Origin: Octopus sinensis
Lineage: Eukaryota
Length of the DNA: 64,000 nt
Reading direction: 5' to 3'
Assembly: GCF_006345805.1 (NCBI RefSeq)
Contig: NW_021829832.1
Location: forward strand, 682,001 to 746,000
The notes beneath the pieces were generated by a model. That model made no database searches, had not been told where the DNA came from, and saw nothing but the letters and a program-made list of their open reading frames with translations. Below are positions 1 through 64,000 of this stretch, piece after piece. Each line of letters begins with the position of its first letter. Position 1 is the first letter of the stretch. The translations under genes were made by a program, and so were the position numbers.

Positions 1-1449
1 ATAGTTGTTCCTGGAATGGAGCCGTCCTGATGAGGTGTTCTCAGCCTCAATATGGGATTATTGGCCGGAGATGTCCCGAGGATGAATTGTTCATTTCCAG
101 AGTGTCTGAAATGTGTGAAAATGGAATCAAAATTGCTGATTGTCGCTCTTATATGGCTGCCACTGCCAACAGGACCCGAGGAGGGGGAGTGGAGTTCCCA
201 GGTTATGGAATGCCACCAAATTTGCAGAATATTACAACTTTCCAGTTTTTTTTCTAAATATTCCAAACATCCACAAAGTCCGCAGTTATGGAGATGATTT
301 AAAAAACAACTGCTCTCAATGGCAGAGGAATAATGGCTCTCCTTTGGAGACTACCAAGTGGATGGAGTGCATCAGAAATATTCTGAGCTCAGGAAACGAA
401 TGTGTTGGAGAAGTCATCGATTTTTCTCGATCCCTTCTCATACACTGTTCAGACGGATGGGACAGAACAGCTCAGATTTCTTCTCTCGTTCAAATTCAAC
501 TCGACCCATACTATCGATCAATACTTGTACTAAGAACTATTTATAGATTAGGGATTCCAAGTGCTGGTTGAGAAGGAATGGGTTGCTCATGGCCATTGTT
601 TTGCTACTCGGTGTGGGGGAGAGGAGGACTCGCCAGTTTTTGTGCAGTGGATTGAGTGTGTTTATCAGTTAATGATTCAGTTCCCCGATTACTTTGAATT
701 TAATGAAGCTTTTTTGGTGACAGTCCCCCCTTACCATTCTGAGTAGATTAGACTTATCCAACATTCTTATTCTACTTTATTTGGAGACTTTTTGGCTAAT
801 TCGGCAAAGGAACGTCAGGAATCGGGGATCGATGACAAGACATTTTGTCTTTGGTCTTATTTGTCACCTGAGGACCCTTCTTTCGTCAACCCCACATACT
901 CAGCATGTCCCGCTTCCTTAAAAAACGTGCTCCTTTCTAATCAACATGATATCCAATTTTGGAAGAGACTGCATTTCGATTGGTCTCGGACATTGGACAT
1001 CACATCCAGACATCTCCAAGTGGGGGATCTTGTCAAACTCCCCTTTAAATTTGAAATGGACGAAACAGACGATTTTTCTCTATTTTTGGACGTGGACGGT
1101 CTTCCATGTTTTGAATACACCCCGACAGTAATCGAGACCAAGTCCACGTTATTTTCTGCAACTCAGACATTGGTATTTTATTATTATGATCATGTAGGAC
1201 TTAATTGACTCGGACGACTCCATTTTATCCGTCAGTGACATAGATAGCGCGGAATTGAGCTCGAATCATGGGACTGTGTGTCACCTCTGTACTAGAATTA
1301 TCGAATCAAATATCAGGCACTGCTGGTTGTAGTTTTGTATATTGACTCTTAGTATGTGTGGATTCTGCGTTTGTAGTCAATGTGTTGTCAATCGATGGTT
1401 TTTTTACAATAATCATCGACTGATTTGCATTAAATGTGGCTCTCTCTGA
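1..1449 (+). CDS. MTMR3/MTMR4: Myotubularin-related phosphoinositide phosphatase with C-terminal FYVE-like finger (5' part lies outside the window)
   Basis: Catalytic HCSDGWDRT motif, PYYRSI|[18 protein letters not shown] and [12 protein letters not shown]-terminal [22 protein letters not shown], stop at 1447-1449. Frame restored by 25-30 nt GT-AG introns (e.g. 527-551, 717-746). Confidence 0.9.
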
Positions 1450-1801
1450 TCATTCTATTTAATAAATCACGATTTTGTTCTTATTTACTTTAAATCAAAG
1501 TTATTTCAAGAATTAGCACTTAATTTGAGAATTGGATCCTGTCATAACATTTAACTTTAAACTAAAAATTCTTAATTTCGAAATATAAAAATTGAACTCC
1601 AATAAATACAATATCATCAAAAAACTCGATGACAACCAAAGTGTTGAAAAAGACGGGATAAGTGAAGAAATTCCTGAATTGTTTTATAAAAGATTGGAAT
1701 TATTTAAAGCCAAATTTTAAAAATAAATATCTTAGTTTTTGATGAATTTCTTCTCATTATCATTCAAAAGAAGAGTCTTGTACAAAACCTAGAATATTGA
1801 A

Positions 1802-2126
1802 ATTATTATTATAGGCACTTTCGCAATGCCATGTATCATGACCAAACTTGTGCAGCACAGGAAACAATACGAGTAATTAGTTTATTCCATTTCCCGCGAT
1901 CTTGGGCGACGTCCCGTAATGCATCGAGATCGTCCCCGACCTTCAATTCTTTACCAGCCCTCTTTAGGTCTCTATCCAGCGTACCAGGGAGAGTATTTCT
2001 TAGTCGCCCACGGAAACGATGGCCCCCAGCTTAGAAATAGTCCTCCATAGCGGCGTTTCCCGGTGCATCCAAATCCATCCTTAGAATGTGCCCAAACAGC
2101 CTCCATCGGCATTCGGAATGAAGATT
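1802..2126 (-). mobile_element. RTE-like non-LTR retrotransposon, 3' end fragment
   Basis: Minus-strand translation RWRLFGHILRM...RGRLRNTLPGTLDRDL...AQDRGKW, followed by a (TAA)n tail at about 1802-1812. Confidence 0.75.
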
Positions 2127-2326
2127 GAAATCATTTAAGAAAACTATTAGTTTTAATAAAATTAGTTCAATTGTTTAAATTATGACACTTCGGGAGAACG
2201 ATAAACTTGAAATTGCTTAAAAAATATTAATTTGTAAGAAAAGCAGTCTTAAATTTACTTCTTATAAATAATTAAATTGTAAATTAAATTTCTTAGACAA
2301 ATCATTAGAATTGTTAAAATATTTAG

Positions 2327-3991
2327 TTAAGATGGTTTAGAGACCAGTCCTGCAGGGCCTTTCCCCAATTTTTTGTTTGGAATTGTACTTTTTATTGGTT
2401 TGAATCCAACATCGTCTGATCTAATTCCAAAATACTCCATTTTGGACTCGTAGGCATTACTTAAATCATTATGGGCCTATTGACTGATAACAAACATCCC
2501 AACCTTGCATATTTTAGCAAGTTGCCCTTGCAGATCCTTAATCGCGGTGTTTTTCGAATCCAAGACATCCTTAAATTATTAAAATCATTTATTAACTTCT
2601 AATTTTGTCAGAACAGCGGTGACCGCCGAGGGGTCGAGATTAGAAGCTGCCAAAACCTCAGCAAGTTGAGCATCTTTAGTTTCGAGGGCTGTTTGTACAG
2701 CCTCTAATTTTTTGTTTAGCAAAAGATTTTTTAGCCCAGATTTTTGACGGACCTCCTCTATCGCACTGACGAAATTTTTATAGAGCGAATCTCGCTCTTC
2801 CACCACCTACAAGGTGCAGAAAATTCCTTACCGTTGAAAACCTCTGTTCCAACACCTCATACTCATAAAGAACTGACTCATGTTCTTTAGTGAGGATTTT
2901 GAGTTGTTTTTTGGTGTTCTAAAATAATTTTAAAATATCACCGAAAGTGTTTCCTTGTCTTTGTTGTAGAACTTTAATTGTTTGTGTAATTCTTCCAACT
3001 CTTCTCGCGCTTTTTGGAGAGGTTCGACAAGTCTTCGATTTTCTCCAAGAACTTCGTTCATTTGTTTGTCAAGACGATCCTCCTTTTTCTTCATTTTTTC
3101 CATTTCATCCTTATTTTTAGAGAACTCGACATGCCTTGAGAGTATTTATCAGTGCGAGGTTGTTAAGGGTTATGTCGTTGTAATAGTTTTTTATGTCGCT
3201 GAATGCTTTCTCGTGGTTTTTCATTAAAACGTTGATCTGCGTGTTTTTTCGCTCCTCGACTTGGTTGATTTCGTTCTTTCTAAGCAAGTCCATTTCTTCT
3301 CTTTGGATTTTTAGCTTTTTTGTATATTTTTCCTCTAATTTCCGAATCTCTCCGTCAAATCGTTCTTTCATCTGCGCTTCTCTCTCGTCACGACTCTGAA
3401 ATAAATTTACAAGGAAAACCAGTTTTAAGTTTTTTACAACGTCTTCGTATGAGAGTTCGGATTCTCGTAATTTTGTTTTCAGTTCGGATTTTTGAAGGAC
3501 TAGATCTCCTTCTTTTGAGTCGTATTCTTCTCTCATCAAGTTGGCTCCAACAATATTTTCAGCTTTTAGGCTGGAAATGCTGTTTTGATGTTCGTATAGC
3601 AAATGCTTTACTTTTTGTTTGTAAACCTAATTGTAGAAAGTTGTTTGTTCAACTTTGATTTCAGTCAAATGTCTTTCTTCGCTTTCTTCCAATTCTCTGT
3701 CTTTGTTCCTTAATTCTGCCTTTTTTTCTTCCAGTTGTCTTTTGGTGATTTGCCAAAAGACGTTGATTTTGTCTCTGTCCAATAAAAAGAAACTCCTTTC
3801 TTCTCGTTCTCTGTCTAATTCTTCATGTAGTTGGCCGATGTGAACTTCAAGCTAAATATGGTGATTTAAATATAACCTGCTCTTTGCTCATTTCCTGGAT
3901 ATTTACTCCGTCCATGATCACAGGCTGAGCAGCTGCTTTGGCTTTTTTCCCTTTTTTTGGAGCCTTCTTAATCACTATCAAAATATACCAT
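2327..3991 (-). CDS. GAS8: Growth arrest-specific 8 / dynein regulatory complex subunit 4
   Basis: ATG followed directly by a 22-nt intron (3967-3988), then KAPKKGKK...EMSKEQ|[57 protein letters not shown], and C-terminal [13 protein letters not shown]. Confidence 0.92.
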
Positions 3992-4165
3992 TTTAGCAAT
4001 GTTTCTAAGCAATAATAAATCTACATTTTTTAAACATTAATGGAGTGTGAAACTCGAAATTTTTTCTCAGAAAAAAACAAAATTTAAGAACTTTGCCGCT
4101 AATTTAAAAACAGATATTGGTATTTTAAAAATAAATAAATTTAGCGGTAGACTTTTGGTTGCGTC
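3992..4165. promoter_or_regulatory. Probable bidirectional promoter between GAS8 and MSH2
   Basis: Only 174 bp separate the divergent start codons at 3991 (-) and 4166 (+). No specific motif identified. Confidence 0.5.
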
Positions 4166-7100
4166 ATGGAACATCGTCAATTAACTGGTCGATTAATAAT
4201 TAATTAAATATTTAGAGAAGAATATAATTAAATATTTAACCGGACTATCCCAAGTAAATACATAAATCCGACCATTTTAGTCAGATACCGAAACCATAAG
4301 AATATTTGTCAAAAATGTAAAACATCAGCACCTCGATAATTGTTATCTGTTTGGAAAAGATGTTCAACTCTACTGCGACTATCAAAAGACACACCCCACC
4401 ACGTTTTACCACATTTCCAACAGTTTTTCCAACCTGTGCTTACATTAGACGAACAAATAAGCTATATTGTCTTCTCTAATGCCAATTTCGACACATTTGT
4501 CGGCAACATTTTGTCTTCTCGTCCATTTCGGGTGGAAATCCATTCAAACGAGAACGACTTTGTCTGGAAATTAACAAAAACTGTAAAAAAATTGATTCAT
4601 TCTAAGCTTTCTCCTGTCAACTGTGCTGATTTCGACACCTTTGCTCAGGAAACACGTTCAAATGGACTGATGGCTCTAAAAATATCGAATAATGTTTGTC
4701 GAATTATCTTTTTTTAGGTCGTGGGAGTGGCTGTGGTGGGGGTTGAGTCCTGGTTTATGAAGGTTTGTGAATTCGTCGATGATTTGTCTTCTCTGAACTA
4801 TCTCGAGGTTATTTTTGTGGTGGGATCCACCAGATAGCCATTCTGCAGTTCAACCCTCGGGAAATTGTGCTCGAGGCTTGTGCTGCTTCCAACATCTTGA
4901 AACAAATTGCCGAAAAGAATTCAATTTTGTTGACTTATTTGAAAAAGGGTTATTTTTAGTTTATATTTCAGGTTTTTTTGACTCATCAAACTTGAAACAG
5001 GATCTCTCCCGACTTGTTAAGGACACAAAAATTATTCATTCAAGTATTTTCATAAAAATAATATTTCTAGTTATTACAAATTATTCTGTTTCCCGCTTAG
5101 CTTTGTCGGCGGGAATCAAATATTTGCAGGTCCCCATTTTGTTAATTTCTTTAGCTAATAAACGAATCCTCTAATTTTGGTCGGTTTGAATTGTACGAAC
5201 ATAATTTGTCGGGAATAATGCGACTAAACTGTGCCACATTGCGAGGACTGAACATATTCCCTGTCGGAGATGACAATTTATCATTGTTTGGAGTGCTCAA
5301 TAAGACCAGAACAAATCAAGGTGCAAAACTACTGGAGGATTGGATCCGCCAACCCCTTCTGGACAAGGCTCTACTAGGTGGGTTATTTGTGCTCATCAAG
5401 TCGTCTAGAAGAGCGGATGGACATTGTACAGGCCTTTGTGGATGACCATCAACTCAGAATGTTTCTTCATGAAGACTTTTTGCGACGTTTTCCCGACCTT
5501 AATAAACTTTCTGGAAAATTCAGACGACGTTCTGCTACTTTGGAGGTTATAGTGATTTATCTACAGGAAGGACTGTTATCGTCTCTATTCCTGTCTAGAG
5601 CGATGTCCTGAGGCAATCTCAAGGCTGAGGCGATCGAATGAACCTGTTTTGGAGTCGGTTTGGTCTCCGCTGCAGGAATTGAGAGACCGTTTCGAAGGAT
5701 TTTACCAAATGGTGGTGGATGTTGTCGATTTGGATGAGATTGAGTCCCGAAATGAGTATCTTGTGCGTGATTCTTACGATCCACTTCTTCCTGGTAGACT
5801 TTGAGACTGACTTTCAGAGATGACTAAGAAAATGAGTGTCCTCAACTCAAAGATTGAGCGAGAAGCTGAAGGGGTGGGCTTCAGACTGAGCTTTGATAAT
5901 AAAAAGACAGTAAAAACTGAACAGACGCCTCAATTCGGTCTCGTGTTTCGAATTCCGAGAAAAGATGAACGATGTCTGCGTGGGTGGTCTGAAATTTCCA
6001 TCCTCGACACAACCAAGGCTGGGATCAGATTTGAGACGACAGTCCTCAGAGAACTCGACGTGGAATTAAAGCAGGTCATGGCCGACTACAAGCAGCATCA
6101 GTCTGTGGTTGTTCGACAAGTCATTGAAATAGCGAGTTTGTGATTGGTTAGTGCATGTTTAGGTGAGTATTGTGATCTCATGTGCTTTCTCAACTCATTT
6201 GTGGCCCGTTTGGATGTTCTGACTTGTTTTGCTGTGGTGGGAGTGTCTTCTGGGTACACACGCCCCACACTTCTTCCGAGAGGACACGGAGTCCTGGAGT
6301 TGGAGGAAGCCAGACATCCTTTGGTGGAGGCTCGACGAGGGGGACTGAACTATATAAGGAACAGTGCGAAGCTAAGAAAGGATGGAGAACGGTTTATGAT
6401 TGTGACTGGTCCGAATATGGGCGGCAAGTCGACTTATATTAAATCAGTTGACATGTTGATTAGTCAGTTTAGGTGGCACTTGTCGTCCTTATGGCCCAAA
6501 TTGGGTGTTTTGTACCCTGTAAAGCCGCTGTTGTGTCGCTGTGCAGTGGGATATATGCACGTGTGGGGGCCAATGACGATCCAATGTCCGGAGTCTCCAC
6601 TTTTATGGGAGAAATGTTGGAAACTGCATCACTTCTACGAGTAATGTGTGATAGGGGTATTTTAGTGTGCGGATGAGGACTCCTTGGTAGTAATAGACGA
6701 ATTAGGACGAGGTACTTCCACTGTGGATGGTCTCGGACTGGCATGGGCGATATCTCAGTTGTCCATTGAGTTAAACACGTTTTTAGACACATTTCTGTAA
6801 ATTTACGGTGCTTTGGCTTGTTTGCGACTCATTTTCATGAGTTGGTTGGTTTAAAGTCTACGTGTGGACCTTCTGTTGGGTTTTATCAGGTGGCAGTACA
6901 TGTTGGTGATGGAGACTTTGCACTGTTGTATCAGATTATACCTGGTTGTCTTCCGTTAAGTTTTTTACGGAAATAGGTGTCTCTGATAAGAGTTTTGGAG
7001 TTCAAGTTGCTGTTCTCACAGGGTTTCCGGATGAGGTGGTCGAGGTTACTAGCAATGCGATTTATTGGTTAGGAAGCGAGGAGATCCGTGGAGGAATTGG

Positions 7101-7314
7101 AGGCGGACGGTTATGAAATAGCAAGTGATAATATTGACAGAAAGGTGGAGAGGTCTGGGCACATTTTTAGTGTGGGGAGGAAATTATGGATCAGTTCTTA
7201 AGTGAGTGTTATGCTATGGCAAAAAGTGTGGAAGCGACAGAGGAAGACTTTTCCAATTCGAAAAGACTTTTTTTGGAATGTGGAAATAAGTATATTCGTG
7301 ATTTGTTAAAATAA
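4166..7314 (+). CDS. MSH2: DNA mismatch repair protein MSH2
   Basis: [12 protein letters not shown]|DCYRLY, Walker [55 protein letters not shown]. Many 24-32 nt introns. Stop TAA at 7312-7314. Confidence 0.95.
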
Positions 7315-7332
7315 TTTTTTTATTCTTTTAAT

Positions 7333-7971
7333 CAGTGGTTCTCAAACTCAGGTACGCGAAAAATTTTTGAAAATCTTTTTAATTTTCGGTTCAACGTAAA
7401 AAAATATTAAATTAAAGAAAAATTAAAACATCATATAATTTTCCATTTACTTGGATTGAAGAATTAAATTGAAAAATATACGCTGAAATTAATGCCGTAG
7501 ATCTTAAGATTTTTGTCAATTCTTTTTCCGTAAAAGTTTATAGTTTACCTTTAAATATTCAAAAAGAATTTATTGAATTAATAAACTCCTACGAGTCAAA
7601 AATCTTATTTAAATCTTCACCATTAATTGAATTTTGGTGTACAATGATATCAAAATATCACAACATTGGATTCTATATAATCGATTTTTTGCTTTTGTTT
7701 CCGACTACATATCTCTGCGAACAAGGATTTTCATCGTTGATTAGTTTATGATCAGTTCATCGTGTGAGGCTGAATGTTGTTCATGATATTCGGGCGTGCC
7801 TTTCATCAAAGGATCCAGAATTCGATAAATTAGTGGTTGATAAACAACACCATTCATCTTATTAATTAAATAATTTTTTTCCTTAATTTTTAAAAATCGA
7901 TAAGAGGCACGCGAAGAATTATTTAGATAACAAGGGGTACGCAAGGCAAAAAAGTTTGAGACTCTAAATTG
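7333..7971 (+). mobile_element. hAT (Charlie/Buster-type) transposon remnant
   Basis: Left end CAGTGGTTCTCAAAC, degenerate right end GTTTGAGACTCT, and dimerisation-domain motif LFPTTYLCEQGFSSL. Confidence 0.75.
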
Positions 7972-8099
7972 ACAGGGATATCATATTTGTTTATTTAGAA
8001 TAAGATTTATATTTTCCATATTCTGGGTGTCCCCTTGGAAAATCTCTTTAAAGGTTTTGTGTAGTTTTGTAATTAGTGGAATTAAAAAAAGTCAATTCT

Positions 8100-8592
8100 T
8101 TCCAGTAGTTTATTCGAAGATCTAACCACGATTGGAAGAAACTATTTAATGATTAATGACTTAATTTTGAAAAGTGAAGATGAGGAATATTCGATGGAAA
8201 AAGCATATGAAGAGTTAGATTCAATCATTTTTCATTCGGATCCGTGCAATATAAAAAATTATATTATAAAGAAACTAGAAAAAACAGGAATATCTGATAT
8301 TCTCCATTTTTCTAACAAGAACATTCCTCCAATAGTTTATGCTAATTTGGCAAAAAGTAGCCCAAGTTCGTCATCTGTTGAAAGGGCAATATCTCTTATT
8401 TCAAAAATTATAACAACAGACAGGAATTATAAACCAGAAAATATTAATGATTATGTTGTTACTTATTATAATAATTAATTTTGTAATTTTTTCTATAAAT
8501 TAATTTTAAATTTTCCCTTTGAAGTTTAAAATTTCGAAAAATGCTATCATTTGTTATTTTTTCTTTGGTGATTGGTATTTTTTGGTTGCCCT
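8100..8592 (+). mobile_element. hAT transposase C-terminal remnant
   Basis: ORF 8149-8478 ends in SSPSSSSVERAISLISKIITTDR, resembling the hAT dimerisation motif S(A)SVERxFS. Confidence 0.5.
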
Positions 8593-8656
8593 AGTCATCA
8601 AACAATTTTCAATGTATTTTGACGAAAAATTTCTTATATGCAAAATTGACTTTCGT

Positions 8657-8912
8657 CTGAGGGAATGATGATAAGCATCTTTATTAACCAACAACTGTGT
8701 CTTTTAAGAAAGGTGGTCGTTAATAGCTCAGATTTAATTTTGTCAGTATTGTTTTGACACCACTAAGCCGGTAAAAAATTCAAATTTTTTTAAAAATAAA
8801 ATTTACAAAATCAGCATAGTTCAATTTTTTAAATTTTCGATCTAATATTCATAAAAATTTTCATTAATTCATTTAGAGGCTATTTTCGTGCAGGATGAAA
8901 TGCACAAGTACC
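8657..8912 (+). mobile_element. Right-end fragment of the Merlin element at 27294-28714
   Basis: Near-identical to 28424-28690, including the TIR ending ...GCAGGATGAAATGCA(C)AAGTACC. Confidence 0.85.
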
Positions 8913-9500
8913 GAGAATCCTTTACAAATCTATTCAAATGTTGTTTCTCAATGTGATGCAGCATCCAGAATTATTCGCCCTTCTGCAGATTCTTTCAAGG
9001 GAACAATAAGAAATCAACGTTTGTCTCTACCAATTCCAGAAAAATATTCTAAATCTCAAAGATATTCCATCATTTTAAATTTTAACTCTTGGTCCAGATT
9101 CAGAAAACTTTTTAATTTATGTTAATCATTCAAGAAACGATAGAATTTTAATATTTGGCACCAATACTAATTTAATTCCAAAACACAAAATATAGATGGA
9201 AATTTTTCTATGGCACCATGTATATTCAAGCAAATATATTTTATCTGAATTGAGTTCAATTTCAGTCCAATTACAGCTATTTATAAATTATTTTCTTCTA
9301 CATCAAAAAAGATTTACAAAGAATTTTTTGAGACTATTCAAAATGCAATTCATAATTTGAATTTGGAATTTTGTCTTGAAACTATTATGGCAGACTTTGA
9401 AGATTCGGTATTTCTAGCTGTCCCTGCAGTATTTGGAAGACGAATGCATATTAGAGGATGTTTTTATCATCTAAGGTAGTCAACTTGGAGAAAAATTTCA
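8913..9500 (+). mobile_element. Mutator-like (MULE) transposase remnant
   Basis: Disrupted frames give ILIFGT, DGNFSMAP.IFKQIY, IMADFEDS, AVPAVFG..HIRGCFYHL, TWRKI, typical of MULE DDE domains. Confidence 0.65.
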
Positions 9501-9501
9501 A

Positions 9502-9633
9502 GTCCGTAATTTCGTTAACGAACCCGTCGTCTGAACTGATGACTTGTCTGATGGCTGATCCATCATAGACCTCCCAATAGTCGACTTGTCTGTCCGTCCC
9601 ATTGGCAATAATTTGGACTTTGTTGTAGTCATA
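9502..9633 (-). pseudogene. CFAP52: Isolated fragment of ciliary WD40 protein CFAP52/WDR16
   Basis: QIIANGTDRQVDYWEVYDGSAIRQV matches the remembered CFAP52 segment QIITSGTDRKIAYWEVFDGTVIREL. No flanking exons seen. Confidence 0.7.
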
Positions 9634-9774
9634 CTCTTGGATGAAGAGTCGATTGTAGGAAAAAAAATCAAGTATTGAAAAAATTGTTAAAAATTAAAAG
9701 TTGCTATTATTGCTGTATAAAGATATGATACAAAGTAAAAAAAAATTGCTTGCCTTTTTTCTGCTTGACTTTTT

Positions 9775-10240
9775 TTCCTACAATCAACTCTTCATCCAAG
9801 AGTAAATCGGCTAAGGATAGTGGGCGGCTGCGTAACCAGTCCCCAGAATGTGGTTGCGCGGCTGCGTTCATTGAGGCGAGTTCGATTTGATCGGCGCTTG
9901 TTTTCAGAGATTTCACGATTTCTTTACACCAAATAGAATCCCAACTTTTTTTTAAAAATGAACCAGCTCGGGGATGGCAAGACCAGATGCAGTCCAAACT
10001 TCGACGGCAGAAAAAAATTCAGTCAGTTCGAAATGTTCAAGCGAGGAAAAAAGAAGAGAATTAACGAAATTTCTCAATTCCGATAGCGAAAATAGATAGA
10101 AAGGCAGAGAGATGCCAATCACGACCGGATCCCAATATTACCGAATCGTAGAGGTAACATTGCACAAGTAAGTTTGTTTCAAAAGAAGTTAACATTGAGT
10201 AATTTCTCGACAGACTTCCAGATAATAAAATCCAGATCAG
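9775..10240 (-). mobile_element. Degenerate CRE-clade retrotransposon fragment
   Basis: AAQPHSGDWLRSRPL..LLLDEE and MLPLRFGNIGIRS align with PHSGSWL and LPVPFGGLGLRS of the 42.3-45.4 kb element. Confidence 0.6.
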
Positions 10241-11074
10241 ACAACAGGTCGGTTTGTATATTATTTTTGTTTTTAATTGAATGTCAAGTGGTTCACTCTG
10301 TCAAGTATCTAGGCCACCAGGTCACCCAGTATGTGGCACGATATATTTCGACAAGATTTCCAGCAGAGTCATATAAGAAAGAGAAATATCTCTTGAACTA
10401 TTTCTTCTGAACATTAGTTTCGATGGGGGCTTTCGGTATGATAAGTTCATGTGTTGCGTGATAACAAAAATCGCCTTTTTTGTCTCTAAAAGGTTATTAA
10501 AAAACTTTGTGATTTTTCAACCAATTTCCTTTGCTATATTCTAAGGAGCTTTGCTCAATCATATGAGCTTTTTCATCTCATCCGGGAATATTCATTAACA
10601 GAATGAATTCAGAATTAGAATTATCTCATTTGAAAAAAGGAAAATGATTTTTTATCTTATTTAAATTTGAGATTATTTTGAAATCTTATATTTATCTGAA
10701 ATCCAAATACGTGAGATAAAAATTATTTTAAAACTCCACATTTAATTAAAAACTATCTTCATTTTTGAAAAAATAGCAGAATTTATTAACACAAAAAATA
10801 TAAAACTCAGATTTTCAGCCACAAATATAAAATTAGTGCGATATAATCAAAATTTAATACGCTACATATATCTATAAAATGCGATAAATAAAAAAAAGTA
10901 AATGATAAATGAATTATTGCGTCTATTCGAAGTAAAATTGATATTAAAGAATTAATTCTAAAATTAAAAATGATTATTTAATGTAAATTAATTTGACTGT
11001 GAACTAGATTTTAAGTGAGTGATTTTCCTCAGCTTGTTACCAGCAATTAATATTTAACTTATTGGTGATAGAAA

Positions 11075-13125
11075 ATGAACTTGGACGCATTCGCAAACCA
11101 ATTTGCAGCCCGTCTAAAGTCGACCAAGCACGTGACTAATGCCATTGAGGACAAATACCCAGAAAAGTACAATTCTTTTTAACCAGAATATACGCAAACT
11201 CAAATCTAAGATTAGATAAGTTAGAATACTACGGATTCGACATGGACTACACACTTGCAAGTAATCAAAGAGGAACCACTTTAGTGTATAAATCTCCTGC
11301 AATGGAAATCATGATATTTGACCTGATTAAACACACTTTGGTGAATATGGGTCATCCAAGAGAATTTCTCGATCTTCAGTACGATGAAACATTTCCCGTC
11401 CGGTTTAGCACTCCCGATATATTCCAGGGGGGTTGTCTACGACATTGTGTATGGCAATTTCCTCAAAGTTGACGCCTACGGACATATCTTAGTGGCCACT
11501 CATGGGACAAAACTAATGGAACAGTATTATAAAATACATCTTCTGCTTTAGAAAGGAGACGGACCGGTATTACCCAAACAGACTAATAGAATTGAGTGGG
11601 AAGGATGTTGTAATTTTCAGCACAGTGTACTGCAAGACTGGTAATCAGGACATTTGAGTGTATTTAGTGATATGTATCCTCTCTATGGTGGTCGACTACT
11701 ACACTGCTTTAGGAACTGCGACAGAGTGGGAATATAAATGGCTAATCTAGAACATACAACGGGGTATATATCGAGGACGGGGCACACACCATTTTCTACC
11801 GAGATATCTACATCAGTGTCGAAACTGCAAAGGAATATGTTCACGCCAATGTCTCATGTTTGTTTTGACCACATTAGGAACTCAAAGAAGCCACCTTGGC
11901 GAACATTTCAATCTATCTCGATAAAGACCCGATGATTGGTTTAATGCTCAGTCGGTACTGTGGGTTTAAACGTGATTTAAGGATTCGGAGTTTCGGAAGT
12001 AAGACCTTCCTTTTGACCAACAGTAAATTTCACTACGTCGACGTACCCACCTTTGGTAATCGAGACTTAGAAAATAATGAGTCACTTGCTCAACGAGGGA
12101 GACGTTAATTGGAGGAGTTACTTTGATTACATAATCACTGACTCTAAAAAACCTGCTTTTTTCACGACTAAGGATAAGCACTTTTGTCTGGTTGATGAGG
12201 TGAGGACATTTTGAAATATTTGTTGTAGGATACATGCTTGGAGACTTTAAAATGTGAACTCAATGAGTTAAAACGGGGGAAAATATACTCTGGGGGTGTT
12301 TTGTGGTTGATGAGTGAGGCAGGTTCTGCGATTGAGTTTTGTCGACTCACGGGGGCTAAGACTCGGTCTGTGATCTACGTTGGAGATTCGATTTACGGAG
12401 ATATTCTCAAATCTAAGAAGAACTCGTGGAAGACATTGTTGATCATTCCAGGCCTAAAAAAAGAGATCCACCAATGGTGGGAGAACTATAAGTCTTACAA
12501 AATGCTTGACGGTCTTGACCAAATTCAAAAAAAAGAACTGTATTCCAATCCTCCACTTTTCCTAGGTCTGCTCCGGAAGGGAGTGACCCATTAAAAGACC
12601 ATAAAAATATAGTCAATTGGGTTTCCTCAGTCTATAAAGTATTTTTTGAAAGTTGGGACGTTTAGTGTTTGAGTAGAATGATTGATGCGAATTATGGGAC
12701 TCTCGGAAGTACTTTTAGATCAGGCATCGGTTTCAGAATGTCATCTTTTAGGGTCTCTACATAGCTATTTTTTTCACCAAATTAAAATGTATGCAGATCT
12801 GTATAGTCATTCGGTGACGACTCTCTATTACTATCTTCCTTCGTATTTCTTCCATTTCACACAAATTCTGGTCAGTTTGTGGGTCATATTGTGCAGTTGG
12901 AACATGAAAAGATTGCTGATAGTCATGGAGAGTATGATATTGAGGACGAAAATGACGACTATTTGGAGCTGGCTCGCGAATTGATGAGGTCGTATATAAA
13001 CAGTGCTACTCTTGATGTCCTCTATTTGTACATATTTTGCCTAGAACATTGCCTCTCGACAGAAAACACTCGATAATTTACACTTGAACATTGATTCGAG
13101 CGAAAGTGAAAACGAAAACAGTTGA
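11075..13125 (+). CDS. NT5C2: Cytosolic purine 5'-nucleotidase (NT5C2 family HAD phosphatase), copy 1
   Basis: GFDMDYTLA catalytic motif, [42 protein letters not shown]. Introns of 20-28 nt (shortest 11167-11186). Confidence 0.88.
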
Positions 13126-13546
13126 AAGTGGAATTTTCCTTGTATTTCATGTTTTTTCTTTACTACCTTTACTAACGTTTCGTTAATCTAAATCGGGGGT
13201 TTTCAACTTTTTTAGCTCTAGGACAAAATATTTTGTCGAAATACGGAGTAAATTCCGCAGACGATGTACGTAAATATGGAATTAGGTGTCCATGAGTCAA
13301 TCGATTTCGATACTTGAATTTTATTTGCGCATTTTTTCTAAAGAGTGCTTCACATGTTACGAACAGCACCAAAAAGCCGTCAAAGAATTTGAGTTGTACA
13401 TTTGCAATTCAATTAAATTGTCTTTAACTTTTTTTTATCATCCATCTTTTCTATTTTGAAAACAAATGGATTAACTAACAATTCAGATATAATCTTTAGT
13501 AGAAAAATAATTTTTAGATTATTTAAATTTAGTATCTTGTGGCAAT

Positions 13547-14341
13547 ATGGCAAAAAAGAGTAAAAATCAGAAAAGAAAAACAGTTTTACTTAATCCGTAC
13601 ATAAACAACTCCAAATTATTTAAAAAAGAATTTTCAAAAACCATTTCTCCAAATATAAACGAAAAGGAAACCAAAATCTTAAAAATAATGACAAAGTATG
13701 CCTCGTGTTTTCACACTAAGATTGATAGAGGAAAACAACCTGGAACGTCCCAATATACCGTCCAACTTATTCAAGACCAAAATGGAAAGACGTGACGAAA
13801 TCCAACGCCTATATTCTCTTGAAGATCCCAGAACTACTAAAATTAGGTGTCGACTTATAAATATGTGGTAGAAGTCTTTTATGTCTCGGTTTTAACAATG
13901 TCTGTAAACGACTTGAACAAGGAAAACTTGAGTTTGTTTTGATCGACGATTCCCCGGAAGTTTCGATGGCGACAGCTCACTTGTATCAACTGGCTGTGCA
14001 CACAGGGACTTCCAAAGTCGCCTTTATTCATAATCTGGGACAAAAACTGGCTCCTTTGCTGAGAATAAAGTCACTTTTAGCAGTCGGGGTCACCACATTT
14101 GTAATTATAGTATTTATATATTCTGAAGGTTGACGAAGAGTTGAAGACTTTCCGAAAGTCTGTCGAGGAGGTCAAAGATCTTATAGAAGAAGTGCATGTT
14201 GATGATGGTCTGAATTCTTGTCTTGCATTCCTCCCCTCTTCTGCCAATGGACTTATTCGGGAGGCCATGTCTGCGAATCCTGTGTATTATAGTGCACAAA
14301 TTGGGTTTGTGAAGAAAAATCCTCATCGAAAAATCAAGTAA
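13547..14341 (+). CDS. RPP38: L7Ae-family protein, probably RNase P/MRP subunit p38
   Basis: N-terminal KTVLLNPY and L7Ae-like LCLGFNNVCKRLEQGKLEFVLI...AHLYQLA...LAPLLRIKSLLAVG. Exon boundaries only partly resolved. Confidence 0.7.
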
Positions 14342-14524
14342 TTTTTAATTTTTTTGTTAATTAAATCACTTTTTATTTTTATATTTTTAAAAATAATTCC
14401 CTATTTGAGTCCGAGAGTATTTTATTTTAAAAAATATAAATTTCAAAAATGAGGAATTTTAATTAAAGATAGACACTTTTTTAAGTTTAAAATCATTAAA
14501 TCAATTGAGAATGTAAGAATATTA

Positions 14525-15335
14525 TTCATGCGTGTCTATAAGCGAGAGGCTGACGTGATCGAGAAAGAGTTAGTGTATCTTCGCAAGAAATATCCGCTCA
14601 AAAAACCATTTCGCGAGCGTCGCTTGCGAATGTATACATCCGAGACCCGATTTCCTAAGCGAAGATGATTGCATTTCCTCCCAAAAATCCGAAAGTTTAA
14701 CTGCGAATGGAAGGAATTGGTACTTCTCCACAAGCAAAGAGTATTTCCGATCATCCAGGACGGATGCGGACATCAGCAGGTTCTGAGGCGAGAATAAGTC
14801 CACACATGTGGCGTACCAGGTGAGTGACTTTCCTTTATTGAAGGGAAACAGTGTCCCGTCCGGTCTCTTTCCATCCCCCGATCGATCTCAGTAAGTTCAA
14901 GTGTGGATGGGATTCCGGCGACTTCCAAAGCTTTTCTGATAAGCTCATTTAAAGCAGCGTTCCGCAAGATACGGCCAGCACTGCCTCTACACGATAAGGC
15001 GGGCAGACCAAAACGACAGATTTTAGCGCTACAGAGACAGAAATGTGGCTCACATAGGCGAAGACCGAAACGTAAACAAATCACAGTCCTAATGTACTCA
15101 TTGTCCAAAAGGTTCCCAATACCTGGCAGTGGAATGGCATTTAACCAGACACTGCTGTAGGAACGACAGGCCGTCTCAAAGCAAATCAAACGATGTTGAT
15201 CAAGGGATGCACGGAACGACTTAATAGGGTATTGGAGGCCAATTTTGTCGCAATCAAATTGCCTTTGAGGGAGGTCCGGAGTTTCAAATCCTAGCGAGTG
15301 CCACTTCAGGACCGCCGATGATATATTTTCATTAT
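14525..15335 (-). mobile_element. CRE-clade RLE retrotransposon, 3' portion with frameshifts
   Basis: LCEPHFCLCSAKICRFGLPALSC..AGRI.R, LELTEIDRG, QFLPFAV, WFFERI. Highly similar to 40732-42025. Confidence 0.9.
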
Positions 15336-17163
15336 CGAAGATAATAACAGCTTTTTCTGCAAAGTCATAATATTTTATAGCTCGAACAGGCATGATACAC
15401 ACATAACAGTTTATTTTTAGCTAATCGTAGGTAGGGCCAGGGAATGATTTTTACTTGTTGTTTATTTGTTTGTGTGTTCAAAATAGACAATCCAGTTCCG
15501 CAGTAAGTCTTCACTGATGATGGCGTCACTCGTGGAACCTTCCAAAATAGACAATTCTAATTAAGAAAAAAGAATTCAAATTTAAAAGAAAATTTTTATA
15601 ATAATTTTAGGTATTTATTAAAAATTGAGCTTGGGTAGAAAACCAAACTCTATTATTTAACAGCAACTAAACCCAAAATGCGAAATTAACTAAATCAATG
15701 ATCCTGGTCTCCAAAAATTTTTATCCTCTTGTGATAACTATCCACCTACGTACTATCACTTTCATTCTCCGAACCATTTATTGTTCCCTTTGTTCAACCA
15801 CTCACTAGACATTTTGAGATTAAACTCCTCTTAAAAGTACCTAAAAGCTTACTTGTAGAATGATATAAAATTAGTGAAAAGTTTATAAAATTAGCACAAA
15901 TTAGTTAAACACGATTCATTTGTGTTTATTGATTTCTGATATAATTGTCCAGGTTATGATAATTAATATTTACATATTATATATTTTAATTATCGAACAG
16001 TTCTTGGGACACGGTTGAATGCCTAATAAAGTTGTATAATTTATAATTTAATTTATACGGAAAAAGAAAAAGGAAAAACAACAAAAAAAAAGTCAACACA
16101 ATCCAGAACAGGACAAAATAACCTGTATGGCGATCAACAAATTTATTCAAAATTCCAAGAAATTCACAAAATTTATACCAAAATACGAAATGGAAAATAT
16201 CCTGGGCTATTATGCTAATTTGCTAAACAAATATTTAGAATAGCAAGTATATAGCTATTTCCTTGATATTTGTTTAATTGATAATTAATCAATATTAACG
16301 AAAATAACTAGTTAAATTACTAAAAGATTCCTTTTTAAACCACTCTTTATTATCTCTTCATGCACTCCAAGATCTAGCAACGTCATTCAATTGAAGTTAA
16401 GAGTCTTCCTGCCCACATTTTGGCTTCACTTTATTGTGCTGGTCATCATCATCTTTCTTTGATCATCAAATCATTGACCTCGATTATTGACATTCATCTT
16501 TGTCAATCCACCCTGTACTTAACTTGGATACGTTCTAGGGTCTTCTTTTTTACAGTGCTTTCAATATACACCTTGATTAAGTTGTCTACTTTGAGAATAT
16601 TTGAATGATGTTGGTTAAAATTGCTTATAATACCATTTCAAGTTAGGACCAAAACTACTACTGTCCACGTTTGACAATTAAAAAGTATTGAATGGAAGGA
16701 CTTTTTTTCAATCTTTTCGATTATATGTTTTTGCTAAACTTTTTTAACAAACTCATCAATAATTTTCCAAAATCTTTGAATGCGGTTAAGATATTCTAGA
16801 TTGTGGCTATGTTTTCTTTACTTAACAATCAGTAGAATACCCACTCTTATTAGATAATAGACAACTTCTTTTCCAAGTCTTTTCACAATTAGAAAAGTAT
16901 TTGTTCACTCTTGTCACTGACAGCAATCTTCTTCTTATTGATATTTTGTTAAATATGATAAATATAACTTTTCTTCCCGGTTTAGATGTACCAGGCTTCC
17001 ACGTACATTTTAATAAACAAACTCAAACTCCGTTGGTTCCATATCGATACCATATGTAATATTTTTTCTAAATCTAGAATTCGAATATTAAACAAAAAAA
17101 CAAAAGGAAATCGGGACAACCCGCAGAGAGAATTGAGAAACTGTTTCCCATAATAGCAGCTAT

Positions 17164-18128
17164 TAAGACACGCTTGAAGAGCCGATTGAGCTTGTGGGGG
17201 TCGTTGTAATAATTGTATAACAACAGGAAAGCTAATTGATAAATTAAACAATAGAATTAAATGGAAGGTATTTCTGACGATGAAAACCTCGTTAGGATTA
17301 TAAAAACAATGTCTCATAAAGCATTTAATTCATCAACTTATACAATTATATTATAAGGTCAAACTCGGACATAGATAGTGGTTCTATTATCTATTTTTAA
17401 GAGTTGTTTTTTGAAATGGCATTTATTCGATAATTATAAAAATAAAACCCCAAACTGATAAAAAAATTTAGTGTTTTTGCTAAACTTATTTTTACAAACT
17501 CATCATTAAATTTCCAAGTCGTTTTTACTGCCTGCTGTGCTGTTACTCACCACAAAAGACCCAATCGACTCTCCCGACTGGCAGAGCCACATCGAGAAGG
17601 ACTACATAGACGCCTCCTATTCATACCAAGACAGAGAACAATACTCAATCAGCCTAAAAAACTACAACTCGACCTTAATCGACCGAATAATAAAGAAGAC
17701 AGGGGGAAAGACAGTCCCTTGTGATCTCTTTGGGGATACCCCACTAGTAATGTTCTGCATGAATAACGCCACATGTTATGCTGACATTGTCTTTGAAAAG
17801 GCGTCTCCATATTGCATGTAACAGCCTAAGACACGCTTGAAGAGCCGATTGAGCTTGTGGGGGTCGTTGTAATAATTGTATAACAACAGGAAAGCTAATT
17901 GATAAATTAAACAATAGAATTAAATGGAAAGTATTTCTGACGATGAAAACCTCGTTAGGATTATAAAAACAATGTCTCATATCAACTTATTATAATTATA
18001 TTATAAGATCAAACTCGGACATAAATAGTGGTTTTATTATTTATTTTTATGTTTTAGGGTTGTTTTTTGAATGCCATTTATTCGATAATTATAAAAAGAA
18101 AACCCCAAACTGATAAACAAAATTTTAG
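17164..18128. repeat. Two ~305-bp direct repeats (17164-17472 and 17827-18128) flanking the EGF exon copy
   Basis: Both begin TAAGACACGCTTGAAGAGCCGATTGAGCTTGTGGGGG and align through ...CCCCAAACTGATAAA. Confidence 0.85.
17516..17824 (+). pseudogene. Inverted, truncated copy of exon 1 of the EGF-domain gene at 18241-18884
   Basis: Near-identical to the reverse complement of about 18576-18884, but ATG is replaced by AAG and the copy stops 7 nt into intron 1 (GTAACAG). Confidence 0.8.
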
Positions 18129-18240
18129 TTTCATCAGAAAATTATTAGTGATTTTTAAATTATAATCAATAAGTTTAGGCAATTAAATCAAGAATAAAAA
18201 TGTTTAAAGAAATAACGATTACAAAAAATTAACAAAATAA

Positions 18241-18884
18241 CTAATTAACATTAAATGGCCGAATAATAACATCCGAAGAATATAATGACTGATAAGGGTA
18301 TCGGGGATTGAAGAGAAAATTCCAGGCACTATACATTTATCAAATAAAAAACTTTCTGCGGAATAAAATAATACGGACCAGCAAAATTAAAGCCAGCAAA
18401 GTGAGTAAAGAATTGAATATTATCATGAAGATCAGTATCTTCTTCTCATCTACTTTAGAAAAATAACAAATACTCGCTTGGTGGGATAAAAAATATTTTT
18501 CAGAATATTCTGTTTGGCATCGATCTCCTATATAGATGTTGCCATGAAAGGGAGTGCATCTAAATAAAAAATAAACTGTTACATGCAATATGGATACGCC
18601 TTTTCGAAGACAATGTCAGCATAACATGTGGCGTTATGCATGCAGAACATTACTAGTGGGGTATCCCCGAAGAGATCACAGGGGACTGTCTTTCCCCCTG
18701 TCTTCTTTATTATTCGGTCGATTAAGGTCGAGTTGTAGTTTTTTAGGCTGATTGAGTATTGTTCCCTGTCCTGGCCTGAATAGGAGGCGTCCGTGTAGTC
18801 CTTCTTGATGTGACTCTGCCAGTCGGGGGAGTCAACAGGATCTGTTGTGGTGAGTAACAGCACAGCAGACAGTAAAAACGACAT
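18241..18884 (-). CDS. Type I membrane protein with a single EGF domain (TGF-alpha/Spitz/neuregulin-type ligand-like), ~198 aa
   Basis: Signal-like MSFLLSAVLLLTT; six Cys in C..FCMHNATC..PYC|IC..YIGDRCQ; hydrophobic ILIFMIIFNSLLTLLALILLV then RR. Introns 18560-18582 (23 nt) and 18329-18352 (24 nt) give a 597-nt frame. Confidence 0.75.
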
Positions 18885-19099
18885 TAGTTGATTTACAGTG
18901 ACTAATCAAAATTAAATGAAATTTATTACGTTTGAGGGCATTCATTTTATAAATATTAAAAAATATAATTAATTATTTAAATCTAATAAATTATTCTGCT
19001 TAGATTTAGTGTCTTGTGGTGTTAAGCCTGGTACAATTTGAAAGTCGATTAGAATGTTAATAACATGTCACAACAAAGATTTTCAATCAATTTAATTTT

Positions 19100-21790
19100 T
19101 GTTTCTATTCAATTTTCTTCTGACAACAAAAATTTAAAATTAAAAGTTGTTAACCAACTAATTTATACTATGTATAGTGAATTTCCACCACATAAGATGG
19201 CTGTACCCCCGGGCGATCGCCAACAAGACTTTTTGGGAAGATGGCAAATCTCTTTTTGGTTTTTGCTTTTTTTGGCGATCTTTGTCCCAAGCCGACAAGG
19301 AAAAGAAAGTGTTTCCGGACCGATTACCTTTGATGTCACGACCGCTATTGACGCAAAAATATGATTTCTGGTCAGGGACGAGTATTTTCTTAATTTTCTC
19401 AACTCCGCGAGTTTGGCCGCCGACCTAGGCTCGGCAACTGACGAGATCAGGTTGTTCGGAGAGAATGTTCGGATTACGTCGCGTCCCAGATGAGGCATTT
19501 TCCGTTGTCTTAGGGAAATGTTATCATGTCATCTGGGCGCTTTCCATTTCCGCGATCCAACCATACTGGTTTCAACACGTTAGGAATCTTGCACAAGTAA
19601 GGGCACGGATCACCACATCACCAGGATCTGACAGCCGAAGAGAACTCAGAGTCCAAGGGGGATTCAGAAACGGATTGGAGAATCTCATGGACGAGAAAGC
19701 TAGTGGCGTGAACAGAGGAAAGGAATGCTGCATGGAAAGATCAGCAGCAGAGCGCACACCAATGCAACTGTGACTAACCAGGAGGATTGCTTGCTTCCAG
19801 TAGAGGTCATCGAAAGGGGCGTTAGAAATTGTTTCGAGGCAAGACATGAGATCACGGTCGAAGGTTGAAAGGAGTTAAACGAGTGGAGAATATCGGGAAA
19901 ATGGTGTTGATCGTAACTGATATTCATTATTTAGTTAGTTAATGCACGTTCCCGTTGCCAGTAAACAAAGTTTATGATTCCCTTGTGCCATGTTTTTAAC
20001 TATTCTTGTTGTTAGCCCCTTCCATCTCTTCCGTCGTCTTGCCCTCTTTCCGATTTCGTCCAGATCGTCTGCATCCATCAATCGTCCTCCGATCATAGCA
20101 CAAGGGGACACACTATCGCCTATATTATTTATCGTCTATCTGGAGGCAGCTCTGAGAGACCTAAGAGTAGAAATTGGATGTATGGACAACCAAGTTGTGG
20201 AACTCGTATACGCGGATGATCTTGATTTTATTGCGGAGGATCGGAAATTAATAAAGATCATTATGAAGAAAGCAAGAACAATTTTCGATAAATGGTCACT
20301 CAAAGTCAATGAAGAGAAAACCGAAATAACCACCGTCGAACGTATGCCAACTCGCATAGATGAGAAGTGGCGAAACGTCCGAAAACTCGGATCTCTTCTT
20401 GGCGATTCCGAAGATATTACCAGACGAAAAATATTATCAACAATTGCACTTAAAAAACTTCAATCTTTGAGAAAAAACCAAATTTCGACTAAGATGCGCC
20501 TACGATTATATGATGCATTTGTCCGACCTGTCCTCATGTACAACGCAGGTACTTGGGGAACATCAAAGAAAAACATGGAGCAACTTGACTCTTTCCACAG
20601 GGGTCAACTGAGAAAACTCCTCGGCTATTCGTGGCCGAAGAAAATATCAAATGATAAAATTCATTATTTGTGGGAATTTATTTAGAGACGGATGGTGTGG
20701 GAGGGGATTAGGATTCTCAGGTCATCTAGGACCGATTCAGATGAACCACCTATAGAGGCGGCGTCTAAATACTAGATATTTAAATGAGATGAAACCATCC
20801 TGGCAACATTATCCACAGCCAAGGCGAAAAGTAGAGGGCCCAGAGGGTCACCCTGCTGTACTCCATTGTTGGACAGAATTGTCTGATTGCCGGCGATAAG
20901 GAGGCTGGGCTGGCGGTAGGCCAAGGCGACGAGGCGCTAGATTGCTGGGCAGCGACAGGTAACAGATTCGAAGAAAGTTTCACAAAGCACACAGTTAAAA
21001 GCATTAGCCAAGTCTATCTTGATAAGAAGACAGGGCTTGTCTTGCCGATCTTGCAAGGAAAGAACAAACTTTCTTATGGCATGAACTGCTGTTTCGCAGC
21101 CTCCCCGAAAACCTACGCCGAGTTGTATTGGTCGTAATTCCGATCCCAACAATTTAGTGGCTTGTCTGCAGGCTACTTTTGACGCCAATCGGCGAAAGAG
21201 AAAACCCACGGCGATGGGACGGACTCCTTTTTTCTCAGGGCGGTGAGATTGGCGGCAAAAAATAAGTCACGAGCATACTCGGAGATCTCTCCGTTCAAAA
21301 TACGGTTCGTAAGAGCTGTTTGAGAGGATAGGAGGCGGTGACCAGCTTCGCAGGTTTGGGGCGAGAGCATGTCTTTGACGTACCCGGGTCGATGACCGTC
21401 TATACCGCCACAGCTACCGGTTGGAAGAGAATTGATTGGGGTGGGGTGCTTCGCTTTGAGTTCTGTAAGAATTTGGGGGTTATTTCGAAAGCTTTGGAAT
21501 CGAAGGCCAGTACTCGCACAACGTCGGCGACATTTCCTTCCAATAGTTGGGCGTTTACACGTTCACGTGGGCGTATGGCGTCGCGGTCAATACTCTCGTC
21601 GTTTTGTAGGACGCGGGGCTGGTGGTTTTGGCTCTTCTGTTGGGCCTTCACTGGGGCACTTAACCAACTAGAGAAATCCGAGGGATAAGACATGCATGCC
21701 GATATTAGCCTTAAGTCGCGACGAAATGGAAATGGGATGCACAATCGAGTTCTCACACACCGATTGAACTCGATGGGTTCGCAACTTTCT
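19100..21790 (-). mobile_element. Degenerate CRE-clade retrotransposon interrupted by an RTE insertion
   Basis: RPIAVG..FRRL, PIQLGVG..GGCE, IKIDLANAFN, GVQQGDPLGPLLF at 20670-21790. The 3' half (RKYSSL..IAVVTS..GN) lies at 19100-19921. Confidence 0.85.
19933..20658. mobile_element. RTE-like insertion with 5' inversion (twin-priming structure) and 11-bp TSD
   Basis: TSD ATTCATTATTT at 19922-19932 and 20659-20669. 19933-~20096 is the element 3' end plus (TAAC) tail on the minus strand; ~20095-20658 is the RT core (QGDTLSP, YADD, KLGSLLG) on the plus strand. Confidence 0.8.
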
Positions 21791-21794
21791 GGAC

Positions 21795-21985
21795 TGCCTC
21801 AAGCCATACTTATTGGAGAGCAGAAGATGAGGGACCTCACCACATCCTTATACCTCCATGTGTAATCATGGTAAAGCATACTCCCACACTTCGTGGCTAA
21901 TTTTATGGTCCCTAGGTGTGTACCACGCGCTTTTTCAGCAGCAAGAATGGCAGCCTTCCTTTGGGATACACTCGAACCCATTTTA
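21795..21985 (-). mobile_element. R4/Dong-like RLE retrotransposon zinc-knuckle fragment
   Basis: LATKCGSMLYHDYTWRYKDVVR..LLLSNKYGL, nearly the same as 39100-39160. Confidence 0.7.
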
Positions 21986-23790
21986 TTTATTTATTTTATT
22001 AAATCACCAAGACCACGCTAAAAACCGAACAAACGTCACGTGATCCCGATGCACTCAACCAGGGACCTCATCCTCGCTCGGTGATCTTTCCACGAGCCCA
22101 CACAAGATCGCACTGGGCGGCAGGCCGTTTTTGGCGGAGCATTCGCTGACGGGCCCAGGTTCAGCTTGATTAGGTCTTCCAGAGAAGCTGGACCGGGGCG
22201 TTGGCTATCATGTAACCAACGATCGGTTAATCTGAGGGCCCTTTGTTGAGCCTCCTCGATTCGCCTCCTGTTGGACCACGATAGCCGCGGACCCCATGAT
22301 CCGCAAGCGTAGGCAATAAAAGGTTCGAAGTACTGGCGGTAGATATTCGCCAGTACCGGGTGCGACCCGTTTTTCCATATTCCGGATAGAGTTCGTAGTA
22401 TGTTCAATTTTTGTTCGCATTTGCAAAGGAGGTTGTCTGCATGTGGGGAGAAACAGAGGTGCATGTCGAGTGTTACCCCTAGGACCGTCTGACTCCTGTT
22501 GACGGGTACGTACATATTATTCAGCTTTAAGTCGACTGACGTCCTTCCGAATCTTTTGTCCGAGGTGAAGAGGGACGTGGCGGACTTCGCGTTTACCACG
22601 GGCCGGTTGTCCGTCAGCCATAGGTTCAGCCGATCCAAGTTAGCCTGGAGCCTTTCAGAGGCCTTCTGAATGTCCCGGTCCCGTGAGGCTAGTACGATGT
22701 CGTCCGCGTATGAGAGAACAATGTCATTGTTGTCGAGGGAAAGAGGTCTTCCAAAAATAAGTTGAAGAGGGCCGGGGATAAGGGGGATCCCTGAGGTACT
22801 CCGTTGGGTAGAAGACGAGATTTGAACTTCAGACCACCGAGGCACACCCTTTCCCTTCGTCCACTTAGGAAGTTGGTAATCCATATTTTTAGCTTCAGAG
22901 GAAAGTCGGATTGGAATATCTTCCTTGAGAGGAGCTTCCTCGAGACGGAGTCGAAGGCTTTATGGATGTCGACGGAGCAGAGCACGGTCTTTTGGTTCCT
23001 CGGTTTGCTGGCAAAACCGGTACAGATGAAGTTTGACAAGGATTGGAGGTACGAAGACGTGGACTTGGCCTTCTTAAACCCATGTTGAAAATGTCTTTCA
23101 GGTAAGAAATCTTCTATTCTGCCAAGAACCAGTCTTTCCAGGATTTTTGACATCGAACATAACAGGGAAATAGGCCTGAAAGATGCCTGGTCCCCTCTTG
23201 GTCTTTCAGGCTTCAGTATCGGCCTTATTAGGGCCTGTTTCCATATTGACGGAATCACGTTGTTGTTGATTGAATACCTGAAAATGGATGTTAGAAACCT
23301 GACTCCTTCGACACCAAGGTTTTTTAATAGAATGACCGGGATTTTGTCCGGGCCGTGAGAATACGAAGATTTTGTGGAGTGCAAAATATCTTCCACCTCC
23401 TTTACCGAGAGGAGGAGCGGTTCAGCCCGTTTTTTTAGGCTTCTGTTGGAGGAGAGTGAGTCGGATTTCCTGTGCTCTTTGTGTGCATTTTTCGCATAGA
23501 AATTCATGAGGTTGTTCACGTCTTTTTTATCAAAACCTTCGAAAGGTTCGGGAGCGTCCCCCCTGGCCACGTGCCGAATGGCTTTCCACACTTCACCCGT
23601 TAAACGATTACGGTTCACGGTAGGAAGAATTCGATTCCATTTCAAATAGGTGTGCCTGTGCTCACTGGTCTTCAATTCCTTGTTTAAATATCGGATGCGG
23701 GTAATTATTTCAGAAGACATTCGGTTTGACTTTTTGATTTCTCTCCTTGGCCAGACCGGATATCCTTCGACTACAAGCAGCGTGAGGTGG
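21986..23790 (-). mobile_element. 5'-truncated APE-type LINE (Jockey/I/Ingi-group-like) RT region
   Basis: GPDKI, FRPISLLCSMSKILE, QHGF, DIHKAFDSV, GVPQGSPLSP, SYADD. AATAAAATAAAT tail at about 21986-22000. Frameshifted. Confidence 0.85.
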
Positions 23791-23915
23791 ACGTTTAGGA
23801 ATATCTAATTATTAATGGTCATTTGGGTCATTCTCTTTGATTTAGTAATAGCAGAAAACTAAGTGGGATTAACTATGTTTATTATAAATATTATATTTCG
23901 ACGCAGCAAATAAAA

Positions 23916-24955
23916 ATGCCACGTAAATCATTGGAAGAGAAAAATCAAATGCATAGAAATAAAATACATTTAATTTCAGCTGCAAAATCAGGTGGAGATT
24001 GGAAAAAACAGCACTTAAACTCAATATCTCGAGAACAAAAGCATATCGTTGGATAAGGGATGGAGTTAAACCTGACACGAGAGGTAGAAATTATAGAAAA
24101 AAGTTTGACAAAGAACATGTCGACTTTTTAATATCATGCATTGAAGACGATAGCACAATTACCCTTCATGGAATAAAACGAAAGGGGAATTTGAATTAGT
24201 TTTTCCGAAACTATCAAAATCAAGTATCTAAGTTTGTATACATTAAAGAAAGTGAGATTCGAGCCTGAAAAAGCTAATTGTGAAATTAACAAAATCAAGA
24301 AAAAGGAATTTGTTGAAAAATATTTAAAGTTTCAATCGGAAAACAGACCAATTTGCTTTATGGATGAATCAAACTTTAATCTCCATATCAGCAGGACAGA
24401 AGGAAGATCGCTAAAGGGAACAAGATGCACTACTCTAGCGGCTGCATCAAAAGGGTCGAATATACATATAATTGGATGCATCTCAAATCTAGGACTCATT
24501 TACTATGAAATCCGAAGGGGAGCTTTCAAAAAAGAGCAGGCTTGTAATTGGATGAAAATTTGTTTGAGGCAAGCACGGATTAAACATGGTGGTCCAGTTA
24601 TTATGGTGTTGGACAATGCACCAGCTCACAGTGGTATCGAAGAAGTTCTTCGATTGGAAGAATTTAATGATTTTCACATTCTTCGTCTCGGTCCGTACAG
24701 CCCAATGCTTAACCCCATCGAAAATGTATGGTCCAAAGTAAAAGCTCACGTAAAAAGAGACATCGCTTCTAAAAAAACCAAATTTTATTCCAACAAGGAG
24801 AAGGCTTATCAATTAAAGAGTATCGAACACGGATACTTGAACAAATAATTGTGGATAGAATGAAAACCATTACGTCTAAAGATTGTGTAAGCTTTATTTC
24901 TGGAATACAGGGAAATATTGCCGACACACTAAATATGGTTAACATAAAATTAAAA
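23916..24955 (+). mobile_element. IS630-Tc1-mariner transposase (DD35E spacing), frameshifted
   Basis: HTH-like N-terminus, then FMDESNF, VLDNAPAH, YSPMLNPIENVW. 35 residues between the second D and E. TIRs not identified. Confidence 0.85.
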
Positions 24956-25195
24956 AAAAGAATTTTTTGGTGTTAGATAATAGTAAATCATTTTTTGGGA
25001 TTATAAGGAACATCGAGTACTCCCACGGATATCATAAAAGGACGGATATCGAGGAATACTTTTAACACTCATTAGTCGTAAGAGATTAGTGATTCCTTTG
25101 ATTAGAATCTTTAATTAGAACCAAATAAAAGAATTTTTAGAATTGTGATCATATTGATCTATTAACATTATTTCTGAGTTATATAATCTATTTCA

Positions 25196-25673
25196 ATGAA
25201 ATATCCATTTTTTGACGCTAAAAAACGAGAGGAGAACAGTGGAAGGAATATTCCAGACCCAAAGGATGTAAGAGACATAAAACAAAGTTTTAATCGTCAT
25301 TTGCACAACTCTCGCCTCAAGGACCGCAATATTGCTACCAAACGTGATTATTACATCTCTTTGGCTCACACGGTGTGCGACAAAATGGCTTCCCGGTGGA
25401 TCAGAACGAGCCAATACCACCACAATCTAGACTCCAAGGTTTTCCTTGATTTTATTTTCCCAGAGAATTTATTATTTGTCCATTGAATTCTACGTCGGTC
25501 GTCTTTTGATAAATTCCATGATCAACGTTGGAATAGACGGGCAGTGCGAAGAAGCCGTTTATCAAGTATGTCCAACATGTTCTTATTTAACAAGCTGGGA
25601 CTAGATTTGGAAGAATTAGAAAACATGGAACCTGACATTTGTTTAGGAAATGGTGGACTGGGAAGACTGGCTG
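25196..25673 (+). pseudogene. PYG: Glycogen phosphorylase N-terminal fragment, introns retained
   Basis: [45 protein letters not shown]. Two short introns. Confidence 0.9.
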
Positions 25674-26345
25674 AAATATCCGTCTCTTATTTGTTCAATA
25701 CATTCCATTAATTGAGGACTCCTTTGATAATAAAAACGAGGATTGTATCTACACTTCTTTACTTACAAAATACCCAGAAGAGTAATTTTCCTTAACTTCG
25801 TGGATTTTCATTCCGAATATAAATATATTTTCCATCCCAACCTGTTCGGCCATTTCTACATTGGGCCCATCAAACGTCCCCAGAGTGACAGCCCCGTTCA
25901 ACTGGCAATAAATCAACTGACCAACCATAAATTTCATGTTTCCAGTTCCAGACGCTTCAGTTCCTGCGAGTGAGAGTTGTTCACTCAAATCAGCTGCAGG
26001 GACCATTTTCTCTGCAAACGAAATTTTATAATCCGCAAGGACAAACACCCTCAGGTCTTTATTGGTCTCCGGATCACTGTTCACCACAACAGCCACATTG
26101 CATATCAATTTGATGATTAGTTTTGCAATTCTACAGCCGGGAGGAGCCTTTCCCCCAATTATGACAGTCCTGAGGACGACAGTGTAGTCATCCAAACCAG
26201 CCTTGACCCGTTTGAGGCGGTTGTAGAGCGTTATTATGTGAAGGCAGCTTAGAAGGTATCGTTTACTTTCTTGAATTGGTTTGATATGCACATCAAACAT
26301 GGTCGAGGGGTCAATCGAGAATCCAAACAACTTTTTAACATACAA
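25665..26345 (-). pseudogene. PYG: Glycogen phosphorylase C-terminal fragment on the opposite strand, introns retained
   Basis: [38 protein letters not shown]|[17 protein letters not shown], ..DGYFS. Invariant KRIHEYKRQ is degraded to KPIQESKRY. Confidence 0.9.
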
Positions 26346-26409
26346 AGCAAATTTATTTTTATTACTCTATGACATACTGAAGACACTGAACCTGTTTTAT
26401 CAAACAAAT

Positions 26410-26640
26410 CTCGTCAATAATTAGTTGATCTGACAGAAGTGGCCTCAGCTTCCAGAATGATCTTCGAGAAGCCAATGGCCTTATCGAGAGATCTAAAGTT
26501 GCACAGATTGCAATTTTCTAGTCTCGTGTTCAATATCTCTTGGAACCATGGCCAGTTGGCCGCTTTGTATGGAATTGGAACTTTCCTGGTGACAACTTCT
26601 CTTTTGATCTTCACCGTTATCGGGTTGTGATCGGTTCTCG
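26410..26640 (-). mobile_element. LINE fragment (end of APE domain / linker)
   Basis: DHNPITV...YKAANWPWFQEIL resembles the SDH.P...Y.KANW motif. Confidence 0.45.
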
Positions 26641-26660
26641 TTTCATAGAAGACTGACGTC

Positions 26661-26700
26661 TAGCGCTCGGTCGCGCGCTGCGCTCGCGACATAATACTAG
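26661..26700 (+). mobile_element. Probable Helitron 3' terminus
   Basis: GC-rich hairpin GTCGCG..CGCGAC (26670-26690), 6-nt spacer, CTAG ending at 26700, followed by T. Confidence 0.5.
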
Positions 26701-28968
26701 TTAGAGGATGACGTTATTCCAGATATTAATTTTCTGGCTAAAATGATAGCTTCAATAAAAAATAAATATCATTATGATTTCTCATTTTTGTCGTTTTGTA
26801 ATTTGGGTTCAGTGGGTATATATTGATGATGATGTATATTTTAGTTCAGGTACCGAACATGAACTACATCGATGACATTATTACGTATTTTTATACTTAT
26901 GCCTTTACAAATCCTACCGATTGGCTCATGACTATATATTCAGTAAATATATTATTTAACTGATTAATAATAGAATGCTAAAGGACTTAAGCATATTCAG
27001 GTCGAGGTCTTGTTTGGTCATTATGGATTTTCTTCTTCCCTCAAGCACAAGATTCAAGAATTACGAGTTCAAGATCAAAAGTAATTTTTAGTCATTTCCT
27101 AAAAATCCGTCTCTTGTGAATGTCATGATTTCTGAATGCACACTTCAATATCCAGGACAGGCAAATTCCTTAATTTCTACACCATTCTCAAAACAGAGAC
27201 TGAAAGTTAAAAATAACACAAAAATATATATCACATTTGGAGAAACAGTAGTACTTGAACGGTATTATATATTCAACATTTTTTAGTATTTTTGGTACTG
27301 TTGCATTTCATCCTGCACGAAAATAGCCTCTAAATGAATTAATGCAAATTTTTATGAATATTAAATCGAAAATTTAAATAATTGAACTATGCCGAATTTG
27401 TAAATTTTATTCTAATTTTTTGTTAAAAAAAATTTGAATTTTGTACCGGCTTGTGGAGATGAATGATACAGTTGTCATGCGAAAATTTGCAAATCTGAAG
27501 GACTATGAACTTCCCCGTACTGAAATGGAGTCAGTTGCCTTCCTTCAAGAGGTTGGAATCTTTCCCAAAGAAAAAAAATGTCAAAACAGACATTTTATGA
27601 CCCTTCTCCAACAGCAGGAGAATACAACATGGGTGTGCTATAAAAGTGGGTGTCAAACATATAGTTCTATTAGAAACGGTATAAGAGAGTACTTTATTTT
27701 TAGGTACTTGGCTCGAAGGCACGAAAGTGACCTTACAGTCATGTATTCGCTTTATGTACATGTGGAGTTTCGACAGACACAGTATTTTATGGTGTCGCCG
27801 TCAACTGGAATGGAGCGGCCATACAATTGGTAATTGGTCTCACTCCCAGGTTTGCGCATATTATTTAGCAAATCGTCCGAACACACTGATTGGTATTAGT
27901 GTTCCATTAGGTTGTTAGGTGGTATTGGCAAAGTTGTCCAAGTTGACGAATGCATGTTTTCTAAACGGGAAAACAATGCAGGACGGATTCTCCCTCAACA
28001 ATGGGTGTTTGGGGGAATCTGTCGTGGAAGTAAAGACTGTTTCATCAAGATGGTTCCAGATCGCTCCAAAAGAATTCTAACCGCCGCAATACAGGAAAAT
28101 ATCGCACCGGGATCAGTGATACACACTGACAAATAGAAGGGTAATTCTACTTTATTCTTGCTAATAGGTTATTCACGCCAGATCTCAATGCTCTTGCTTA
28201 TGTGCATAAGAGACAAAGGGGGACCCCGCGTCACTTCATGGGTGCATATTTTGCAGGTATTAAATACTCCTAATACATTTATAGAATTTTTATGGAGAAG
28301 GCAAGTGAGCCATTTAGACAACTCCTTCGATGAGCTAATAGATGCCATCGTCAAATTTTGTCCGCCGAATATCACGCCTCGTACTACCAGCTGACCTTTT
28401 TTATTGTAATAAAGATTTTTTCACTGAGGGAATGATGATAAGCATCTTTATTAACCAACAACTGTGTCTTTTTAGACAGGTGGTCGTTAATAGCTCAGAT
28501 TTAATTTTGTCGGTATTGTTTTGACACCACTAAGTCGGTAAAAAATTCAAATTTTTTTTAACAAAAAATTAGAATAAAATTTACAAATTCGGCATAGTTC
28601 AATTATTTAAATTTTCGATCTAATATTCATAAAAATTTGCATTAATTCATTTAGAGACTATTTTCGTGCAGGATGAAATGCAACAGTACCGTATTGGTGA
28701 AATGCAACAGTACCGTATTTTTATATTCATTAGTAATGAAAATATGGGGCAATTTTTTCCAATTTGCAGATTTTCGGGCCCGAGAGGCAAATGTCGGGGG
28801 AATTAAGACAGAGTGGAGTTGTGGAGGCATTTCCTCATCGCATTGGTAAAGTCAGGTCATTGCTGCTTGTGCTGTACGCTGATGCTAATGAATTCGAATT
28901 GGATTTTGAGGTATCTAAATCGTTGTTTATAATTTTAGATTCAACTATTGAAATGGTTTAATTCTTAA
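26701..28968 (+). pseudogene. MGAT4: MGAT4/GnT-IV (GT54) glycosyltransferase, 5'-truncated and interrupted by Merlin
   Basis: LEDDV, FCNLGS, PTDWL, LFGHYGFSSSLKHKIQEL, and C-terminal LER.F..GVVEA..GKVRSLLL. Short introns. No upstream exons seen. Confidence 0.75.
27294..28714 (+). mobile_element. Merlin (ISXO2/IS1016-like) DNA transposon
   Basis: ~155-bp TIRs starting GGTACTG; 8-bp TSD GTATTTTT at 27286-27293 and 28715-28722; transposase VVQVDEC..WVFGG..VPDRS..IAPGSVIHTD with stops and frameshifts. Confidence 0.92.
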
Positions 28969-29589
28969 TTAATTTGTTAATTTCTTAATTTGTTTTCTTT
29001 TTTGTAAAAAAAAAAGAAAATTAATTATTAAAAAAATTTATTGAAATGCTACAAAGTAGTAAAATATAGAAATATTTACGAGGAAATTAGGTATTTTAGA
29101 GCCACAAAAAGGGCCAAACTCGATTGGAACTACACACTAAACCAGACGCTACTGTCACTTTTATACTCCCAGAGAGCCAACATTAATCTGACCAGAATTC
29201 CCCTTACAAACGACCCTCGGATTCGACTTGCCTTGCTTTTTAGGACAATCCTTACTCGACACACAAGAAACACGTCCACGTGCTTAAGAAGTCAAATAAA
29301 CATGTTTACAGTTCAAATGGTGTGACAGGAATAGAGTGACAAGTTCTGTGGAAAAATCATTTACCGCACTGAACCAGAAACATAGCTTTTCAGAGATTAT
29401 TTTCATTTCAAATATTCTCTAATGGCAAATCTATTTTCTCAGAAATAGTATTAGCGGTGGACTTTTCTAACATTTTTTTCTCCAATCCCTAAAAGAAAAG
29501 AACAGATCGAAGGAATTGTGAAAAGAGGCAAGAAAGGACGAGGACCTAACAAGACCGGATTCAGATCCCCTCGGACATGCAAAACAGTT

Positions 29590-32500
29590 TAGCCGGTAAC
29601 AGGCCATCAAAATGGAATTGGAGATTCAGTAAGGACTCTACTCAGCGGTTTTAGGCAGAGGACAAACAGCAGCGGAGACATGCTGTCGCCCTGTAATATG
29701 CCCCTATCTAGCTTGACCTCACCTATATCGCATTTGTTGTAGTGTAGATGCACGTTCCACCTGTCCATCACAGTTGCAACAAATTTGATAAACCACGAAG
29801 GCAACTTAAACCTTCGCAGACACTCAACAAGGTAAGCATGATCAACCGAATCATATGCCTTCTTCAAATCCACCCATATCGACACTAGTGAGTTTCCGTG
29901 GGCTCTCGCGAGGCATTTGTTGATCAGTGCCTGCTCCTTAGCTTCCTGGCAATACCGCCGAGTACCTAACTTGTTCTCGGACAGAATCCATTCACCTCCA
30001 CGAAATTTCTGACCTTAGTAGCCACCATCTTAGTCATCAATTTGTACAGGTTGGGCATACAGGTTATGGGACGATAATCTGTCGGAGCGGAAGGGTTATC
30101 TACTTCAGGGATCAAATACGTGACCCCAGCACATAACCACTCTGGAATCAAGCCAGGGTCAAGTGTAAACTGTTCGATTGCTCGACACATGCAATAATGG
30201 ATAGGTTTGCAATTTTTATAAAGAAATTATACACCTTATCGACCCCAGGTGTCTTCCAGTCAGAGAGACGGGTTACTGCTTCATCGAACTTCTTGCGGAT
30301 GTCAGAGACACGACAAGACTCGGTCATCAAGGGAGCATCGGACTCAAGTGGAGTCGTCTCGTTGGACGATTATGTCACAGAAATTCCTGCGCCACCTTCT
30401 GGAAAACGCTAAGAAGGATCAATTGCCTTATCGGCGAGGAGGACGGAGGAACTGAGGCCGTTGCCCACAATTCCTCGGAACCCGCTCGCAAACTTGCAAA
30501 CAAGATTATGAAGTACTATGTATCGATCAGCCATAAAAACTTCTCTCGCACTCCACATATTGAACGGATCGGACCACGACCAGAACCGTATTCCACCTTC
30601 TTCACACCGGATGATGTTGACAAGGCTATTAAATCCCTACGTCCCACCCGTGCTTGTGGCCCCGACGGGATCTGTGCTGTTCACCTCAAACACCTGGGAC
30701 CCCGGGCACAGACCGTACTATCAAGACTATATAACGACTCCATCAACTTACGTACGATACCTAATATAAGGACAAACTCCCTAATTACGCCAATTCTAAA
30801 GCCTGGGAAACCAAAGGATGCCCCCTCTTCATACCGCCCAATCTCAATAACTTGTCTCTTATCGAAAGTACTGGAAAAGCTTGTATTAACGCGAATCTCT
30901 CCTGTTCTACAACTGCCAGAATTCCAGCACGGTTTTAGACCAGACCGTTCCACAACGACCCACTTGTGTTCTGTCTCCCAGTTTATTACTGACGGTTTCA
31001 ACATGGGAACACACCTACGGACGGCCTTAGTATCCATTGATATACAAAAGGCTTTTGATTCTGTCCCGAGGAAACTTCTAACGCGGAAGATATTTGATTC
31101 GAACTTACATCCGAACATCAAACTGTGGTTGGAAAATTTCTTAACTGGCCGACGCGGAAGGGTCCGTATTGACAATACTACTTCAAGATCAAGACTACTG
31201 CCTAATGGTGTCCCACAAGGCTCCCCTTTATCTCCCCTCCTCTTTAACCTATTTCTACATGACCTACCCACTACTAATGACCCGGACATTATGTTCTTAT
31301 CCTATGCGGACGACCTGACTATCGCTGCAAGAGATAAATCTCCTTCTGTGGCTGTCGCAATGGTCCAGTCACACCTCAACCGTGTATGTGATTGGCTATC
31401 TGCTAACATGTTGTGTGTGTCTGCATCTAAATCCCAATTCACCCTCTTTACTACTGATAGAAGATTCAAGAATGAACTGGAACTATTCATTGGAGACAAA
31501 CCTATTCCCTCTTCGCGTACCCAGAAGATCCTTGGCGTGGTTTTCGACTCCTTAATGACGTTCTCAAGTCACGTGGAGGAGGCCCTAGCTAAAGGTCTTC
31601 GGAAGTGGAACGTTTTGAAAGCTCTGTTAAAGAAGAGTCCTTCCCCCTGAAAGACTGTGTCAGCAAGGTCTACCAACAAGTGATTGCCCCGACGGTTGAG
31701 TATGCCTGCTCAGCCTGGAGGTTTGCAATTGCTTGTTCGAAAGCGGAACGTTTGAACTCACTCAGAAGGAAGATTATGCTCCACACTGACACCTCAGTTG
31801 GCAGCCTTGCTTCCGAGGAGGCGACGCAGAAGAATGGACAGGGTTTCCTACGTTTCTGCAAGGAACTGGGAAACCCACTCAAGGAAAAGGTGGCCCATGC
31901 AGAGGAATTTCGGTCGGTTATAAAGAAATGCACTCCAATTGAGTTCCTCTGCAGAAGGAAGAGAAGGCGTTTCCGGATTACGGTCGGGTCATCAGAAGAT
32001 CATGCAAGGAGAGTAGGGCTGTTGTTGGAGGCAGGAATCACCTAATTAGATAGTTCTGACCTATCTTTCTTGGTGATCTTGGAGTTAATAAATAAATAAA
32101 TAAATCAAGGGAGCATCGGGTCCACAAGACCTGCGGTTAAACTCAAACAGGTTGTTCTCCCGCCTGACTCACTCACCGAGACTCATGAGTTGAGAGCTTC
32201 TTCTGATAAACGAGAATCAGCTCCTCCCTCTCTGCCCGGACACGCCTCAACTCGTTGAGGTCCCATTTGGCAGCTCGTTCCCGACGAAGTAAAGTACGCA
32301 CCAAGGGGGGAGTCTTGCCCTTGACCCCGTTGCTCACATTCAAAATGTTCCCAGTCAGCGCTTCCAGCTCGGCCTTTCTTGCGGCTATCTTTGCGGCAAT
32401 GTTCTCCCTCCATCTACTTTTTGAGGCAGGCCTCTGGGTGATTTCATCATAGGTTGTCTGTGCCGAGTACAAATAGAGAGAAATCTTGTCCATTGTCTCC

Positions 32501-32880
32501 GGAGCCTTACGCACGATCGCGTAAGCTATGGCACGATTGATGCAACCCATCACGTCACTCCTGAGTTGCCACTGAGGTATCTTTCGGGTCACTCTGCGGT
32601 CCGCAAGGGGGACAAAACGATTCACAAAGATATGGCTACTAAATATCTCCTTCACCTGCAAGAGTAGCGATAACTCGCTATTCTGGTGCTCGTGTTGTTC
32701 AGAACACGGGGGGCATCCTGACGGCGTAACCGCAGCGGCAGTCATCCCCCGCGAGCCAGGAGGAGGAGTCTTCAGTGCATCTAACGATAGGTTCGAGCTA
32801 AAGCGTCGATTGAAGCACTGAAGCAGGGTAGGCCACCAATTTCTGGGCATCCTGGAAGCTCTTCCCAACACTTGGGAAAG
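29590..32880 (-). mobile_element. R4/Dong-like RLE retrotransposon (N-terminus to mid-RT), split by a LINE insertion
   Basis: RRENNLFEFNRR, WKTPGVDKVYNFFIK, DYRPITCMPNLYKL, WVDLKKAYDSV, GILQGDSMSPLLF. Frame is continuous across the TSD once the insert is removed. Confidence 0.85.
30342..32103 (+). mobile_element. 5'-truncated APE-type LINE with (TAAA)n tail and 16-bp TSD
   Basis: RT ORF 30508-31650 (GPDGI, YRPIS, QHGFR, DIQKAFDSV, GVPQGSPLSP, SYADD). TSD ATCAAGGGAGCATCGG at 30326-30341 and 32104-32119. Related to the 22-23.8 kb LINE. Confidence 0.9.
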
Positions 32881-32989
32881 GGCGGATTTAATCTAGTCCT
32901 CCCAGGTCGTGCACTCAATCCCTTCTGCAATGGCAAAGACGATGTTCTTGCCATCGGACGTCTGCCTCTTTGATGCGGTTGTCCATCCT

Positions 32990-33150
32990 GCTCTAGGTAT
33001 ATTATTAATAATAAGGCAATTCCCACGCAAGATGGCTATTGATATGCGTTGGAAAACCCATGTTTGTTCTCGATGATTTATAATATAAATCATAAGAGTA
33101 GCACTCTCTGCGATGACACCAAGATTTGAAAAACTTTGCGCCAAGATGGA
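32990..33150 (-). mobile_element. CRE-clade 3' terminal fragment
   Basis: EQTWVFQRISIAILRGN, the terminal motif shared by all CRE copies here. Confidence 0.6.
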
Positions 33151-33224
33151 AAAAAATTATCTCATTAACTTTTTGTTTTAAAAAATTGTTTTGATAAAAT
33201 AATAATGTATTATATTATGGAATA

Positions 33225-33291
33225 TAAAGGGAGGCGCAAGATTGTACTTTTTCTCTAAGGGAGGCGCGTAAAAAAAGCTTGGAAACCTCTG
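33225..33291 (+). mobile_element. hAT (Charlie-type) right end
   Basis: Two AAGGGAGGCGC subterminal repeats, then GCTTGGAAACCTCTG, comparable to the end at 7930-7971. Confidence 0.4.
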
Positions 33292-33964
33292 ATTTATATG
33301 ATTGTTAGATAAATGATCAAATTACTGATCAAATTACTAATCTGTTTATAAACACAATTATTTATTGAAAAAATCGAATAAAGTTCTTTGTATAGTGTTT
33401 TTTTAATTAATTTTTGTAAATCATCCGAGATGTGTTTCAAATTTTTTACGGTATCGTTTGTTATATTTCGAGAAAAGCAATTTTAACAAAAACTTGATTT
33501 AATGACAATTTGAATTGCATCAAATAAATACATTTATGAAATGAAATTACTGATTTAAAATATGTGACATTTTGATCACGAATGGCAATTAATTTAGGTC
33601 AAGATTCTATTATTGTCGTCTCTTAGAATTGTCTCTTATTATTACAAAATTATATGAACTTTTTCAAATCAAAAAAGTGTCAAAACAATAATCCAGATCA
33701 AAGCTGCTTTGCCTTACGTCATCAACTTAAACCTCTTTTTTCGTGAAACTTATCTTTAGGCACTTTTACTTAAATTTCTAAATTACATGAAATAAATGAT
33801 TCCAAAGCTGCCAGTAGAAGATAAGAAAGGAGAAATGGACATTATGCAATCACATTTTTGATATTGTTTGGGAAAAAATTCTGTCAGTAGGCTAACTATG
33901 GATTTTTATAAATTTCATCTCAAAAAATTTTTTTTTTATTATCAATATTTTTACATATGGAAAG

Positions 33965-34310
33965 TTAAATTAATCAGAAATTAATCGGCCAGCAAGCCGG
34001 ATGGAACAGCTGTTCCCACGCACAACGGCCAACAGGATCCTTTGGATTAGGAATGTAAATTCCCTAGGATCCTTGGAGCGTAATGAACAGAGGTGGCCAA
34101 GTTTCTTCAGATGATCAACTGTCTTTGTGCCAAAGACGCACGAAGTCTCAACAACAATTGGCCAAAACCAAAAGCCCTCTAACAAGCCCTGGTATTTTTC
34201 GGATTTTGTATATTCAGCCCTATTAGCACGGGACCCGGGCAGAGAGGCGGATTCGTTGATGGCCGACTTAGAGAAGGAATCAACACACGTGGCATCCCAA
34301 ACTAGTGGTT
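33965..34310 (-). mobile_element. CRE-clade 3' fragment, same family as 42299-45400
   Basis: KPLVWDATCVDSFSKS..FWFWPIVVETS..SKDPREFTFLIQRILLAVVRGNSCS. Confidence 0.85.
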
Positions 34311-34560
34311 TTAAATTAAAGGTAAAAATCAATTCTACCCAATCATGTAAAATCGATCTATATAATGAACTATCAATACAAATCAAAAAATAATCATACT
34401 TTCAATTGATAAAATATGTGCAATGACGTATATTAACCAATCAATAGATTAACTCAGCAATCAAACACACAAAACTAAATCTCCCCTGTGAAAATAAAAA
34501 ACGACAAAAATGAATAACTTTGATTAGTATATAACTAAAAACAGACAGTTAGTGATGAAA

Positions 34561-35467
34561 TCAATCTTGTTTGGCCTTAATGTAATTCTCCAATCTCGGA
34601 GGCATTGGGACAGCATTTGCTCTACAAAATGATCAGCCCACTCTCACATTCTGCGACCCAGAGAACTGACAATTGGCTCAAATCTGTTGATACAGCAGTT
34701 AATCCGATCTCTATAAGCACTCAGGAAAACCGGAACAGTCATCATAAATACCACAACTGCACAAATAAACTAAATTAGTAGAACCAATCAAAAGAATTGC
34801 AGGCAGTGACATCCATCTGAACAAATATGAGATAAACCACAGACAAACAGTGCACTAAAATAGAAAATCAAACATGTCTGCCCACTTTAATGCTCCTGGC
34901 TGGGTCCTCAAAAAAGATTAATCCAACAATCAAGTTCAAAAAACGAGAGAAACAAGGAAAATAACAAGAAACAAATTCATGGACCTGTTCTTCTGTCAGG
35001 GATGTGGAATACTGCAGAATAAAACTAAATATGAGTTTCGGAAAATGTTACTCGGTCGGAATTGTCACAAGGGGGTACTGCAGAGTCACTGCAAAGTAAT
35101 TATAGACTTTCAAAAGCCCTGAAGCAAGGAAAAGACAAAGAATGGAATAAGAGCATCCATATATGAAACTCTCCTTGTAAAATATTCTTAGTGCGGCTAA
35201 AGAGACGACCAAAAAGGCAAAAGAGATTGGAACGTTCTTCCAGAGCATTACATCACACAAAAGGCAGGTAGAATTGCAATTTGTATCGGTTACTGGAGAA
35301 GGTACGTCGAGGGAGACTGAGGGAATGTCCGCGTTATTTTGAGACAATTCGGAGATTTTTGGGACTGCAAAATCTTCTGTTTTGTTGGAAGGCTGAGAGG
35401 ATTCAGACTCGCTTATAATGTCGTCTTCTGGGTTTAACTCTGGAGGAGTTGCTTCAAATTCGGCCAT
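34561..35467 (-). CDS. Reticulon-domain ER-shaping protein
   Basis: Acidic N-terminus, then DVMLWKNVPIS..hydrophobic hairpin..LKVYNYF, a second hydrophobic hairpin and TVPVFLSAYRDRI. 26-31 nt introns restore the frame to TGA at 34561. Confidence 0.7.
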
Positions 35468-35934
35468 GAACCACAAGATTTTCTAATAATAATTTTTATT
35501 AAATATTAATAATAAGATTAATATAAATGTTAAATTAAACATAATAAATTTTAAATTTTATTTTAAATATACCATGAAAATTTTATATTTTAAAAATAAT
35601 ATGTTAATTATTTAATTTTAAAATACTTGTGTAATGATTGTGCTATTTCAGAGCAAATGAAAGATTCATTTGATTGTTCAACTTCAGAGAGCGTAGACAA
35701 TTTGCGTAATCCAATTTAAAATATATACGTAGATAATTCCGAGTCAAAATGTTCCTATCCGGATCCAAAAAAATTCATATTTATAAGGAAACCCATTGGT
35801 GAAACTTCTAATTATTACAAAGCTATGAATAGGAAAATGAATGTTCATAATAAGCATGATTATAATGTCGGTGATAAAGTAAGAAATAAAAAAATTAATA
35901 AATTTAAGATTCGCTACAACATCATTGTTTTAAA

Positions 35935-36950
35935 CATCTGGAGGAGTTCAGACGTCTGGAAATGCTAGACGCAAATACCTCCCTATTCCTGCTAAAAAAC
36001 GCCTTGTCAGTACAGAAACTAAATTACGTCCTTCGGGGCGTACCCTGCTACTTGGAAATGCAACAGCTCGACAATATCGATTGTCTCTTTCGGACCATTA
36101 TTGAACGCATCACGAATGTGAAATTTGACGACCAAGGGTGGGAGGGTCCACTTTGTGGGACCAAGCGACCCTATCCTTCTCCGAAGGATCTGGCTTGCCC
36201 CGCATATCTATCCTCTTTGGACTCCAGCCGACTGCTGATCAGGATGATTCTCCAACTCCAAACTGAATCATCTGAAATCACAGACATGGAGCATTCGAGG
36301 GGGATAATGCCTGAGCAGAAAGATCGTTACAGGACCATCTGCGAGGATAAATATGAGAGGCTTCTGAACCAATCAAACCAACACAGACGTGCCTGTCTAG
36401 TGACTGGAAGATGCCAATCGAGTGGAGCTTGGATCAAAGCACTCCCCGTTGATAGTGTCGGAACCCACCTTGACGACGATACTGTCCGCATCAGCATCAG
36501 ACTTGGACTGGAGATTTGCCGGACTCACAAATGCCGGTGTGGGGCCACCGTCGATTGTTATGGACACCATGCCCTCTCTTGTCTAAGAAGTGCAGGACGA
36601 TTTCCAAGACACAAAGCGATCAACGAAATTGTCAAGCGAGCCCTGGAGTCTGCAGAATACCCAGCTGTGCTTGAACCGGTCGGGCTTGACAGAGGAGATG
36701 GAAAACGTCGTGATGGGATCACAATTTTGAAGAGGGGAAACCCCTAGTTTGGGACGCAACCTGTGTGGACACTCTCTGCCAGTCCAACATTGCCGGGAGG
36801 ACAGACTGTATGCCGCGGAAAAAACGATGAGGGCAAAGGAGAGAAAATATGAAGCGCTGCGAGACCGATTCATGTTCTGTCCGATTGTGGCCGAGACAAC
36901 TGGAGGAATGGATAAATTCGAATCACAGCACTATCCACCAGCTGAAATAA
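35935..36950 (+). mobile_element. CRE-clade retrotransposon 3' half, distinct family
   Basis: CRTHKCRCGATVDCYGHHALSC..AGRFPRH, LEPVGLDRGDGKRRDG, FCPIVAETTG. Confidence 0.85.
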
Positions 36951-36952
36951 TA

Positions 36953-38783
36953 CACTCCATGAAATAAAAAACCGGATTTTCAAGTTTGCATGTTTTTATT
37001 AGTATTTTTTTTAATGTATATCAATTTTTAAATTACTTTTCAGCAATCGTTTGTTGTATCTTTTACTATTTTTAAAATTATAATGTATATTCGGCAAGTC
37101 TCGTGATGGGATGCGACGTGTTCAGACACTTTCTCGGAGCTCAACCTTCCTTCTTCAGCTGTCGAGGCTGGCTCAGTCTCTCGCAAAGCCGAGAGATGAA
37201 AGATTGGAAAGTACAAGGAGCTCTCTGAACGGTATCTGTTCACTCCCATCGCCGTCGAGACTTCCGGGGTCATCGGCGAAAAGTCTCTTTCCTTTCTAAA
37301 AAGCTTGGCCGCATGATCTCCCATAAACGGGGAGACCCACGCGAGTCCAAGTGGCTTTTCGAAGGATTTCCTTGGCCATAGTACGTGGAAACTGTGTTTC
37401 CTTACGAGGCCGGAAATTAGTTAGTTATTAATAACTATTTGTCAATTACATAAACTTCCTAAAAAAAAAAAAAAAAAAAATTGAATAATTGATCTTGATA
37501 AAATCTTAGCGTGTATTAAAAAACGGATTTTTTTTGATTAGTCTGTTGCTAAGCCAATTTTTAGGTATTTGAAAAAATGCTTGATAAATCACTAAAGGAA
37601 AGATTCTAGCACACATTCAATAAATTGGACACAAAAAAGATTGTTGAGGAGCTGAATATTCCAACTTCGACTCTTAATGATTTTCTGAATAAGTTAAATA
37701 AAAAAAGACTGTTGATCGTATACCTGGTTCTGGAAGACCCAAAAAGCTCTCTAACTCAGATATTTGTAAACTTGTCAACATTGTGAAAGAAAATCCAAAA
37801 AAAACACTGGCCAACCTGAAAGAAGAAGTCTTCGATTTTACAGGAAAACTTGTCTGCAAAAAAACAATAAGCAATTATCTACATGAAAATCATTACAAAG
37901 CATGTGTGTAAAAGAAAACCTTTATTATCAAAAAAAATAGTGAAAAACAATACGAGCTTTCAATAATCTTTTCTGCAATAAGCAATGAAACGTGGAGAAC
38001 TGTTATATGTAGTGACGAGGCTTCCTTTGAAATTTTTTCATCTAAAAAAATAAAATTTTGCTTTAAAAAAATTACAGCCTTAAATTATGCCCATTTAACG
38101 CCAACCTTGAAGTTTGGTGGGGGAAAAATTATGGTATGGGGTTGTATCTCCTATCATGGAAAGGGGAATTTGGTTATAGTAAATGAAAAAATAAATTCTG
38201 CTGTATATATCAACATTTTAATAAATAATTAGTGGAAATCGGCAGATAAAATGGGGCTAAATCGTTTTATTTTCCAACAAGATTTGCCCCCCTGTCATAA
38301 TTCACGGAGAACAAAACAATTTTTGGATGAGAAAAAAATTGAATAAAAAAAATTGAATTGGGCACCACAATCACCAGATTTGAATCCAATTGAACATGTG
38401 TGGAGCTACATAAAGGAAGAATTGAGTAAAAAAAGCTGCATAGTAAAAAGGATTTATGCGAAAATATCATAAAAATTTGGGACGAAATACCAATGGAATT
38501 TGTGAGAAAATTAACTGAAAGCATGCCAAGAAGAAGCATTGAGCTTTATAAGGCACACGGAGGACACATTAATTATTAATCATTTGACTTTTTTTCTAAT
38601 CCGGTTTTTTTTACACAGAAAAAATTTAATATAGTCAGTTTAGCTGTACAAAAAGATTATTGAAAAATTATAAAAAGAAAAGTTACGAAGATTATCATTA
38701 TAAATTAAAAAAAGTCTAAAATTAAAAACAGAATATCAAAAAAATTAAGCATTCGAAAATCCGGTTTTTTATTACATGGAGTG
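36953..38783 (+). mobile_element. Tc1-family DNA transposon, degenerate, with TA TSD
   Basis: TIRs CACTCCATG(A/T)AATAAAAACCGGATTTTC flanked by TA; internal copies of the AAAA(C)CGGATT motif; CSDEASF, GGGKIMVWG, FQQD, SPDLNPIEHVW. Confidence 0.85.
37092..37480 (+). mobile_element. CRE 3' fragment with poly(A)20, nested in the Tc1 element
   Basis: GKSLVWDATC.DTF..RWKV..YLFTPIAVETSG..RGN, followed by A20 at 37461-37480. Confidence 0.85.
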
Positions 38784-38859
38784 TATATATTTTGTCCATC
38801 GTTGAGACTGGATAAAGTCGCTAATTAAAAAAATCAACTTAAAAGTCCTTCACAAGACT

Positions 38860-39320
38860 CTCTTTAGCAGCTCTGGACAACTTGCACATTGACGTATCGT
38901 CGTTATCAACTTGGTTGAAATATGGAAATAACTCTCCCCGATCGAAAGGGTTATTCTCATATTTGCAGTCAACTTGGTTGAAATATGGAAATAACTCTCC
39001 CCGATCAGAAGGGTTATTCTCATATTTGCAGGATAGAAACTTTTTTAATAGTCAACAGAGGCAGTTTAACCACTGTAAAAGTAAGGCGATGACCGTTGAC
39101 CATTTAGCCACGAAGTGCGGGAGTATGCTTTACCATGATTACACATGGAGGTATAATGATGTGCATTAAAATGGATACCCCCATACGCACCTCGATTGTT
39201 GTCCAGCACAACAGACCCGATATTGTGGTCCACGGTAAGGTGACCGGGGAGATTGTTATCGTGGAGGTGGGCATCACGTGCCTAGACTGTTTGCAGACAG
39301 TGGAAGTGCTTTTTTAAATC
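38860..39320 (+). mobile_element. R4/Dong-like C-terminal fragment (zinc knuckle plus RLE) with a 63-bp in-frame tandem duplication
   Basis: STWLKYGN..EGLFSYLQD..HCK..TVDHLATKC, NRPDIVV..IVEVGIT. Repeat units 38906-38968 and 38969-39031. Confidence 0.75.
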
Positions 39321-39399
39321 AAGTGCTGAATTTCGTCATAAAAACGATCAATCAAATTAAAACAAGTCCAAAATCTGATTGGATCTTTAGGAAATTTTG

Positions 39400-39940
39400 T
39401 ATAGTTAGGAATGAAGATTATTTAAGACTTTTGCATCGTTATATTTAATAAATTTGATATTGAAATTTTTGTTACTAATTAATTTGGAAAAGAAAATGAC
39501 AATCAGATTTAAAGACGTTATTAATATGGAAATACCAAGATGGATGATAAATCCTTTTTGACTAGTACTGTAGATGCGCAAATGGATTTGCAAGATGAAT
39601 TTATTGGTATTTTTATATCATTATTATTATTTATAGAAATTAAATATAATAATTCGTACAAGATTTTGTTTGAAAACCATGGTTTGTCTACCTTTGGCAA
39701 AAAAAGGAATTTAAAGAAAAATATCCAAAGATTTTGAAAAAATAATTAAAATTTTATTATGTTTTCCAACGACATATCTTATGGAATCAGGATTCAACGT
39801 AGTAAACAGGATATTGAGCGATGAACGTAACAAGCTTGATATCTGCTCGCGAGGAGATGTCAGATTATTTTTAACACGTTTGGACCCTGATATTCAGAAA
39901 CTAATTAAAATGCATGAAAACCAAGGCTCTCATTAAATAG
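39400..39940 (+). mobile_element. hAT (Charlie/Buster) transposase C-terminal remnant
   Basis: CFPTTYLMESGF..RNKLDI..RGDVRLFLT..PDI..HENQGSH*. Confidence 0.7.
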
Positions 39941-40731
39941 TTAAAAAAATATTTTAAGACTCTAAATTTAATTAAAAGAAATAAATAAGTCTGTTTTTTT
40001 TGGTACACAAAATAACTTGATTTGGTACATTGACTTTTCTTTTTGGGACACCAAAAAAAAGGTTGAGAATCACTGCTTTAGAGGACTCTGGAGAGTGTCT
40101 TGTTTGATGCTTGCCGATCCAAAATCAGCGAGAGGCGCTGGACTGCACCTTCTCGAATGGTCTACAGTGCCGGAGAAGAGGAGGAAGAAGGCCATCCTCT
40201 GCTTACTTCGAAGGCTCTGGACTTAGAAAATTATTTAGTTAATTAGTCTCTTTTTATTAATAAAGGACAAATTATAAATAAGACACATTTCGATACTACC
40301 TAATCTAACTAATGGTCAGGATCGGAATTTGTTTTTTGAAAAGATGAAACATAATTGTAATAATATTTTTAAAAAAGACTGTTGATCACTTGGCTACACG
40401 TTGTTACTGAATGGTCTACAGTTCATATACACGGAGACATAATGAATAAGATGTATTCATTTACATATTTGTTGCGAGTTCAGAATAAAAAATACAAACA
40501 CAAACAGTTGAATCACTGTGTACAGTGGGTCAAATTAGTTCTGGGACACCTGTTTATTTTTAATAAAATTTTTATTTTTCAATAACATAACTTTTTTATT
40601 CGATTTTTTAAAGTATAAAAGTGCACCTATACCATTTTCAGTTCAATTCTGACATTTTTATATCCATTTTGACTTTGCGATATCCAATATTGACAATGCG
40701 ATAAGCAATATTGACATTTTTTTATCAAATT

Positions 40732-42025
40732 CCGGATCCTTGGATCCCCCATCCTGCCGACTGCTATTAAGACTGATCTTCTTACCAAACATTCCACGTT
40801 AACTATTTTGCTGGACCGCCTCACGTTTTTGGACAGCCACGTCGGCCTGTTTCTTGCGAGAAACTTTTTCGCCCTGCCTAAATTACTCTACTCCCTCAGA
40901 AGTGCACCTTGTTACCTACATGAGGACATTCTCACTGATCTCGGCGACTCCCTTCGTTCGAAGATCGAATCAATATGCAATGTCGAGTTCGACTCTTTGG
41001 GGTGGAGTCAAGCTTCACTCCCCGTACGCCACGGAGGCCTTGGAATTCGGTGTCCGAATGATGTTGCACTGCCTGCCTACCTGTCGTCACTTTCTTCATG
41101 CCAGAAACTCATGGGCACGGTTCTTCCAACCGATTTTGAACATTACGTGCCCTCTGAGTTATCATCGGCGGTCGTAAAGTGGCACTCGCTAGGACTGGAA
41201 ATCCCAGAGGATCAGCATAAGCAATTTGTTTGGGACGAAGTCCGCCTACAATCCCGAATCCATTCTTTACGTAAATCTCTCGACCAACACCGCTTGGCCT
41301 GCTTTGAGACGGCATGTCGCCCTCACAGCGGAGCCTGGCTAAATGCCACTCCACTGCCGAGCATTGGGAACCTTCTGGACTGCGAGTCCGTACGCACTGG
41401 AATCTGTTTACGTCTCGGTCTTCGCCTTTGCGAGCCACATGTCTGCCGCTGTGGCGCGAAAATCTGTCGCTTTGGATTGCACGCTCTATCGTGTAGACGC
41501 AGTGCTGGTCGCATCCCGCGTCACGCCGCTCTTAACGACCTTATCAGGAGAGCCCTGGAAGTCGCCGGAATCCCCTCCCTGCTTGAACCCACTGGGATCG
41601 ATCGGGGGGACGGAAAAAGGCCTGACGGGATAACTGTGTTTCCTTTCAACAGGGGGAAGCCTCTCACCTGGGATGCCACGTGTGTGGACTCTTTCTCGCC
41701 TCAGAACCTGCTGATGTCGGCCTCCGCTCCTGGATCTATTGTCACAACCGCGGAATGCAAAAAGATGCGGAAGTACTCCTCACTTACGGAGAAGTTCCAA
41801 TTCCTTCCATTCGCGGTTGAGACTTCCGGTTCCTTGGGCAGTAAGGCAATCAGCTTCGTTCAGGAGATCGGTTCCCGCATGTCTGCCATCACAGGCGACG
41901 CCCGCGAATCGAGATGGTTTTTCGAGCGGATATCCCTTGCGATAGTACGCTCTAATTCTTTCTCGATCGCGTCGGCTTCCCGCACTTGAAGCTTTTAATT
42001 AATTAACTTGTAGTTATTGGTTGGT
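40732..42025 (+). mobile_element. 5'-truncated CRE retrotransposon with intact frame, 15-bp TSD and no poly(A)
   Basis: TSD TTTTTTTATCAAATT at 40717-40731 and 42026-42040. Open frame to 41989 with CxC..HxxxC knuckle and KRPDG..WDATC..AVET RLE. Confidence 0.92.
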
Positions 42026-42296
42026 TTTTTTTATCAAATTTAATAAAGAAATATTCAATTTTAACATTTTCTATATCAATTTTGACTTTTGACGATTTGT
42101 CGTTTATTTTATATCACCTGATTTGTTTTTCTTTTACGAATTTCACGAATTATAGTTTTTTTGCATCATAGATCATATTAAAGCTGCAAAATTATTTTAA
42201 TCTATAGTAAAATTTTTTATTTATATCCAATAGCTGGAATATCAAGTGCCGATTAGTCTCGCGACAGTTGGGTATTTATTTACTTTTTGATAAAAT

Positions 42297-42298
<2 letters not shown>

Positions 42299-42331
<33 letters not shown>

Positions 42332-45300
42332 TTAAGTAACTACTAAGTAAAGTCAACAAACTAATAAATTCTCCCAGCGAGACGGAGGGAACAGCTGTTG
42401 CCACGCATGACAGCCAGCAGGATCCTCTGAATGAGGAAAGTAAATTCCCTAGGGTCCTTGGACCGCGAAGAACAAAGATGTCCCAGTTTCTTTAGGGAAG
42501 TGAGGGTCCCGGAGCCAAAGACGCCGGAAGTCTCGACAACGATTGGCCAAAACCAAAAGTCATCCATCAAAGACTGATATTTCCGGCACTTCGAAAGCTC
42601 AGCCTTATTAGCACGAGACCCAGCAAGAGAGGCCGATTCGTTGATGAAAGACTTTGAGAAGGTATCCACACAAGTGGAATCCCAGACCAAAGGTCTCCCA
42701 GAATAAAACGAGAACAACGTAGAGCCGTCCGGCCTTTTCCCGTCACCACGGTCGAGACCCTTAGGCTCAAGGACAGAAGGGTAGCCGGCCTTTTCGAGTG
42801 AGTCGAGAATGATTCTGTTAATCGCCGAATGGCGTGGAATACGACCCGCGCTTTTCTTGCAGGAGAGGGCATGGAGCCCGTATACGTCCATAGTAGATCC
42901 GCACCGGCAGGGGTGGGGACTACAGATCGGAAGTCCGAGGCGGAGGCAAATGCCAAAACGGAGGGCGTCGGAGTCAAGACAGGTGTCCAAATGGGTCGAA
43001 GGAAGGCAGTTAAGCCAAGAGCCAGAATGCGGTTGGCGGCTGGCACGGTAACAAGCCAGTCTGTGCTGGTTCAGGAGAGCCTCCAACGAGTCCGCATGAT
43101 GCTTACTAAGAATTTTATCCCATTCACGTTGGAGGGACCTATCAGAAGGGAACTCAAGCCCTTTTTCCTTCCAAAGCAAAAGTGCAGAATTAATATCAGA
43201 GTCCAAACGAGATCCGGGCGATTTTTCAAGAATCTTATGGACAAGAAGATACAATCCTGAAGACGATGAAAGGAAAGCGGGAAGAGAAATGTCGAGAGCC
43301 GAGCGGAGCCCAAGCCCACCAAAAGGAACAGGAAGTTTGGCCTGACGCCAACCGACATCATCGAACTTGACGTTAAAAATAATCTCGGCTGAAGAACGCA
43401 CCAGAGCGTCAAAAGACTCCAAAGCAGAGGGAACAGAAAAGCAACAGGAACTCCTTAGGACATAATTGATCCTCGGAATCAAAAGAAAGTTTTTGAGGAT
43501 AAAAAAAGCGGGATGGGGATCGATGTCCACAAGTTTATCACAAAGAGAAGCAAGAGCATTTCTCTTGGAATCGAGAATACGAGAGACCGATTGGTGGTGG
43601 ATCGGGGCACCCAGGATTTCAAGTTCAGAATAAGAGGTCTGCCTCAGATCGGGCAAGAGGCCACGAAACTGGGCAAAAAGGTCTTCGAAGGTGAGGTCTT
43701 CGACGTTAAGATTAACGATTTCAGATTTTAGAGAATTGATTTCAAGACCAATAGATGACAACGCCGGGAGTAGAGATTGCAAGTCGTTTAGCAAAATGTC
43801 GGGCGGACCACCAATAGTACAGTCGTCCAAATACCAAATATTAAGAGGGGACGCAATCCTGCGGGCGACAAAGTCCACCGAGAGGGCAAATAATAAAGGA
43901 CCCAAAGGATCGCCTTGCTGTACGCCACAGGAAGACGAAATGAAAGAATCGCCAGCAACCAAGAGGGTCGGGTTACCATAAGAAAGAAAAATGAAGGGCA
44001 GCAGAGAAGGAATTCTGGCCTTGCAAACCTCAAGAAGATGCTTTCTATTGAGCGAATTGAAAGCGTTCTTCACATCCAATTTTATAATAACTGGGGCCGC
44101 TCTGAGAGACGAGCCGATTCAATGAAACACCGGGCAGCGTGGACCGAGGCCTCGCACCCACCAGGTACCCCCACACCCAACTGAATGGGCTGGAGTTCGT
44201 CGCTAATAGAAGGAATTACAAGCTTGCATCCGACCTTTGCAAACAAGCGACGAAAAACGTTCCCGACGGCAATAGGTCTGATGCCGCCGTCTTTCTTCCC
44301 CAAAGCAGACAGGTTCGCAGAGAAGAAGAGCAGTCTGGCATGCTCGGATATGTCCCCACGGAGAAATAGGTTACAAAGCTTGGCAATGGATTGAGAAAGA
44401 CGGTTTCCAGCCTCAGCAGTATTGGAGATGAGGTCCATTAAGTGAATGGGACGGAGACCGTCAACACCACCACTACTGTTCCCCCTGAAAGATTTCAAAG
44501 CAAACAAAAGTTGTTGGACAGATGAAGAGGCGATCGAGACCTCCTCAGGGGTCCGGGCACAAAAGGCAGGGACATCGCCAGCCGGGTGCTTGGCGCTGAG
44601 AATTTTGAGGACATCCGGGGTTATCGAACGGACGGAATCGGAAGACGAAAGAATACGGACCGCAGAGCCGACATCATGCGCCATAAGGCAGGAATTGACA
44701 CGTTTGCGTAAACGAATACGATTATCTTTAAGAGTAGTTGGTTCATGGGACTTGCCCAGAAGAGGAGGCAGAATGAAGGAATCCTCCATGAACTTATTAA
44801 TATTTTCCTTGATGGAAGAGGAAAGGGATTTTACCGAGCCCAAGCCTTGAACTGGGGAGCCCAGGGCAAATATGGCAAAGCAAAACAAACGGTTCCAATT
44901 CGGAATGGACTGAACACAAATGACTGACTCGATCAAAGCAGACAGAGCCTTCGCCGCGGAAAAACGGGCAGAACGAGGAATTCTTATAGGAATACGATAG
45001 GACGCCCGGTAATCACGAGCGAGTCTTAAGACAGACTCTGGATTAAGCAGGAAGGGGTCCGGCGAAGGGATAGGATTAGTAAAATCAGAGGACCCGGTAC
45101 AGATGGCAGGAGCGAAATATGACGGGGGGAAAGAAGAGCAAGCAGAGCAAACCCATCGGGAAAGGGAAGAGGCAGATTTCTTAGAAAGCTTGATGCAGGA
45201 TAAATGGAAAAAGGCATAACAACGGTCACAACGGATGGTCTTTTTCCGATTATTACGGATATTGCAAACAGAACAGACAGACATAGATATGGAAAATTAG

Positions 45301-45400
45301 AATTAGCAATAAATGGATTATTGGTGAGATAGAAAGAAAGAGAAAGAGGAAAAGAAAAACAAAAAAGAGAAAGGGAAGCAACAATGGATTATTGGATAGC
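42299..45400 (-). mobile_element. Near full-length CRE-clade RLE retrotransposon: PHD finger - RT - zinc knuckle - restriction-like endonuclease
   Basis: ORFs 45284-44082 and 44079-42361 join by a 1-nt frameshift in LL(I)KLDVKNAFN. GVQQGDPLGPLLF, WYLDD, KRPDG. T30 (poly-A tail) at 42299-42328. N-terminal C4HC3 finger. Confidence 0.93.
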
Positions 45401-45408
45401 AAATAACA

Positions 45409-46285
45409 ATGAAGGGTTCTATAAATGTCGTCCACGTAAAGTTCCGCTCCTTACTAAGAATCGCGTTTATCCACGATCACAATATACAAAAAAAAATTTA
45501 CTTCAAGACGAAGACTTACTAATTGGATTCATTTTGTTCACATTCCAAAGAGTAAAGTGTTCACATTCCAAAGAGTAAAGTATGGAACATTATCAATAAA
45601 TGGAAATTACTAAAAACTATTAAAAATAAGCCAAGATTAGGACAACGAAAAAAAATATCAGCATGCCCTAAGAATAAAAGGGTTCTATGAATGAATGAAT
45701 TTATTTATTTAAAAAGAAAAGCCGAAAAAGAGAGATAAAGTTAATGAAACAACGTATGTCTCTTCTGCGTTGTTTTCCTCTTTTTTATGTTTAATTTAAG
45801 ATTTGAGAGGAAAAGGCTCTCTCAAGAACACTTCCAATCGTTCCCGTCGCGTCTTCCATCTCTTAAGGGATGGGTTGGTCCAGCTGGGGTCCATTTGCCA
45901 ATTTGATGGCATATCGTTTCGTCTTTTCGATCTTAGCGATAATGATATCCCTCTCAGCAGTAGGATACCATTTCTCGAACCCGTAGGTAAGCAATGGTTC
46001 GACGTATGTTTTATAAACATATAAAAATGTTTCCGGACAAAGGTGGAAGTGAATTATGCTCCTGAGAATTTGAACGCATTTCCTTCTCCTCGAATCGATG
46101 TATCTGGAGTAAGAACCCTTGGATCCAACTTCAACCCCAAGATATTTCAGGTTTTCCGTTACTGTAAACCCATGAAGGGTTCTATAAATGTCGTCCACGT
46201 AAAGTTCCGCTCCTTACTAAGAATCGCGTTTATCCACGATCACAATATACAAAAAAAAATTTACTTCAAGACGAAGACTTACTAA
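45409..46285. repeat. 114-bp direct repeat (45409-45522 and 46172-46285)
   Basis: Apparently identical ATGAAGGGTTCTATAAATGTCG...GAAGACTTACTAA in both places. Confidence 0.9.
45689..46174 (-). mobile_element. 5'-truncated LINE with 11-bp TSD
   Basis: LKYLGVEV..YKTYVEPLLTYG. Tail (AAAT)n(TCAT)n. TSD AAGGGTTCTAT at 45678-45688 and 46175-46185. Same family as 57655-58450. Confidence 0.8.
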
Positions 46286-46334
46286 ATAATATTATTTGGA
46301 TAGATAAACTTTTGGACAGAAATATACAAGCTAC

Positions 46335-46422
46335 ATGTGGCGTAAATCAGAAAATGAATATCACCCAAAAATACCATACCAACAGTTAAACATGGCGGTG
46401 GCAGTGTTATGCTATGGGGACA
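46335..46422 (+). mobile_element. Short Tc1 transposase fragment
   Basis: WRKS..TIPTVKHGGGSVMLWG. Confidence 0.55.
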
Positions 46423-46627
46423 TTAGTGAATCTAATCATCTTATTCTGTTATAAAACTAATTTTTTATCTGACGCGTAAATATTGCGTTCCTAATAAATT
46501 GAAACATTATAATTGGAATTCTAAGAAATAAAAAAACAGTTAATTTGAAATAAAAACTATATCTAGCAAACGATGAGACAAGGGAAATTTAAATTGAAAA
46601 TATGCAAATAAATATCTACTAAATTGT

Positions 46628-49227
<2,600 letters not shown>

Positions 49228-49502
49228 TAGATTTGATAAACAAAGACACAACAAGATTAGTAAATATGTATTAATTAAAATAAATACGTCATTTAATGAA
49301 ATGAAATATATTATAATTTAATATTTAAATTGTGGATTTTTAATAAAAATATATTCGACGGCATAAAGCCGAAAGTAACCAAGGAAACGGCAGACCCTAA
49401 TTCTGAGATTTTTATCGTTTACAAGGAATTTTAGTTATTAGTAAACCTACTAAAAGTTTTTAAAAATATTAAAAAATAGATTGAACTTGTTTTTGTGGGT
49501 CA

Positions 49503-49998
49503 ATGGTCGTTGGGGCCTTTCCTCTCTTCAAATTAGGAGCACTTGTTCTCAAACAAATGAGCAAGCCGCTGGTCAATCAAATAAAAAGAAAAGCAGGAGA
49601 AAGCTTGTTTTTTCGCCGGTATATTTGCCTACCGCCAGCACGAAGTATTCAATTATCATTATCCTTCCAAAGTTTATAACTGGGCGGAGACCACGGCCAA
49701 AAGTCGCTTATATGGGCTCGGAGCTGCCAAGAACATTCCCAAATTGAGTGATCAAATGGCCATCGAATTGGGAGCTGAAATATTTGGGGAGTTTGTGATG
49801 ATCTCCCTTTGTTCTGTCATTCTTTTTTGGGAGTTTTTACGTTCTAGCGCCATCTCCCAGGCCAAGTCTGATGCTGAGAAAAAGGTCCTGTCTGACCTTC
49901 AAGCGGATGTCCAATTAATCAGGGCACAACTGGAGGCTTATAGAGTTGAATTGGAATTTATTAAAAGACCTGTAGCAGTCCCTGATGAAAAATCCTGA
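49503..49998 (+). CDS. OPA3: Optic atrophy 3 mitochondrial protein
   Basis: [25 protein letters not shown], a 28-nt intron, then [14 protein letters not shown]. Confidence 0.9.
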
Positions 49999-50400
49999 TT
50001 TTTTACAATATAGATTTTTTAATACTTTTTTAAATATAAATTAAAAATATTTTTGTCTATAAAGTATTACATTTTTTGTTTTAAGTGACTATTAGTCATT
50101 GTTTTTAGTCCAAGAAATTCGTATTCTTATTTCTTTTAATTCAATATATTAATGCAGTGAGCCTAATATAGTTGCTCTGTAAACTTTTTAAGAACGGATT
50201 TCCTAACAATTACCTTGAAAAATTATAAGTGGAACTTTTGTCTGATCATGAACACGGGTTTTGTTGAGATTCGTGACAAAAACTCGGAAGAACGTGAATT
50301 TGCCTATCTCCGGTGACATCACTGGTTTCATAGGCAACAAAATAGATGGAATTAACCTTGGACATGCTTTTATCTTAAAAGTGATTATTTTAAGAATATA

Positions 50401-51377
50401 CAGTAAAACCTCTGGTGCTCGCCACCTCTATTGCTCGCCACATATTTTCCAAAAAATTAAAAATTTCTAGTAAATTTTGATAAATATTCTATTGCTCGCC
50501 ATTTTCTAAATCTCGCCATTAATTTTTAAAAATATTTTTTTTGGTTAAACTATTTTTTATATAAAATATTTCAACCATGCTAAAAATTCAACATGCGTAA
50601 GTGCACAAGATTGTCTTTTAATGAAAAACGTCGCATTATTGCGTACATGGAGGAGAACAAAAGTCTCACGATGGACCTTATAGCTTATATTTTTTTTCTG
50701 TTTTGAAGAAAAAAATATCTCGAAGGGCTGTAAACGAATTTAGACTTGGAAAAGAGAAAATAATGTCTACTGATCCTATTTTCTCCAATAAGAGGAGATT
50801 ATCTAACTTAACTTATTCTGTTATTGACACCGAACTATTAACTTGGATGGAATACATTGAGCTTAGAGGGGGGTTTCTGGACGATAATTCAATTTTGTTG
50901 AAAGCAAAGAAGATCGTTAATATTTATGGAATTAAAGAGTTTAAAGCCACCAATGGATGACTAAGCAAGTTCAAGATACGGAACAACTTAAAATTGAGGA
51001 CTTTAAAATTCTTTTAGTTGTGGATCGATGCCCATCCCATAAACTTTACGCTGATTTAGAGTCAATTGAAGTTCTTTACCTACCTTCGAAGACTACAACA
51101 ATTCTACAACCAATGGATTAAGGAATCATTAGATCCTTCAAAGGACATTTTAATAAACTTAAATTTGAGTTTATGTTAGAAAAAATTGAAAATGGAGAAA
51201 ATCCACTCGAAGCTCATAAAAATTAACCTTAAAAGACTTGGAAGGCTCACTTATGATCGGAAAGTATCAAAAACCGAGATGTTTTCAAAATTTCAAAGTC
51301 ACAAAAATTATTGATATTTCCATTGCTCGCCATTTTTTCTTCGGTCCCGAAAATGGCGAGCACCAGAGGTTTTACTG
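50401..51377 (+). mobile_element. Internally deleted pogo/Tigger element
   Basis: Perfect 24-bp TIR CAGTAAAACCTCTGGTGCTCGCCA, TA TSD, repeated ATTGCTCGCCA subterminal motifs, CENP-B-like HTH (FKATNG) and DDE remnant LVVDRCPSH..YLP..TT..LQPMD. Confidence 0.9.
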
Positions 51378-51528
51378 TAATTTGTATTTTAATCCGTATA
51401 GTTGACTACTTAGTTTTGCCTGAAGAGTATTTTGAAATTTGAATTTTATGTGTATTATAAATTTTAACAATTAAAAAATATTTTGTATTTGTTGCAAAAA
51501 TGGTTTAAATATTATTACCAAGACAACA

Positions 51529-52500
51529 ATGGACCGAATTAATTTAAATTTGACAGATCTCCGTGCTGCCGACTCCTACGCCGAATATAGGCGGTACAAA
51601 CTCATAAATAAATAATTTGAATCGTGGGCGATGACGATGGAGGGGTTCCTTTTTCTCCGGAAGAGTACGAGAAATACAAGAAAACCGTCGTTTTGCAAGT
51701 AATTCCATTAAATTAAAATACAGAGACTAAAAAACAGGCTTTTTGTCAGTTTTTCGTCCCCTACTGGAATGGACTGTAAACTAATTGGACCAGAAACTCA
51801 ATGTGCATGTCAACACCGGTAAACTAATCAAGACAGTGCAGATACAAGCAACATCGAACAGATTTCAAACAAATCCCTGAACAAGGAATGAGACAACTTC
51901 CGTGTCTTGTAGAAAAGTGTATGTGTTCTTCCTTTAAGTACTTGCCTTTGAACGGATCCCAGCAAATTCGCTGTCATTGCAAGCATTTTGCAGACCAGCA
52001 TGCCAATCTGCTAAAATGCACAAAAAGTTGTTTTTATTGCTATTTTTAGACCAATGTAAATGCGAGGAGTTCAAAACTAGCTTTTCATGCACTTGTGGAC
52101 TAAATTTAAGTCAGCACAAAATCCTGATTGAAACAAGGGAAGAACGTCAAGCACGTGGAATGCCAACGGACAACAAGTCCCATACAAGGCGATGGGTGGA
52201 CTCACTGGGTTCTCCAGTTTGGCAGAAGGCTATATGAGATTGGACCCCAGCGGTGTTGGTATTGTCAATTTTAGTCAATTCAAATAATAGGTGATCAGAT
52301 TCAAAGTTTACAGATTTCTGGGGGCGATCATTCTTATTTGCGACCTTTTGGTTTACTTGTCATCATTACTTGTAGAAAACAGAACCACAGACATGAGGCA
52401 GCCGGGCGAAGGGGAACTTGACTACTATGAGAGAATCTACCAAAAGAAGGCATACTTTTAATTATTATTCTAATAGCAGAATACAAGAAAGCGAGCTTAA
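51529..52500 (+). CDS. FAM221A: FAM221A-like Cys-rich protein, with two apparent 1-nt deletions
   Basis: EYRRIVGDDDGG..FSPEEYEKYK, SPTGMDCKLIGPETQC, LNGSQQIRCHCKHFADQH, GGLTGFSSLAEGYMRLDPSG. Confidence 0.85.
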
Positions 52501-52709
52501 AAATAACATTTAAACAAATAATAACATAATTTAATAATTATATGAGTAGGGTGAATCGATAGTCATTTGAGAGAAGAATTTCAACGCAAAAAATATTGCT
52601 CTTTATTTTTGGACGTAAAAATGTTAATATTTTGTTATTAAAAAGCAACTTGTTAGTTAACTAGAAATGATAAAATACTATCCTTTAACTGGTTTGAGCG
52701 AGCTTGAAT

Positions 52710-53873
52710 CTAGACTAAAACAAAACCAATTACCAAGTCATTTTTGTCATTTTCCAAAAACACTTTGAACATTTTTGGTCCAGTCAACTTGGAAAGCTGC
52801 TCGTCCTGATAATAATATTCAAAGAATATTTACAAGTTGCTTTGATTTTTTCATCAAATTCAAAAAATTCTCACTTTCTGGCTTCTCCGGTTCAGAAATA
52901 TTTGAAAAAGATTTTGTGCGTCCGCGACTCAGGGTTTTTGTAGAATCGACAGTTGAGAGTTGTTCTCGGAGAATTTGAGGGATTTCCTGTTTTTCCATAA
53001 TCTCCGCCACCACAAAGTGGTCAAAAAACCCTTCACATCGGTTCTTGAAGAGACCGACAAGTGTGGGCACGTCAAAGTTGATTTCCCTCTCCGGGCAAAT
53101 GTTCTGCAGATAATCCACAAACGGTTTTGCTATTTCATCCATGTTTTGCTGCAAATATCAACCAATGAATACGTTTGGCGAGTTTTCCCCACTGTTGTTG
53201 GCCGTGGACCCCGACTTGGTCAATTCTGTCAAAAGCCACTGCACTGGAGAGTCCATCACAGAAGAGTCATCTCTTTAATATTACAAAAAATGAAGACTCG
53301 TCAATGAACGTAGATTGTGGCTTTGTATCAGTTTTGTTCAAGTCGATCTGTACCACGGAATCCATGCGGTCCAAGGTTTCCTTCATTTTTGGATCAGTCA
53401 TCGCAATGACCGATTCGAGAACCTTTGCTTGGATTAGAATTCAAACTTCTGGAGATAGACAGTCCTGGAGATGTTCGAAAATCAAAATGGGGTGGTTTTT
53501 TAGTTCGTTTTCGTAGTCAGCAATGAATTTTTGCCGACGTTCTACTGACGGGATTTTATGAGAAAAGTGGGCTTCGTGGTCGGATAAATTCGTGTTGGTT
53601 TTGCATTTTGTTTTTTTGTCAAGTTTAATGAAATATGGACTGATGTCCACGGTTTTTTGTTTTTTTGGCTGTTTTAAAATTAAAATATTTCAAACCTCAA
53701 ATTTTCCTACTTGTGGACACCCACAACGGAAATCGTCAATTCCTTTTTGTAGAAAAGTCCATCCACTTGTGCTCAGATAGTTCTTTTTGTTTTTTCGATT
53801 AAATATTTTAAAATTGGAGTGCAACCGCTCTTTGTACCTTGAGGATTACGCAAAGAACAAACCATGGATGCAT
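52710..53873 (-). CDS. FAM47-family protein
   Basis: PW|YKERL, WTFLQKGIDDFRCGCP and HPILIFEHLQDCLSPE|VLESV..DP match remembered FAM47 motifs. 24-28 nt introns. Ends tentative. Confidence 0.65.
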
Positions 53874-54162
53874 AATTCTATGACTACTTATATTATATAT
53901 TTCCAAATGATATTATTTATAATCATTTATTCAAACAAATATTTATTTTTCGAGTTTACGTAAAAATACTTTACTATTCTCCATGATGATAATTTTATTT
54001 ATTTAAATGATGATAATAAACCGATCAAGTTTTGGGTTATTTTTATTTGTCCAGTCATTTGACTTTCTGACGTCGTCATGTTCAGATTTTACAAATTAAC
54101 TTATTTTAGATAAAAGATCAACAAAACATCAAAGAATGACTAAAAATGCCGTTTAACGAATA

Positions 54163-54453
54163 CAGTCAAACCTCTATTGTTCGCCATATTTTTTCAAAAA
54201 ATTGAAAATTTCTAAAAGAACCTTTATTGCTTGCCAATCTACATGAAATTACTAATTTTAAAGCTAGCAATGTGTGACTTTCTGAATTCAAGAAACAGAA
54301 CAATATAGTTAAAAACTTTTCCCAGAGTCTTAAATTTTTAAATAATTAATTATAATTCAAGCCGGAAGTGCAAAACGTCTTTGTTCGCCAAATTCTAAAT
54401 CTTGACAAGATTTGGCCGGTCCCTAAAAGTGGAGAAATTTAGAGATTTAACTG
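54163..54453. mobile_element. Degenerate pogo-type MITE
   Basis: TA-CAGTCAAACCTCT... and ...AGAGATTTAACTG-TA imperfect TIRs related to the 50401 element. Confidence 0.55.
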
Positions 54454-54602
54454 TATGTTAAAAATCAGGTTAAAGTCAACTATTTTTGTATCTTAATAGG
54501 GAAAGTTGAAACAGAATTAGGATGCTTTAAATTAGCAATAAATTTATTTGTTAGTTTATCTTCTTAGATAAGTCAAATTATTTTTAAAGTCGAAATATGC
54601 GG

Positions 54603-56500
54603 CTAATTCTGAACAGAAACATATTTACTATTACCTGCGAGTAATTTAATTTTGTAATATTTGACACCATCCTTGCAAATCCCCAACACTCGTATGTCCT
54701 CGAACAGTTCATTAAATAAGGGAATATTGAATTGCCCCAATATCCCTTCAAAGGCAGAGATCACTACGTCTTGACGAATCATGCAATCATTTTCATAGCA
54801 ATAATTACGTAATTGTTTGGTCATCTGTTACAAAAATAATTTTTTACTTTTTCAATCCTCGGTTCTCGAGACATGTCAATGTTATTGGTGATATAATCGA
54901 TGACTAATTGCTCTGAATATTTCCTTTCCCCAAAATATATGAAACTGAGTTTTGCATTCGCGTAATCTTGGTCCTACAATAAATAACTACTTCATACATT
55001 AAAGAAAGGATATATTCTACTCATGAAATTGTTAAAGTCTTTTATATTTTGTATTTTAAATTTGTTTAAATGATCTTTTAACAGTTTTAAATAACGAAAA
55101 ATGTTTGCTGAAGATTCGTTATTTATACAGTTTTTGAATAATTTTCCCATCTAGTAAATACAAATCATTACTTCACGTAGAATTCATTTGAGTGATGTTC
55201 TAAGGAGTTGCATATGTCGCCAACTACGAAGGGAACTGTGTTCTTATAGCCGCATTCTTCTTTCAAAAAACTTTGTAATTGCTCCTTGTTTTGAAATAAT
55301 TTTTTAAACTTGTAAAGTCTGTGGAAATTGTTTTTTATTTGAAAAATCTTCGACCATCACGATAAATTTTGAAATTATAATTTTTAACGTTTCCTATAAC
55401 TTTAAACTGTCAAACTACTACCAGTGGAATAATTCTTGGGATATAGCCAGAAATAAAAACGCTTTTTAAATTAAACATTGAAATCTAAAACTTTTTTATT
55501 TATTTTGCCATTTTATCCACATTTTCGTTATTTGAGAGTATTTCAGTTTTTGACGAAATAGATATTCCGCTGCTTCTGTTATTCTTGGAAACCAAACTAT
55601 TTATCACATTAAATTGAATTTATTTGTAATAAATTTGTTATTAAAGAACGAAACTTTAAATAATTCTGAGTTTCAAAGATTGAACTGAGTTCTTCGAATA
55701 TTTTTTGAGATACTTTCGAAAACATAATCTTTGTGATTTATTTAATAGCAAATACGTTTAAAGCTTGAGAATTCTTTGATTTAATTTGATATTTGTCGTT
55801 TTCAAAATCTACAATGCAAGAAATAAATTTCACCGGTGAGAAGTCGCTTAAGCTGATCTCTAAGTTGTTCTTTATTTTTCTCAAATTGATAGTTATTCCG
55901 CATTTCTCGAACCTTAAATCATACAAAAAAATTATTACAGAATCAGAATCTAACTTTTGATCGTTTCTATTTTTACAGTAGAGAGATAAGAATTCTAAAT
56001 CATAAAATATTGTGGCATTAACCATTATCCATTTTGTCAAATAAATTACTGAATTGAGACGTGTAAATCACATTTGTTGCATTTGACTTTGCTAAACACT
56101 TTAATTCGTACATTACACATAACCTTTAGCTTATTCAATATAATTAGCATTTCGCTTGTACTTTGGATTATAATTTGTTTGGAGACTTTAATTTCTCGAC
56201 AAAGACTGATTTTTTAGCTAAAAAATACTTCAAATGAATATTTTTTATTTTTGCGACACTAGTTTTACATGCGTTTAATGTGATTTTTTTTATTTGTAGA
56301 TTTCTTATATTTTTATAGTTTTTTGCGCTAAGTTCTGATTTTTCTATTTGCTGTTCCGATAATCTTTAAAATGAGATTTAATCTCACTTTTTATCAATAA
56401 TAAGAATTTTCTGCTTTGATACCTCGACTTCAGGGTGATTGTGCATGAAAAAGTGTGCCAGTTCAAAATAGGGAATATAATCGCAATTCTCATCATTATT
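54603..56500 (-). CDS. Unidentified multi-exon protein-coding gene (weak PH-like and RhoGAP-like resemblance)
   Basis: Four consecutive 23-26 nt GT-AG introns join exons into one frame between about 55330 and 54603. A further 100-codon exon lies at 55738-56040. 5' end uncertain. Confidence 0.5.
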
Positions 56501-57654
56501 CGACCGAATATGAGAACTGTATATAGCACCTTGAAATTATTTTATAATTATACGATGCAAATAATTTCTTATTTTTCCCGCTAAGGGTCTGAAGTATGAT
56601 ACCTCTTTAATCATCTCGTCGAATAATTCGAAAACAAATGCCGTTGTTTTTGCTGAAAGTAAGGAATTATCTGATAACTCAGTCAATTTTGTCTCAAAAT
56701 TGACAACTAGATGTTATCAACGTACTTAATACCAGAAGATCGACATTTTTTCATTTACACAATTTAAGCAAAAAAACAAACAAATCAATTGCCTAGATAC
56801 AACATAAAGTTCTATAAATGTGAAGTAACTTTTTTGTAACTTAAAAAGACAAAGTCACTTTAGTTGAAAACGTATGCAATTTTTATAATTTTCCGTTAAA
56901 AACGAGAAACTGATAATTTTAATTTGTGAACAAAAAATATTTTTAAACGTTTTTTAGTGATCCGAGCAGATTGTTCACATCTAATCTACTTACATGGTAT
57001 CGAAAAATAACCTAAGGTACAATTTAATTGATTACATGACACTAAAGTACTCCAAAAACCAAACACTAAAGTTTACATCAGATGTTATCGCGTTATGATA
57101 AATTTTGTATAGAACAAAATTTTAAATAGAATCACAACGTTTCTCTCAAATATAATGAACATATCCTTGTTCTTAATTTTGAAAATAAATTTTTAATTAC
57201 TGAAATAGTTTAATATCGTGCATTTTAATAAGCAATGTTTATTCTCCTTTAAGGACAGTTACTTCATTGACCCGTTGCGTCTCGACACCTCTCTTCTTCG
57301 TATTGTAGTAAGAAAGCCAACTTTATATTTGCAAGATTTTCGATTCTCTCATTTACTTTTTTCTTATTACTTCGTTTTTCTTGACATTGCTACAAGACTT
57401 CCAGGTAACATTACCATCTAGCAATCTAGAAATTTTGTATCTTTCTCTTTTATATAGTGCAAGTTAGTCGCAGACTTTTCTGACTTCCTCTTGAAGCTAG
57501 CATCATAAAAGCAAGCAAATGCTTCTTGAATTTTTCAAGGACATTGAGATGAAGGAGCTCTATTGTTTCAAGAGAGAGAATTCTGAAGGCCGTCAGATCA
57601 AAAAAGGGAATACTACGTATGATTCAAGACGGGAACTTATTCTTGACAAGGGAA

Positions 57655-58450
57655 ATATTTTTTTTATTAAAATGGAAAAGCCAAAAAAAGAGAAAGTTAA
57701 TGAGACAACGTATGCCTCTTCTCCGTTCTTTCCTTTTTTTATGTTTAATTCAAGATTCAAGAGGAAAAGGCTCTCTCAAGAACACTTCCAATCGTTTCCG
57801 TCGTGTCTTCCATCTCTTGAGGGATGGGTTGGTCCAGCTGGGGTCCATTTGCCAATTTGATGGCATATCGTCTCGTCTTTTCGAGCTTAGCGATAATGAT
57901 ATCCCTCTCAGCAGTAGGATACCATTTCTCGAACCCGTAGGTAAGCAATGGTTCGATTACGTTTTATAAACATATAAAAATGTTTCCGGACAAAGGTGGA
58001 AGTGAATTATGCTCCTGAGAATTTGAGCGCATTTCCTTCTCCTCGAGTCGATGTATCTGAAGTAAAAACTTTTGGATCCAACTTCAACCCCAAGGTATTT
58101 CAGGTTCTCCGTTACTGTAAACCCATGGAGGTTTCTCGGCGGTTTTCGTTTAGCTCCCTGTTTTGCAATCCAAGTGGCGGTGCACTTTTCTTTTGCGAGT
58201 TTCAGTTCTTTTGATATGCACCACTCTTCCACTCTTGTCACGTATCCTCTTAATTTCCTCCACGAGATGTCTTTTCTCCACGAAGCATTCGTTATTAGTA
58301 TGTCGTCCGCCTAGATCATGAGACGACTGGTAGGATCTTTCGGTTTTGGAATATCAACAACGTAAATATTAAAAAGCAGAGGGCTCAAGACCGAGCCTTG
58401 AGGTACCCTTCTCAAGACGGAGCAGGAAATATTAGTTGCAACTATTGTAA
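57655..58450 (-). mobile_element. LINE RT fragment, longer copy of the 45689-46174 family
   Basis: VPQGSVLSPLLFNIYV, *ADD (stop in place of Y), LKYLGVEV. Near-identical to 45720-46174. Confidence 0.8.
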
Positions 58451-58454
58451 CGAT

Positions 58455-59130
58455 GCCAAAAAGACTGAATCATCTTGCTACAAGATGTGGGAGAATGTCG
58501 AATAGCGATTACCTAAGTCGTCACAATGAAGTGTTAAGGTGAATTCACTTGCATATTTGCCGACAATAAACAGTCCATGAAGTTGAAGACCCACTTCTTT
58601 CAGCCTACAGCCTCTAATGAGGTTGTTAAAATACGGGTGGACACGGCGGTCAAGACAGATACAAGTAAGTAATAATAAACCGGACATTTTTGTCTACAAG
58701 GTTTGGAAAATCATTACGCTCATCAAAGTTGAAATTACTTATAAAGGAAGTCGAGAAATTATATAAATATGATCTCTTAGCAAGCAAATTAAAGTTAATA
58801 TAGAATGGAAAAGTGAACGTCGTTCTCACATTGAATGGAATAGTATCCAAATTTGACAAGCACTATGCAAACTTTCTAAAAGTCAAAGATGCAACTCGTG
58901 CCTATGTCCAGACGAACGTAATTAAAAAGACATTAGAGAGCATGCGTCCTGGACACAAACTCTCAACTACGGCGGCAAATCACGTAAAAGTATTGCAATG
59001 GATGTTGGAGCAATTAGTGAGCGGCTGAATGGAGGAAGTAGCCACCATCAGACATCAGTTGAACCTGTCGAGCATACGGAAGCTGTATCCTGGCCTATGA
59101 TCGTGGCAGAATGAGGGAGATTGGAAGCAA
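58455..59130 (+). mobile_element. Degenerate R4/Dong-like RLE C-terminal fragment with 3' UTR
   Basis: NKPDIFVY..IKVEIT..KYDLLA..NGIVSK..AYVQTNVIKKTLES. Confidence 0.6.
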
Positions 59131-59175
59131 AAAGGAGAAATCTATATATAAAATATTATTCCAAATTAATTAATG

Positions 59176-59939
59176 TGACCGGTTCATAATGAGATACGGT
59201 TGAATACGAGCCGCTAAAAAAATCGTAATTAAAGACCGATTCAAAAGGCCAATTAATATAAAGACAAACGTTCCGATACTAATGAACGAACTAAATTTTT
59301 GAAAATATAGTTTTGATTTTGAACCATGCTTGCTGTAAAATAGTAAAATTATTTACAACATTAGGAAATTATAATGTGCTTATTTTTATTTTCGATAATA
59401 AAAATGCAACATTAGCAAATTATAATTTACATCTAATTTTTGGCAACTTTTGAACAACCTTAACTTTACCTTAACACAAACCCTAACGTTGGCAAGTGAC
59501 AATAAATTATATTCAAAATTTTTTTTCCATTAAAAATTAAATTAACGGCATTAATACCGTACCTAACCCTAAACCTAACCTGACCCTAACTACCCTAACC
59601 TACTAACCCTGACCCTAACCTACCCTAACCTGACCCTAACCCTGTAACCCTAACCTAACCCTAACCCTGACCTTAACTAACCCTAACCCTAGACCCTAAC
59701 CCTACCCTAACCTGACCCTACCCTAACCCTGACCCTAACCCTGACCTAAACCACCAACCCTGACCCTGAAACCCTAACCTAACCCTATGACCCTAACCCT
59801 AACCTGACCTAACCCTAACCCTGACCTACCCCAATTATTAACGGCATTCACAGCCATTTAACGCTCGTTAACGCCACTTACGCCACTTTAACGTCGTTTA
59901 ACGGCTCGTATTCAACCTGGGCTCGTATTTCACCGGTCA
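59176..59939. mobile_element. Non-autonomous TIR element (764 bp) containing a telomere-like array
   Basis: 38-bp TIR with perfect TGACCGGT (8 bp) and GGTTGAATACGAGCCG (16 bp) blocks at equal spacing. Possible 8-bp TSD AATTAATG/AATTAATT. Confidence 0.7.
59561..59832 (+). repeat. Degenerate interstitial telomeric repeat array (CCCTAA with CCCTGA, CCTAA, CCTGA, CCCTA variants)
   Basis: About 270 bp of irregular 5-6-mer units, flanked by the 12-bp direct repeat ATTAACGGCATT (59541-59552, 59837-59848). Confidence 0.9.
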
Positions 59940-60122
59940 AATTAATTTACTAATTTGTCATTTATAAATAACATTTTTATAATTACTTCTGACGACACAA
60001 TGAAGTTGTAAAATATCTATTTTTATTTGTGCCGTGTCTGAAAGTAAAAGAGGAAGAAAGATAGAGGTTGGGATACATATATGAAAAATTCGAATTATTT
60101 AAAATTTATTCAAACGATACAA

Positions 60123-62600
60123 ATGACTCGGACCATTAGTATTTCGCCAGGCGAATTAACCAATTGGTTGATTATTATAAATCAATAGAAAGAATCAAAT
60201 ATACAGAAAGAAAAATAATTAAGGAAACAAGGAACATAATATTTTTTGATATCGGCCCTTATTTATTGTCATTAAAATTTTTCACAATTATTTTTTATTG
60301 GTTAGCCAAAACTTATGGTTGGATTAATATATTATTTAGTGTTTAATGTACCTTGATAATCTACCTTTTATTGCTGTTGGAAACTCTGATATTAAATTTA
60401 ACATTTTAGAAGGGTGCAAGTCAAAAGAGTAACATTAAATAATAAAATAAATTAAGAAATCCAAAATATCCTCAAAAACTCATAATTAAATTCCAAATTC
60501 CGTCGATGATTAATAAAATTAACATAACATTACACAAATATATGATTCGTTGTATTATTTTATTATTTTTAGCTACAAAAATTAATATTTATTTTGTCAA
60601 AGAACAGAAAAACCTCACACGCGAGGGAAAGACAGCAATGTACAATAAAATTTTAAATTTTAGGTCTATAATTCCTTCAACAAACTGGCATAGTTTGTTT
60701 ACTGTGAATCAAGTACTGTCCATTAAATGCAGCGATGTAAAAGCACTATTTGTAAAATTGGTTTTGCACAGAAATTATAAAAATTATAAAAACTTATATA
60801 ATCAAGTATAACAACATTATTTTAATTTTTAAGGTTGGAATTGAATATTTACAATTTAGCGGAATAACTCTTTCCAATTCAACACATCAAATTAGTCAAT
60901 CAAAAGTATTTTTGTAAAAATTAATTTTAGTTAAATTCACCAGCTCATTTTTACAACAAACAAGGTCAGAGATTATACTAAAAAATAGAAGTTCCTGTAA
61001 TGGTTCATATTCCAAACGGAGAACAACTCGCGATTCAGTTTTTTGGGAATAAAATTGTAAGGAATTGTATTTCATTTAGATAAGTGATTTAATGAACAAG
61101 AAAGTAGAAATTCGGAATAATTCTCTGACACATGTCATTTATGTCGCTAAATCCAAGACTTCACATGACCTTCAATTTGTGAATGGTGCTTTGTACATAA
61201 TACATTGCGGAATAAACGAGCCGAATATAATTGTCGATTTCATGCTGTTAGAACATTAGGTTTTTGGACAATTTTTGAAACTAACGGTGATTATACTAGT
61301 TGATATATTGGGGAAATAGTATGTTTTAGTGTCATTTCATAGTAAAAAATACCAAGTAATTAGAATGTCTCCATTTATTGATTTTGTATTTTATAAACTA
61401 ATTAAAAGAAGTGAATGTTCGGTAATTTTAAAAATGTTTTAAAAATAGAAAAATGATATCAAAATATTAATACATTCCTTTATATTCAACATTATTACAG
61501 AATCAAAAAAAACTGGGATTGTTTGTAATAAACTTTTTTCGAATCTTTTACAGCAAAATTTGACAGAAAATCATGTCAAACGAATTGAACTCGTAGATAA
61601 AATTTTATTCAAATTTGGATTGATCGCACCGTATATATTTAATAATATTCTTTAGATATTTTTCTTTCCAGAAAATTATCTATTTTACAGACCAATTTAC
61701 CGACAATTATACAGAATCGGTGTTGCATCAATTATACACACTATTCAATCATTTAATGAAAATTGACGAAGTCGGTTTATGCAATTACTTAGACAAAAAA
61801 CCTAAAATAAAATACTTTTTTGATTTCGTAATGAAAACATTTTTTGGTGAAGACTCGAATAAAAAATCTTCAGTATTATCATGTAAAATTTTAAATAAAA
61901 AAATTAACAATTTTAGATAAACAACCTTCAATAGATCACAAATCAAATTCCAATCATCAATTTAACTCTATTGAAAAAAAATCTAAATCATTCAGATTGC
62001 CTGTCAAACAAAAAAATATTTTTGATAAAATGTATCAATCAATACAATCCAAAGAAACACATATACTGGATGAAAATAATAATAATTCGAAAAACTCAAA
62101 AAAATATCAGAACGACTACAAAATTTTTTTAATAGGAGAACAAACAGTCAAAAATATGATTAATATATTAAATCTAAATCAATCAAAGTTGATTAATTAT
62201 TTTTATAATATTCAGAATCTGCAAATTTTGTAACGAGAAAATGAAAAAGACCAATCATCTTGAAAAACACTGGGAAAAAGAATGTAAGGCACTCGGACGT
62301 TGCCATTATTGTCATTATGTAATAATGATTTAACCATTTTAATTAGTTAATTGAGCTGGCGGAGTACACAAAACATTTAGAAAATGAATGCAAATCTGTT
62401 AAATGTTTGATCATATTTCTATTTACGTTTTTTTAGATCTTGATGACCGTTTTAATCTGTGCCCAATTTGTCTGATTAGTTTAAATAATCAACTCTACGA
62501 TCATCTTACCACAGAATGTGATCTAAATGAAAGACGATTAGTAAATATGTATTACTGCAAAAAATGACAATTTTAAAAGTACTCATTTCCTGTAAAAACC
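60123..62600 (+). CDS. CEP104: Centrosomal/ciliary tip protein CEP104-like
   Basis: YPQKLII..INKINITLHKYMI..TKINIYF, LFVKLVLHRN..NLYNQV, and C-terminal HWEKEC..RCHYCH..KHLENEC..CPIC..HL..C zinc fingers. Start and end tentative. Confidence 0.7.
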
Positions 62601-62905
62601 ACAAAATTTTTATACCTCACATCATGAAATTTTCCCTTTTTCTATTTATCTATTTTTAATCTTTCTCTATTAAAGTCAAGTGAAAAAAAACGTTTTAGAA
62701 TGTATAGACTTATAAATCATTCAAAAAGTAAATTGAAAATATTTAAGAATACAGAGACGCTACTAAAAAGTTGATGCTTGTAGTAGTGATTAAAAATCAT
62801 GTTTCTATCATCTTGTTTGGACTCAACAAAATTATAGAGATTAATAAAAGACCTACAATTTGGAAACCCGGTACCCATTATTATAGACCAAAGAAATATA
62901 GAAAA

Positions 62906-64000
62906 TTAGTTTGAATCGCTGTCGCTTGTATCAATACTGTTATACATGTGATTAAGAGTTTTCTGTCGAAATGCAATGTTCTATTGTAATTAGAACGTAT
63001 AAATACGTTCAAAGTTGCACTATTTATATGTGTAGTCATTAAATCCTTAATCAAATCGACATCAATGTCATTCTCCTCGTCATTTCTGCTGATTCCAGAG
63101 CTGGGCAATTTTTCATGTTCCATCTAAGCAAAATAACTCATAAAAGTCACTGGAATATTAAAAACGTGGAAAAAATATGTAGGAAGGTAAAAGTAGAGGG
63201 TAGTCGGAGAATGGCTGTAAATATCAGCATACATTTTGACTTGATGGAAAAAGTAACTATGCAGAGAACCTAGGAATCAAATCTTAAACAACACGCCTGA
63301 TCGGAATGTGCTGCCAAAAGTCCCATAATTTGCATCAATCATTCGACTTAAACACTAAGTGGATCACCCTTTTAAAATACCTTGTAAACAGAAGAAATTC
63401 CATTTACTATATTTTTATGATCTAATTTTAAATCTTTTTTACAAATAGACCTGTGGAATGAATATTTGAGAATACATTTGTTTTTGCTGTATTTTATCAA
63501 GTCCGTCAAGTATTTTGTATCCACCGAGACACTTCTTCCAGTGGAAAATCTCCGATTTGAGATCAGGAATGATCAAAAAAGTTTTCCAAGAAATTTTCTT
63601 CGATTTGAGAATGTCTCCATAAATCGAATCCCCAACGTAAAGAACAGACTGATGATTTACACCTGTGAGTCGACAGAATTCAAAAGCCGAGCCTAAATTG
63701 AATTACACTAGAAAAAAACCCCTAGAATAAATCGACCCAGGTTTCAGTTTGTCGAATTCACATTTAAGAGTTGTTTCTTTACTCACCTAAGTTAGCATTC
63801 AATATGCGACTTGATCGACAAGACGAAAGTGGCGATTTTTTTCTGTGAAAAAACTCGGTTTTTTAGAATCGACGATAATGAAATGAAAATAGTCTCTCCA
63901 ACTAGTGTCCCCATCATCAAGAAGATAGCTCATTATGGTCTAGAAGTGATCATATAGCACTACGTCAACATAGTTATACTTGCTGTTTGTCAAAAGGAAC
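62906..64000 (-). CDS. NT5C2: Cytosolic purine 5'-nucleotidase, copy 2 (continues beyond the window)
   Basis: FLLTNSKYNYVD|..[41 protein letters not shown]. Same intron positions as copy 1. Stop TAA at 62906-62908. Confidence 0.85.

Follow-up and report, generated by a model that had tools for sequence, protein, structure and literature searches.

An Octopus sinensis non-LTR retrotransposon of ∼3.1 kb, located on the minus strand of the window (the 64-kb stretch of DNA analyzed here) at 45413..42299, encodes a polyprotein in which a PHD finger precedes the RT, a zinc knuckle and a PD-(D/E)xK endonuclease (RLE). The element is an autonomous, poly(A)-tailed, RLE-bearing non-LTR retrotransposon of the R2 group in the wide sense, and the window holds a young, recently inserted and now defective copy. 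Sequence comparison shows that the PHD finger is inherited and conserved as a module in one deep branch of what is a very large lineage. The account as a whole, that of a defective RLE-group LINE copy with an inherited PHD, inserted by TPRT and equipped with a basic, target-engaging finger, is likely to be correct. The features below were located in the window copy, partly by comparison with copy L001 (contig VCDQ01001009.1, GCA_006345805.1), which is 99.2% identical to it over 3.1 kb.

42299..45413, minus strand: entire element, 5′ end at ∼45413, tail ending with its last A at 42299
45409..46285, minus strand: disturbed 5′ junction with a perfect 114-bp direct repeat (46285-46172 and 45522-45409), from the sequence
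45285..45413, minus strand: 5′ UTR, 129 nt, 78% pyrimidine; ∼51 nt more in L001
44085..45284, minus strand: frame part 1, 400 aa, with the PHD, a disordered linker, a helical N-terminal domain and the RT fingers (Pfam; AlphaFold2)
45138..45275, minus strand: PHD finger, aa 4-49, CSVC-x11-CDRC-x4-H-x2-C-x15-CSAC (PF00628; AlphaFold; Foldseek)
44574..45041, minus strand: helical N-terminal domain, aa 82-237, lineage-specific (conserved columns in alignment A2; confident helices)
44083..44087, minus strand: frameshift site, one T missing from TTATTATTAAAA relative to L001 (copy comparison)
42361..44103, minus strand: frame part 2, with RT motifs A-E, a linker, the CCHC and the RLE (Pfam RVT_1, motifs, family profile)
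43600..44297, minus strand: RT core, from KKDGGIRPIAVG (44297-44262) to LEILGAPI (43623-43600) (motifs)
42859..42909, minus strand: CCHC zinc knuckle, CRCGSTMDVYGLHALSC (motif; aligns to the R2 CCHC)
42577..42846, minus strand: PD-(D/E)xK RLE, with GRIPRHSAINRII, GKRPDG, VWDSTCV and KAELSKCRKY (motifs; aligns to the R2 RLE in a profile search)
42329..42360, minus strand: 3′ UTR, 32 nt, its last part unlike that of L001 (sequence and copy comparison)
42299..42328, minus strand: poly(A) tail, 30 nt (T30 run on the plus strand)

Structure and coding capacity of the element

Homology between the two copies extends from 45413 to 42308, with unrelated flanks on either side, in close agreement with the extent of 42299-45400 proposed in an earlier note on this DNA. 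That note also called the element near full-length, which is fair: in L001 a further ∼51 nt separate the TSD from the first shared nucleotides, and the 5′ UTR of the window copy is probably short of the full 5′ end by this amount. The 5′ UTR contains a 55-nt core that is 93% pyrimidine and a 13-nt repeat, CCAATAATCCATT, present twice (45395-45383 and 45324-45312), as expected from the pyrimidine-rich leader with an internal repeat reported earlier, and the poly(A)30 described at the other end is the T30 run listed above.

The single reading unit of ∼970 aa claimed for this copy could not be upheld, since the 400-aa and 572-aa parts lie in different frames. Frame 1 meets a TAA stop because one T is missing from TTATTATTAAAA near 44085, a 1-nt deletion absent from L001. 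Downstream, a 580-aa open frame runs to a TAG stop at 42363-42361, within which the ORF proper (44079..42361) accounts for the 572 aa. Apart from this deletion, the element encodes a single polyprotein, and its relatives include intact single ORFs of 890-1035 aa. A programmed frameshift at 44085 was ruled out because L001 and all relatives read straight through the site. The one-ORF layout has no LTRs, and a Pfam scan of the element's frames returned no match to an APE domain.

The catalytic core is that of a LINE-type RT. RVT_1 is matched at E=4.6e-12, the motifs KLDVKNAFNS, GVQQGDPLGPLLF and WYLDDCTIGG are present, and the catalytic YLDD lies at 43836-43807. C-terminal to the RT are the CCHC knuckle and the PD-(D/E)xK endonuclease that define the RLE group, the latter with the motif set RH..N, GKRPDG, VWDSTCV and K..KY (PD-D-K) spanning 42846-42577; the order of domains after the PHD is thus the one read from the sequence in the earlier note. 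A profile of the family aligns with the R2 proteins 9nl2, 9nl3 and 9dou at ∼E=1e-21 over a stretch that begins in the pre-RT region and takes in the CCHC and RLE, whereas a single-sequence search against R2Bm reaches only E=0.026. Structurally, frame part 1 is modeled well (AlphaFold2 mean pLDDT 86). The helical domain that follows the finger conserves two boxes, RIPxxARxxAAxAL and GDIxAAVR...KHP, and its confidently modeled helices (aa 82-232) gave no significant Foldseek match that would indicate a Myb or HTH domain after the PHD.

Insertion footprints

The family, sampled here from two copies and a handful of 3′ junctions, carries the footprints of TPRT, namely a 3′ tail, a TSD and 5′ truncation. 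L001 ends in A13 followed by TGTAACAAT, which is also found directly 5′ of the copy and constitutes a TSD of 9-12 bp. Four further members of the family or relatives have tails of A10-A25 (two of them lying in the window, the others being L003 and L006), and 5′-truncated relatives are found in the window and at L006 and L007. No TSD was found at the junctions of the window copy. At its 5′ junction, the 114-bp repeats bracket a 649-bp fragment of an unrelated LINE, and the last 5 nt of the repeat (TTCAT) overlap the element's own sequence as a microhomology. The window copy sits inside another LINE fragment, adjoining AT-rich DNA, while L001 is flanked by the TSD AAATGTAACAAT; the two copies of the family thus lie in unrelated flanks. 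In this small sample of targets, the copies are dispersed rather than site-specific, in keeping with the earlier note. In the proposed mechanism, the RLE would nick AT-rich DNA, the RT would copy the RNA starting at the poly(A) end, and a second, staggered nick would generate the 9-12 bp TSD, with 5′ ends that may often be truncated or joined through microhomology.

The same footprints bear on the rival view that this is a domesticated host gene and not a copy of a transposon. The sister copy's NCBI gene model, P0001 (O. sinensis LOC115229063), matches the protein of the window copy at 99-100% identity within the part that it covers and is annotated in RefSeq as a protein-coding gene, which would favor a host function. 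Against this, the poly(A) tail is encoded in the DNA, the two 99%-identical copies have different flanks and private frameshifts in each, L001 has a TSD, and many diverged fragments of relatives lie within the same 64 kb. A domesticated gene is therefore very improbable, and the RefSeq "gene" LOC115229063 is really a transposon copy. The octopus family is young and probably still active.

A genuine PHD finger at the N-terminus

The N-terminus, MSV-CSVC-x11-CDRC-x4-H-x2-C-x13-W-V-CSAC, is exactly as described in the earlier note, and the HMM scan named there beforehand as a check places the finger above the PF00628 cut-off of 24 bits, with scores of 32.7 bits (400-aa frame) and 38 bits (aa 1-70). 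The AlphaFold2 model is confident (pLDDT ∼90 for aa 1-50), and the best 50 Foldseek matches are all PHD fingers, with an rmsd of 1.2-2 Å over ∼50 residues. As modeled, the finger is a genuine C4HC3 PHD with the interleaved two-zinc fold. It is followed by a linker of ∼30 aa that is modeled as disordered (pLDDT <50 for aa 58-68). Among 19 relatives at 26-41% identity, the eight Zn ligands are all invariant or at least 90% conserved, and 16 of these relatives match PF00628. The closest matches in sequence and fold are histone readers: UHRF1, Alfin-like, BPTF and PHF21A, and also PHF12 and WSTF.

Distribution of the finger among relatives

The finger is identical in L001, with no differences within 45275-45138, and recurs in a second O. 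sinensis family that is 40% diverged (CSSCKTSNDRKKGRYCSGCNSFFHLSCV...WNCPVC, L008 8698-8844). No further PHD finger was found in the 64-kb window, where the other six relatives are 5′-truncated fragments. Database searches recovered 21 PHD-bearing relatives among the 90%-cluster matches and 25 further PHD-bearing sequences among the best 150 representatives of 50% clusters, most of them from ENA, Logan or NCBI metagenome or run assemblies. Several are intact, with PHD, RT and RLE together in one ORF of 950-1035 aa.

These data bear directly on the suggestion, named in the earlier note as a possible refutation, that the finger is a one-off capture. A captured host exon or a read-through artifact would agree with the lack of a PHD in P0001, but P0001 lacks it because L001 carries a frameshift just after the PHD, opposite window position 45129. 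The identical finger in L001, its presence in the 40%-diverged octopus family and in ∼45 diverged database sequences, and the conservation of its Zn ligands refute the suggestion, and a one-off capture is scarcely credible.

In a midpoint-rooted neighbor-joining tree, built without support values and including many N-termini that are truncated gene calls, PHD-bearing members are concentrated in one major clade, except that P0201 branches close to the base of the second. That second major clade contains the members with a C2H2 finger, a single one at the same position. This agrees with the earlier proposal that the PHD stands in place of the usual DNA-binding module. The PHD-bearing group is large and old, and apparently undescribed.

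Comparison with known elements

Among the relatives with a different N-terminus are lepidopteran ones (Plutella, Mythimna, Leguminivora, Choristoneura and others). The full-length lepidopteran matches are 38-42% identical over RT and RLE and share both the length (∼940-1000 aa) and the N-terminal helical boxes of the element, but their N-terminal finger is a C2H2, e.g. CPHCSNSSRTFTSHGLKIHIGHKH, rather than a PHD. Relatives from Ramazzottius and Neoechinorhynchus also have a C2H2-like finger.

R2 elements (R2Bm, R2Tg and others) resemble the element in having one ORF that encodes, in order, an N-terminal binding module, RT, linker, CCHC and PD-(D/E)xK endonuclease, and in showing the hallmarks of TPRT. 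The R2 N-terminal ZF/Myb region binds the target DNA. Unlike R2, which has a C2H2 plus Myb N-terminus and inserts at one 28S rDNA site, the element has a PHD with no detectable Myb, ends in a poly(A) tail after a 3′ UTR of 32 nt, and occupies AT-rich sites that are unrelated to one another. The N-terminal motifs of R2-like elements have been described, among them those of BLAG from the German cockroach, an R2-like, RLE-type and non-site-specific element with a variable number of N-terminal fingers (PMC7650587). BLAG resembles the element in being RLE-type and dispersed, but its fingers are of the Cys-His type and not PHDs. Membership in BLAG was rejected, as its signature motifs FDTIVNEFTDFLSKAI... 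and RKKRRQASSEV... are absent from the element by eye.

CRE elements (CRE1, CRE2, SLACS and CZAR of trypanosomatids) are also RLE-type, with a single ORF and a poly(A) tail, and their target is a single position in spliced-leader RNA genes (PMC12278014). While the single ORF and the poly(A) tail are common to both, CRE elements carry one or two N-terminal Cys-His ZF-like motifs (PMC12278014), where the element has a C4HC3 PHD, and the unrelated flanks of its two copies show no insertion into spliced-leader RNA genes. In a published RT tree with RTclass1 labels, a diverse lineage found only in O. sinensis, with 13 clusters, lies next to the CRE references, to which it is joined by a branch of >3 substitutions per site, whereas the O. 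sinensis R4 clusters among those listed are set apart by very short branches (0-0.16) (PMC10294476). Many O. sinensis relatives of the element are 46-64% diverged. This divergence appears to fit the CRE-labeled octopus lineage better than the octopus R4 groups, judged by the R4 clusters listed. For the element itself, the CRE label given in the earlier note is tentative, deriving only from the published O. sinensis tree and its RTclass1 labels. Many R4/Dong members target rDNA or (TAA)n, but no (TAA)n was found at the junctions examined here.

PHD fingers are known from other transposable elements. Kapitonov and Jurka (2003) reportedly identified one in ORF1 of CR1-like LINEs. A chromatin role has been proposed for the PHDs of CR1-like ORF1, Chlamys Penelope-like elements and Rehavkus DNA transposons (PMC8557442). 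In all of these the PHD is an accessory domain, as it is here. However, CR1-like LINEs are APE-type and carry it in a separate ORF1, and Penelope-like elements carry it inside the RT or EN, while in this element it is an N-terminal module of an RLE-type polyprotein and unusually basic. A literature search for a PHD finger in an RLE-type LINE returned only the CR1 ORF1, Chlamys Penelope-like and DNA transposon cases; with no describing paper found, the PHD+RT+RLE layout is apparently undescribed.

A basic finger without the hallmarks of H3K4 readers

PHD fingers that read H3K4me3 (BPTF, ING and TAF3 type) have an aromatic cage that includes a Trp two residues before the His. In the element, this position is occupied by F (F-F-H), and among relatives it is F, Y, T, N, R, L, I or W. 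The Cys2-Cys3 loop (NIRNNRKKTIR) has no aromatic residue able to complete a cage. Fingers of the PHF21A and AIRE type bind H3K4me0 or R2 through acidic residues near Cys1, and those of this class, UHRF1 included, present an acidic face. Here, the finger begins at residue 4, and the three residues ahead of Cys1 (MSV-C) include no acidic one. The earlier argument that the missing cage Trp speaks against H3K4me3 reading is accordingly strengthened: the position is unconserved, the loop offers no aromatic residue, and the acidic edge is missing as well.

The charge of the finger is equally distinctive. It contains 10 K/R versus 1 D/E, and all 22 fingers of this subtype have a positive net charge (+2 to +9, mean +6.2), compared with -4 and -8 for two UHRF1 PHD chains. 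Most of the fingers of the 25 further relatives are also positive, and a basic [KR][KR] pair in the Cys2-Cys3 loop recurs in most fingers. The H3 tail is itself basic.

A finger that reads the unmodified or methylated H3K4 tail, and so directs insertion by chromatin state and not by DNA sequence, would be in keeping with the genuine PHD fold, with nearest neighbors that are H3 readers and with copies dispersed in unrelated AT-rich sequence. Canonical-looking PHDs are present elsewhere in this LINE group, for example in Diaphorina citri KAI5728591.1 (GWFHGSC) and in P0331 (FWYHFSC), both from other sublineages, and a chromatin role has been proposed for the PHDs of CR1 ORF1 and other transposons (PMC8557442). 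Nevertheless, the uniformly positive charge set against a basic tail, the variable cage position, the loop devoid of aromatic residues and the MSV-C start devoid of acidic ones make such reading unlikely. Targeting to chromatin state by canonical histone reading, the function suggested in the earlier note, therefore has the sequence against it.

With a finger that is uniformly basic and has neither a conserved aromatic cage nor an acidic edge, engagement of nucleic acid or nucleosomes is favored over canonical H3K4 reading, on the indirect evidence of charge and missing residues. The PHD would then be an N-terminal target-engagement module, the functional equivalent of the C2H2 finger of the relatives. 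Its strongly basic character, together with the absence of the cage and acidic edge seen in H3-tail readers, would make DNA, RNA or an acidic surface of the nucleosome its most likely contact, with low sequence specificity, which would fit dispersed insertion. Against this reading, the nearest neighbors of the finger are themselves histone readers, and non-canonical binding of histone tails is known for some PHD fingers.

The finger might instead have no part in target choice and serve particle assembly or nuclear entry, either by binding the element's own RNA or by recruiting a host factor (e.g. as an E3-like or protein-interaction module). Its very basic surface would suit RNA, and the ∼30-aa disordered linker would tether it. 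Moreover, a 3′ UTR of only 32 nt that is not the same in the two copies is unlikely to be recognized through its structure, as happens in R2, and the element may therefore need other RNA contacts. The finger nevertheless occupies the position of the C2H2 of the other branch and is placed like the N-terminal ZF/Myb of R2, and a role apart from targeting is considered quite improbable.

Implications for target choice in RLE-type LINEs

No LINE group is older than the RLE type, which also underlies the R2-derived gene-insertion tools now in use; the N-terminal DNA-binding modules of these elements decide where they insert. Chromatin-linked targeting is known for the chromodomains of LTR elements and suspected for the PHD of CR1 ORF1. 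Returning to the favored target-engaging role of the basic finger, a bolder proposal, put forward tentatively and regarded as rather doubtful, is that a deep, widespread branch of early-branching RLE-type LINEs swapped the sequence-reading C2H2 for a specialized basic PHD that docks the integration machinery on nucleosomes; the contact would be with DNA, the acidic patch or a non-canonical surface of the histones. If this is true, target choice would be set by chromatin context and not by DNA sequence, chromatin-linked targeting would extend to the RLE group, and the PHD, the C2H2 and the cage-type PHDs would represent interchangeable targeting cassettes. Close relatives that differ mainly in the N-terminal module, in a natural series from the basic PHD to the single C2H2 and to the cage-type PHDs of a few sublineages, would constitute a natural experiment on the encoding of target choice and on possible ways of re-engineering it.

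Architecture of the PHD element

The non-LTR retrotransposon at 45413..42299 (minus strand) carries, in order, a PHD finger, a reverse transcriptase (RT), a CCHC knuckle and a restriction-like PD-(D/E)xK endonuclease (RLE). The earlier note described a single reading unit of ~970 residues; the ORF listing and translation instead give one ORF with one break, its two parts adjoining in different frames. The break is caused by one T absent from TTATTATTAAAA near 44085, a T that is present in L001, a second genomic copy of the family on O. sinensis contig VCDQ01001009.1. The remaining structural claims hold: the zinc-ligand spacing of the finger is exactly as given, the pyrimidine-rich 5' UTR contains an internal repeat, and the tail is poly(A)30. 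Pfam recovers the PHD domain (PF00628) in ORF part 1 at 32.7 bits, or 38 bits with residues 1-70 alone, above the cut-off of 24 bits, and RVT_1 in ORF part 2 (E=4.6e-12).

Features of the PHD element (all minus strand; ORF part 1 from ORF listing and translation, domains from motif mapping)
129 nt: 5' UTR, pyrimidine content 78% overall and 93% in a 55-nt core; two copies of CCAATAATCCATT
45284..44085: ORF part 1, 400 aa, N-terminus MSVCSVCNIRNNRKKTIRCDRCYAFFHLSC
45275-45138: PHD finger
44297-43600: RT motifs, KKDGGIRPIAVG (44297) to LEILGAPI (43600), including the catalytic WYLDDCTIGG
44079..42361: ORF part 2, 572 aa; the open frame itself begins at 44103 and runs 580 codons to the stop
42909-42859: CCHC knuckle CRCGSTMDVYGLHALSC
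42846-42577: endonuclease motifs GRIPRHSAINRII, GKRPDG, VWDSTCV and K..KY
32 nt between stop codon and tail: 3' UTR
42299-42328: poly(A) tail, exactly 30 A (T30 on the plus strand)

Copies, insertion and genomic surroundings

The window copy and L001 are 99.2% identical over 45413..42308 and lie in unrelated flanks, which fixes the ends of the element and agrees with the dispersed copies proposed initially. L001 lacks the lesion of the window copy and has three other 1-nt deletions. Two near-identical copies, each with private lesions, indicate a recently active family, and an intact source copy is probably present elsewhere. The closest database protein, P0001 (O. sinensis LOC115229063), is 99-100% identical over the covered part. 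Its RefSeq gene model (L001 4001-5701, VCDQ01001009.1) is itself a transposon copy; it begins past the PHD finger, downstream of the first frameshift of L001, so the finger is missing from the annotated protein.

At the 3' end of L001, A13 is followed by TGTAACAAT, and the same string, extending up to AAATGTAACAAT, is found 51 nt upstream of where the copies start matching. This pair is a 9-12 bp target-site duplication (TSD), which implies slight 5' truncation of the window copy. No TSD was found at the junctions of the window copy, whose 5' junction shows a TTCAT overlap with the flank and falls exactly where a perfect direct repeat of 114 bp ends (46285-46172 and 45522-45409, minus strand; region 45409-46285). 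Between the two repeat units lie 649 bp from the 3' part of an unrelated LINE, and the last 12 nt of the repeat already belong to that LINE family. The last 3' UTR stretch before the tail (42329-42348 versus L001 6807-6830) differs between copies that are otherwise 99% identical, a difference that might stem from separate source copies, from 3' transduction or from alternative polyadenylation. Across six 3' junctions from this and related families, all tails are A10-A30 and the flanks, AT-rich and mutually unrelated, start with T (TT in five). This pattern fits dispersed, poly(A)-dependent priming; six junctions are too few for a target logo.

The window is largely a transposon graveyard. A 5'-truncated, 45%-identical relative (40721-41989, plus strand), whose RT-RLE part ends at 41989, faces the PHD element (42299, minus strand) tail to tail, the 3' ends being separated by only ~310 bp of AT-rich DNA. 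Two copies of another LINE family (45863-46198, minus strand, and 57659-58136) are 92.6% identical, and their ORF resembles the C-terminal RT part (FTVTENLKYLGVEV...). An exact 23-bp tandem duplication (TGTTCACATTCCAAAGAGTAAAG, twice) occupies 45535-45580, within the 3' portion of the adjacent LINE fragment. Five further fragments of the PHD element's lineage show 37-73% amino acid identity, all without an N-terminus.

Same-lineage LINE fragments in the window
35953-37407, plus strand
34344-33982, minus strand
21633-19229, minus strand
15333-14582, minus strand
9955-9821, minus strand

Classification

A family profile built from 37 members and searched against the PDB found R2 proteins as its best matches (9nl2, 9nl3 and 9dou at ~E=1e-21; R2Bm at 6e-15), with group II intron RTs and L1 ORF2p far below. 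Since the profile aligns with R2 over the pre-RT region, RT, linker, CCHC and RLE, in an order shared by both, assignment to the RLE-type group is secure. The CRE label proposed in the earlier note is not. Insertion into spliced-leader genes defines the CRE clade, whereas the copies of the PHD element are not so placed; CRE elements are expected to carry one or two ZF-like motifs (PMC12278014), which the element lacks, having a PHD finger instead. According to PMC10294476, CRE, R4 and Hero types in molluscs are almost confined to cephalopods, and 13 deeply diverged clusters forming an O. sinensis lineage, two of them labelled CRE by RTclass1, were placed beside CZAR, SLACS, CRE1 and CRE2; the octopus R4 clusters looked at there were nearly identical to one another. 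Many O. sinensis relatives are 46-64% identical to the PHD element, a spread that would agree more with the diverse CRE-labelled lineage than with the octopus R4 groups.

Relatives and inheritance of the PHD finger

The lineage is very large: among representatives of 50% clusters, an exhaustive HMMER scan matched 5738 at E<=1e-3, of which 226 reach E<=1e-30. A single intact ORF of 890-1035 aa that keeps the domain order is found in many members, and named hosts include Octopus, the cuttlefish Acanthosepion, several Lepidoptera, the psyllid Diaphorina citri, one tardigrade, one acanthocephalan and one red alga. The red-alga protein (P0043, Gracilariopsis chorda) is similar by eye to P0164, P0167 and P0170, which are placed in the PHD-bearing tree branch (P0167 retains the C-terminal half of the finger); the likeness may point to hosts outside the animals, or to contamination.

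By regular-expression screening, 21 relatives from two large searches and 25 more sequences among the best 150 representatives of 50% clusters have a C4HC3 finger at the N-terminus. In an alignment of 19 such fingers, 16 match PF00628; at 26-41% identity, each of the eight zinc ligands is either invariant or conserved in >=90% of the sequences. The finger is also encoded by a second O. sinensis family of 40% identity (L008 8698-8844), and other relatives carry a single N-terminal C2H2 finger. Neighbour-joining on RT plus RLE (86 sequences) groups the PHD-bearing members into one major clade, except P0201, which branches near the base of the second; the C2H2-bearing members belong to that second clade. 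On this comparative evidence of ligand conservation, sister-family finger and clade distribution, the finger is an old, inherited and selected module. Its presence in diverged relatives, the sister family and a tree clade rules out host-exon capture, and the absence from other copies envisaged in the earlier note does not hold. Because a few sublineages carry different, canonical-looking PHDs (GWFHGSC in Diaphorina citri, FWYHFSC in P0331), such fingers may have been gained more than once.

Some PHD-bearing proteins (P0240, P0248, P0256, P0296 and P0371) reach 1256-1755 aa, 300-800 aa above the usual 950-1000 aa. In the relative P0181 (ENA, 1009 aa), the RLE is followed by a domain of the ubiquitin C-terminal hydrolase type (PF00443, RRGLLNLGNTCYMNAGLQ...), which is either a genuine protease addition like the NeSL Ulp1 domain or an artefact of gene-call fusion.

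PHD fingers have been described in CR1 ORF1, Chlamys Penelope-like elements and some DNA transposons (PMC8557442). A search confined to the literature found none in an RLE-type LINE. In raw sequence databases the PHD+RT+RLE architecture is common, with some entries already listing PF00078 plus PF00628 in their precomputed annotation, and it appears not yet to have been discussed in print.

Fold and likely mode of action of the PHD finger

An AlphaFold2 model of residues 1-50 has a pLDDT of ~90, and its top Foldseek matches are all PHD fingers, including Alfin-like, BPTF, Pygo, UHRF1, PHF2/8 and TAF3. In a model of all 400 residues, the linker that follows is modelled with low confidence in part (residues 58-68, below pLDDT 50) and residues 82-232 form a confidently helical domain. 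Foldseek found no significant structural match to this domain, and thus no evidence of a Myb domain after the PHD.

The H3-tail readers used for comparison comprise the BPTF/ING (K4me3) and PHF21A/AIRE/UHRF1 (K4me0) classes. The finger of the element contains 10 K/R versus 1 D/E; net charge over 22 family fingers is +2 to +9 (mean +6.2), against -4 and -8 in two HMMER-aligned UHRF1 PHD chains, and in most of the family the Cys2-Cys3 loop contains a basic [KR][KR] pair. The cage-Trp position is F in the element and is not conserved in the family, the element's own Cys2-Cys3 loop has no aromatic residue, and no acidic residue precedes Cys1. Together these features argue against both K4me3 and K4me0 reading, the former as already argued from the F-for-W replacement. 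A non-canonical histone contact is possible. Because the H3-reading features are absent, the charge is basic and the finger occupies the position of the C2H2 finger in the other major branch, we favour a low-specificity contact, in which the finger would help to engage the target by touching DNA, RNA or an acidic surface of the nucleosome.
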